NCBI GenBank assembly: GCA_026025075.1
Contig: JAPEUI010000019.1
Coordinates: forward strand, 1 to 64,000
Direction: 5' to 3'
DNA from: Vezdaea acicularis
Lineage: Eukaryota
DNA length: 64,000 nucleotides
A model generated the notes under the pieces. That model saw nothing but the letters and a program-made list of their open reading frames with translations, had not been told where the DNA came from and ran no database searches. The position numbers and the translations under genes are program-made. Below are positions 1 through 64,000 of this stretch, piece by piece (the stretch's first letter is position 1; each line of letters begins with the position of its first letter).

Positions 1-59
1 TTCTCTAGTCATGCATCAACGATATCGTGCTGTACACTGACTCAATTTCTTCGTATCAG

Positions 60-825
60 GCCGAACATCCCCGAAGCCGAACAGGAAAACATCCTCGAGC
101 TCCTCTGCAACCTCCTATCTCCCATCGACCACCATCGCCAGGCTCAACCCCGATCGAAGGGCAAACGCAGCAAGAAGCGCAAAAGAGCAGCAGACTCCCA
201 ACCAACCCCCAGCGATGAAGTCCCAAGCCGCACAGATCCGCCCGAGATAACCAAGCACCTCACCATCGGCTTCAACAGCACGAACCAGGCCCTCGAGGCC
301 CTCGCGCAGCTCTCACGCCCGTCCAGCATGGCTTCTCTACGACCAGGAAAAGCTTCCACGGCCCCTGACCCCGCGTCCGCATCGGAGAAACCCTCGGTGG
401 CATTGAAGCCACTGGCCGTCATATTCTTCCGCCGGTCCGACCAGGCCCTCGGTATATCCTCCCACCTTCCCCTCCTCAGCCACGTCGCATCCCTAGCATT
501 CCCCAACTCGTCCCCCACGCGCCTCGTGGCGCTCCCCGCAGCCGCAGAGGCGCGGCTTGCGGAATGTCTGGGGATCCCCCGCGTTTGCTTCTTGGGTCTG
601 CTGGAAGACGCGCCGGGCGCTGAGAACGTGATCAGGTATATCCGTGAGCACGTTGCAGTCGTGAGTGTCCCCTGGCTTTCCGAAGCGTCGCAGGGAACAT
701 ATCTTCCGCTTCAGGTCAAGGAGGTTTCGGTGGCGCCGAAGAGTGGAAATGTGCCGGCGGGGTTGAGTGCGAAGAAAGCTATAAGGGAGGCCAAACAGAA
801 TAATAAGAAATCCAAGGCGTCCTAA
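60..825 (+). CDS. POP3: RNase P/MRP subunit Pop3 (last exon; 5' part lies outside the window)
   Basis: An intron 3' end (CTGAC...TATCAG) closes at 59. The frame is then open 61-825: ILELLCNLLSPI...SKGKR, PPEITKHLTIGFNST, HLPLL, RLVALP...AEARLAECLGIPRVCFLGL, VPWL. These motifs are typical of fungal Pop3. Confidence 0.8.
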
Positions 826-1817
826 CCATGATACCTCTCTTATCCAGTCTTGCCTTCCGACAAGACCGTTCTCATGGCTTGTCCCTCTATTGAAAATAAC
901 ATATATATCGATGCCCGAGCGATCTACCGCTTTAACACATCCAGAAAAGCTTACTTCCCCCTATCTCATCATCTCAAACACCCCCCTCTCCCCCCTCCCT
1001 CAATCCCCCCATATCCCAAGCCACGGAACATCCAAAAGGCCCTCACCCCCCTTCGCCCTCCCCACCACCACCTCTCTTTCCCCCGATACGACCAGCCAGC
1101 GAAACTCCTCTAAGTCCCACCTAACGCAATTAATCCCTCTCCGCCTCGCCCATGCCGTCACAACAAGGTCAATCCACAATCTTTTCGTACACTCAACCAA
1201 GCCCACAAGCTCGCGCGCACATCAAAATCGTCTTAATCACAAGCATAAAGACATCGATTCGTTATCATATACCATCGTAACATAGTTCTATTGATCAGCA
1301 ACAAACATCTAAGTTAAATCAGCATAGTAAACATCTCCTCGCCACCTACCGAAACCGCAGGCGCGAAGCACAATCTGCCACCAACCACGCGCTCAGTTAG
1401 GAGGAGCCAGCAAATCTCCACCAAGTCTCACAAAATCATTTCGCTTGTGTGTGTGAGCGTCCCGAGTTTGTGGAATGCGGTGGGCGTGATAAAAGGGGTG
1501 GAGATGGAATCCGGAAAGGTCCCCTTTCGCGGCCGCTTCAAAAGTTCCCGCTTCGGTTAATTTTTGGGATAACACTCCTCGATTATTTGACGAGCACGCC
1601 AGAGAAACAAAGAGCACCCAACAAAGCGGGGGGAGAGAGGGGCAAAAAGTAGCTAGGAAAAAGCTAGTAATTCAAGCTCTTACACCGCGTTGCCGCTACG
1701 CTATCTATCCGTTTATCAAGCTGTCCATCTACTCCTGCTCCACGCCACGATCCAAGCCCAGTAAGCGCTATGTATCCATCAGCTATCGAAGTAAGCAAAT
1801 ACCATACCCCTTTTTCC

Positions 1818-3866
1818 TCAAGAGCCGCCGCCGCCATCTCGAGAGATTTTCTTGCTATTGTCGTTACTGTCATTATTCTTCTTCTTTACCGGAACACTCT
1901 CCCGTTGATCCTTGATGTCTCCACCTGCGGCCACCGTGTGGTCAAATGGACTACTACTACGATCCTCCTCCCGAGAAGCCCAAGGCGTATGTCCATCCAC
2001 CCCTGGGACTCGCCACGTGGGCGTAACCGGGGATGATACACCACCCTGGCTTTCCTGCCCGGCGGCGCCAGTAGTTTCCAGCGTAAAAGCCGATTTGGCA
2101 CCGAAAGCTGCAGATCTTGGCCTGCGAGGCTGGATGGGCGCAGCGTTGCTACCGGTGAAGGTGATCCTCTTTCTTGGGGCGGGCGTGGGAGAAATCTCGG
2201 GCGGTTCGGGACTGTCAGAGCTGAGGTCTGCGAGGCGGGCTAGGCGGGCGGGGTTCATCATTGGACTGGAGTCGTTGTGGATTCGAGGTGGGAGAGGAGC
2301 TGGTGTGTCATCGTTCTTGGTTTGACGCGTTGCGGGGGTTGCTGTAGCTTCGGTCCAAAGATTCTTACCAGCTGCAGATGATGGCTCTTCTGATGTGATG
2401 TCATCTGCTGCTTGGATGTCCGTAGTGCCGGATTTGCCACTAGTCTCTCTCTCCCAGTCTTTCGAAGGCTCATCCTCTGCCCTCTCATCGTAGAGGCCCG
2501 ACCAATCGACCTTCCGGGCATCCTCACGTCCAGCCACAGGACGCGCCAGCTTCTCATAATCGTTCGAACCCCACGTACCCGCCGGATCGTCAGGATCGCC
2601 CATCGGTATTATTCCATTCATGGGGTGTCCGGCCGGGCTCTTATTCGGTGAACGGACGCTGTTCCAGCCCGGAGCTTCATCGAAATTCTCGGCTTCGGGA
2701 ACAAAGAGCGGAGCCGTCAAAGAAATCCCCCTTTTCGCAGAGCCCGGGACCCCCGCACCACCCCACTCTTGGAACCCGGAGTAAGCTAGATCATTTGCAT
2801 TCGAAGGCTCAGCTACATCTGCTTGAGCGTCACTACCCTTAGGCAATGCCGCGTCAGTATTATCCTGTTCAGTCACCCAAGGTTCCGCCATCGTAGTATT
2901 ACCCCACTCGTCCACAGAGGTTTGCCCCGTCGTTGTATTCCCCGAGTCCTGCACGCCCCATCCCTCAAAAGCATTCGTAGCAGTATCGTCCGCGGCAGTC
3001 GCTTTGGCTTTTCCCTTCTTCTGAGAAACGCCTAGCTTGTCGGTATTATCTCCAGTCCAATCCATGAAATTACCGGCATCCATGTCGTTAGCACCCCAGC
3101 CGCGAGAGACGTTCACAGCGTTTGATGTACGTGCGTTTGAAGCCGTTGCCCCTGCTCGATGGTCTTGATCGTTCAAATTAGTCCCAACCCCAAATCCAGT
3201 ATCTTCGGCAGTGCCCCATCCACCTGAGGTATCACCCGCATTGGTGCCGATACCATCTTGAGCAACTCCGAAGCCTGACGTGTTCTCCACGCCCCAGGCA
3301 CCGGCGAAGTCCGTGACATTAGTGCCACCTTGGTTCTGAGCAGTCCCGGTGCCTGAGATGTCCTCTGCGCCCCAGCCAGAGTTTGCATCGGTCGCAGCAG
3401 TTTTTTCCCAGTGCTTCATGAGGGCGTCTTGGTCCATGGCAAAGGGATTTCGAGCGGTTGTAGGCAAGTGATTCGTATCTTCCACACGGATAATCAGGTC
3501 TTTAACGGTCTTCAAGGCTTCGTCCGTTGAATCATTGCCGGTGCTTTCCACCTCCTCTACTTTTTTCTTGTCTCCATCGAAAGGGATAGCTCGGTTGAAC
3601 GCCTTGCGAAGGGTCGAGGTGACTCGGGTGGTTCTTGAGAAGCGGAGCAGCTTCGCAAAAGCAGGCCTTTCCCTGAGCAGAGAGTTGAACTTCTCTCGGA
3701 CGACTTTGGGTTCAACGTCCTTCGTGTCAGGTTTCCCGCCGTTGAGAGCTTGGTTGAAACTGGTCGCCAGGTCGAGATCGTCCAGTTGATTGTGCAGCCC
3801 TTTGCACATCATGCACAGAATGATTTGCTCTTCGTTGTTAGTCCATACGCGAGGAGACGGAGCCAT
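1818..3866 (-). CDS. Orphan protein with a folded-looking N-terminus and a GW/WG-repeat low-complexity region
   Basis: 682-codon ATG-initiated ORF with nine Trp residues flanked by Gly. The 3' end may be modified by splicing (intron-like GTATGG...GCTGAT...ATAG at 1768-1807). Confidence 0.75.
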   Translation of the reverse strand: MAPSPRVWTNNEEQIILCMMCKGLHNQLDDLDLATSFNQALNGGKPDTKDVEPKVVREKFNSLLRERPAFAKLLRFSRTTRVTSTLRKAFNRAIPFDGDKKKVEEVESTGNDSTDEALKTVKDLIIRVEDTNHLPTTARNPFAMDQDALMKHWEKTAATDANSGWGAEDISGTGTAQNQGGTNVTDFAGAWGVENTSGFGVAQDGIGTNAGDTSGGWGTAEDTGFGVGTNLNDQDHRAGATASNARTSNAVNVSRGWGANDMDAGNFMDWTGDNTDKLGVSQKKGKAKATAADDTATNAFEGWGVQDSGNTTTGQTSVDEWGNTTMAEPWVTEQDNTDAALPKGSDAQADVAEPSNANDLAYSGFQEWGGAGVPGSAKRGISLTAPLFVPEAENFDEAPGWNSVRSPNKSPAGHPMNGIIPMGDPDDPAGTWGSNDYEKLARPVAGREDARKVDWSGLYDERAEDEPSKDWERETSGKSGTTDIQAADDITSEEPSSAAGKNLWTEATATPATRQTKNDDTPAPLPPRIHNDSSPMMNPARLARLADLSSDSPEPPEISPTPAPRKRITFTGSNAAPIQPRRPRSAAFGAKSAFTLETTGAAGQESQGGVSSPVTPTWRVPGVDGHTPWASREEDRSSSPFDHTVAAGGDIKDQRESVPVKKKNNDSNDNSKKISRDGGGGS

Positions 3867-4815
3867 CTTGAGGGAGCAATGACTCTTTCCGTCTTCTACT
3901 CAAGAGAGATGTCGGTTTACTGGTTCGAAGCAGATCTTAAGTCAAGTAAAGGAAATTTGTAAAGTTTCGAGACTTACACCTGAAAGTCCAGCATTAAGAA
4001 GGGGCGCATGAACACAGAGAAAATTCCTCTGAAGTGGGGTTCTGTGTTGTGTTCATGGCTGGAGCTAGGAGATAATGCGGAGCCTCATTCATGTTCGGTA
4101 ATCGGAGGAATACTCTTTCAGTGTTCTGCGGGATGCTCGCCAGGGAATTATGCTTCGAAAAAGCAAGTCATCAGTGCAGCATTGGCCAGTGGGGTCTGAT
4201 CCAGAAATCAGAGACATAAAAAGAACTTCCATGTCTTTCATCGTCCAATCAGAAGTTGTGTAAGCAAGGAATGCTAGGTTTGGCTGATGTCATGTGTGGC
4301 CTTGAGACACCTGGAAGACACACCACGCAATGGGAAGAATTGAGCGAGACTCAATCCGCACGTTAGTCCCCATTTGAGTGGTCCGTCTTGGCCACAATAG
4401 AAAGATTCAAATCAATGGCTCAAGAACTGACTACAGAATGACTGAGAACCAAACTTGTATGGACAATTACGAAACGTAGAAAAGCCAATTCTCACAAGAG
4501 CATTAGCTGCACGTTACATATTCAATAAGAGACTCATATTACCCTACCGTACGAGCACCGCGGCTGATTTGGCTAGGTATAACCTCGTGAAAAGTCTGAA
4601 GTCGGCCAAAGTTTAGCGCGCTGGGCATGTATAGCCTCTCGTCCCTGCAGTTATGCGATGCTATTTTCTTGCATGTATGACAGAATCACTTCATTCCACA
4701 TGCCTAGTTGAAATTATACTGCAAGACCTTGAAAGCCTTGGCGCAGATAGCCAAACTGACAACAGGTCACAAACCTATACACCGACCCATGCGTTTTGGG
4801 AACGCCACTAATGAT

Positions 4816-7800
4816 TCAATAGATTCCCTGCGTTCGGTACTGGAACGTGTCATAGCTACGATAGAGTCAATCGAGCCCTCAACGAAGCATAACGCAAAGA
4901 GACTTCTCTTACAGCCTGGTATAATAACTCCCGAGAGATTTAGCGATGAGATCCGTCTCAACGAAAGCCTCCGCGTCCTCCTTACTTAGGTGAAGTTGGA
5001 AGCGTTGCCGTAGACTAGCCGTGGTCTGCGCGGCTCCACCGTTAAAGCACGGCATCTTAGAGCTTTTACCCATCATGTCCACGAGCATGATAATGTTATC
5101 TGCAGACTTACGAAGAGCTATCCTCATGTCAGCTAGACAGGTATAAGCCGTACATGGCTCGCTTACCTTGAAACGCCTGCTTGCAAAGCTTCTTGAAGTG
5201 TCCAAAGCGCTCCGATTCTACACCGCCAAGAACGTCAACATAGTCTTGGGTCAGCTTGAATGGTGCCGCTTCGAACCCGACAGATCCGGGAGAATTCGAG
5301 AGCATGAAGCCAAAATCGATATGTATTATATGGCCGTACGAGTCAATTAGTACATTTCCATTGTGCCTGTCCTTGAGCTGGAGAATATATGAAATAATGC
5401 TGTACGCAGCGAGAGATCGCATGAAAGCATCCTCCGCCTCCTTATAGGTATCGGTGTCTGGTTCGCCGAACGTCTTGATAAAATGATCTCGTAAGGTCGC
5501 AATTCGGCTCCGAGGATTCTTCCCTGATGAGATCGTGGCCAGAGTAAGGCTTCGTTTTAAAGAATGCAGAGAAACGCCGTTCGTGATCGTCTCGATCAAG
5601 CCTGAAGATTCGCCGGTCACTAGAATTCGCATCCGCTTTACCCAAACAGGCACATCCGCGTCCGTCCATATCTTCCAGCAGACCTGGATGAGTTGGCATG
5701 CGAAAGCTTCCTGGCGGAGATCAGCGCCCGTCTTGACAATCACACTCAGAAGATCCCAATTCTTCATCCATCCGTAGGGTGATGACTTTCGAATTCTCTC
5801 CTTTTTGACAGCCCATTCTTCGCCAAATGTCGCGGCACTTGGGTCATCTCTGTCGCCGCGGCGTTGAACGCCGCCAGTTTTCTGGTCGTTCTCCATACGT
5901 GCTGCTCCAGCGCCGTTTGCTTGATCTGGATCCGTGGGCGATTGAAGTTCTAGATCGGCCGATGCATCTGCAACGCTTGGATCCTTTGTGTTGATGATCG
6001 TGTCAAACGTAGGACCATTGGCATGCTCATCTGTAGCAAAGTTCTGTTCTTCTAAGCTCTGCATACTTGCTATTATCTTAGCTTTGATTGCCGCCACCTC
6101 GTCTCTTGGCCTTTTAGAACTACTTGAGTCAAGTTGAGCCAACATATGAGCCGCTGTTCGCATATGTGTCGCAAGCGCAGAGAAGTCTGGCTGATCAGGA
6201 GCTTGTATCCTGGCGTTGGCTGGTAATGTCATCTTTCTCAGTGGATTGGGGCTGCTAGATCTTGGATTTGAGGTATCAGATGTCCTCGGTGTAGCAATTG
6301 ATGAGACTGTCAAGCTGTCGGTCCCGTTCGAGAGGCGTGGGGTTTGAGAAGCTACACTCGTACCCAAGTTTTTCATCGTCGGTTCGACACTCGCACGAGG
6401 TGTTTGTTCGTCGACGTCTTGAATCAATGCAGAGCTGCCGAGGTCTCCAGAAACGGGTTCAAAAACGCTGTCTACGCCGACGTCAGAGGTGTGTTCTTTC
6501 GAATCTTCTCTAGGTGCTTCAGACAAGTCAAAACGCCGCCTCCGTGCGGAGCTCTCGGAGACTATCTCAGTGACTAGGCGCACATTGCTGACTGATTCGG
6601 GGTCGAAATCAAAATCATCTCTCAACACTTCGACCATGAGAAGATAAGGAACTTTTTCGGCGCTATTCAAGACGGTAGCCTCCGCCGGACTCAGTCGGAC
6701 TATTCTATGGTGCTTGCTTCGGCTTGGTTTCCCATCCACCAAGTTGGCAGGACAGATGATCGGAATATCGACTTCAGCTGGTAAGTCTTGTGCTATCAGA
6801 GCTAGCTCTGCTCTCAGCGAGCTCAGACGGGCTGGCTTTGGGACAATCACCAAACGATTTGATATGTCCTCAAGCGCAGTGAGAAATTGGGTTTCGCTTC
6901 GAAAATAATGCGACCTAAGTAAACGTATCTTCTGCGCATTTGAAAGGGTTGCTGGGGCGAGCGGTCGGCTATGATGAGATGATCTTCGCTGGACTCCATC
7001 TAATGGACGCTGAAGGTTTCCATTCGAGGTTGGAGTAGTCGGAATCGATATTGACCTTGGCGCCCGCGTATCAGGCAGTGACGTTGTGCTCGCTATAGCC
7101 TCGGCAGAGTTCAAGAACATCAACGGGGGCCTTTGCGACAGTTCCAGATTTCGATCATTTGATCTCTCTGATGTTGGCCGTGGACCTGAGGAAGACCTTG
7201 GGGGCTTTGGCCTTGGCGTAGCGCCTGGTGTGCGCGGGGATTTTCGAGCACCTCCCCCTGACGCTATTCGAGCTGATCTATCTTTTCGAGCCCTTGTAGA
7301 ACTTGAAGCCACGGTATTGCTCCGCTGTATCTTCTGGGTTTGGCTAGCATCGGATATTGTCTCTCCGGAGTTTCGAGGTTTCCGAGCTTGTGCAATCGCA
7401 AGAGGGCCAGCCCACTTGGGTAAGAATGGAGCAGCGATGCCGGCTAACACAAAGCTTCCCAAAACCGTGACTGGAAGCACGTTGTCCTTCACTTTCTCAC
7501 GTCGCGACGGCTCTGAGACCCCAAACACGATATGCTGGACCTTGTTGTATACTCTCCGACATGTGCGGAAAGCGGTTGATTGAGGATTGCTCGAGAGATC
7601 ATGTAAATAAGTTTGAAACAGCCAGAAAGTCTACATATACGCGTCAGCCTTAATGTACCCATGTACCCAGGGGTATCACATGTCAGGGATGCGTACCAGC
7701 AGAGCGGCATTCACGGATTCCTCGCATAGGTCAATGATGAATTCTTCCAAGGCCATGGAGTCATTGTCAATGCTGATGATGAGGTGACACAGCTGGGGAA

Positions 7801-8018
7801 GGAAAAATTCGATTTCTTCGTAGGAAAACTGTCGAAGCTTCGAGCAGAGAACATAATGGATTCCGACATGGTCGGCATACCGCCTCAAACAAGAGCTGTT
7901 AGTAAAGTCTGGGCCCAGCTATGGAGGTGTCAACATACGATAAATATGCTACAGAAAGAAAAGGGTCATTATTGAAGTGTTCTGACTCTATGAAGCGCTT
8001 TAGGAGTTCCCACGACAT
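4816..8018 (-). CDS. PIK1: Phosphatidylinositol 4-kinase Pik1 (type III beta), multi-exon
   Basis: Starts MSWELLKRFIES. Contains FFLPQLCHL, LNSAEKVPYLL, VKTGADLRQE and KDRHNGN...HIDFGF. The last exon ends YDTFQYRTQGIY* (TGA 4816-4818). Confidence 0.95.
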
Positions 8019-8461
8019 GTGGATCGAAGGAGAATGTGGGGTTCGAGGGCGCTGGTGCAAGACAAGAGCCCCTCCAAATCGTGCGCGGGATTGATACAAT
8101 TTCGACCATCACAGTGTGGAAATCCAATACATTTTGGCAACTGATATAAATGAACTCTGTAAAGAGGGGTATGATGCAATCTGAGGGCGTTGAGGTGATC
8201 GGATCGCGGCTAGGAATTCTACCGGTGAGAGCTTCCAAAAAGCGCGCTTCCTAGCCAATCAAGATATTGGTTTCTGCCCACAGGCCGCACACCGCTAAAT
8301 TTCTCTTGAAGCTTGCTATCCTAACTCACTTCCTCGTCCTAGAAGCTAAGGAAAACAGTTCAACTCGCCTCTAGTTGAATAAAATCTGGGATTAAACTGT
8401 ATGATGCCGGTCATCAACTGAGTGTGCGGTCCAATCTCCAATAATGTCTAATAAGCTCCAC

Positions 8462-10376
8462 ATGCTGCAGAACCTAAGCCGGTCAGCTTCACTGGCAAGA
8501 ATGAAGAACACGAGAAGTCCCCCAAAGATGTAAGGTTTCATTTAGGGCAATGCTAGGGCGACATATTAAATGATAATATAGCTGTTCGCCTTCCTCAAGA
8601 TTCTCCACCTCTCAGGCCAACACTCAATTGAACAAGACCAGCGCACATGTCACGCAACCCAAATCGCAAGGCGCAAGCCAGGCAATGCTCTACGCCACCG
8701 GCCTCGAGCCCTCTGACATGAACAAGGCCCAAGTCGGCATATCCTCCGTCTGGTACTCTGGAAACCCGTGCAATATGCACCTTCTAGAGCTCAACCACCA
8801 GGTCAAAAAGGGTGTGGAGCTCTCGGGTCTGATTGGATACCAATTCAATACTGTTGGAGTCAGCGACGCGATTTCCATGGGGACGAAGGGTATGCGTTAC
8901 TCTCTACAGAGTAGGGACTTGATTGCGGACTCCATTGAGACAGTCATGGGCGGGCAGTGGTATGACGCCAACATCTCAATTCCAGGCTGTGACAAGAACA
9001 TGCCCGGGGTGATTATGGCAATGGGGCGAGTCAATCGGCCGAGCCTCATGGTCTATGGGGGAACTATCAAGCCTGGCTGTGCAAAAACTATGGATAATGC
9101 AGATATCGACATCATCTCGGCCTTCCAGTCCTACGGGCAGTTTCTCTCTGGCGAGATAAACGAGGAGACGCGATTCGACATCATTCGTCACGCCTGTCCT
9201 GGAGGCGGCGCTTGTGGGGGAATGTACACGGCAAACACTATGGCCACTGCGATTGAAGTCATGGGCATGTCCCTCCCTGGCTCGTCTTCAAACCCCGCCG
9301 AATCGCAAGCCAAACAACTGGAATGTCTTGCAGCTGGCGGCGCCATCAAGGAGCTCCTCAAGCGGGACATCCGGCCGTCGGACATCCTCACACGCACCGC
9401 CTTCGAGAACGCCATGGTAGTCACCATGATCACCGGCGGCTCGACCAACGCCGTGCTCCATCTCATCGCCATCGCCGACTCCGTCGGCGTGAAACTCACC
9501 CTTGACGACTTCCAACGCGTCAGCGACCGCACCCCCTTCCTCGCCGACCTGAAACCCTCCGGCAAATACGTCATGGCGGACCTCTACAACATCGGCGGCA
9601 CGCCCGCACTCCTCAAGCTGCTCCTGAAAGAAGGCCTCATCGACGGCAGCGGCATGACCGTCACCGGCAAAACCCTCAAAGAAAACCTCGCCTCCGCCGC
9701 CGACTTCCCCCCCGACCAACAAATCATCCGACCGCTCTCCCACCCCATCAAGAAGACCGGGCACATCCAGATCCTGCGCGGCAGCCTCGCCCCCGGCGGT
9801 TCCGTCGGCAAGATCACGGGGAAAGAGGGCCTCCGCTTCGCCGGCACCGCCAAAGTGTACGACGCCGAAGACGACTTCATCGCCGCCGCCGAGCGCGGCG
9901 ACATCAAGAAGGGCACCAAGACCGTCGTCGTCATCCGCTACGAAGGCCCCAAGGGCGGGCCCGGCATGCCCGAGATGCTCAAGCCCTCGAGCGTGATCAT
10001 GGGCGCTGGCCTCGGCCAGGACGTCGCCCTCATCACCGATGGCCGCTTCAGTGGCGGCAGTCATGGCTTCCTCATCGGTCATATTGTCCCTGAGGCGCAG
10101 GAGGGCGGGCCGATTGGCCTCGTGCGCGATGGGGATCAGATCGTGATTGATGCTGAGACCAGGAGGTTGGATTTGTTGGTGGATGAGGAGGAGTTGGAGA
10201 GGAGGAGGGCGGAGTGGAAGGCGCCCCCGTTGAAGTATCAGAAGGGTACGCTGTTCAAGTATGCGAAGTATGTTATTCCACCCCCCGCGTCGACTTGTCC
10301 GCTTCGTGAGGGTTCACGCTGACTCGGGTCTAGGCTGGTGCAGGATGCAAGTCATGGCTGCATCACAGACGCATAA
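8462..10376 (+). CDS. ILV3: Dihydroxy-acid dehydratase (mitochondrial), introns near both ends
   Basis: Motifs [42 protein letters not shown] and [11 protein letters not shown]. Exon 1 resembles a presequence; the last exon ends GCITDA*. Confidence 0.96.
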
Positions 10377-10465
10377 GAATGATACAGAGGTTTCCCAGAG
10401 CAAACGAAGTCTGATGCCGTGAGCCCATCTAAAAGTCTACTAACGACGTAATTCCGATATGAGAC

Positions 10466-11836
10466 TCAGTCCTCCTTGACCAAACTCCCGTCCAGCATCC
10501 TCCCCTCCCTCGCGCCCCCCTCCGCCCTCCACGTCTCCACGAGCCCCGCCTTCGGATCCTCATCATCCAGCCCCGCACTCTTCCTAACCTTGAGCACCTC
10601 CATCCTAACCCTCTTCGTAACCTCCATCCTGAGGTCCACAGCCTCCTTGCCAAACTTGAGTCTCTCGGACAAGACGCCCATCTCCCGCGGCTCTTCCCCC
10701 TCTCGCTCTGTCAAGGCCTCCCAGCGGCGCCTCAGATCGCCAAAGACGCGCTCGACGTCGACCTCCTGCCCGAAGACGATGCGCACGGCCTCGCCGGTGC
10801 TGGGGAGCCAGCGCGGGCTAGGCCGCTCCTCGTGCATGATGTGCTGCGGGCCATCGATCCAGATGGGGACGAGGCGGGGAAGGGGGTCGGCCTCGAGGAG
10901 GAGGCGGGCGACGCCCCATTTGAAGTAGCGCATGGTGCGGTCCGGGTGCTGGTGGACCTTTCCCTCGGGGAAGATGTGGATCCAGCTGTGGCGGCGGTTA
11001 GGGTAGGCGGAGGGGGCGGGGAAGGTGTCGATGGTGTTGGTGCTGTAGGTCAGGTGGGGTGAGCTGAAGGGGTCGGAGATGTCGGGGGATTTGATAGAGC
11101 GGTTGGGCTTGCTGGCTGAGTGGAGGGATTCGGTAGTGGTGCTGCTTGGGGTGGAGGGGGGCGTGGGGGGCGTGTAAGGGCCGTGGGAGAGGAGGCGGAT
11201 CGTTTGTGTCATGGTGGGTTGGAAGAGACCGCCGTAGGGTGAGTAGGCGATGCGGTGGGTGGGGAGGACTTGGCCGAAAGTGAAGAATGTGGATAGGAAT
11301 CTGGTAGAGTCAGTTTCAGCTTTCTAGTGTGGGTAATCGGGCGTTAGAGGGCTTGGGTGAACCACGTACTTGTTCGTAAAGCAGATATCATAGCTACCAA
11401 GGGTCCAGCGCATGTTATCCGCATTGAAGCAGTAGCGCAATGGCAGGGCGCCCCAAACGAGCGGATCATCAACTCTTTAGATGGACCGTTAGCACACTGG
11501 CTTCCCACGCGAAAGGCTGCTCCACATCAGGTAAGAGCCTGGGTACATACGTACACAGAGATATGGTTTGAGACTAACAAAACACGGGGGTCAGTCGAAG
11601 CCTTAACGATCAGACCATGAATCCAAAGTCTTACCAGTGATCAACCCCCTCTCCCTACCCTCGATATCCTTGCGCTCGTCCAGCACCTGCATAAAGCCAT
11701 CAAGGCCATCTACTTGCGTCTTGCTGAACGCCTTCAACCAGATGCGCGACAGGCCCCCAAACACGCCCATGACGATGTTCGAGCCATAGCGCCAGGGCCG
11801 GCTGGGCGTCGAAGGATGGTCTTCGGTGTCTGACAT
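10466..11836 (-). CDS. TAZ1: Tafazzin (cardiolipin transacylase), 4 exons
   Basis: Spliced RGLITVSNHISVVDDPLVWG (NHxxxxD acyltransferase motif), RWTLGSYDICF and HIFPEGKVHQ...YFKWGVARL. Confidence 0.93.
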
Positions 11837-12079
11837 GATAGTACTACCGGAATTCCATCGGATATTGTGTTGTGTACGGATAACGAGGGTAACACAAGGT
11901 GCGATGGAATAGTTTGGGGGGGAAGATGCAGGAGCAATGATGGCATTCCCGTTCCAGCATTTTTCGCGAGACGACGTCGGCGCAGGAAAAACATGGTTCC
12001 GACGTTCCTCCAAAGTTCCACTAAAACCTATCAAACTCTCACCCAACCGCACATTCCAACCCCCAAAAAACCCACAGCC

Positions 12080-13274
12080 ATGGCCCACAGTAAGCCCCCC
12101 AAAGCCCCATCCTCAAGGCCATCACTAAAAGCCCTCCTAACTCTCCCTCCCAGGCAAACGCAACACCTCCCTCGCCTTCTTCACTTCACACGAGCGCTCC
12201 CTGCTCAAATCCTCATGGGGCTCACGCTCCACACGACTCTCGCGCGACTCCTTCCTGCCCTTCGCATCATGCATGCTATGCCTGCTCCCCTCGCGCTCCC
12301 CCGTCGCCTGCGCCTCCAACGGCGATATCTTCTGCCGCGAATGCGCGCTCGCGAATATTCTCGCACAGCGAAAAGAGATTAAGCGGCTCGAGAAAGAAGA
12401 GGAGAGGCGGCGAGTGGACGAAGAAGAGGAGGCGCGCAAGGAAGAGGGAGAGGCGCAGGAGCGCGCGGTTTGGGAGTTCGAGCGCGTGCAGGTCGGGCTT
12501 GAAGGGAAGCTTGGTTCGGGGGGGGAGCGGAGTGGTGGGGGAGGAGCGGGGGAAAGGGACGAGGATGGGCGAGAAGAGGAAGAGAAGGGCCAGCCGCGCG
12601 GCAAAAAACGGAAATTCGAACTGGACGAACATGAACTCCTCCATATCGCTTCCTCGGAGCGTGCCCGCACCAAACAAACCCTCCAGACCGAAAAATCCCT
12701 AGCCGCAACCCCCCGCCTCCCCTCCTTCTGGGTGCCCTCCATCACCCCTTCCTCCAACACCACCAACGCCCTCCACCACATCGTCAAAGCCCCAAAACTG
12801 CACCCCGTCTGTCCCGCCTCCGCGCTCGAGAGACCACATCACTACAGTCTTAAAACGCTCGTCGACATTTCTTTTGCGGAGGAGAAAGACGAGAAGAGTG
12901 GGCTGTTGATCAGGGTTTGTCCCAGCTGCAATAAGCCGCTGAGTAATAGTCTCAAGGCGATTCTTACTGTTCCGTGTGGACATGTGCTGTGTAAGCCGTG
13001 TGCGACCAAGTTCATGCAGCCGGTGCCAAGGGATCCGCATTCCCCGGCCGCCGCGGGAGAGGGGGCCGAGGGGGGCGCAGAGGGGGGGAGCGTGGTTTGT
13101 TACGTCTGTTCCACGTCCCTGACCGAGCGGCCGCGGAAGCGGGGCCGCGAGAGTGAAGAGAAAGAGAAAGACAGGCTGAAGCCCGGCCTAGTCGAGCTCA
13201 AGAGCGAGGGCACGGGCTTTGCGGGGGCCGGCAAGAATACGGTGCAGAGGCAGGGCGTGGCGTTTCAGTGCTGA
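12080..13274 (+). CDS. NOSIP: NOSIP-family RING/U-box protein
   Basis: ATG 12080, then an intron, then MAHSKRNTS...SFLPFASCMLCL. Also GDIFCRECALANIL, LPSFWVPS, the C-terminal RING (CPSC...PCGHVLCKPC...CYVC) and EGTGFAG. Confidence 0.85.
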
Positions 13275-13825
13275 CGGGATTATTGGTGGGATAGGCTGGT
13301 GAGTGGCTTACTTCTAGGAATGTGGGGGAGGTGGTTGGAAAGGGAGGCACGGCGGGGGGGTTGGGGGGTGCGGAGGGTGTTGCCTGGATTGTGGGGAGCG
13401 TCGATGCCCCCGCTGCTGCTCTGAACCGAGCCGGGACAGTTGTCAAGAGGAGCCGTGGAAGGTTGCGGTAGTAGGCTGAGGCATCGGTGGGGAAGTCCGG
13501 CTCACTACTCGAGAAGGGGTTCACGATCATTGCATCGTACGCAAAAACACGGACTTAAAGTCCATATGATGCGCAGTGGTCTCGAGGTCATGAATCCCCT
13601 AGATATCTGCAGACAAGAAAGTCCAGGAGGGCCAGCCAAGAAAAAGAATATCATCAAAGCAGTCATCCCGTCCATCCTTCCAAGCATGCATCAGATATCA
13701 GAAACCCCGAAAGAAGAAAAACGCCCCCGCCATACCCGGCACCGTTCAGCCCATCCTTCCCAACGCTCATCGCTCGTGTAGCTAGCAACCAACCAACCAA
13801 GCTGAGAGAGAGAGAAAGGGTGAAT

Positions 13826-14500
13826 TTAGCCACCGAAACCGTACAGAGTGCGGCCTTGGCGCTTGAGGGCGTAGACGACGTCGAGAGAGGTGACGGTCTT
13901 GCGTTTGGCGTGTTCGGTGTAGGTGACGGCGTCGCGGATGACGCCTTCGAGGAAGGTCTTGAGGACGCCGCGGGTTTCTTCGTAGATCACTGGAAGGGGG
14001 GGCATGTTAGTCGTGATACATGGTAAAGGGGGAGACGAGAAGGAGTGAGGATAGGGTTGACGAAACCCAAGGTGCAAGGACAGGAAGAGCTTACTGGCTG
14101 AGATACGCTTGACGCCGCCACGGCGAGCGAGACGACGGATGGCGGGCTTGGTGATGCCCTGGATGTTGTCACGGAGAATCTTGCGGTGACGCTTGGCGCC
14201 CCCCTTTCCGAGACCCTTGCCACCTTTGCCGCCTGCAGATGGGATGTTAGCATGGTGATATTAATTGAAAGTAATCACCATGAGATATACGTCGAGATAG
14301 AGATGAAGTTGTAAAGTAGGTTAGGGGTTAGGGGATGTGTATGTGGAGGGGGATTAGGGTTTGGTGGGGGATCGGAACAGCCGAGGCGAGGAAGAGACAA
14401 TGTCAACACCATCACCAAACCCGACCGAGCCGCCACGACCACGAGAACAACAGAATTTTGCACGCGACGACAAGCACGAAAAGAACTTACGTCCAGTCAT
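13826..14500 (-). CDS. HHF: Histone H4, unpaired copy (no adjacent H3); exons 14500-14491, 14232-14095, 13989-13826
   Basis: Splicing gives [57 protein letters not shown]...TLYGFGG*. Confidence 0.98.
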
Positions 14501-15168
14501 TTTGAATAGTCGAGAGTGATGAAGCGGGTTTGAATATTAGATCTCGTCGTCGCACGGGATGATCAGATGACTTTTTCGGACGAAAACCGATGAAATGGAG
14601 CAGTCGGTCGGTGATGAGATAAACTGGCTTTGTGGACGAGGTGAGAGGAGGGAGAAAGAGGAGGTAGCGAGCGAGGATGATTAAATAGGCCGCACGCTCA
14701 AACCGCGCGACGAGAGAGTGATCTGATCTGACGCGCGTGTGGTGAATGAGGGCCGCTAGCCCCGTTTCGGCGGCTTAGCGGTGCGGTGGATGGCGAGTGC
14801 AGGAACAAGAAGCACAAAGTTCCGTCCGATGCTGCTCGTGGGGAAAAAAGGGAGTCTGTTATGGCGCGTTCAAAAGCTGCTGCTCCAAACGCCGTTTTCT
14901 GCCCTCTCTCGGCTGCCTGCGCCGCCGCGACGTCGCTTAGTTGCTAGCGCCGCTCTAGCGTGCCCAGACCGTGATAAGCGAGCGTGGCCGCCTCAGCCCG
15001 CAAAAGCCTCAATTCGAGCGCCGTCGACTATATGAACGCGAGGGCGCGCCCACCGTCCGCGTCGACCGCCCTCTCTCCCAAACTCCCCAACACGCACCAA
15101 AAACCCCGAATTCGAATCCCAGAGACAAAAATCTCTCTTCTTTCTTGTCATATTAAATAAATACAAGC

Positions 15169-15174
15169 AAAAAA
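15169..15174 (-). terminator. Pol III oligo-T terminator (T6)
   Basis: TTTTTT 6 nt after the 3' arm of the terminal stem. Confidence 0.7.
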
Positions 15175-15335
15175 GAGTTGAGTTCCGGGAGGGGACTGCT
15201 CACCCCGACCTGGTCGGGAGAGTTGAGACCCATATCTATCTCAACAACTGGTCTGGTCAGGCGTGTGACTGGAAAGCCACCGAAGCGGCATTCCAGGCAC
15301 TCGCCCTACCATTAGACCAATCTGCCCCCGGAACT
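15169..15335 (-). ncRNA. Unassigned ~165-nt structured RNA gene with RNA polymerase III hallmarks
   Basis: TATATATA at 15367-15360 (about -30). A box TGGTCTAATGG at +17 to +27. Terminal stem AGTTCCGGG/CCCGGAACT. Long hairpin capped by C-UUCG-G plus two short hairpins. T6 at 15174-15169. G-U pairs fix the strand as minus. Confidence 0.8.
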
Positions 15336-15359
15336 ACGATGGTCTTTGCCTTACAACAA

Positions 15360-15403
15360 TATATATAGCACCCTTCCCAAGGCTACCAAAAGTTGGTTCG
15401 AAC
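15360..15403 (-). promoter_or_regulatory. TATA box (15367-15360) and perfect B box GTTCGAACC (15403-15395) upstream of the ncRNA
   Basis: Direct matches to TATA and to the TFIIIC B-box consensus GTTCRANNC. Confidence 0.6.
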
Positions 15404-16192
15404 TTCGTCTTGCCTAAAGCTGCGCGGAGCACACAGGCTTGCCTTTGATTCTTGATACCTTAGGGAAGAAGATATATACAACTTGCACAGACGTCAGGCC
15501 ACATTTGCGGCTGCTTGCGTCACGCTGACCGGTGTGAGCAGCGCTCCAAAGTGCAGGGCTCCAACTGAGAGGTCTGCGGAACATGTCACCCTTTCCCTCG
15601 ACACAGTCCGATCATCTGCAAGGCTTAGAAGTGCATCTATCTGCAAATATAACTTCCTTTCAATCAAACCAAATTTCCTTGAATTCCCATCCAATCATGT
15701 CGAGCGCGCCCCTTCTGCAGGTTGGTCCAATCATGGCACGGTCCGCCCAAGCTTCTTGGAGGTTAAGGTTATCTTATCTGCTGGATCTATTTACCCCTTT
15801 GGGAGTGCAGCCACCCAGTTACATACTCTGCAATCCGCATCGTAACGTAGCTGTAGCATCCTCCATCAAATGCGTATTATTTCCTTGCTAATAACTTCAC
15901 GATTCCTGTGAGCGCCAGCATTGAGGAATCAGCCCACCGCGAGACTTGACGATCCGGCGTTCGTGTCTCGCTTAATTTATTTTCCTCAACGACGAGAAGC
16001 TCACAGTCCATCTCAACGGAGCGGTAGCTTGCAGCTATACAGAGCATCCTACTGTACAATTTAGGAATCGTGTCCGCATTGCACAGTGACTGATAGCCGT
16101 TCCAATTGCAGAAAGTCTGAGTCGGTTCTCAGACCGCTTCAAGCACATTTGGGCATTTCCGCGCCCCAGCATTTTCACAGCCGGAGCTCAAC

Positions 16193-17354
16193 ATGGCGGT
16201 CACCTCGAGCGCCAATTCTAACGGCTGGTTGGCTCGCAAACATATCGATGGAGTCTATATCCCAGCAGGCCTTTTGATCGTAGGCATGGCGATTGTAAAG
16301 TTTGAATGGATTTTCTTCTCTGTCGCAGCGGCAATAATATTAGGAGGCTGGAAGTTATTTAATAGCCGTAAGTCTCAGATGGATCCTCTCCAAGTCTCCT
16401 CTTTATCTTGGACCTTTGTCTTCCCTTGTCTCAGCGGGCTATGTGCTAACCATGAAATATGGTCCATAGGGGTGAGAAAGGTCCTCAAGCCGAAGGAGTA
16501 CCAGTCTTTTGAATTAAAGGAGAAGACCGTCATAACGCACAATGTTGCGATGTGAGTTGCTCTTTCTATGGAAAGCCTTCTCATACTGAACATTTCTCAG
16601 CTACAGGTTTGGCCTCCCGCGGCCAACAGATATACTAGGCCTGCCCATCGGCCAGCACATCTCGATCCAGGCAGAATGCCCCACCGAAAAGGGTTTAACG
16701 AAGATTACCCGCTCCTACACGCCTGTATCCTCAGATCATGAGCCTGGCCACTTCGACCTCCTCATCAAAAGCTACCCAATGGGCAACATATCAAAGTATA
16801 TGGCTACCCTCAAGATTGGCGAGACAATCAATGTCCAAGGTCCCAAGGGGCAGATGGTGTACACCCCCAACCTGGTCAAGCGTTTCGGCATGATTGCTGG
16901 TGGTACTGGGATCACGCCGATGCTCCAGATCATCCGCGCTGTCATTCGCGGACGGCCGAAGAATGGCGGGAATGACACTACCCGCATCGACCTCATATTC
17001 GCGAACGTCGAGTGGAAGGACATCCTGCTGAAAGAGGACTTGGACGCCCTTGCGGAGGAAGACGACGGCTTCAATGTATACTACGTGCTCAACAGCCCGC
17101 CAGAAGGCTGGAAGGGAGGCGTCGGCTTCGTCTCGCCTGACATGATTAAGGCTAGTATCTTTCTTTCCAGTTCAAAAATAGCACTGCTGACAGACATCTT
17201 ATAGGCCCACCTTCCCCCACCAGGCCCCGACATGAAAATCCTCATCTGCGGTCCCCTGCCCATGGTCAAGGCGATGCAGGCAGCCACCGAAGGTCTGGGT
17301 TACGAGAAAGCCAGCCGCGTCTCCAAGCTACCCGATCAGGTCTTCTGCTTCTAA
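16193..17354 (+). CDS. CBR1: NADH-cytochrome b5 reductase, 4 exons (last intron GC-AG)
   Basis: N-terminal TM anchor, [37 protein letters not shown] and a DQVFCF* end. Confidence 0.95.
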
Positions 17355-17529
17355 TATGAGTTAGAGTTAGATTTCACGCACGCATGTAGACAAGCATCTA
17401 ATGAGCCCAGAACTAGTATTGTGCAGAGCATTCCCAAACCGTGATCATTCGTGACCGATTGCGATGATTCGCTTGACGTCTAGCAGGGTGAGAGTGTCGT
17501 CCCTCGTATAGCTCTGATAGTTACGCACA

Positions 17530-18204
17530 TCACCGATACGCCACCCTCCCCCCTCCCCCCCTCCTCTCCATCTTCTTCTGCCGATTACTCTCCCCTCCCG
17601 CCCCCGCCGCACCTTCTGCGCCCCCCGGCATCATCCCTCCAAACCCCTGCCTCATCCCACTCACTGTCGACCACCCCAGCCACGCCGAATAAAGCGGAAC
17701 CGCGATCTACCCCCCACAAACCCATCAGCATCCACACTCTCCCCCCCCCCAGATATAAAACACCACTCAACACAACAGAAGAAACAAGAACTCACCCAAA
17801 CCCACCACGCCCACCCCCTCCCCACCATCGTCACAAACCCCAATGTTCCCCACGTCCAGTATATAACATCCCACATCCACTCCATCAACCCCGGCGCACC
17901 CAAGTCATCGCCGCTTTTGACCACCCCTCCCTCTTTATTATATGTTGGTCGGCCGGATCGCTCGAGGAAGAGTTCGAGAGCGAGTGAGAGGGGGGTTAGG
18001 AGGGTGTAGGGGAGGAGGGAGAGGTGCGGGGAAAGGAGGAGTCGTCGCGTGTGGAAGAGTGTGTGCAGGAGGAGGGTTACTAGGTGGGTGGTGTTGAGGA
18101 GGTGTCGGTTGGTGTAGGCGAGGGATTTGGTTGCTTTCTATTGGGGGAGGGGGGTTAGTTGGGATGGTGGGGGAGGGGGGGAGGGTGGGGGGTACTTTGG
18201 CCAT
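17530..18204 (-). CDS. SND2: SND2/TMEM208 (DUF788) SRP-independent targeting protein, 3 exons
   Basis: MAK|K start, SGRPTY...SGDDLGAPGLMEWMWDVIYWTW, |IAVPLYS and SNRQKKMERRG. Confidence 0.88.
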
Positions 18205-19253
18205 TGTGTTTGGGGGTTTGGCGGGTGGGTGTTAAGTCTGGAGTGCTGGTGTAGGGATTTGGGTGGACATTGGTTTGGTTGATCTGAGCACTCTTCTATG
18301 TTCTAGGGGTACTTTAGGTTAATAATCGAGCTCGTATATATTTTTGTGGTTTTTTTGGAGAATGCAAGAGCGCAGTTATGGGTTGTTTTAAATTTTACAA
18401 GTTAATAGATCTCAGGCTGGCAAAATGAGTTGTGTCTCCCCAGACGGAGACCCTCAGCACCAAGGATTAGAGCGGAACGAATCAAAGTACAATTGACTAC
18501 TTGGAAGTAAGAGAACATGAAAACATCGCTTCAGCCACTGCAATTAACTAAAGAAATAGAGCAGCGAAATAATTCAAATTCAAAAATTTGATGATTCCAC
18601 TGCCCATATCCCATCGTTCGTGGTTCGTTGCCTTTCGCAACCGAAATATCGCTGGCGAACGCTGCGCGATCCTCAACCAATCAAGGCGCTTACCTGAAAC
18701 TTCGACCACAACATCACGAGTCACATCATCTGGTACTTGCATCTCAACCCAGCGACGGGGCGGAGGAAAGGTATCATACGACGCAACACCAGGGGCTTTT
18801 TCACAGCGACCTTCCGATACATGGAAAGCTGCTGCGCAACTCATCGCATCACCCGCCACTGCCACCTCTCTAGCTATTCCGGAGGCTGGTAAATTGTTAC
18901 AGACTCATAGCACCGCGAAAAAGTTGCGCACCTCCTCATCAGCTTTGACGTCTCAACTCCCAACATCGTCCAACGCTGAGCTGAGTCTGCTCTTATCGAC
19001 AGGGGCTGTTTCTGTCACCTAACCCCTCGAAAAGCTCACCCCGACCTCATTCTTTGTATCCTCTCCCATCACCTCACGGCGAAACCATCGCTCCGTTATC
19101 CGCCAAGCTAGGAAACCACGAAACGGCCCTCCATGCATGGGGTATCAGTAGCTGTTCTGGTGCCCGCTCCTTACTATCAGTAGCCAGCACTCGATCTGCG
19201 CCGGCCACTGCGACGCTGTAGGGCGAGAGACTCTTCATCTGATGCAGTTCACC

Positions 19254-21950
19254 ATGATGTCGCCGCCAAACCAGTACATTGCGGATCAGCTCCGCCACCT
19301 CGTGTATTACCACCTCGACAACAACCTGCCAAATAATGCTGCTTTCGTGGCGGGCCGACTGCACGCCTATGAGCCTCGGTCATCTGAGGCCTCTTGCCTG
19401 CTCGCCTTGTGTCACATACGCCTTGGCGAACTTAAAGCAGCTTACGACATTAGTAGGACCTCTGGGGCGAGAGGTTCGCACTTAGGGTGCGCATACACAT
19501 TTGCTCAAGCCTGTTTGGGGCTGGGGAGATTCAAGGAGGGGATCAATGCCCTTGACAGGAGTAAAATGCAATGGAGTACGCGGAACAGCTGGAGTAGGTC
19601 AAACCAATGGCGCATGCGATGGGTGGCTGGGCTAACGATTTCTTAAGACAAGCATTCAGAGTCCACTCGGAAGGCTCTTCCTGATGCGTCAGCGGTATGG
19701 TGTCTTTTGGGCAAGTTATGGTCAGGCTACAAAGACATCAAGAAGGCGATAGACTGCTATGCCCAAGCACTTACACATAATCCATTCATGTGGGATGCAT
19801 ACATTGGCCTCTGCGACACAGGTAGGAGAGTTTTATCTGTTTTCATCAGTCACCCTGCTGACCAATTACAAATAAAGGAGCTAGCATCAGGGTGCAAAAT
19901 ATCTTTCGAGCCAATCCTGAGATGCTTGCGATGCTCTCCGCTAAGACGCCTCTGGATTCGAGGACCGAGTCGATGACCATACTAGAAGAGCCTACACCTC
20001 GGCCCGCGCCTTTGCAGTCGCAACGTAGTGTGAACAGCTCGCTGGCACCGTCAATGACTGATCCCTTTGGTGCTTCTAACGGTCGAGGGCAAGAACAAGG
20101 CACATCGAACGCTGGAAATGGCGGATTATTTCGCAAGTTCAATGAAAGCGCATTAGCGAACCTGGGATCGATTGGTGGGAGTAGAAATCATGGGAGGGAG
20201 GCCACGGAAACTCCAACTGCAAATACTCACACCGAACAAAGCGCCAGAACAGTCAACCATTCTTTAGTTCCAACCGTGGCCGAACCACCTCAAGCTCCTA
20301 TGAGGAGGGCTCGCACAGCGCAACCGCATTTTGAAACGGGCACAGATGGTCCTCCGAAGATGCGATCTGCATCTGTCAGATCTCGAGGCAGGAGAGGGGA
20401 CGATGCAGAGGCATCAGACGTCAGTACCACCACTTCACAAAGTTCAGCGCATCCAGAACCGAGCTCACTGCACGGTCATTCCGAACCGAGCTCCGTCCAT
20501 GGCCATCCAGAGCGCAAGCGCACGGTCTCTGGACAAGTTCCTCCGACCAATACCTCGCGTTCAAACGACCCAAACTTAGCACCACAGCGTAGGTCCGATC
20601 GGCTACTGAATCAAATTAGACCGATAAGTAACAAATGGTCCTCTGCTACAGGAGGTATAGGTTCGCGGGAAGGAAGGGAGCTGCGGAAGGCCAAAGCAAC
20701 CGGGACTAAAGGTCGGGTGGGCTCAACAACAGCATCAAATGGCGGGAGAGTCGTCAGCGTAAATCGAAGACCGATGGAAGTGATGGACGTCGATGCGAAA
20801 GAGCAACGCCCTCCACTGCCCACAGTCGCTGTTGCGCAATCAGAAGCCTCAAATAACAACAAGCTCGACATCTCGAAGCAACAAGAGGCTTTGCAATGGA
20901 TCCTAGAGCTGTTCAGCAAGCTTGGTCATGGGTACTTCTGTCTCACACATTTCCACTGCGAGAAAGCCCTCCAAATCTTCGGGACATTACCAACGCCACA
21001 ACGAGAGACGCCGTGGGTCCTAGCGCAGATGGGGAAAGCTAACTATGAGCAAGCATCATATAAAGAGGCGGAGGAAAACTTTGCAAAGCTACGCGGTCTT
21101 GCTCCTGCAAGAATGGAGGATATGGAAGTCTACTCGACAGTCCTCTGGCATCTAAAGAAAGATGTCGAGCTAGCGTTCCTCGCCCACGAGCTGATGGACG
21201 TCAGCCGATTATCTCCACAAGCATGGTGCGCTATAGGTAATTCCTTCTCGTTGCAGAGAGAGCATGATCAAGCTTTGAAGTGCTTTAAGCGGGCGACACA
21301 GCTGGATCAGAACTTCGCATATGCATTCACATTACAGGGCCATGAACACGTCGCCAACGAGGAATTCGACAAAGCACAGGCATCATACCGAGCTGGGATC
21401 AGGGTGGACTGTAGGCATTATAACTCATGGTATGGCCTCGGGAAGGTATATGAGAAGATGGGCAAATATGCCACTGCTGAGAAGCATTATAAGACCGCTG
21501 CCCAGATCAACTCCAGGAACCCTGTGTTGATATGTTGTATTGGTGGGGTGCTGGAGAAGCTAAGACAACCTTCAGATGCTCACGAGCAATACCATCGGGC
21601 GTGCGAGCTCGCGCCTCGCTCAGCTCTTGCCAGATTCAAGAAGGCACGAGTATTGATGAATATGCAAGAGCCGGGACTCGCACTTTCAGACCTCATGATT
21701 TTGAAGGACATTGCGCCCGAAGAGGCCAACGTGCATTACCTGCTCGGTCGCCTCTACAAGATGCTTCGTCAAAAGGCAAATGCCATCAAGCATTTCACTA
21801 TCGCTATGAATCTGGACCCTAAGGTATTCCCCTATCACACTCATATAAAAGTACTCGGCTAACCGCAACAAGGCTGGAGCCTACATCAAGACCGCCATCG
21901 AATCTTTGGAGGATGACGAAGATGACGAAGATTTCGACGGCATCTCATAA
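19254..21950 (+). CDS. CDC27: Anaphase-promoting complex TPR subunit Cdc27/BimA/Nuc2, 4 exons
   Basis: QLRHLVYYHLDN N-terminus, NPFMWDA, and C-terminal TPRs (MEVYSTVLWHLK, SPQAWCAIGNSFSLQREH, FAYAFTLQGHE, HYNSWYGLG). Confidence 0.95.
20450..20512 (+). repeat. 27-bp in-frame tandem duplication (HPEPSSLHG/HSEPSSVHG/HPE) in the Cdc27 disordered loop
   Basis: catccagaaccgagctcactgcacggt followed by cattccgaaccgagctccgtccatggc and catccagag. Confidence 0.8.
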
Positions 21951-22432
21951 TCGCACCACACAAAACTGCATTTCTTGGCATCGGCACATGGGTTTGTAAC
22001 TTCTGGAGCGTTTCTTTTGGGCGAGCACTGGTTTGGCTTGCTTGCATATGCACATATACACACGGCTTTGGAATAACCCTCCCCCTTTCCCGACCTTGAT
22101 CATTCATACCTATGAATTGAACGCTCCCTGGGCAAAATGACTTACGGAAGCGAGTACAGACGCATGGAGGTATGAACGTACTGGGAACGGCGTTTGCTGG
22201 AAGGCGTATGAAACCATGTGCGGTCTGTACTATAGCATCAGATGGCGTTGCATTATCGTCGGCTGAGGAAAGCGGGCTGGCATACGTCTAATAGATAATG
22301 CAATGCATAAAGACCTTCGTTGATAAGGGAACAATGGGGAACTACTTGTGAACGAGTATGAAGGGGCTGAAAGGGGGCGCGAATCTAGCGAACGTTCGAC
22401 AACACCCTGTCGCTTGATGCACCCCACCATGC

Positions 22433-22463
22433 ACGCGTGTTTAAAGTGTCGGAACCGACGCGT
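22433..22463. promoter_or_regulatory. Two MCB-like ACGCGT boxes upstream of URA7
   Basis: ACGCGT at 22433-22438 and 22458-22463, about 95-125 nt upstream of the ATG. Function is inferred only. Confidence 0.4.
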
Positions 22464-22556
22464 GAAATATATTGCCCCACGTTCTCTTCATTTCTCTGCT
22501 CCTACGAACCCCTCCCCTCCTGTACTCACGAAGGGCGCAACTCACAGACTGCAACC

Positions 22557-24390
22557 ATGAAGTACGTTTTAGTTTCCGGCGGGGTGATCAGCGGGATCGG
22601 CAAGGGCGTCATCGCCTCTTCCACCGGATTACTCTTGAAAACCACGGGGCTGCGGGTGACCTCGATCAAAGTGGATCCCTACCTCAACATCGATGCCGGG
22701 ACCATGTCGCCGACCGAGCACGGCGAAGTGTTTGTCCTGGACGACGGCGGCGAGGTCGACCTCGACCTGGGCAATTATGAGAGATATTTGAACATCACTC
22801 TTAAGCGCGAGAACAACATCACGACGGGCAAGATATATCAGAAGGTTCTCGAGGGCGAGCGGAGGGGGGATTACTTGGGTCGCACGGTTCAGGTCATTCC
22901 GCATATCACGGATGCCATTCAAGACTGGATACAGCGCGTCGCGAGGGTGCCGGTCGACGATACGAATGAGACGCCGGATGTCTGTATCATTGAGCTGGGC
23001 GGGACCGTGGGGGATATGGAGAACTCCCATTTCGTCGAGGCGCTGAGGCAGCTGAGGCGGAGGGCAGGCAAAGATAACTTCATGCAAGTACATGTCTCAC
23101 TGGTCCCCATCGTCAACGGCGAGCAGAAGACAAAGCCCACGCAGCAGGCGGTTCGAGATGTACGGAGTGCTGGGTTGAGTCCCGATCTTGTAAGTTCTCT
23201 TCTCGACACTCCGCTAAGCATTTCGGACTGATGAACATTAGATTGCATGCCGCTGCGATTTCCCGCTTGAGAAGGAAGCCATAGAAAAGATTGCGCTCTT
23301 CTGCCAGGTTGAGCCAAACCAGGTCTTGGCGGTTCACAACGTCTCTCCTACATACCGGGTGCCCCTCCTCCTCGAGTCCCAAAACCTCATCCCTCTCCTG
23401 AGCGAAGGCCTCAACCTCCCCGCCCTCACCATCCCACCTAAGCTCCTCACGCAGGGAAAGCAGATCCTGCACGCATGGAAGAACCTGATCAACGCCCAAG
23501 ACCGCCTCTACGAAGAAGTGACCATCGCCCTAGTCGGAAAGTACAAGAACCACAAAGAATCCTACCTCTCCGTCATCAAATCCCTCGAGCACGCCAGCAT
23601 GCACTGCAACCGCAAACTAAACCTCATCTACATCGACGGGGCCCACCTCGAGCCCCTCAGCCCCGAGACCAAATCGCACACGCCCGCCGACCACCACAAA
23701 GCCTGGCACGCGCTCTGCACCGCCTCTGGCGTCCTCATCCCCGGAGGCTTTGGCGCCCGCGGCACCGAGGGCATGATCGCTGCCGCCAAGTGGGCCCGCG
23801 AGAATCATAAACCCTTCCTGGGCATCTGTCTGGGGCTGCAAATCGCAGTGATCGAGTACGCGCGCAACGTGTGCGGAATCGCGTCGGCGAGCTCCATCGA
23901 GCTGTTCGAGCGCTGCCCGGACCCCGTCGTCGTCTTCATGCCCGAGATCAGCAAGGAGCACATGGGCGGCACCATGCGCCTCGGCATCCGCGCCACGCAT
24001 TTCCAGCCCGGCACCTCCTGGTCGAAGCTGCGCCGACTCTACGGCGACGTCGAGGTCATCCATGAGCGCCATCGCCATCGCTACGAGGTCAATCCCTCCT
24101 ATATCGAGCGCTTGACCAAGGCCGGCTGCCATTTCATCGGGAAGGACGATTCCGGCGAGCGCATGGAAGTGCTCGAGCTGAAGGACCATCCCTATTTCGT
24201 GGCCGTCCAGTTCCATCCGGAGTACCTCAGTCGCGTGCTCGAGCCCAGCGTGCCCTATCTGGGCTTCATCGCTACGGCGGCGGGCTTACTGGAGGAGGTC
24301 TCGCTGAAGAAGGGGGGTATGGTCAATGGGCACGCGGCGACGAATGGCGTTAATGGCATTGCGGATGGGATGGATGGGATTCGCATTTGA
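22557..24390 (+). CDS. URA7: CTP synthase (intron 23190-23241)
   Basis: [58 protein letters not shown] and QFHPEY. Confidence 0.98.
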
Positions 24391-24957
24391 CGGCCCTGGA
24401 GAGAGATAGGGAGAGAACGAGAAAGAGAGAGGTGGACATGGACTCTTGAGATCTGAGGTGGGGAGCCTGGTAGCTTCCTGCACGGGTCCTGGAAGGGGCG
24501 TCGGAGGTGTCTGCTATTGATTGATTTACAATGCATGGGCGTTACGCGGGGGAACTGATCTGCATGATAAAAAGCTAGTTTCGCATATAGAAACGGCTTT
24601 ACGCTACCAAAAGACCGCGAGATCCTCTCAAAATGGATACCACGTTTAGAATGGCGATCGGTTCTTCGTGCTGCTCTTGCTACGGGCCCTATGGACTCTG
24701 CTCCCCTAGGCCGCCGCTTGGGCCGGCGTGACTACGACTCTTAAACGAGTCGTGAATAGTTGTGCTTCTGTGCGATAACATTTCTCCGTCTGGACAATGC
24801 GCTCGCTGGTCCGTCTGCTCTTGCGCTGATTGCATTGCTGCCAAACTGTACCTTGAGGTGTTGTGTTGTTCGGGCTCGAGCGGCCTGGCGTTCTGACTTT
24901 GGCTAGCAAATCGACCTGATGCGTCCCTGAGGGTGATAACAACACCTGGATTCTGGC

Positions 24958-26414
24958 TCACGAGTCGTCCCTGGTATTCTTGATTGCCTGACCAGCGTCT
25001 ACCGTCTTCTGGCCCACGTACTCCACCGCCGCGCCTCCAGTCCTAGCAAGTCCCTCTTTTGCATCTCCCACCTTCTCCCTCGCACTCTCCGTGACTTCAC
25101 CCGCAGTCTTCATTCCTTTCTGCATGCCGTTCTTTGCCATCTCTGGTGCACCGGACAACATCTCTTTACCCCTTTCCAGCCGCTCTGAAGCAGTCCCTCT
25201 AAGCGCCTCCGCCGTCCCCACAGCGCGCTCACCCGCAGCTTTCGCTAGCTCGCTGGGGCTCGGATAGCGCTTCAGAAGCTTGAGAATTACATAGTAGGCG
25301 TGGATGATGAATTTGTGGATAAAGTCCTTGACCATCATGGTAATTCCGTTACTGAAGAAGCCTTTCAGGACCTCACCGCCTAAGCCCTCGTACAATGCCA
25401 TTACACCCTCCGTACGGGCGATATGCAGTACCATTGCCAGCGGGGTGCTCGGTGTTGTTGTGGCAGTCGGACCAGAGTCGCTGCGTGTCTTCGAGGCCGT
25501 CTGTGCACGCGCCTTGGCGAGTGAAAAGGGGTAAGTGATGCTACTCGCGATGGCCTTGCTGACCGCCGCGAGTAGGAAAGTTGCGCGCGCGCCTGGATTA
25601 TCTCGTTGGGTCCTGGGGAGGATGGCGCGTTTGAAGAAGTTGAAGAAGAAGAAGGTCAGGCTCGGATTGAGCGTTAGGATCAGGCTTGCAGAGTAGCCGG
25701 CCCAGAACCCGGCTAGGCCTTTAGAGGCGTAGATGTCTTTCGAGATGGCGGATATGCTGGGGGCTTTGGCGGTCTCGGAGGAGGTAGAGCGTGCGGCTAG
25801 CATCGAGGCGGTTTGCTTCCTGGTGACGACGTTGGCAATGGGCGTTGTGATGGCTTTGGCAAAGGCGCCGGCGAGGGCGCCAACGCTTAGTTCGTCTAGG
25901 ACCGAGAGGTTCTTTGCTACTCCACTGGCTCCAGCTCCACCTACTCTCCTGAGTCGGCGCGTGCGGAGGCTGTTGTACACGAAGAAGAAGAGGAAGCTGT
26001 CTAAGATGCTCTTTCCGGTGTCTTCGAGCACGCCGCCATAGAAGGCCGAAAGGCCGCCTTCATTGTGGTAGATCTTGCGGATCGCATCTTGAAGGCCGGC
26101 GTACTCGTCGTCTCTTGGTGCTGCTTTATCGCTGGTTACTTCACGGAGCTGCCGTTGGACTTGTAGACGGGTGATGACTAGGTCGAGGGGGAAGACGGAG
26201 AGGTTCGAGACGGCGCTCCCTATTGAGCCGGCTAGGGCGTGGCCAAGGGCGGGGAGGGTGGGACCGCCTGCTATGGAGTGAGAGCTTGGAGAGTCTTCGT
26301 GGGCTTTGTGATATAAGGAGAAAGCGTCCTATTAGAAGGGGTCAATAAGGCAGAAGTAAGCGAAGGAAATCGGTCATTATGGCATACGAGCTGGCTATTA
26401 TATACAAATGCCAT
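24958..26414 (-). CDS. ANT1: Peroxisomal adenine nucleotide transporter (mitochondrial carrier family)
   Basis: MAFVYNSQL|DAFSLYH start, LPALGHALAG...PLDLVITRLQVQ, TTPIANVVTRKQ, GFWAGYSASLILTLNPSLT and YPFSLAKARAQ. Confidence 0.88.
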
Positions 26415-27025
26415 AACTAGGTCTCGGAGGCCAAGGGCCGAGGCAAATATGGGATTCCAGTTGTCCTTGGAAGAGAGTTCTGGTCAAGAAAGCATGTAGC
26501 TAGCGCCCAATCTCAGCTGTTACGGAGACTCCGAGTGGCCGAGTGCCTGATTGCAGCTGTGCTGGCGCTGGCCAGTGCAGGAGACAGTTATTTTATGTTC
26601 TGCGTATGACAGATCCACAATTTCTTCAGCCAGAACATCACGCAGGGAGTGACGCTTCTATATGTATGAAGGGGTATCAGTGGCTTTACCGAGGTTCCCA
26701 AGTGCGATGTCCTTGCTCGAGGTTGCAGTCATAGGTCCACCCAGCCATCACGTCACTGAGCTCGTATAAGACTACAAGAAGACAAGCCCCATATCAAACA
26801 AATACTTATTCAAAAAGTGGGCTTCTTAATTGCCCTGTTATACAAGAATGTGAAGGATTGGGTATGAAATTGGACGAAGGTATCTCACGACGTCATTGCC
26901 GAGCCTCCTGAAGAGACCCCAAGGATCTCGGCTACACTTGCCCCTATCCAAGACCTCACAAACAACAATCTCCATGAGCCATCTTCTTCTGCATGCCGTT
27001 TCATTGCCGAAACAAGGAGCGCTGC

Positions 27026-28383
27026 TCATAGAATTGTTTCCGCTGAACGATCTTTGAGACGCTCTACAAGCTCCGTCCCTGAATGCCCATCCTTCTCTCC
27101 GGACCCTTGCTCCGAATCTTGATTGGTGCCAAGCAGCCTTCTGATGATCGAAATGTCCACGCGTCGCAGAACCTCGTACGGAATAGGGTGAACTTCCTTA
27201 TCCAAGTACGGCATGCCATCTTCATCAACCTCGGAGTCTGGGTCGTGCTCAGAGCCATTATGCCCGAGCAGAAGACTAAACCGCGAGGATCGCGCGGGCG
27301 CGGGCGTTTGTAGTTGCTCATTGCGCCCGTTATCAACTGCTGTTTGATAGAGATCGGACATTTTCTCTTTCCATTGTTGAACGAGGGTTTCGTAGCTTGC
27401 CTACAAAAGCTTCATCAGCTTGTCCTATTATCTGGACGGTTTTTGCTGGCCAAAGTGGTGTGAGGCATTGTCGTCCGCTAGGACGCGGTTTTGTTACTTA
27501 CATGGTACACCATGACCTTGCGCTCCATTTTCTTCTTCGAGTACTTCAGCGCTTTGACCTTTGCCAGCATCTTCTTATATTCCGCCTGGTTCCTCACGAT
27601 ACCCACCGCCTCGTGAATCCTACAGTTATTCTCATCGATGAGTTGGTAGACCCATCCTTCCTCTAGCTTGAACTTATGAATATCTTGCGCCGCGGAAAGC
27701 CCACCCATCGGCATCCAGTCCTTGAGGCTGTGCACAAAGTAATCAAGCGTGTCCGTATACCGGAAGTGGAGGTTTATTCTGCTGATGGCTATGCTCTCCA
27801 TATCAAGACTTTGTATCAAAGTGACCCTGTACTCCGGGACTTTCTCCGGCAGGGGCGCATTGTCCTTAGCAGCTAGACAGACCATTTTCTCTTTGATACT
27901 CTTTTCCTTATACTTTTCAAAGGGTATATTTGCCGCCGCCAAGCGCTCGTGCACCACTTCTATTGCTTGAGGCCACAGCGCTTGGTAGTCGCTCTGCATC
28001 TTCAGGAGCTCCTGCATACGCATATGGTCTCGATCGCCTTCGGCTATGGCGGCGAGGAGATCTTGGCCGCTGAGCAAGTCTTGTTCCGTCGATAAGGGAC
28101 AGCCTTGAACAATGTCTTCCAGAGAGCGAGAGACGCCGTCAACGAGACCGGTGTCGCCCTGGAGGTAGAGCAACTCCATCATGCAATCAACAAAGGACTC
28201 GGGGGTAATGGGTGGCATATCGGGCTTGGGGACGGGTTCGCTCCCTACCACGTTTTGAGGTGAGGTGGCTTGGGGTTCAGGGACTGCACGCATCGTATCT
28301 TTCGAGACTTCTTCATTCGGTGCTGGGCTGGACGATCTTGCCTGCCATTCTGCTGGAAGTAACCTGGGATAACTTCGACCCAT
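27026..28383 (-). CDS. Orphan protein (~418 aa; exons 28383-27502 and 27400-27026)
   Basis: Two ORFs are joined in frame by a canonical intron (GTAAGT...GCTGAT...TGTAG, 27501-27401). No family recognised. Confidence 0.7.
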
Positions 28384-28760
28384 GACATATAGTGAGTGTC
28401 TTCTTTTGGGTGTGATATATGTTTAAAGAAAAAATGACAACAGGAAAGATTTGTCTGTGAAGCTAAGTACTTTATGAACAGGTCTCTAGTCTGAACATAA
28501 GTGATACTACATCAATGTATTGAGCTTGTCCAAAGGAAGTGTTTTGCGAAAACATGTCGCCTAAAACGGATCGAAGTTCGTGGAAAGCGAGAGGCACGAA
28601 GTGATATCTCATCGGCATTCTTTCCAATACCAACGTTTTCCAATGAGCGTTCGTTGGCTCCTCGCCGTCGAACCTATATACCGGGTCCCTTGACTTCCGA
28701 CATCGATATTATCGAGACTCTCCAAAACCACCCACCACAGTCTTACTCCCTCCCACACTC

Positions 28761-30593
28761 TCACGCCTCCCTCCATCTCCTCAGCGCGTCTGTCAGATCA
28801 TACGACCAACAAACGCCCCCTCCCATCCCGTCCGCCACATACCAATTTCCAAACACCGGAATCCCAAGCCACTCGGTACGTGTCAGCAACATCGGTCTGC
28901 TCATGAACCCAGTCTCTGGCCTCTCGCCGCTCCGGCGCCATTGCGGCAGGCCCATCTTCTTGCGCAGGGCCTTGCGCCCTTTGGAGATGAGGCGGTACGA
29001 GGGGTTGCGGCCATCTAGGACTGAGGGCTGAGGGTGGTAGACCGTGGGGATGGCGATTAGGATCAGAGGTTGGAGCTGGGGCGCTGATTCGGGCTCTGGT
29101 GCTGGTTCTTGGTCTGATACTGGGTGTGGCGCTGACTCATACTCTACCTCTACGATTAGTGCTGGCATTGGCTCCGGCACTGATGCCAGTACTGGTGCAG
29201 GCTTCGACTTCAGCTCCGGCTCCGGTCCTGGTCCTGGTTCGGGGTCTGCTTGGAGCGTCAATTTCGCCTCTTGCTCCCGCTCCCTCTCCAGCTTTGATAC
29301 GAGCTCCTGCTCTAGCTTTAACTTTAGCTCCCGCTCTTGCTTCAACTTCAACTTCGCCCTCCGCTTTGCCTTCCAATTAGACTTCGGCTTCGGCTCCGGC
29401 GTCGACTCCGCCTTCGCCTTCGTTCCTGGCTTCGAGTCGGATCCCGGTGGCGGCTCTGTTCTTGGCTCTAACACTGTACCCCTTTCTCGAGCCACCACCA
29501 CCTCCTCCCTCTTTGCCTCATCCGCCTCCCAAATTCTTGGCACATACAACTCTCCATCGACAACGATATGCAACGGCACGCCCACCTTCAACTTCGGAAG
29601 GTACGATTCGCACTTTATCCGCCACAGCGCCAGTTGCCCCACTCTCTGCCTGTCATCTCTTTGCATCGCCGTTGGCACCGGTATCCCCCATTCCAGCTCC
29701 AAGCAGGCGCGTGGCTCGAGCTTAGAGGGCGCGCTATGCCGCCTCTTTCGTGGTATTCTTTGTGCGGAGTTAGACTCAAGAGAGTGAGCAGGAAGAGCTT
29801 GGAGAGAGGGAACGGGCGGTTCCTTGCTGAGCTGGATGCTCTGACTGGCAATCCCTCCCTCGTCCTGTTTGTCCGGAGTATCGGACGGAGAGGATACAGA
29901 ATCTGCAGGCGTGTCTGATGAGCATGAGCTCCTCCTACCACAAACCTCGTGAGGCCCTGTGCTCAGGAAGTCGGTCGTGTCCACTTGCGGTCCAGTTGAC
30001 GAGGACGGAGCAGAAAAGGGATAACTATCCTCCGAGTCCAACTCAGGCGTGAACTGCGACCCCAACTCATTTCGAGAAGCCGACGACGACGGACTTGCCC
30101 CGCCATTCCCCGCCCTCCCATCACCAGAGCTGTCCCAGCGAGAAAGTCCCACGTCGTCCACAAATCCCTGCTTGTATGGCGAACGCAGCGATTCCGTATG
30201 ACTGCTACGAGAGCGGCAGTGACTCCCACGACAACACCACCCGCTCCCGACAAGCTGCCACGAAAAGGGGCTTCCATCGTCGTAGTCAAAACATCCAGCA
30301 CACTCCACATGGTCCTCCTCGCCACGGTGAGTATGTGGCGGATGCATGCTTTCCCGGAGAATTTCCTTTGTCTTCAAGAGCTGCAGCGCGCTCCGCAAGA
30401 GCCTTGGTGATGGGCCTTCATTGGGTGCTCTCGCGGCTTTATTGGGGCGCGGAGCTGGCTGGCGTTGGATATACGGTTTTTTGCGGGCGCGGGCCATGGC
30501 GGGGTGCGTGATGCGGGCTTGTTGTTGGTGGTGTCTGCTGGAGGTCGTGAAGAGAGGGGATGGGTGCGTGGTACTGGATTTGAGGCGGTGCAT
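28761..30593 (-). CDS. Orphan low-complexity protein (Cys/His cluster, Ser-rich, KLE and PE repeats)
   Basis: 610-codon intronless ORF with a TATA-like TATATA near 30650. The start could instead be the MARARKK ATG about 30 codons in. Confidence 0.65.
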   Translation of the reverse strand: MHRLKSSTTHPSPLFTTSSRHHQQQARITHPAMARARKKPYIQRQPAPRPNKAARAPNEGPSPRLLRSALQLLKTKEILRESMHPPHTHRGEEDHVECAGCFDYDDGSPFSWQLVGSGWCCRGSHCRSRSSHTESLRSPYKQGFVDDVGLSRWDSSGDGRAGNGGASPSSSASRNELGSQFTPELDSEDSYPFSAPSSSTGPQVDTTDFLSTGPHEVCGRRSSCSSDTPADSVSSPSDTPDKQDEGGIASQSIQLSKEPPVPSLQALPAHSLESNSAQRIPRKRRHSAPSKLEPRACLELEWGIPVPTAMQRDDRQRVGQLALWRIKCESYLPKLKVGVPLHIVVDGELYVPRIWEADEAKREEVVVARERGTVLEPRTEPPPGSDSKPGTKAKAESTPEPKPKSNWKAKRRAKLKLKQERELKLKLEQELVSKLEREREQEAKLTLQADPEPGPGPEPELKSKPAPVLASVPEPMPALIVEVEYESAPHPVSDQEPAPEPESAPQLQPLILIAIPTVYHPQPSVLDGRNPSYRLISKGRKALRKKMGLPQWRRSGERPETGFMSRPMLLTRTEWLGIPVFGNWYVADGMGGGVCWSYDLTDALRRWREA

Positions 30594-31192
30594 GTAGCTG
30601 GCGATGAAGGGTTTGTGTGAGTGTGTGAGGAGGTGGGGGGGGGAGAGTATATATACAGTTTCAAAAGAGCGTGGGAAGAGCTTGCGTCTTTCGGTGCGAG
30701 TAATTAATAGAGTGGGGTCTTGTAGTGGATAGATGGAGTATCAAAGAGTGGGGTTAGTAAGTATATCATGTAGAACCAGCGGTACCGGGAGGCTTCTGGG
30801 GTTGCCTTCAAGTATCTACTCCACTTATGGGGGAAAGTGGGGCGCGGGAAAGCGCTAAGGGCGTGCCAGGAAGGCTCAACTTAGGGGTACGAGAGAGATG
30901 TCGGAATGGGGGTTGGAGAAGGAAATGCTGCGTGTTGTAGCAACAAAGAGAGAAGGTGCGGTTGTGTATTACAAACATGAGCAAGAAATCGAAACTATAG
31001 ATATTCGGCCGAGAATATGCGCCCAGAAAGGTCGCCCATAAAAGGGGGTGAAACCGCGCTCTTCCCCGCCCCTTAAATACAAACAATGGTATCATGCCAA
31101 CCCCCCAAAGAGACACCAAACCCGGAAAAAACAACCTGAGTCCTCCCAAAGAACAACCGCCTAGACAGGTGAGCACGCCAGCGCGCTCCAAC

Positions 31193-32974
31193 CTACCAAG
31201 CCCGGCCCGTCACCGCTTCGGTCGCCAGCACCTCCACGCGCCGTGCATACACCTTCATCATGTGCATGACGGGGTCGCCAAAAATGACGGAGCGCAGCTG
31301 CTCATCCGAGGTAGTGCAGGCCCTGACCTCTCTGCCATCCTCCCTAGCTCTGAGCAGGACAAGGTGTCCGGCATTGCTGAGCGAGTTCGGAGGGACCGGC
31401 CAGTCGGGAGCGTTGTTGCCCGGGCGAAGGGCTAGAGCTTTCGAGGGCGAAGCTTTGGGTGGGGAGGAGCGCTTGCGATCGCGGGTTCGTGGAGGTGGAG
31501 AGGGAGTGGGGACGCCATGCGGGGTTGGGGAGGCGTATAGATCGAGGAGGCTCCTGACGTAGGTCTTGTCGGCGCGGGGGACGGGGTCTCCTTCGTTGAT
31601 CAGGCCCAGGAAAAGGAATTTTCGGTAGCGCCGCTTGTCTGGTTTTTGCAGCGGTAGTAGACTGACGGGCGGCGCGCCGAAGGTGATGCAGTGCACGCGC
31701 TTGAAGGCGCCGGTGAGGGCGGTGAGCTCGCTGTCGAGGTTCGAGAGCATGTGTGCGTAGAGGAGAGCTGCGACGGCGCCGCCGGCGCTGTGGCCGGTGA
31801 TGAGGAGGCTGCAGCCTCGCCTGTCGGGGTTCTCTTCCAGGAGCTGGCGAAGGCGCGATGCGACGGGCTTGAGCATCTTGCGGGCGACGCTAAGGAAACC
31901 GGAGTGGCAGAAGTTGCCAGGGTCGTCGAGGAAATTGGTTGGGGATGCGGGGGTGCTATTGAGGTTTACGGCCCAGTCCATGAACGTCTGGGAGCCGCGG
32001 ATAGCGAACACGATGGTGTTTTGGGAGTCGAGGGGAAGGGACTTGATGACCATCGCTTTTGTGCCTTGGCGCCAGTCAGCGGAGATGTGGAAGGAGCGCT
32101 CGGCTGACTTCGGTTTGGTGTAGACTCGGGTGGAATATTGAGCTGCGAGACAGAGAAGCGGATATGATGGCATGTAGAGTCTCAAAGGGGGCAAGTTTGG
32201 GGGGAGCCGTGAGTTGGAGTAGAGATTCGCCTTGGCGAAGTAGTTCGTGCTAGTTATGGCGTCGGAGATGGCACAATTCGCTTTGCCTGATGAAGTACTC
32301 TTCTGGGGCTTGCCTGTCGGCGCAGCTAGGGGTCTGCTCCCGCCTCGAAGCGCGGGTTGTGGCGGTGGAGGTTGGTATATGACCACTGTTTCGATCAGTC
32401 CCTTTCTATATCGCAGTAATTGTGGGGCCCACTTACTTAGGTCCTTCCGGTCCCCGCTGAACACCTCCGCATCAATAGCCGTTATGATGTCATTAAGCTT
32501 GCCATGGAGAATATCACATAGCGAAGCCCCCTGATTGAGATAACCGGTCGTCTTGTGTTGCCACTCCCGTATCCCATCGTCGAAAGCGTGTACCGGCGCA
32601 ACCATTGCAGTCGACAAGTTCGTTAACGATGTCCATCCGTTCTGCAGCCCCAATGGACAAGATTTCGAGGGCGGTGCTAGAAGGGCGAGATTAGGTTGTG
32701 ATGCGGCTGGGTGGAATTGGTACTGTGTGTGTTGAGGGGCAATGAGCGCCGTGTTAGAAATGGCGGGGTATCCATAGTTGTAAGGTGACTGCTCAAGATG
32801 CGGCGGTGGGAGTTGGGCTGGGATGGATTGAGGTACATTGTAGGATGAATAGTTTTGTTGATTAGATACCACCGAGTATGGTGGCGGGTTCGGAGAAGGC
32901 GTATATGGTATTGGAGGGTTGAGGGTGTACTGCTTCTTCTTCTGCCTCCCGGTGAAAAGGCTCATGAAACTCAT
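31193..32974 (-). CDS. Class 3 lipase family protein (in-frame intron 32386-32436)
   Basis: IVFAIRGS, HSGFL, LLITGHSAGGAVA (GxSxG), ITFGAPP and NEGDPV. Confidence 0.9.
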   Translation of the reverse strand: MSFMSLFTGRQKKKQYTLNPPIPYTPSPNPPPYSVVSNQQNYSSYNVPQSIPAQLPPPHLEQSPYNYGYPAISNTALIAPQHTQYQFHPAASQPNLALLAPPSKSCPLGLQNGWTSLTNLSTAMVAPVHAFDDGIREWQHKTTGYLNQGASLCDILHGKLNDIITAIDAEVFSGDRKDLSKWAPQLLRYRKGLIETVVIYQPPPPQPALRGGSRPLAAPTGKPQKSTSSGKANCAISDAITSTNYFAKANLYSNSRLPPNLPPLRLYMPSYPLLCLAAQYSTRVYTKPKSAERSFHISADWRQGTKAMVIKSLPLDSQNTIVFAIRGSQTFMDWAVNLNSTPASPTNFLDDPGNFCHSGFLSVARKMLKPVASRLRQLLEENPDRRGCSLLITGHSAGGAVAALLYAHMLSNLDSELTALTGAFKRVHCITFGAPPVSLLPLQKPDKRRYRKFLFLGLINEGDPVPRADKTYVRSLLDLYASPTPHGVPTPSPPPRTRDRKRSSPPKASPSKALALRPGNNAPDWPVPPNSLSNAGHLVLLRAREDGREVRACTTSDEQLRSVIFGDPVMHMMKVYARRVEVLATEAVTGRAW

Positions 32975-33821
32975 GATGGCTGCCTTATTTCCATTCTTCT
33001 CGCCCGCGCATTGATTCAGATACAGTCAAATGGCCTGCTTGAGGTTAAGAGGGAGCAAGCGACAGTTATCCCAAAATCGAGTCGTGAGTTGTTGAGTGCG
33101 TCGTTCGGCGATAAGATGTGCACGGTGCAGGCGTTTGGCCTCTCGTTCGGTGGTGTGACTCCGCCTCGTTGCTAAAAGTGGCGGCCTCATCGGAGCTTGG
33201 CACGCAGGTTCGCGAAAGAAGTCCCCATCGGTGGCCCGGGCGAGCATGGTCGAAGGAAGCCTGCAGGCAGAGCGTGAGGACAAGCCTCGTGCAGTGCCTG
33301 GAAAAGCTTGTTCGGTGGTCGCGATTGGTGCGGCCGTAACAGCCTGCAGGGAAGCCCTTGGAGAGCTTTGAGGCGATCATTGGGCGAACGCTGCGAGGCG
33401 ACGAAGGAGAAACTGGCGCGGCGAACCCGATCTCCACTCAGGTCGCAACCCCCTCACGACGAGAACCGCGATCCCGTTTACGTGCATTACAACAAAGTGC
33501 AAGGCTGGAGTTGGGTGACTGCCTTTGCATTGATAGCCTTTTGAGCCCCGCGGCGTGCGCCGGTTAGAGCACGATGCGCAACGTGCGGCTTTTACTCTAA
33601 GAGGCTGCCTCGCAGCACAGCATTGCCCACCTATAGGCACTGCCCATCCATTGCGAACGGGACTGAGGCAGAACCAAAACACGAATATATACTCCACCGC
33701 CTGATGATGATACTATGGTGTGCGAGCCTTTATATATAATCTGCGCCAGCAGTCCAACGACTTACTCCTGTTCCAGCGTACCTGTCGCATCCAAGATCTC
33801 ATCGTCGCGCAGCTGATACTA

Positions 33822-36800
33822 TCAATCCCGGACCTTCGACTGCTTCTTCGCAGTACCAATATGGGTATTGTGAACCTATCACGAGCATTAGCATTCCTAA
33901 TGCGGCCTCTCATTTTGAAGGCGGACTCACCTTCGTCGCGAACTTCAGACTTGTCAAAGTCTCGCTCAGATGCGCCTGCAGTGGACTGATCATGACGAAC
34001 ATGAGTGTCTTCGAATTACCACCGAGCGAGTATTGTAAAAGTTCTGTCAACTGCGGATTGTTGTCAGCTGTCTTCTTGGACTCAAAAGGGGAAGTCGACT
34101 AACCTTCGAATTGCGGTACGGTATGTGGCCCCCTTCCCTCCCCCGACCGAGGGCCCCAATAACATCGCCTAAACAGCTGAGACTCCGGTTGATGTTCTGC
34201 GTTTCCTTCAGTCGATCGCCTGTTGCCCCGGAATGGCTGAGCCTCTCGCTTCCAGCAAGATCGACGAGGTTCAAGGTGCCTTCACTGGACTCTCCAGTGA
34301 TGGCGTTATGCCCTTGAAGCTTGAGAATAAAGACGCTGTGGCTCCGCGAACTTCTCTCGTTAGCCTTCGTTGCTGCTACGCTGCGGTTCTTCGACGCCTT
34401 GCGAAGAATCTCGTGTACTTTGTCTGGTGAGTCGAGAGTCTTAGATTGCAGGCCAGTCACCCAAGTCTTACGGGTCTGTGGGTCATGGCGGATATCGAGT
34501 TTACCGTTGTCGAGGTCTCCTGCCTTACCAAGCAGGTCGTTCAGGTTCTCGTTGTAGACTTCTACAAATGACCCTTCCATCGTATAAGTCCAGCCTTTCT
34601 CTTCAAGCGAAACAGCCGTTTCATAGATTTGGTGTACGGCACGTGGGATCATTCCGTCTTCCGCGCTCATAGTATGGGTTTTGCCCGACCCAGTCTGACC
34701 ATAGCAGAAGATACAGACATTGTATCCATCCAGGGCGCTTTGTACCAGCTGGCTGATCTCCTCAAAGATCTCCTGATTCTCCGAATTTGGCCCAAATACA
34801 CGGTCGAATGAGAAAGGGTGCTTTTTAGTCGTGATAGTGCCAAGACTGCTCTTTTCCTCAGGCCCCTGCACTTCAACCTCTTTCGCATCAACTTCGTCGT
34901 TAGGGAAAGCTATAGTTGCAAGGCTGTTAGAAGAGTCAATTTCGAGAGGTGGGCGGACACGGCAAAAGACGCGAATATTTCCCTTCAGCTCCTGGACTTG
35001 GTTGTGAAGTTTACGTCGCAGGGTCTCTTCCTTTCGCAGCTTCTCCATTGCCTCTTTCGAGGCAGCGATCGCGTCTTGCATCCGCTGCTCAAGATCGGTA
35101 AAACTCTGCGCTTGGGCCGAACTGTCTGATTCCAGAAAGTCGATGCGAGCTCTGAGACCTCGAAGTTCCGACTTCAAGGTCACATTCTCCGTTGTCGACG
35201 CTGTCAGGTTCTCCTGAAGATTTTTTTGCAGGAGCTTTTCGCTATCGAAGGCTCCTTGGATTTTCTCGAGTTCAACTTTAAGATTATGCACCTCCTGGTC
35301 TTTTGAGTCCATGTACGTATCGGCCTTCCGTCTTTCGATCGAACCAAGGACTTCTGCCTCCTGAACTTCACGAACTCGACGACTTCGTTCATCTTCAAGT
35401 TCATTCTTTAGCCTCCGCTCGAGATCATAGAGTTCCTCATGGTGTAATTTTATGAGCCTGTCTACTTCGTCTCGTGCTTTGCGTTTCGCATTGTCCAGAT
35501 CGGCTAGATGCTGCCGTCGTTGCTCATCGGTCTGGCTTCTAAAATTGCGCCTCTCATCGTCACCTACTGTAGTCATCTTGGACAAACATTCCTTGGTGTT
35601 GCTGAGCTCTGCCGTCAGAGTCGCATTCTTGGCGGACAGTTGCGAACGAATCTCCTCCAATTCATGTATCTTTGCTTTGAAGAGGTTGATGGTTTCAGTC
35701 ATGCTATTGCGTTCATCCGCCGTGCCTGATACAGCTTTTTGTAATTCGTTATACATGTTTTCCATCTTGTCTAGTCTGGCTTGGGTGTTCCACTCTCTTC
35801 GTGGTTCTCTTTCATCTTCAAGGACAGTTGGAGCACCTGGAGTGTTGGAATCTCGAGTTAGATAATATACCTTCTTAGGTGATGAAAGAGACTTCGTGAC
35901 TTTCAAAGGAGTCATCGGAGAACATGGACTCTTCTTTTTGGAAGGAGTCTTTGGTAGGAAAAGATTGGAAGAGCCAGAAGGCGGCGAACCTTCTGCCTCT
36001 AAACTGAGCTTGTTCATTGCACTTGTCAAAGAGAAGTCCCGGGATGACCGAGGTCTTCTGCGTGATGTGCTAGAGCACCCGAACGCAGGAGAGCGCTCAA
36101 TCGCATCACAGAGCTCGTTCACATTGTATAATCCAACCGCGTTCAAATTTACAGAATTATGAAATTTCATACCCTTTCGTTTTCCGAGTGTAGATGTCGG
36201 GTTCGTGACACGGGTATCCATTGAGCTCGCCGGTCTTGAGGAGATCGTTGGTACGGGCATTGCCGATCGCACACTTCCGTATGAGGTCTGAGGACGTCGT
36301 AGAGACTGCGTCGATGGCGGGTGGACGCCTGGCCCAATACTACTCGCAAACGAACTTGTTGAAACATTGCGGGAATGATATGGAGGATTTCGAGTCGCAG
36401 ATACGGATGATGAGAAGGATGGGTTTCGAACTCCACTTAGGGCTGTCGCTCTCACGCTTGAGCTGAAAGGCCTTGAACTGGGTGGGGCTGGGAGCTTGAC
36501 TTGGGATACCTCGCCTGCACGTTCAGCCAAGGTTTTCCGCTTGGGGCCTGCGTCGGGGTCTGTGGGAGGTCAGTGATATACAATGAGATGATGAGAAGCA
36601 GCGTTCATACGTGCTAGAGGCTTGTATTTCAATCCGCCTGCTTCTGGTGGCGCCATCCCAGACATGGTTCGGGAATTTGTTGCTGAAGCTGAGATCTCAA
36701 CGAGTCCAATCCCTTTATTGGGAGAAGGAATTCTGCTAGGAATTTGCGAAGTCCTAATAAGCTGATGAGAGTATTAGCATGCGCTCACACCACCCCTCTG

Positions 36801-36843
36801 CATGCCTTTAGCTTACCGAAGTGTTCTCATTGTAGCTGTCCAT
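33822..36843 (-). CDS. KAR3: Kinesin-14 (Kar3/KlpA), C-terminal motor, multi-exon
   Basis: [46 protein letters not shown] and [19 protein letters not shown]. Start MDSYNENTS| at 36843. Confidence 0.95.
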
Positions 36844-37389
36844 CGTGGTGTCGTCCATCTTTGGTTCTTCCCCTAGTGGTAATGAGAGTACAGGATGAAT
36901 TGCTCAGTATATGTAGGCCTCTAGAATTTCCAAATGCTCTCGTAGTGAGACTGGGCGGTCTGAGGCATAGTCGTAAGTCCGCGGTTCGAGATCTGGCAAT
37001 TACGCTTCCTGAGCGTCGGCGACGTTAAAATGCTCGAGTGTTTTTCGGAGTGTAAACAATCAAGCGAGATGTCCGAGTGACGGCACGACCTCACCAGGGG
37101 GTCGCGTCCGCCGTAGGGTTCTAGGGATAGCGACACGAACCTGCGACGCCGAGTGACCTTCCCGTTTCCGGTCAGCAGTCTTTTTGACATGTGAACACCT
37201 TGTCGTGCGACGAGTATCCTGGCCCAGGTTCAATCCCATCACATCAGCATCGTTATACAGCCAGTACAACTAGGGCGGGCACCCTCAACTCTCCTACCAT
37301 ACATATACGTATGGAAGTGATCACATTAAACGTCTAGTTCTGCATTCCTCTTTCGCTCTCTAACCATTTCCCCACAACCGCCTATGGTC

Positions 37390-38537
37390 ATGGAGAAGTA
37401 TTCGCAATTCAGAGACCGGGGTGAGGCCTTAACTCACAAAAGTACTTTTTGAGAGAAAACTAGTTCTGACCGGTCATGCACAGGCTCTGGTATCGCACCT
37501 TTCTTCCCTGTGCCTTCACAGTCTTCCGGGGTTTATCTACCACTCGTGTCACTCCTCTTCCTTGTGCGATTTCCTGTCTTCTTTGGCGTGACCGTCAGTT
37601 ATTTTCTCGTTTTACAATGGCTACCGTTTGGCTCGTTAGCGAAGAAAGCTATGCTATGGTTGATACTGGGCATTCCGGGCATCTGGTGGATAGACCTCCA
37701 AATTGACGGAGTACGAAGAGGGTATGTGCTCTTCTGGCTTAAGGCTGCTCTCAGGTGCTGACCTTACAATCTTAAAGTCAATTAGCTAGGCAACAAAAGA
37801 CTCGCCTCCCACAACCATCGGATATCATAGCTTCATCTTTCACATCACCAATCGACTCTCTTTACCTAGCCGCGATATTCGACCCAATATTTACGGCATC
37901 GTATCCTCATACTCGACAGGTGGAGCGGATTTCGCTGTTGAGCGCCATCCTCCGTGCGCTTTGGGAACCACAAGAATCCCCTGCGCAGGGCGCCCGGCTT
38001 ACGGATCTGCGCACTTTGGTGAAAGACCATCCTAATCGGATCATTGCCGTCTTTCCAGAGTGTACGACGACTAATGGTAGAGGGATTCTACAATTCAGCC
38101 CAAGTCTTCTGGCAGCACCGAGTTCGACAAAGATCTTCCCTGTAAGCCTGAGGTATACTCCTGGAGACGTCACGACTCCAGTCCCTGGTGCATACTGGAA
38201 GTTTCTGTGGAATCTCCTCTCGCGCCACACCCACTGCATTCGTGTGAGAATAGCCGAGAGCGTTCATATAACATCCGCCCCGAAGCTCGATGTCGTCAAC
38301 TCCTATCACACCAACTTTCTCGACTCGTTGCAGTCGGAAGATTCAGCCATGTCGAGCAGCACCGACACGTTGACTAGTCAAATCGAGCAGAACACTTCGC
38401 AGACTGCTGACGACCGAGTGTTGCTTGAGAAGATTGGGGATGCTCTAGCTAGACTAGGTAGGGTCCGGCGAGTGGGTCTCGACGTGAAGGACAAGATTGC
38501 CTTCGTCGAGGCTTGGGTTAGACATCGACGCTGGTAG
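37390..38537 (+). CDS. LOA1: Lysophosphatidic acid:oleoyl-CoA acyltransferase (Loa1/Vps66), 3 exons
   Basis: MEKYSQFRDRG|SGIAPFLP, SFTSPIDSLYLAAIFDPIF and VFPECTTTNGRGIL. Confidence 0.88.
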
Positions 38538-40083
38538 ACAGTATGTAACTTAACGACTAACGGTAGTAATGAGGATCATATGGCTGCGAGCGGGCATTCC
38601 GGATTGAGACGACATTGTTCTTAGCTGGTTCTTCTACGACAGGATCGAATGCATGAGCATTTGTCGTTGCTCTTTGAAATAGAAGAGGAAGAGATGTCAA
38701 GTTGCTCTTGATGGTTCCCAAACAGCGCAGGAGGGCATTTGAACAGACAGCTGTTCGTCCGATAAAAGCGACGGACCGCAAAATGACTGCCAACAGGATG
38801 GAATCATCGCCCAACTCTCTGGCCTTTGTAAACTATTGCATCATCGCTGCCATCAGCGAGACGGCACAATGAGCCTTGATGTGGGATTGACGCTGCAATG
38901 CCTAGCAAAAACCTGATGTGAGAACAGATCAGGCTTAGGTGGTGCGGTGTTAGGCGTTGGCAGCCTATCAGCAAACCCCGGTTGAATTGACCCTAATCGA
39001 AGAAGTAAACCATATGCAAGACAATAAGTTGCAACTAATGCTTCGAACGATGCTCAGAGTGAGGGTGTAACCGCAAAATTTTGACTTCATATCGATGAAT
39101 GATCTAAATAATCAACAAAGTCAAGAGATACTAGCGCAGCGATCAGATCTGAGACGGTTGTCGACCCAATAGCCACGGTGCTTCTCACTCAAGCGACACA
39201 TTGGTTGGAGGCTTGTGGGACTTTGGCCCATGTCTAGAAAGTGCCAGACGTAGAGGCGCAAGGGTATTGACCGGCCCGCTCTCCTTCAACTAAGACGAAG
39301 CATACGGCCACCATGTAGAGCTTCGTACCTGCCTTGTGCAAGCATTCGTTATTGTCGTTGTCAATATAATCTATCATTTCTGCTCTGTGCATTGTCCCTG
39401 CTTGTGACGTCTTACCCACATCTCGTGTCTTTTGGAGGGGTTTCCCTACCACCAATCAGCACCAACCATCCCACCACATCTCACCAGTCCATCCCTGAGA
39501 TAGGCCTGTTGTCCATGAGTATCGTATACCTTCTCCCTTGAAGGACGATACCTGGGAATCGGGGGTCGTCGCTGCAACAGAATGCTTACTAGGGCATGTC
39601 GTTGAACAAGATCGATTCTGTCCAGGTCTTTCACAGGCCTGTAATGGGCTAATTTGGCCCCTTTCTTGCCACGAACACATGTACGCGGTTTCAAGTTTTG
39701 CTTGAGCATATGATCTGATGATCTGAAAGATCACGATTCAAATGAGAATCCGCGTTGACTGAAGGAAAGACAATGGATCACGATACCATTCAGTGGTAGC
39801 CCTGCATCTGAAGGAGCCAAGGTTCCTTTCATTGCTGTGGCATGGCAGAAGGAGCAGCACGGTCCGATTGGATGTTATATCGGAGTGGAAGCCTACAGGG
39901 GCGTTATGCGCCAGACGTTCTGGCTATTTTCGCTAAAGTTCCAGGCAGCGGGCCCCCAAGCGCTTCCGAGGGCACTCCCGCATTCCTCCCACTCCGTCCC
40001 CACCCTGAGGACAGGTCCACTAAGGACTGAGAGCGCGCATGCGTGCTCTTTAATAAGGAGATAGCGTCCCGCTGTCCCTAATC

Positions 40084-42296
40084 ATGAGCGATCCCATTGC
40101 CTCTCATCAACATCGCCGCGAATGGGAGGGCAACACAGGAAATTCGAGTATGGCGTCACCTTTTCATCTTGAATTCCATATTGCACTGTCGTCGTTAAGA
40201 TGGAGTACTGACCTCTTCAAAACATAGAGACTACTGCATTCGACGGTCAAAGCCCAGACCCAGGTGTATCCCTGGCACCAAAGTCGACGAGTCCTACGTC
40301 CAACGAGCTTCCTCCTCCGACTTCACAGCATGGCGAGCTTCAATATGCTGGAGACCTCAACAATGCTGCCTTTGCTCATAACTCCGTAGTACACACTCGT
40401 CAAGGCAGTCGGTCAAGCAACGGCTTGCGACTCCAGACGGATTTGGACCGGGAGATCCCAACGCGTGTTGCCGCTGTGAACACATCGACGACTAGTGTTG
40501 GATCTGACAGTTTACATACCGATTCCATTGGAACACTTAGTGCTCGACCACCAAGCATCAGAAGTAACCTAACAACCTGGCATCCTGGTATAGCCTCAGT
40601 CACAGCATCTGCGCTCTCGTCGCCAGCTCTGGCGCCTCTTGCCGATATTACACCCTTACCTTCTCCTATAGCATTAGACTCCTCACTTTCATTAAGAAGA
40701 ATGACGTCTCAATCGAGCTCACGGCCTAGCTCCCGTGGCTCCGACAAGATGTCGCCTACCTCGGCGCTGGTAACAGTCAATGGGGAGACCATTACGTCCG
40801 CCATGATGTACCAGCACCAACGCCAGAAGTATGGAAGTCTTGGGGGTGGTTCCTCCCTTGAGGGGAAGATACCATCAATACAATTGAACCAAGAAAACAT
40901 CATAGCACATTCGAAGAGTCGCAGTATTAGCGAATACGTGCCGCAGCCTATTTCTTTGCCAAAGCAGCGGAATGTCGTCGTCTCCGGCTCGGGGGCACCT
41001 TCAGAATCCCTTCAATTGCGCCGTGAAGAACACCTTGCAGACCAAAGAGGACTTTGTTCTCCTACGCCCCAACTCCCAACCCCTCCGCCTAGCTCGGTAG
41101 GACGTACCGATTCATTGGGCTCCATGAGAGAGGAAGATAGGGTGCGCCTATCGAAAATACCCCGCTACTTCGAAGCTCGTGGCGTGAAGGACAACAAGCG
41201 GCGGCGTTGGCGAGCAGTGAAAATACTCGGCGAAGGAACATTCAGCAAGGTTTACCTCGCCACATCCCAAGAATCATGGGTCGATTCGTCCCTAGACGAA
41301 GCCTTAAATGACACCTCCGAAGGCCACATCCCTCTGCAAGCCGACTTCGATATCAAAAAAGCCGTCGCCGTGAAGGTCGCCCAACACGGCGAAGCCGGCG
41401 GCGTAGATGAATCAAAAGTCCGCAACGGCCTCAAGCGCGAACTGGAATTTCTTAAGACGGTCCAACACCCTTCTGTTGTGCACCTAAAAGCATTTCGCGT
41501 AGAAGAAGACTGCCATATATTTGTTATGAGCCTCTGCGCCGGCGGCGACCTCTTCGAGCTCGCGAGCCAGAAACAAGATCTCCTTTCTCCATCTCTCATT
41601 CGCCGCATTTTCTCTGAGCTGGTCTCTGCTACCCGGTATTTGCATAAAGAACTCATAATTCATCGCGACATAAAGCTAGAGAGTAAGGGTCTCCCCACTC
41701 GAAACTCGGCGTCCCCCAACCCCACTAACATATCTGAACAACCAGACGTCCTAGTAAACATCCCTGCTCCCCAACTCGCCCTCGTTCCCTCCTGGCAAAG
41801 CTACCCGTATTCTGTCATTACGCTGACAGACCTTGGCCTCTCCAAACGCATCGACCCCGCCTCCCCCCTCGACGCCACCCGGTGCGGTAGCGAAGAATAC
41901 TGCGCCCCCGAGATAATCATGGGCCAGGCCTACGACGGGCGTAGCACAGACGCATGGGCGCTCGGGGTTCTACTCTTCGCAATGCTAGAGAACCGCCTCC
42001 CCTTCGACCCCATGCCCGGGCTCGACGAGAACGAATACAATAGTCAGCTGGCACGCACAAAGCATCGTATCGCCAGGATCGAGTACGTATGGGTCCGCTA
42101 CGGCGATGGGGATGGCGAGCCTCTAGAGGATTTCGGGGAGTTGCAGGGGGCAAGGGAGGCGGTGCTGGCGCTGCTGAGGAGGGCGAGGACCAGGGCTAGC
42201 CTCGATAAACTCATGGATATGGACTGGGTTAGGGGTGGGGTCGATGTGCCTGGTGGTTTGAAGTTCAAAGAGGAGCAGGATCCGCACGAGCTTTAA
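40084..42296 (+). CDS. Ser/Thr protein kinase (Prr1-like, long Ser/Pro-rich N-terminus); introns 40148-40227 and 41683-41745
   Basis: LGEGTFSKV, VAVK, spliced HRDIKLENVL, DLG (DFG variant), CGSEEYCAPE and DAWALGVLL. Subfamily assignment is tentative. Confidence 0.88.
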
Positions 42297-43650
42297 CTAG
42301 GGACCCCCACTCCGCGCTGGATCGATACAACATCATCTTCGTAAAACTGTGTTATTAGCGGTTCATCTAGACATATGGTCACTAGGAATCATCTGCGGCG
42401 CTCGTTTTTCCTCTTTTTTTTCTTGTTGTCGTCTACTTACATACTCGGATCAAACTCATTAGAGAGGCGGATAGAGACGGTTTTTCTTGGTTCATGGAAG
42501 AGGATATGGGTCCACTTTGGCATAGCTATAGCCCAAAAAGGAGTTCCTTGAAACCTTCCTAAAAGTGTAGAACGGCGCCTCTGGTTCAGGGGAGGGGAGG
42601 TGGGGATAAAATTAACTTAGTTTCCAGTGGTTTAGCATAGCTCCGGATTCAATGCAAACCGTGAACTACGGGCTACTGCCAGTGTGCCTTTAGTATGGCT
42701 TTTTGTTATTATAACGATTGTTTGGTTTAGTATGCGACGGGGCACTTCCTTGAAACAAAGAGTCATTTAGTCCCATTTCCTCTCCTTTCTCACATTGCAT
42801 CAAAACCGTTGTTTGCACGGATACGCAAGCGAGGCTAACCCCCATCCTGATCTAGCAACTAACTTCAAAGCCTATTCAATACTCCAACCCCTGAACCCCA
42901 CCCCCAATATTTCTAGCATTTATATGTCAGTCTAAGGAGACGTGTTCCAGCATTTAACCGCTCTGGATCTGTTGACCTCAGCATCGATGATTTAACTCAG
43001 GGGAGCCATCTCTCAAGCACTTTATAGTCTCCAAATCCAGAACCACGCTCATTTCTACATCCGAGACGGGGGTGTGGCAGGTAGCAACCAGTCACTGGGG
43101 CACGGGGGTGGGTGGCTTTGACAAGCGTTGCATGTAAGTATATCTGAAGCCATCAAAATCTATCTCATCTTTCTGAGGAATGGAGAACAATGAATTCTAT
43201 GTCTTTTACTGCTGCTCTGAAAAGGTTGACGTTCCATTGTTCAGCGCTCCACTAGAGTAGCATAGGAGATTTTATCACTCTGTCTGCGTGTTGTCTCATA
43301 GGCTTAGTGGATCAGTAAAGTACACGAGTTGAGACCGAATACTCTATGTTCAGTGAATGATTCGTGGCTCTGAACAACAACATTTGACTTACTTCTGTGA
43401 AGGTACAAAACCACATTGTTCTAGGAATGGGAGAACTAGCCGAGGAAGTCTTGTCCATGTACTGAACGTGGCTCGGACGTAGAAAAGAGGTTCCAAAACA
43501 ATCGAGGGTCAAGGACTCCAGATACGTATAAGTAGACTGCTGTTTTCTAGAGTATTAGTCTCTTCAAATCGACTGTTCACAAAACTCTCATAATATAAGC
43601 TACAAACCTTACACCAAAACCTTACCCTACCGCAATTTTTCTGCTAAGAA

Positions 43651-44178
43651 ATGTCCAACAGATCCGATAAAATGACCGAGAACAAGCGCAAAGCGTGGGA
43701 TGCCTTAATGACAGCTCCATATAGCTGGATCGATCTATCCCTCAAAGTTGACACGCCTGAGAGACGTGCGCAAAGGGACGAAATCGTTGAAGACTACCTT
43801 TCAGCGCTCGAAGATTCTGCCAGAGAGTTGCGAGAATATATCGCCAACCTGAATGACCGCGTAAAAAGTCTTGGACTGGTGGATGGTGAGGATAGTGAGA
43901 CCGAGCCCGAGGTTGTGCCTGAGGTGAGTACTCTGCTGGCTACTAACGAGGACAGGTCTGACCAATCCGACGATGATTGGGAAGCAGAACTGGTGGAGGC
44001 TTATCGCCTTGGAATGTGGAGTCAAACTTCAGAGCATTGCTCGGACCAAAATTCGGTTCAAGCTCTTGAAGAAAGCTTCGATAACCATCCTGGTTCTGAC
44101 AATGATTGGGAAGTAGACCTGTTGGAGGAATATCACTTCGGAATATGGACCCAAGGCCCAGAGGATTCCTTCGACTAA
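43651..44178 (+). CDS. Acidic orphan protein with a 43-aa internal repeat; possibly truncated by a premature stop
   Basis: 175-codon ATG ORF with TATAAG upstream. A 129-nt repeat runs on past the TAA. Confidence 0.55.
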   Translation: MSNRSDKMTENKRKAWDALMTAPYSWIDLSLKVDTPERRAQRDEIVEDYLSALEDSARELREYIANLNDRVKSLGLVDGEDSETEPEVVPEVSTLLATNEDRSDQSDDDWEAELVEAYRLGMWSQTSEHCSDQNSVQALEESFDNHPGSDNDWEVDLLEEYHFGIWTQGPEDSFD

Positions 44179-45365
44179 GATTCGACTCAAGCTCTTGAAG
44201 AAATCTTCGAGGATTATCTTGCTTCTAACGACGAACCTTCACAAGCATTTTAAGCCGCCATCCGGGTGCTGCGTAGAAAAGGCACTGATCAAGATATGCT
44301 GGGAGAATATGAAAAGGCTCATGCATCGTCGTCAGCGAAGATGCCGTAGTGGATATTGATTGAATAAGCTGCCGCGCAGAAATTGACTCCATCAGCGTTG
44401 CATTGGGATAGTCTAGGGCTAACTTCGGGCTAGGAAGTTTTGCTCGAACCAAAATCAGAATGAAAGAAAGATTTCTCCAAAAACAATGCGTGAAAGACTT
44501 GGTCCCAATTGAGATAACAAAGGCGCAGTAGCATCAGAGTGAAATCCGAGTAGGATTTAAGAACAGATTCAAGTAGAAGATATCAATAGAGTGAAATTTA
44601 TCTCGGGTCAATGATGCCACTCCATATTGCGGATGATGATAAAGCAACAGCTGGGTGCCTATCTGTCGTGCAGCCATAGGACCCCAGTCACACCCGATTT
44701 CGGACCAGACGCAGCTGACGAGCATTTTAGAGCTTCTAAAAAACCCTTACAGACCGGTCTATGGCGGCTTTCGGAGAGAAATGGAGCACGGCCTACTCTT
44801 CCTAATCTTCCATTAGACCAAGGACGCTGCCAGTCATAAGGCACTAATGAAGTATTTGCTGTATGTATCCTTTAGGCTATCAGACCAGTGGCTTATTTCA
44901 AGAAACTAAAGTTCCGAGTTACCCTACAGCCAGTGCCGTGAATTTTGGCCGACATATTAGGACTGTACATAAACTCTTGGGTTGCATTCTCTGTGAGATG
45001 ACAGGGGTTTCGGTGCAAGCGGTAGATCTTCGGCCAGCTGCCTTCGCGTGATTCGCCGCGGAAGCAACCTTGCTACTCTTATTCTGCACCGGCAAACTAT
45101 AAAGCAACACTCTGAAGAGACCTCATTCCACCAGCCTGTCTAGACAACGCCATGTAGTAACGAAAATGATTGACTCCCCATGAGAAAAGACTTGGCTCTC
45201 CGACTGCATCTGGATAGTGGGCTTCGTTGCCAAACGTGTACTTAACCTCACCCTTCTCCCTTGAAAGAATAGAGGGCCTTCTCCGGTAACGCATCTCCTC
45301 CGTCACTTTTCAGCTTCAGCGCAAACGAAATCTCACACTCATTTCCACTTCTGCTTCCGACCATA

Positions 45366-46104
45366 ATGCCTCAGCAATCTACAATCCCTCCTCCCCTTCC
45401 CCCCTCCGTCGAAGCAGCCTACAAGCGCAAATGTCTCGACCTCCGCAAACGACTAAATGAAGTATCCACACTCAACAACTCCCTACGTACGCGCAAAGCG
45501 CGGCTGCAGCGTGGCGTATTCAAACTCCGTCTCGAGCGCGCATTTCTGCTTGATCAATTAGGGAAGCGCACGGATTTGCAGATCGAGGGTGAGGAGAGCG
45601 AGGGTAGTGAACGGGGGCCGCCTACAGTGAGTCCAGATATCATAAGAGCTCTTTCATTGAAGGCTGGGACTGGAGCCAGGTTTATGAACTGAGGGTTAAT
45701 GGTGGTCGTGCACATAGCCAAAAGAAAAGCCGCTCAGGATAAAACGTGGGCATCGTCGTCCCTCCCTCCTGGCTACGATTCGAGATCCGGCTGCATCAAG
45801 CGCTGCCGCTGAGTTGGGGCTTGGACATGAAGACTTACTGAGTGATCGAGCAAGAGAAAAGGTGCTTGGTGCAGGCGCTAGGTCTGTGTCTGGGGGTGCA
45901 GATGGGCCAGCGTCGAGTTTTGGGGGGCTGGACGGGGGCGCTTCGGATTTAGGAGTCAGGGAGAACGGGCATGCGGGTGAAAGCATGCTAGAGGGCGAGG
46001 AAGACGGAGTTGAAGGTGATGATGGGGACGTAGATATGGGTGAGGAAGGAGAGGGAGAGGGCGAGGGCGACCTAGAGGGGGATGGGGATGTGAGTGAGCC
46101 ATAG
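45366..46104 (+). CDS. Nhp10-like INO80-complex-associated protein (intron 45627-45717), no HMG box visible
   Basis: PPLPPSVEAAYKRKC...KLRLERAFLLDQL...PPT|PKEKPLRIKRGHRRPS resembles the N-terminal part of filamentous-fungal Nhp10-type proteins (recognised from memory). Confidence 0.65.
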
Positions 46105-46432
46105 GGCGGGGTATGATCTAGGTTATAGTGGTCCCTACTTTTGTTTGGTATGCAAGGCGCTCTAGTAAGCAATTGTCGAAGCAATCAATAGGACCTGAAA
46201 TCTATGTTTGTTTCTACCGACTGCTGTAGAGGCTGCGTTGGCCAGATGAGTCTATCTACAGCTCTATGCACCCTAAGCTTTCCGTCTAGAACCTTGGACG
46301 CCAGCATAGAAGTTCTCCTGAATGGCTTGTAAACATGAATAGATTCTATAAGGCAAATCCACTACTTGCTTCATACGCTGTAAAAGTGAACAAATGTGCA
46401 GAAAAATAAGTCCTTCACTGTTAGTACAGGAT

Positions 46433-48034
46433 CTATTCAATGCCAGCCGTAACATCGACGACGATGTTAATTGCCGCAACAAGGATTTCAACGGCAATGA
46501 GAATGATGACTGGACCGAAAGTCAGTCAGGACACTCTTTTTAAACACAAGGGTTAAGGCGGAATGCACGAACCAATCCATTCTAGCCACTCTTCGTACCG
46601 ATGGCTCAGCTGATCTCGAAGGACAGCGAGCAGATCCGCAATGACATCCAAACGCTCTGTCAACAAGCCCACTCTCTGGTCCATCTCCAGATAGCTCCGT
46701 ACTGCCTGATAAACCGGCTCTAGCTGAGGTTCTGCCCACATGAGTTCCGGCGAGTCCAAGACTGATCCTTGCAGATGTATATTGATCCGTAGGATGAAGA
46801 GCTCCCCAATCTGCATGTTAATCTGCCGCCTCGTCAGGTTCACCTTTCCAGTCAGTGCAATCCTTTCTGGGAGATCTTTGGTCGCTTCTATGGTGTTATC
46901 TACAAGATCTTCATAAAGCGAGGTCTTAACAGATTGGGCCAAGGCGTGCGAGATGGCTAGCTTGGTCATGTAGTTACGTTTCTCGCGAAGCGAAATGAAG
47001 TCATTGTAGATACGTGCTTGGTATTCCCGCGTGTAATAGAAGTTGAAGTTCTCCGTCACGATGTCGTCCTCAGCTAGCTTTTCGCTTTCAAATTTGGCAA
47101 GCTCGCTCAGGAATCGAGTCTCTTGTTCTACGTTCATGCCCCATATGACTACGGTACCATATTCGAATAGGAAGACTTCAGGGGTATGCACCGTGGTGTC
47201 GAAGTCTGGATTGTTCTCTGCGTTGCGTTCCAAGCCTACACTGTCCATGGACTCGTCCTCGTGTAGATCTATTAGATCATCACGCTGATGAGCAATGTTA
47301 TCATCGATTTCGATCGCACTGTCTGAGAACCTCCTTTCGCCCACTCTGGCTGTTTGCTTGCTAATTCTGGCCCCTAAGCTTTGGTTCTTGTCTTGCTTAT
47401 AGTTGTATGGAGAGTATAGACATTCGTCGAACAATTTTGGTGCTGCGCCTCTTGTGCGTCCTTTGCTCTTGAGATAGCGCATTAATCCAGGTAGTTGAAG
47501 CTTATTAGCTGTGCAATACGCTGTGACCCTTGGAAGTAGTTCTCGATCGGCCTTCCCAAGCCTAGCAGCATCACGACGAGCTGTTGGGTCTTTAATCCTT
47601 GTAAATTGGCTATATACGTCTCTCCCACTCTCCTCGTCTGGGCCATCTTCTCCGTGATCCAGATTCGGAAGCACCTTAAGCTTTTGGGTGACCTTGCTCG
47701 TCCGCTGCGGACCAATTTTCGGACCATGGTTAGCTATAGAGATGGGCGAAGGTGTACCATGACTATTTCGACGACGGAGCTTGCTATTCAATGCTGCCAG
47801 CATGGGCTGGTTCTGCTGTGCACCGGCGTTGGTCAGGCCCGCCGGTAGGTCGGAGGGTCGGAGAGATGAGCTTGTTGTACCCGTAGGGGAGCTGATTGTC
47901 GTGTGGGGGTTGAAGGTTACATTGCGCTGAGGACGAATTGGGGGTGAGGGTTTGCTCTTAGAGGGCGAAGAAGCTGTGAGATTTGCTGGCGAAGAGAGCA
48001 GAGGTGTGCTCTCGGAGATCGAGCTCGATGCCAT
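46433..48034 (-). CDS. RMD1: RMD1/DUF155 family protein
   Basis: KIGPQRT...KLKVLP, LPRVTAYCTA, EVFLFEYGTVVIWGM, GSVLDSPE and LEWI|VIILIAVEI. Confidence 0.92.
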
Positions 48035-48615
48035 GGTTCTGCAAGCCGTATGTCGGATCAATGCATAAAATTCTCAATAAAGGCCATCATGGACAGCTAG
48101 GAGACATGTTGAATCGTGATCGAAAGTGATACAAAGTTCGAGTCATGGTGGAATTCTATGCGCGCCCCGTATCGAGATGCTATGCAATGCAAGATGGATG
48201 TTATACGATCTCAACGGCCGTGCAGCTCGGTTCGGAATGTGACGTTTCGAATCCGAGCGCTCGGTCCGATAAAACCAGGCGCTTTGCCTCTTCAAGTTGG
48301 CAGAAATATTATCAAAAAAGCGTCCCATCAATTCGAAGGAGGAGGAATACAGATAATTTCTTTTGACGTTGGATTCATTTTTCTTTCATTATGATTCACA
48401 ATTAAAGCTTAGCCAAATTTAGTGACCCGAAGTTCAGAGTGGGTAGCAGATAGTGTTGATGACGAGATGGAGGTTTATATCACATTCACTTCTGTCACAA
48501 AACCACTGAATTCCCTATGGGCGAACTATTTTATGTAATGCTACGAACGCTGACAGCTAATCATATCCCTCATGCAGTAATAGCGCTACATACTAACCCT
48601 GTTCTATCTTCGAAT

Positions 48616-50170
48616 TCATTTCCGCAGAAATCCTCCGCGAGGCTTGCGGCGAGGTACACAAGGCTTTCCGCGTGCGTCCGTTCTTCCAGTGAGCCAGAGA
48701 TCTTTCAGGGCCTTACTATTCTTATCAGCCTTAGGAGCAAGCCGGTCGTTGCTCTTTTCAAGCACTTTGACAAACACGGAACCCTTCTTAACAACTTTAG
48801 TTGGCTTCGTGTCGGTAAAGAATTGGTGCCTTTTCTCCTGAGAATTAGTTCTTGATGATTCTAGTATGGTATCTTCGGTTGCAACAGGCTCGAAGGCTAG
48901 GACTTCTGGCGGCAGTAGGTTGGGAAGTTCGGAAAGTGAGATCCTCTGCGATACAGATGTAATGTGTTGCACCATTGACCTCTCATCTGGCTGAGCTGTG
49001 TTGTTCGATTCATCTAGTTTGCTGCCATGCTTCTTATGTTGATGGGTTTTCAGCTTAGATACTTTGACTTGGCTATTCAGCCGTTGTGCGGCACCTATTC
49101 GCTTCTGCCTAGCAAGTCCCTGCTGCCTATGCATAATATTAATAAACTGAAGCCAGTCAAAATGAATTACGTATTACGGACCTTTCGACTGCCTCGACCG
49201 CTCCGGCCTGCGCAGACTTAGCTAGCGCCAAGCCACTCGAAAGTGTCAGGACCTCCGGTTCTTCTTCTTCTTCTTCTTCTTCTTCTTCACTCTCTATGCT
49301 TCCGTCCACAGAAGATCTCTCTGTGCTCTTATTACCGGAGCTTTGAGGTGCGCTATCTTGTTCCACAGTGTTAGGACCAGGCTCTTCACTTCCAAACCTT
49401 ACATGAGTTGCCAGCTTATTCTCTGTTGATGCAGCGATTAGATGGCCATTTTGGGTCTTCAATTGATCTTGGCGTCCAACTTTAGAATTTGAGGTAGTCC
49501 CCTTGGCAATAGTGGGCCTGTTTCCCTTAATCATTTCGGAATTGTTGGAAGTTCCCCCTCCAACTTTCAAAGGAAATGACGTAAGCCCCGGGATTTTTGT
49601 AGATCTCTCAGCTATTAAATTAGAACTTTTTTCTGGTAGATTCGAGTTTGGCACAATATCCTCTTGCCTTTGTTGATATGCAGTGCTTTCCTCAATTGGA
49701 ATGGCATCTTCTGCCCTGTAGAGCTGCTTATTCTCAATACCAAGACCTAGATCCTCATCCAGTATGGGATCTTCTGGGCGATTTCTATCGTTATCACCAT
49801 CCCTCGTCCGTAATGGCAAGAACGCTGTGTTTGAACTCTTGATATCACGAACAGGTTTAGAAACATTGATTGCTACCTCGAAATCCGGCTGCACATTTGA
49901 TTTGCCAGTCTCGACCTTCCTTCTCTTTTTGGTGGATTCTTGTACTTCGTCATTTGGCTCTTTTTCATTCCTCTGGCGCTTCCTTAAGGTATCTACGGTT
50001 GCGCTCTCCCCCGAAGAAAGTTCAAGAGCCTGCCTCCTGGTCTGCACCATTTGTGGCTGAGCTGTAATAGATTCTTCTAATTCAGCTTGTAATTGCTTCT
50101 GGTCCGGAAGGTCTCCCGATGCACCTTGATCAGCAGGAGCTGGGCTCGATCGAAAAATGTTAAAGATCAT
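48616..50170 (-). CDS. Probable U3 snoRNA-associated (Bud21/Utp16-like) nucleolar protein, one intron
   Basis: MVQTRRQ, HVRFGSEEP, an acidic run, LPNLLPPEVL and KKGSVFVKVL...LAPKADKNSKALKDLWL. Start is uncertain (50230, 50170 or further in). Confidence 0.6.
49259..49288. repeat. (TTC)10 microsatellite encoding poly-Glu
   Basis: Read directly from the sequence. Confidence 0.9.
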
Positions 50171-50424
50171 GTAAATTTTCGCGTCGAGCAGAAATCTCGA
50201 GTTTCGATTCGTGTATTTTCTCCGTGCCATCTATTGGTCAATTTATCGAATTTCGACCGCAGAGCGATTGAAGACAACCCAACTATTTGCTAGATTACCA
50301 TCAGAACCATGCATTCACGAGTTCTAGGGCCTTACTGCAGCCCTAAAGCGGAACGCAGTGAACTAGTGCTCAGATGACTGGTATCCAAGTTCTGCAGTCC
50401 AAAGAACAGCTGTGACTGCTCGGA

Positions 50425-51640
50425 ATGCTTCAAGCTCGACTGAGGCGAATAATTGCCAGTAGGGCAGGTAGACACAACTCTAATGCCGTTGGCCAGTTGA
50501 TCAACTTTAAGGCATTTGTGAGGAGAGCACATGGAGCAAACAAGAGGGCTAACGTGCTGCCTGCACGTAGACTACCAATTAAGCAGCAACAATGGGTCCA
50601 ACCGACTGCACGGCAATTACCTACCGACGACATTCTGCCTCTCTCAGTGCTTGGACCTGCCAGTTCTTCAAAAGCTATAGCTGCAGATCCGGAGACCATT
50701 CAAAGGTTCATCCAGGACTATGTCGTTCTTGGAAGTCGTCCTGTACATGAAGAGGTACAAAGGCTCTACAAGAGTAAGTAAGTTGCTTTCCTCTCTAGGC
50801 TACTACTAATAACGCACAGAACATGACATACAGTTAGAAGATTTGCATATGGTTTCTTTATTGCTAAGACGTATGGACACGCAGGTCGCAACCGAAATTT
50901 CCGGACAACTCATGCGGACCTGTTCTGCTCTAGGCGTTGCTAAATCGACACTGTTTCTAATATCAGAGGCATTACGACGTTCCTCTCTCGGCGGGCCAAC
51001 CATTCGAGCACCTTTACGCCATCTCTCAGAACTCGCGCATCAAGAAGGCAATGTGGATGCAATTTTCATGCTTGGACGAGTGCTGGAAGAAAGAGGCGAC
51101 CAAAAGGGCGCTCAGCTTATGTACGAAAGGGTTCTCAAAGAGGGAGTTCAGACAGAACATTCTGCGGCCATCTCCGGCGCATGCGTTGCATTAGGAAAGA
51201 TCAATTTACAGTACATGAGTAAGGCGGCAGCGAAGGACCTGTTCCTAAAGGCCGCTCTGGAATTCGACGATGCTGAAGCATATTGGCAACTAACGAAGGT
51301 GATAGAACCTACTAAGCAGACCTATCTAAGCTATCTTCTGAAGGCTGCGAGCTCGGGGCTTCCACAAGCTATTAATGAGGCAGCAAGATACTATTTACAC
51401 GATACGACGATGCACAATATGAGTTTTGCAAAGGAATGGTTGCGACTCGGCGCAAGCATGGGTCTAGGCCATAGCCAATTACTCCTTTCCCTAGTTTTGA
51501 AAGCTGAAAACGATGATATCGAGGCATTAAGATGGCTTACTTTGGCCGAAGAAAATCCTCAAATGGTACGCGAGACTAAGAGAATTCGCATGCACTGGGA
51601 TAACCCCAGTGTGAAAGATGAACTCCACCGGATGATTTAA
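50425..51640 (+). CDS. Sel1/TPR-like repeat protein, probably mitochondrial (intron 50774-50819)
   Basis: Arg-rich presequence-like N-terminus. Sel1-type repeats: GNVDAIFMLG, DDAEAYWQL, YLLKAASSG, AKEWLRLGA and ALRWLTLA. Confidence 0.75.
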
Positions 51641-52418
51641 CAAGCAGGCTGACCTCAAACAATGGGTCTCTCATGAGTCTAGGTCGGGCCTGACCGTCCA
51701 CCGTAACCGCCGGACTATGTTATGCGATCGGCGATGTTATTCTGCAACTCCATGCAGAGCTCTGTATTGGGAACATGCCTCATCCCAAGAAGCGTTGTAC
51801 TAGAGCACGAAATTCTGCAGTGATGGTACCTTTACTTGATAATGAATCGTAAAATACAGGGGAAGCATCTATTCTATACATCATCTACTTCAATCGGGCC
51901 AGTTCCCGGTATACTGCTAGATTTCTCCACGTAAGCGCAAACCAAGATCATGTGAACGTGCCAGATCTTGGAAAGGTCACATTTCTACATATTGTGCCGA
52001 ATTGTTCCATCCAGCTGTGTTATGAAGATTCTCGCCTCGGACTCGTGTTTCGTGTTGCTGTGCCCCCAAAACGGTAGGCGGCGGCCCGCCGAGTGAAGCG
52101 AAGCTTGGCGGGACCAGCATTGACCAAGCGGGCAAGGCAGCCAGGGTGACATGTGCTTTCCATGAATGGGCTCCAGTAAATATACAATCGGCTTCTTACC
52201 TCTTGAGACCTCAGCGAAACTCTATACTACCTGCTGCACCCTCCGAACCGTACGTAGCGCTTTTGTTACCCTTTCCAGCCTTAAAGATCTGAGCAACGCT
52301 GAGGTCATGCCTGCAGCTTTCGTCTGAAATACTAACGCACAAAGCGCCTTCAGTTTCGTGAAAGCTTGACCCAAGTGAATGCAAGAGCTGCCACGTTGGT
52401 GGACAGCTCCCCTTCACC

Positions 52419-55400
52419 ACGTCTTCATTTAAGAAGCGTAAGCTTTCTAGGGACATTGCTCCAGCACACCGAGAAGACGAACCTCCAACCACAGTCTCAA
52501 CAGCTTTGCCTGCCTCGCCTCGCGCTCAAGACCCACTCCATCAACCAGGCTCTCGCGTTTCTTCGCCATCGCCCCGACGCTTCCTGCCCCCGCATCTTCA
52601 TAGTGCGGTGTTTGAAGGTGCTGGGTCTACACCGCCCGTAACGCTGGAGGCTTCATCGGCCGCCAGCTCGCCCAGTGCTGCTTACGCTGGTCTGACGCTG
52701 GACGGCGACAAGGGTGTGAATATGTCGGGAATAGATAAGGGCGAGCTTTCCTCCACACAAGTGGAGCAAGACGTCTCTCAAGGGTCTCAGAGTCATTCCG
52801 GAAGCTCTCAAGAAGAAAACAACACGTTATATACCCATCGACCTTTAGCGAGATCAGCGTCCCCAGCTATAAAACGCCCACTAGCGGACATGGAGGCGGG
52901 AAACAGCGATAGTATTCATGAGGATGTCGAGATGGTTGCTAGTTCTGTAGGTGTTGGAGAGCGAGAAGCCCCAAAAGATCGAGATCTGACGCCTGCCATC
53001 CAACTCAATGGTGAAAGTCACCGCTTTGACGAGACCAAGCCCAACTCCATTGATATGCTTCAGGATGAGAGTATGGATGACGAGAGCGCTGAAAGTCAGC
53101 TGCCCATAGCGACAAATGGTACGGATGGTTCCTTCGCTCCAAGCCCGGTCCCCCCAATCGATGAGCAGGTGGAAACTATTATGAAGCTCGCGGAAAAGCC
53201 TTTTGTAAACCGACAAAAGCTCTATCTAGTCTCAAGAAAGTGGCTGAATCGAGCCGTCGCGCGGAGCTCCCACAAGGACCAAGTACCAAACTTGGACAAA
53301 GCCGCTGCAGAGGGGGATATTGGTCCCGTGGATAATTCAGACATTGCTGCGCAAGGTTGGTTTCTCGCCGTTCGGTCCAATGCGCTACGAAGACTTCCAT
53401 GAAACTGACCTGCGAAACATATAGATCCGGAAATGGAAGGCCTCAAAGATGAAGCTGATGAGCCATTCGTGGCTTTGAAAGAAGATCTTGAACCACAACG
53501 TGATTTCGAAGCTTTGCCTCAGAACGCCTGGGATCTCCTTATTAACTGGTATGGGATAGCTCCAGGGTCACCGATCATAATACGCTTTGCCTACGGTTCT
53601 CCTGGACAGCCAGCAGATTTTGATAAGTATGCTCAAGTTTTCACGATACTCAAAATTCGCAATGAGAGCCATGGTCTTGATGCTCAAGCCATTCGAGAAA
53701 GGGACTATCCTCCGCTTCGATTAGTGGCCAGCAGATACAGCCCTTTCAATGAGTTCCTTAAGAGAGCGAAACTCTCAGCGGGAATAGAATTAAAGACAAA
53801 GATTCGAATTTGGGTGATCACTGGCAACTCCGCTTACGAACCCGCTATTGCAACCCCTGCTGCGTCTCGAGGTAATTCACCAGCGCCTTCTGTACGACAG
53901 CCAGCGGATGTTGCAAACAAGCTTGTACTCGACCTCAATACCTTCCTCTCTCTAGAAGTGCAATCTCAGCGGGAATTACTCGACATCAAGGATTATACTG
54001 GAGATGACAATTATAACGGCCATTCGAATTTTCAACAGAACCAAATCATGCAGGGCGCTACTCTAGTGCTAGAAGAGCAGATAGGAGGACCAGGCGGTGG
54101 GGAATGGATTAGTGATAATGTTACGAAGAATGCTCAGTCAAATGGTGTCAGTGTTGCACAGAAGACCGGTTTACCAAATCTAGCAAAGGCCAAAGGCAGT
54201 CGACTCGGCGGCAATCTTGTCACTTCGACCGCTTCTACGAGCATTATGCCACGCGGTCGGGCTCGAAAGGACGGTCGCTCGAGAGGAAGTATCGGGCTTC
54301 AGAATCTTGGAAACACATGCTACATGAACTCGGCCCTCCAATGCGTCAGAAGTGTAGAAGAACTCACCAGGTACTTTTTGAGTAAGTCAATCCTCATTAC
54401 CCATAAATCCGGTCGCTAACTGTAGGCTAAGGAGGAAAATTCCAGGATGACTTGAATCCGGACAATCCACTCTCCCATCATGGCGAGGTCGCGAGCGCAT
54501 ACGCACAGCTCATGACGTCGATGTATGGCGATGACGTGAGGGGATCGTTCACGCCTCGCGTTTTCAAGAGCGTTATAGGCAAATATGGACCCTCGTTCTC
54601 CGGTTTTGCACAACAAGATTCCCAAGAGTTCCTCGGTTTCCTACTGGATGGGCTAGGGGAAGACCTCAACCGAGTCCTTAAGAAGCCCTATATTGAAAAG
54701 CCGGATTCTACGGATGAGATGGTCCATGACCCCATTGCACTTCAAGAACTAGCTGACAGATGCTGGTCAATCTTCAAGGCCCGCAATGATTCCGTAGTTG
54801 TTGATCTCTTTGCTGGTACCTATAAATCAACCCTGGTTTGCCCAGTCTGCTCAAAAGTGAGCATCACCTTTGATCCGTTCAACACTTTGACATTACAATT
54901 GCCTCTGGAGAACTTGTGGAGCAGGATCATTCACTATGTGCCCTTGAACGAACCAATCATCAAGATCAGAGTTGAGATTGAGAAATATGCGTCGATCAGA
55001 ACCTTAAAGGAATTTGTGGGAAAACGAGTTAATGTAGACGCTTCAAGACTTTTTGCTGGAGAGGTATACTCGAACATGTTCTTCAAGTACTACCAGGATA
55101 GCGACATTGTGTCGGATGAGATCGGCGCCAATGACGAAGCGTGGGTTTATGAACTCGAGGATCAACCAACAAACTTCCCTGGCGACAAGCCACAGAATTT
55201 CTATTCCTCAGATGAGTCCGGTTGGACCTCACCAATGGCCAATAAAATGTTGGTACCGATTCTTCATCGAGCTTCCCGAGGGATCAAGCGAAGAGAGATA
55301 TCTCTATATCCTACTTTCATTATGGTCACGCCTGAGGAAGCTCGTGATTACCACACCATCCTTCGGAAAGTCCTGCGACAAGTTGGTCACTTTACGTTAG

Positions 55401-57547
55401 TCGACCTTCTTAGTGAGAGCGGCGAAGGTGAACTTGAACCAAGTTCTAATGAATACACCGACATTGAGGCGGTCACTGAAGATGACTCAGAGGGTCAGAC
55501 TGGACGTAAAATACAGGCAAATTCTCTCGATGGGGAGGAGGATTTTGTTGATGTGACCATGCATGACCCAGCCAACCGTGACGTACAAGAAAAGACAGGT
55601 GCAGTCACGGACGAAGATATGGTAGATCACAATGGGACATCCGTCACGCAGGATTCACATCACTCCACAGGTATCTCGGAACGTCTTCGGAGCGGCATGG
55701 AGATTTCAGTTTTCGGTGCAGGACCACAAGAAGGCACCGAGCCGCTTGTACCGCTGGGCTGGTCAACTTTCCGCGACTCTAAGTACGCCAACTTACCGTT
55801 TGCGACCTTAATATCTCGAATATCTGCGACACCTTCAAGTACTTCTTCGGAGAATGATTATCAAGTTGCGTCACCTACGAATAGCACGTCGCCACCCGAC
55901 GAGGATCAAGCCATTGAAGATTTTCCTGTCCAGCAAAATGACTACGGACGAGCTCTTCAGGAAAATTATCCGACGAGCTCGGATGATGAGCTGCCTCCAA
56001 TAGCGGAATTTGTAAGCAGAGATAAGCCACCTCGACTTCCAATATCGAAGGCTGGCAAGGCGTACAGTAAGAGATTTCATTTACACCAGCAAAGAATTAA
56101 GACGACTTACTCACGTAAAGGTAAAAAACCAAACAACAGGTCTAAGGGGCCCGACGGAGGTCCATTGATCCGGTTAGGTGAAGCCCTTCTCGTCGACTGG
56201 GATTCAGCCCTTTTTGACGATCTTTTCCACAAAGAGTCATCGACGTATGACGTACGGACTCTTATCGACGAAGAGCTACTAGCAAAGCAGAAGATGCGCG
56301 AGATGCGGAAGAGGAAAGGAGTTACACTCGGCGACTGCCTTGATGAGTTTGGAAAGGAGGAAATCCTCTCAGAGCAAGACACCTGGTACTGCCCGCGTTG
56401 CAAGGAGCACCGCAGAGCTAGTAAGAAATTTGAGTTATGGAAATGCCCTGATATCTTGGTAATCCATCTAAAACGCTTCAGTGCTGGCACTCGGGGCTGG
56501 CGTGATAAGCTCGAAGTTCTCGTTGATTTCCCGGTCGAAGGACTGGATATGAGTGATAGAGTCGTTATGAAGGAAGAGGGCAAGGACATGGCGTATGATT
56601 TAATTGCAGTCGACAACCATTACGGTGGGCTTGGCGGTGGCCATTATACGGCATTTGCAAGGAATTTCGAGGACGAGAAGTGGTATGATTACAACGGTAG
56701 GTTCGCAGCTATACCAAGGTGTGCAACGCACTGACATGAGCCTACAGATTCCTCGGTTATGAGAAAAAATCCGGATACGGTCGTCACAGCTGCCGCCTAT
56801 CTACTCTTTTATCGCCGCCGTTCCAATCGGCCTCTAGGAGGTCCGCTCCTTGAAAAGGTTCTTGAGGTAGAGGAGCCTGAATCAGAATCACAACTGTCAT
56901 CACGAGGCGAATCACCGGCGGGGGAAGGTCAGCGTCTCGTCGACTTCTCCCTCAATGGGTCGTCGAGCGCTTTACACGGAGTCGGAGCAGCTCACCGCGG
57001 AACCGATGGCTCGGCTTCCGCGAATCGAGCGACGACGATCAATGAGGGGGAAGATGAAGAGTTACCAGCTTACACCGAGGATGATCGACCACAACCAAGC
57101 GGTGACAGCACCCTAGGCGATATGGATGACGATGAACATTTCAACAATCAGGGTTCCTGGAACCACATGTTCCCTTTGGGCTATGGAGGCTCGGGCTATG
57201 GAGGGCTGGCAGTACATGATACGAGCTGGTCATTTGGAAATGTTGGACAGGCACACTCAGATGCCGGGGATAGTGCAAATGCATTCCACGGTTCGGATTC
57301 CTCGTCGAGCTTGAAACGGGGCCAACATGAGGCGGGCAGCGACTTGGAAGATTTCGGCGAGCCTCAGCCTGCAATCCACGAGCCCCAAGAAAGGAATCCT
57401 AATACAATCAATCACGCCAACGCCTTTGCTGCGGATGACAATATGCTTGACAAGGATGATGCCACTGACGACCCTCCGGTCGCCGAGGTGAGAATTGAGG
57501 ATGAGGAAGCGGAGCAATTACTCAAAGGAGAGGGAAGATTGGGGTAG
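52419..57547 (+). CDS. UBP12: Ubiquitin-specific protease Ubp12 (DUSP + split USP domain), 4 coding exons; first AUG 52722, probable ACG start 52419
   Basis: DUSP-like YLVSRKWL...GPVDN. Cys box GLQNLGNTCYMNSALQC, QQDSQEF, WYCPRCKEH. His box NHYGGLGGGHYTA and AAYLLFYRRR. Confidence 0.92.
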
Positions 57548-59809
57548 CCGTAGATCGAAGGAAGACAGCTCATTCGTGGGCGAATAATACAGGGTTAAAA
57601 AGCCAGCCACAGCATTTTGGTATAAAAAGCCGAAGCAAAGCAGGGTAGACGACTTCGCACTAGACCAGAGTGTAGATCTTATCTCTTCAGAACGAAGCAG
57701 ATCGTTTCAGGCACTATTTGTGGAGGGGGGTACAGCTCGTCGATGACTGACGGGTAGGTTTGAGGGCCGTGTAATGCTTGTCCATAGAATTAACTGAGTT
57801 GGTATCATGTGCAGGTAGCAATAGCGGATTGCCGGGGAGATTGTATGAAACGATTGTCACGCCCTACAGATCATAGAGCATATTGGAGTGCACTTATAGG
57901 ATCTCAAGCCCTAGCTCACTTCCTAAGCAGAAGTCGCTAATGATCATCTAATTTTTCTAGAATCGATCAAGTATCCAGGTGCTTCTACGAAAGGCTACAA
58001 CGCATGTATCAGTTCGAGGATGGTCGATCTCCATGTGTTCATACACAGCTGGAGCTAGGAGAAATTTAATTGCTCTGAGTTCAAGGCAACATGGTCATCG
58101 AGAACTGTAAAATGATCTAGCTAAACTCAATGATATGAATATTAATGTGACTTCGATAGTAGGGAAACCAAATCGCTCGCCAAATTGTACCACAATTGTC
58201 TGTCACAAAATATTGGCACGATGGAGACGCTGGTGGGTGTCTCAAAATGTCATCATTCAGGGAAGTTGAGCGGAAGAACCCATCTTATATGAAGCCTGGT
58301 GCACAGGCTAAGTTTTAGAGCTACGAGAAGATTACTTGCGCCCTACAAGCGGAGGCATCCCGTCTTCGCAAGACTAAAATCTCCATTGAAGATATAGTCA
58401 TTGCATGGTTCCCGCGACTTGATGTCAGGCCTGGCTTATGTCTGTTCGGGAGCAAATTGGTACATTGCATGCTGATTTGGAGATCACAAGATGAAACCAC
58501 TATTCATGCTGTACACCAGTAAAGAGTCTATACATTGTTTGTGGGTAGGATGATGGTCTGGGGGATCTCCAGAACGTATAGAACTAGCAAATTCGAAGCA
58601 AATGGGAGAGATCTTTGACAAGAAAATACCAGAATTAAGCGCATTCGCCTGCCCGAACGCGTCAAGTACGTGTGAGCGCTCCGTCACCTCAGGCTTTCCG
58701 GAACTCTCCAGCTAATCCGGCACTGGATTGCTCTGCTCTGCCCAGATATATGGCATTCGTCACTGTGGAATCAGAAAATAATGCTATTCTTTCTGCCCCG
58801 GATTACCGCACAACCGGTTGGTCGGTTAAGAAATCTTAGCTGTGGTTCGCATACGCTTTGCGCTTCTTTAAGGAGTATCAGAGCGTGAAAACGGCCTTTA
58901 CCTTTCTCCCTTTCAAAGGTCATATAAATACAATCTCGGTCGCGAGCACAAATCAGTCATATGACGTGGTCTAAAGAGTACGGCTCGTATGGTGTGTCGT
59001 CTTGGAGAGGAGCCGGGAGGTATGTTTGCGGAACTGCGACCAAAGCCCGCGTCTTAAACATAAAACAAGTCAGGCACAGGCCCAAACTTTGTAATCTTTT
59101 AGGTTGGAGCTACGACGGTAGCTCCCACCCTAAGGGGTATAGTCTTCGCACCAATTCCGCCATGGGATCCGAGCCAGGAAGCTTAAATGGATTCTATCCA
59201 ACGTCAACAATCCTCATCACCTTCAGGGTTCTGTCAACGTCTACCAGCCTTGTGAGCTATGCTGACCCTACGCTAAGCCGATACCACGTGATTGACACTT
59301 GATGAGATCATAGGAAAGCATCAAGGCGCGGATCGCTGGAATTCATTTGTGTATGGACATCCACTGGCTGCTACGACAAATCTATCACTGTAGGCACCTA
59401 CTGCTTCCAACATGCGTGATGCTTTGCGCTATTCCAATATTATACAGAGCTTAGCCTATTGCCCGCTCGTATACTCGCATCTCCTACCTTGTTGTTCTGA
59501 ATCTGCTATCGTTGAGGCAAGCCACATGCTTGGCTGAGTCAGCTGTTAGAGTGAATCTTTACCCCGCATGCTGCATAGCCAGCACCCCCAGAAGTGGGGT
59601 CAAATTGCTCAAAGTCCCAGACGCCTTAAGTCTGACTCCGTGCAACTAGAGATCAATTGCTCTAGTGCTATCTCTCTGTCTCTCTGTCTCAAACAAGCAT
59701 TCTATGATATAGTTCAGCTCGTGCGAATATACCTATATTCGTCTGGTATCATCTCTTTGATACTATAGCAAGCTCCTACAGAAATTCATCTTAGTCCGGT
59801 CCAATTGAC

Positions 59810-62800
59810 ATGGAGGTTTTCATTCGTAACCTTCCAGATCAGACTACTGAAAAGGAGCTCACAAATTTCTTACGGGAGCCTTTGGCTAAGCTCAAGATCG
59901 ATAGCTATCACTGCAGAAAGCTACGAGGTCGTGGTTTGGCTACTCTGACGATTCTTGACGCGAAGAAAGGTCAAGTGTTTCTACAGATATATGGCGATCA
60001 AAGGCTCCTCACAGGGCTTACATACTCACGTCAGCGTTTATACTGTAACGCCAGTCGAAATCCTCCAGATCAATTACTGCTACGAAACCTAGCGAAACAA
60101 GAGAGCGATAGGGTTCATGCCCCCAAGCCGAAGCCCAAGAAATCATCTTCAGACGCTCCCTTACAACGGAAATTCGATATTCAATCGTTGGCATGCGGCT
60201 CATGGGATTACGAAAAAGCGCACCTCGTCTTCGTATCTTACGTGAAGGAGAATTATGCTGGCACTTTATCGTTTGGTAAACGCTCATTAATTCTTAATAT
60301 AAGTAAAGGGGTAATGTATGGGGTTGGCTATAAACTGAGCATGCCTTACTTCACCATTCGATCGATTACGACAGTAAACTTCCCTGATAGCTCTATCACG
60401 ATATCGCTCTCAGAGGCTCCTAGGATGTACGAGACGCCTGGAGACGATCTTGTCAAAATGTTAAAGCTTCTCGATCTAAAAGGCAGATCAAACCCAACTA
60501 AGCAGAGAAGAGTTACGAGTATAGGCGGCCTGGGTCGGGAACATGTCTCCAAATGCCTGGTGTATCGGATAGTATTGAAAAAGCCCGGGGATATCGACCA
60601 GATAGCTAGATTGAAGTCGGCACGAGAGATTCCTCGTTCTTTTCCTTGGCCAACAGATGTCTTACTTCCAAACACGTCACTAACTGAAGATATATCACAA
60701 CTGCAATCTATCCTTTCCACAGACCCCAACAAGTTCGGTCTCAATTTCCAACTAGTGAGACTGTCATCCAACGCATATCTTCCCCCCAGAAAAGTCATCG
60801 GGCTCGTTCACGAAGCCTTAGAAATATGCGAAAGGTCGGGCATTGCTATTGCTACAGATGCCGTTCAGCGACTTAGTAGTCAGATTCCATATCCGGGGCC
60901 TGATACCAAACCCGAGGATTTTGGACTACAAGGACTCATTGGCTTGATGAGAAGAAGCGAAGCGCAAAGTAAGAGGGAAAGAAAATACTGGATCAAGTAT
61001 CAGAAACAGAACGACCATCTTGTGCTTGTACACCGAGCTACTGTGACACCAACGGGGATATACCTATATGGACCAGATTTTGAATCAGGTAATCGTATTC
61101 TGCGGAAGTATTCGGAATTTTCGGATTTCTTCCTTCGCGTCTCATTTCTCGACGAGGACGGCGAGCCTATACGTTTTGATCGTACAGCGTCAAATGAAGC
61201 AGTCTTTCATCGCTTCAAAGATATCCTTAAAAAGTCCGTCAACATTGCCGGACGAGCTTATCAGTTCTTGGGATTCTCACATAGTGCACTACGTGCACAG
61301 ACTTGTTGGTTTATGGCGCCCTTTGTCTATGAAAGCAAGCTACATCTTGCGCCCATGGTTATCGCTAAATTAGGAGATTTTTCTGCGCAACGATGTCCCG
61401 CAAGATGTGCTGCGCGTATCGGCCAAGCTTTCACGGAGACTTTCAGCGCCGTACCAATCCCTAGTAGTGCTGTGGAAGAGATAAATGATGTGGAGAGATG
61501 TGGAAGGGTGTTCAGCGATGGTGTTGGAACATTTTCATTCCAAGTCCTAAGAAAGATCTCAGAACAATATGGACTAAAGTTGCCAAAGAAACCAACACTG
61601 TACCAGATTAGATATGCAGGTTAGTTTTCCAGACTCCATATCGACAGTTAAATAGTAGTGAATCTAGTATGGATATTGGCGCGTGGGTCAAGGAGTCGTA
61701 GGGTAGCTGGATGGCTTATGCATGTCTCTTTCAACTGGGCTCCGTTCGCTCCTTCTCTTATGTAGTCTACTCCATATATAGCTTGCTAACTCCAATATTA
61801 TACTCCCAGGAGCGAAAGGCATGATATCACTGGATAGTCGCCTCAAAGGCGAAGTGCTCCGTCTCAGGCGCTCAATGATAAAGTTTGAGGGCAGTGATGC
61901 GACTGAGATTGAGATATGCGGTTCTGCTTCTCGACCATTGCCGATGTATCTCAATCGACAACTGATTAAGATTCTGGAGGACCTAGGGGTGCCTAACTTC
62001 GTATTTCAAAGCCTTCAAGACAAGGCTGTCGAGCAGCTCCGGCTGTCAATTCAGTCTAATTCTAATGCAGCAGACTTTCTAGAGCAAAAGGCTGTGACCG
62101 AAGCTGCTCAATTACCCTGGCTTCTTCGAAAGCTTGACATGTTAGGACTACCATTTCAAAAGGACAAGTTTCTCTGCGACACAATTGAATTGGCAGTTCT
62201 GACGCAATTACGGGAGCTCAAACATCGATCGAGGATCTATGTGGAGAACGCAGTCACCGTATACGGTATAATGGACGAAACAGGCTACTTAGAAGAAGGA
62301 GAGGTCTATTGCTCTGTCCAACGTTCGACAAATCGCATAGAAGTTATCGAAGGTACTATAGTTGTGACTCGTTCACCAGCTTTGCATCCCGGAGATGTCC
62401 AGATAGCGCAAGCCGTCAACGTTCCGGCAAGCTCGCCTCTCAAAGAGCTCTACAACTGCGTTATATTCAGCCAGAAAGGTGGTAGAGATCTACCGAGCAA
62501 GCTCAGTGGTGGTGACCTTGATGGAGATCTTTACAACATTATCTATGATAGAGGATTGATGCTCAAGTTTCGATCCGAGCCAGCTGATTATCCACGGGTG
62601 GAGCCAATTAACATAGGCAGGCCTGTTGAAAGGGACGATATGGCTGAATTCTTCATACAGTTCATGGAGAATGACCAGTTGGGGAGAATAGCCACAATTC
62701 ATCAAATCATAGCAGACCAGTCTCCCAATGGAACGCTGGATGAGAAATGCTTAACACTGGCAAACATGCACTCAACGGCAGTAGACTTTTCGAAGACCGG

Positions 62801-63681
62801 GGTACCAGTAAGCCCCTGGCTCTCCAAACATGGTCACTAATAAGCTTCTGACTATACGGTTTACAGGTCGACATGTCGCAACTTCCGAAATATAGTCCAT
62901 GCCGTCCAGATTTTATGGCTACTGGCCCCACTGTCGATATCCTCGAGGGCGTGCACTTCAAAGATTTGCCAGATGACGAAGGTGATGGCCAGCGAAAAGA
63001 GTCTGAGATGGGAGATGAAACCTTCCAGTTTTCTTACTACGAAAGTGAAAAAGTCCTGGGGCAGCTATACCGAGCAATCAAGGAGAAAGAATTTTTTCAA
63101 GAGCTGCAGAACGAATCAAAGCGTGCTCATAGTGCAGACCCGGGAAAGAGCATCATGGATGCCATATGGGAATACGTCCAGAGAAGAACTGCCGGATTTC
63201 AGTGGCGACATTATATTCAAGAGGCCATCGATATCAGGGAAACGTAAGTCTTCCATTCGACCGGATGCGCGAAAGCCTTTTATAAGTCGAGGGTTTGATA
63301 TTGACCATCATACTCTATAGATACGAAAAGAATCTTATCGACCATATGTACAATTACTCAACACATCCTTCCTTCCACCTAACCGAGCTTGAAGTCTTCG
63401 CTGGTAACGTAATCGGCAAGGCTGGCGCTCAGAATAAACGCCAACGTGAAAACTCCATGGACATGAGGGAGAAGTTCAACCGAGACCTTTACTTTATTCG
63501 AGACTACATAAGGTACGGCAGCTCAGAAGAACTGCATGATCCGCTGGAGCGCTCCATAGCTTGTCTGTCTTTAGCGGTGGAGCAAGAGAGACGGAAATGG
63601 CCCAAAGTAGGCTGGCTTAAAAGCTTCGGGTGGGTGGCTGCTGCGGTGTGCTTGAAGGAGGTGGAAAGTGAATTGGGGTAA
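59810..63681 (+). CDS. RNAi-type RNA-dependent RNA polymerase with N-terminal RRM-like domain (1181 aa; exons 59810-61619, 61810-62807, 62867-63243, 63321-63681)
   Basis: NRILRKY...FLRVSF, FLGFSHS, AARIGQAF, FSDGVG, QIRYAG|AKGMI, RSPALHPGD, LSGGDLDGD and AVDFSKTG. Exon lengths sum to 3546 nt. Probably RRP-3/SAD-1 side rather than QDE-1 (inference). Confidence 0.96.
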
Positions 63682-64000
63682 GTGACAAAGCAATGACCGA
63701 TCTTAGATCATACAACTGGGCTTTGGCTTCGGAAGCATTATTTTGACCTCGACTGCGCGCAAGAGCTGTTAAGGTCGTGCGAAGGTCTCCATAGTATTTT
63801 CAGATTCCAGGGGGGGGAATGGTATTCGTTTGACGCAACGAGCTTTCATGTCAATTAAGAATAGATGATACACAGCTGACGACTTGCTCTGACTTTGAAC
63901 TTTTGCTCGCAATCGCCTGGTCGTGTTGAGAAAAGGTTATAGAAAGTCGATAGATCTACAATGGCACAGTCCATTCCTCATCACGCGCGTATAAACGGAA

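Follow-up and report, generated by a model that had tools for sequence, protein, structure and literature searches.

To our knowledge, filamentous ascomycetes have yielded very few RNA polymerase III (Pol III) products beyond tRNA, 5S, U6, SRP RNA and RNase P/MRP RNA, the main exception being the milRNA precursors of Neurospora. In fission yeast, Pol III genes have TATA elements at about -30, as do the 5S genes of Neurospora, and yeast SNR6 (U6) combines a TATA element at around -30 with an internal A box, a T run and a B box placed downstream of the terminator. Rodent BC1 and B2 and the fungal SINEs are tRNA-derived Pol III RNAs or SINE heads that carry an A box and terminate at a T run.

In its accessible text, the study of Yang et al. 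(2013; PMC3547838) describes the N. crassa precursor pri-milR-1 as an intergenic, Pol III-made transcript of ~170 nt that depends on TATA-like elements and has a T stretch at its end, and milR-1 is given no predicted A or B box. This text bears out the statement, made in the first-pass annotation of the locus studied here, that N. crassa milRNA precursors are Pol III transcripts with TATA-like elements and T-stretch ends. According to the same text, milR-4 derives from a Pol III transcript that includes a tRNA and is processed by RNase Z, and murine gammaherpesvirus 68 is cited there as a case of tRNA-linked Pol III hairpins. Among structured RNAs of fungi, the accessible part of Gao, Jones and Rivas (2021; PMC8216456) reports "Intergenic structure 2", a stand-alone RNA of Pezizomycotina with a mean length of 144 nt, for which no function is known. 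It is represented there by 223 sequences from 207 genomes, with 24 covarying pairs and no H box, and none of the 17 candidates of that study had a significant Rfam match. The accessible text of Li and Breaker (2017; PMC5640933) contains no motif matching our candidate RNA, and that of Jochl et al. (2008; PMC2377427) likewise contains nothing matching it.

The window analysed here is a stretch of 64,000 nucleotides (64 kb) from Vezdaea acicularis, a moss-dwelling microlichen fungus. NCBI taxonomy places Vezdaea in the Vezdaeales, leotiomyceta incertae sedis, far from Neurospora and outside the Sordariomycetes. A 333-residue ORF at 12273-13274 matches, at 100% identity, a protein that NCBI attributes to a Vezdaea acicularis MAG; its best matches beyond Vezdaea are at most 61% identical and come from Geoglossum-, Trichoglossum-, Pycnora-, Candelina- and Peltula-type fungi. 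Because of this isolated taxonomic position, few genomes lie at a distance useful for comparison. On the minus strand of the window, a candidate Pol III small RNA gene lies at 15335-15169, between a histone H4-type ORF and a reductase-type ORF. These neighbours, known at the level of fold and domain, are consistent with the labels "H4" and "CBR1" that they had received earlier. The features of the locus are collected in Table 1.

Judged from its sequence, the locus is probably a real, lineage-restricted gene for a tRNA-derived Pol III RNA, and we put the probability that a Pol III RNA is made there at roughly 0.65. Two other readings compete with this one. The gene may be real and its RNA chiefly a precursor, whose imperfect helix P2 of ~35 bp would be diced into milRNA-like small RNAs that are not homologous to milR-1 or milR-4. 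Or there may be no gene: the locus would then be a tRNA gene in decay, or the remnant of a mobile element of tRNA origin, that acquired nested inverted repeats and from which nothing stable is made, the TATA element being a leftover of the old tRNA promoter and the T run fortuitous.

Table 1. Features of the candidate locus and its neighbours. Positions are those of the 64-kb window; nt numbers count from A15335 along the predicted RNA.
Feature	Position	Strand	Remark
Histone-fold ORF, H4-like C-terminus	13826-14077	minus	Neighbour of the candidate RNA gene
NAD-binding oxidoreductase ORF	16779-17204	plus	Neighbour of the candidate RNA gene
Upstream TATA element, TATATATAT	15367-15359	minus	-32 to -24 relative to A15335; read in the sequence
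Predicted primary transcript, 167 nt	15335-15169	minus	A15335 to the end of T6; folded core nt 1-155
tRNA-like 5' half, nt 10-46	15290-15326	minus	Mapped by eye from the D-arm register
18-mer with canonical D arm and A box, nt 17-34	15302-15319	minus	Identical to tRNA positions 8-25
tRNA-type A box, TGGTCTAATGG	15319-15309	minus	+17 to +27
P1, 5' strand, nt 1-11 (leader and first two tRNA-like bases)	15325-15335	minus	Pairs with 15181-15191
P2, 77-nt rod, nt 14-90	15246-15322	minus	tRNA-like 5' half paired with its own antisense
P3, 8-bp hairpin with 8-nt loop, nt 91-114	15222-15245	minus	RNAfold
P4, 9-bp hairpin with one bulge and 3-nt loop, nt 115-136	15200-15221	minus	RNAfold
Joint between P4 and P1, 8 nt, single-stranded	15192-15199	minus	RNAfold
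P1, 3' strand, nt 145-155	15181-15191	minus	11 pairs including one G.U
T6 run, expected Pol III terminator	15174-15169	minus	Starts 6 nt past the last P1 pair

Anatomy of the candidate transcription unit

The TATA element, the A box at +17 and the T6 run named in the first-pass annotation all lie on the minus strand where it had placed them. The unit accordingly has a TATA element near -30, an A box starting within +8 to +20 and a T run of at least 5, and inspection of the sequence revealed no internal T run of 4 or more within the candidate RNA. On the plus strand, no T run of at least 4 lies beyond the element. In the 64 kb, TATATATA occurs three times per strand and T6 11-12 times per strand. 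The A-box consensus with up to two mismatches was found 285 times in the window (286 expected) and the B-box consensus 56 times (61.6 expected), both at chance frequency. Because of this, a consensus A-box match proves nothing alone, and the weight rests on the full D-arm match and on its position. No B box was found inside 15169-15335 at up to two mismatches, a point in favour of there being no gene; the nearest B-box-like word (15108-15119, two mismatches) lies downstream of the terminator, and such words occur at chance frequency.

The positions of these elements agree with one another. With the TATA element at -32 and the A box at +17, the first base of P1 falls on the predicted start, and T6 follows 6 nt after P1. 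Read together, the TATA element, the A box and the helix ends are three independent signals that agree on one start and one end, and the coincidence of the helix ends with the predicted start and stop speaks against a mere relic. On both strands of the 64-kb window, units were formed from TATAWAW words, each with the first T5+ run lying 60-400 nt downstream of the expected start. Seven such units were found. Three of them are at the candidate locus, with folding energies between -0.41 and -0.51 kcal/mol per nt, and both units of the proximal TATA element reach -0.51; the four units elsewhere in the window lie between -0.20 and -0.27 kcal/mol per nt. An upstream leader of the RPR1/snR52 type, running from a distal TATA element (15472-15480), was also considered and rejected, as this segment folds no better than shuffles (z 0.41).

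The first-pass annotation had seen no tRNA signature in the element, and this stands for a complete tRNA: ARAGORN detected no tRNA gene in the 64 kb, the Rfam tRNA model (RF00005) had no match at E up to 10 on 186 nt, and a complete cloverleaf is absent, with no T arm, 3' acceptor strand or anticodon stem. It does not stand for the 5' part, where the 18-mer at nt 17-34 is an exact D arm and occurs without mismatch, from tRNA position 8 onward, in two phage tRNA genes, tRNA-Asp (L003) and tRNA-Asn (L005). It has U8, A14, G18 G19, A21 and a 4-bp stem, and its stem-loop reads GUCU / AAUGGUA / GGGC. Because the A box is at +17, tRNA position 1 falls at +10 (nt 10), that is, behind a leader of 9 nt, a length normal for tRNA genes. 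The tRNA-like 5' half consists of a 7-nt acceptor-strand equivalent (nt 10-16), U8 G9, the D arm and G26, and nt 35-46 resemble, by eye, one 5-nt strand of an anticodon stem followed by a 7-nt anticodon-type loop (Y32 U33 ... R37).

The sequence that follows is of another kind. Nt 56-90 are antisense to nt 14-51, and the pairing of the two makes up P2. By eye, no matching tRNA 3' half lies downstream, which disposes of a tRNA with a long intron, and no complement to the acceptor-strand equivalent was seen either. D-arm-shaped patterns number seven in the window over both strands, against 5.0 +/- 2.3 in shuffles. Since the motif is thus not rare in itself, the weight lies on the 18-nt identity and on its position, 16 nt downstream of the start that the TATA element predicts. 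A 5' part that is plainly tRNA-derived, and yet belongs to an incomplete tRNA, is also what a decayed tRNA gene or a tRNA-derived relic would leave.

Predicted fold and its strand bias

RNAfold returned, unprompted, the same four helices that the first-pass annotation had drawn by eye. The candidate RNA has a minimum free energy (MFE) of -85.1 kcal/mol, and none of 200 dinucleotide shuffles (mean -57.3 +/- 4.1) folds as well, which corresponds to a z score of -6.77. The fold has 59 pairs with a mean pair probability of 0.91 and leaves a 3' tail of 12 nt. Folded alone, P2 reaches -45.8 kcal/mol (z -6.91). Its interior contains four 1x1 mismatches (A/G, A/A, C/U and U/U) and one AAU bulge, and its cap is a cUUCGg tetraloop (15281-15284), which exists on the minus strand only. 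Regular 1x1 mismatches of this kind are typical of miRNA-type hairpins and favour a role of P2 as a dicing substrate; against such a role, the mature strand proposed in the first-pass annotation (15202-15181) lies outside this long hairpin.

All 160-nt windows of the 64 kb were then compared on both strands in steps of 20 (n = 6386) with correction for G+C content. The minus strand of the locus ranked first of the 6386, at 4.2 residual standard deviations, and the plus strand at the same place ranked third. The first rank argues against a locus without a gene. The plus strand, at -74.8 kcal/mol, folds in its turn as inverted repeats at the DNA level do, which is in keeping with a relic.

The two strands differ in the composition of their pairs as well as in MFE. 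The minus-strand fold contains seven G.U pairs, spread over all four helices, and the plus-strand fold one; none of the four symmetric mismatches of P2 is an A.C. Because neutral decay of a DNA palindrome should produce G.U and A.C equally, a one-sided 7:0 would be expected with a chance of (1/2)^7 = 0.008. Both this 7:0 excess of G.U over A.C and the transversion-type mismatches are unexpected under neutral decay and thus under the reading without a gene. We infer that RIP is not the origin of the G.U bias, as the repeat arms are much too short. The strand that carries cUUCGg agrees with the orientation of the TATA element and the T run. Given the G.U bias, the absence of A.C and the cUUCGg cap, the modelled fold signal thus appears to be specific to the minus strand.

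The locus in relatives and in sequence databases

The locus is retained in close relatives. It was found in six DNA sequencing runs from three studies, four of these runs being moss metagenomes; no RNA run was listed as containing it. Contigs from four runs were aligned to 14300-16200 at 80% identity. One contig of a relative is identical over 15147-15297, and a second shows 5 differences and no gaps over 15158-15329 (172 nt). In more distant relatives, the flanking intergenic DNA is ~91% identical, and so is the 5' part of the element: for two contigs, X2 record 10 and X5 record 16, the stretch 15230-15335/15341 (106-112 nt) aligned with 10 differences and one gap. X5 record 16 has, in place of the 98 nt at 15132-15229 (the 3' third of the RNA and the terminator region), 99 letters that cannot be aligned at 80%. 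Its alignment resumes at 15131 and, down to 14350, shows 37 differences and 31 gaps over 782 nt. By eye, X2 record 10 is ~70% identical over its first 30 unaligned letters. Of the 199 single-letter differences, the 40 that were listed all lie outside the RNA.

The 3' third thus diverges faster than the flanks, which is odd for a uniformly constrained RNA. Quick divergence outside P2 would fit a precursor in which only the hairpin matters, and a 3' third that changes faster than its surroundings would equally fit a decaying relic. In X2 record 10, the 3' strand of P3 differs by two substitutions and one insertion. P4 has six substitutions in this contig and, by eye, can still form nine contiguous pairs (six Watson-Crick and three G.U) with a 4-nt loop. 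When six random substitutions were introduced into nt 120-134 in 5000 simulated variants, 7.9% kept at least 8 pairs and 1.3% kept at least 9. The pairing of P4 in this relative, read by eye from one contig at depth 2.5, gives modest support for constraint on P4 and weighs against there being no gene.

Over the element, neither depth nor contig number is higher than over the flanks in four runs, which argues against a multi-copy element. As no second copy was found in the 64 kb, and as contigs do not pile up in these runs, the candidate gene looks single-copy. A 12-mer at 44810-44821, considered as the trace of a paralogue, is a chance match. A SINE or MITE was rejected because of the single copy in 64 kb, the lack of excess depth or extra partial contigs in the four runs, and the lack of a target-site duplication around P1, as judged by eye. 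The same two observations, no target-site duplication beside P1 and no sign of multiple copies, also tell against the relic of a mobile element.

Rfam 15 (4227 families) gave no match in the window at gathering thresholds. None of the curated small RNAs (5S, U6, SRP, RNase P/MRP, Y, vault, snRNAs and snoRNAs) came near its gathering threshold. In lax searches with 501 nt and 186 nt, P2 matched generic miRNA-hairpin models together with naRNA4, RsmY and a twister model; HOTTIP_1 was matched on the plus strand. All of these matches have an E value of 0.14 or worse and reach a third or less of the gathering scores, the best being mir-726 (19.1 bits against a gathering score of 76) and naRNA4 (17 against 59.5). 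That the best of these weak matches are miRNA hairpin models is in line with a precursor. Y RNA, the SRP Alu domain and helix 8, vault RNA, U6 and RNase P/MRP RNA were dropped as identities because they gave no Rfam match even at E 10. Taken together, the layout, the fold and the Rfam check lend in silico support to the original proposal of a Pol III-type structured RNA unit of ~160 nt that fits no curated family.

A scan for the 18-mer yielded no homologues; it returned three loci in viral contigs and one in genome contigs, namely the two phage tRNA genes and two unrelated loci. A metagenome scan for the A-box word, a gap and the partner word returned two loci of the same sequence, which are coding-like and not homologues. 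A 13-mer of the candidate RNA had no match in full-text literature, and no RNA-gene work was apparent by title or abstract among the matches listed for Vezdaea.

Proposed origin, rival readings and known systems

In the reading that we prefer, the single-copy, Pol III-transcribed candidate gene would have arisen from a tRNA gene. It would have retained the upstream TATA element, the 9-nt leader and the 5' half bearing the A box and the D arm. The 3' half of the tRNA would have been replaced by an antisense strand, giving P2, by the hairpins P3 and P4, and by a trailer that pairs with the leader, giving P1. Transcription would start at ~15335 and stop within the T6 run, yielding an RNA of 155-167 nt that is closed, folds into four helices and ends in a 3' U tail. 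Its two predicted ends would lie in or beside P1, an arrangement shared with other stable Pol III RNAs. The D arm would be locked inside P2, and T arm and 3' acceptor strand would be missing; the folded particle would accumulate and act, though not as a tRNA, with P2 as its working surface for any partner it may have.

That the candidate RNA acts as such a stable folded particle is a tentative proposal, to which we give somewhat less than even odds. The constraint signal of G.U pairs in all four helices, the closed P1, the retained pairing of P4 and the cUUCGg cap point to constraint on the whole fold, and they favour a stable particle over a mere dicing substrate. The RNA as chiefly a precursor of milRNA-like small RNAs is rather unlikely in our estimate; as far as the accessible account in PMC3547838 goes, the locus would match pri-milR-1 in size, TATA element and T run, and it would share tRNA-type sequence with milR-4. 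That there is no gene is unlikely, too, and this possibility keeps its weight because the 3' third outpaces the flanks, because the plus strand also folds well and because transcription is itself a prediction.

Membership of a described fungal RNA family that is absent from Rfam, for example "Intergenic structure 2", is improbable. In the accessible text of PMC8216456, that RNA is intergenic, stand-alone, of similar size and without an H box, and the study from which it comes obtained no significant Rfam match for any of its 17 candidates; against this, it was found starting from Aspergillus fumigatus and in only 207 of 1371 genomes, and the host proteins are only ~60% identical to those of the nearest sequenced relatives. 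A true if distant homologue of N. crassa milR-1, as the first-pass annotation had suggested, is very improbable: it would share only the size and the layout of TATA element and T run known from the accessible account, whereas the milR-1 sequence compared, 40 nt from a pair of 20-nt qPCR primers (PMC3547838, Table 1), has no match in the window at up to three mismatches, which leaves the homology unsupported, milR-1 has no A box, and the taxonomic distance of a host outside the Sordariomycetes makes the homology unlikely.

It is possible, although somewhat doubtful, that the locus represents the first case of a previously undescribed type of Pol III RNA in fungi, in which the 5' half of a tRNA is locked in a rod by a built-in antisense within a closed four-way junction. 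Two roles are conceivable for such an RNA, that of a new stable particle in lichen-type ascomycetes and that of a Pol III-driven trigger of RNAi whose 3' arm is antisense to the parent tRNA or to tRNA-derived elements. If the preferred reading is true, the locus shows the birth of new Pol III RNAs from tRNA genes. As a clean unit present in one copy, in a lineage that is deep and poorly sampled, it would also offer a simple test case for whether Neurospora-type Pol III hairpin RNAs exist well outside the Sordariomycetes. Should the RNA prove not to be expressed, the locus would be only a curiosity of tRNA-gene decay.

Among known systems, tRNA genes share with the candidate the D arm (positions 8-25), the leader length and the upstream TATA element, but the cloverleaf is not formed. 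The layout of SNR6 recurs in the TATA element at around -30, the internal A box, the T run and the B-box-like word past the terminator (15108-15119), although the candidate has neither U6 sequence nor a Rfam U6 match and its downstream B-like word is at chance frequency. Like SINE heads, the candidate has a 5' region related to tRNA that contains an A box, and it would end at a T run, but it is single-copy and syntenic in relatives. Compared with SINEs, BC1 and B2, it is devoid of a B box and of an A-rich or LINE-like tail, and it has instead a closing helix of leader and trailer. "Intergenic structure 2", compared by its description only, is like the candidate a stand-alone intergenic structured RNA of similar size. 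In precursors of the milR-4 type, a single Pol III transcript contains both a hairpin and promoter sequence of tRNA type, as is predicted for the candidate; these precursors carry complete tRNAs, which are cut off by RNase Z, whereas the candidate contains the 5' half of a tRNA only. Because this tRNA 5' half is itself one arm of the hairpin, the candidate RNA would present no tRNA-shaped substrate. Finally, the candidate resembles pri-milR-1 in its predicted size of ~170 nt, its intergenic place, its upstream TATA-like element, its expected T-stretch end and its hairpin content, and differs from it in having a full D arm with an A box, a closed four-helix fold and a cUUCGg cap.

RING-finger ORF and recovery of the spacer

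The sources name the RING-finger ORF NOSIP-like or E3 ligase CSU1. Its product matches a Vezdaea acicularis MAG protein at 100% identity and shares at most 61% identity with that of any other fungus among the matches listed, which illustrates the isolation of the lineage. When DNA sequencing runs with contigs of relatives were compared, only 15358-15508 of the 1.9-kb spacer was recovered from run X6 (152 nt with 4 differences and 1 gap), and the same segment was found in run X1 in two variants with 3 and 22 differences. This recovery pattern may reflect chance in which contigs were assembled at low depth.

Features around the RNA and elsewhere in the window
Feature	Position	Strand
RING-finger ORF	12273-13274	+
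B-box-like word	15104-15124	-
T4	15387-15390	-
Small hairpin	15393-15408	-
Second TATA-like word, TGTATATATC	15472-15480	-
Repeat of TGGTCTAATGG	44810-44821	-
Next-best folding window	10741-10940	+
Next-best folding window	31521-31880	+
Next-best folding window	23581-24040	-

Upstream region of the RNA

The second TATA-like word lies approximately 110 nt upstream of the first TATA, and a T4 is located between the two. The segment between the two TATA-like words folded no better than shuffled sequences (z = 0.41). Approximately 60-75 nt before the start of the RNA, a small hairpin with a 5-bp stem and a 6-nt loop is also present. The unaligned ends at 15372 and 15410 in the X5 relative contain this stem, with loop letters that by eye appear inverted; this looks like an inversion of the hairpin loop between lineages.

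Other places in the window

TGGTCTAATGG was seen again inside another D-arm-shaped pattern, and this repeat was regarded as a chance match because a TATA, a T run and a fold comparable to that of the RNA were absent nearby by eye. In the folding scan, the windows ranked next are all G+C-rich (0.62-0.72) and probably coding.

B-box-like word beyond the T6 run

A palindromic word that resembles a B box (GATTCGAATTC / AATTCGAATCC, two mismatches in each direction) is located approximately 45-65 nt beyond the T6 run, within a 7-bp hairpin followed by T5. Words of this kind occur at chance frequency. The element could serve as a back-up terminator, or it could be a B box placed downstream, as in the yeast U6 gene.
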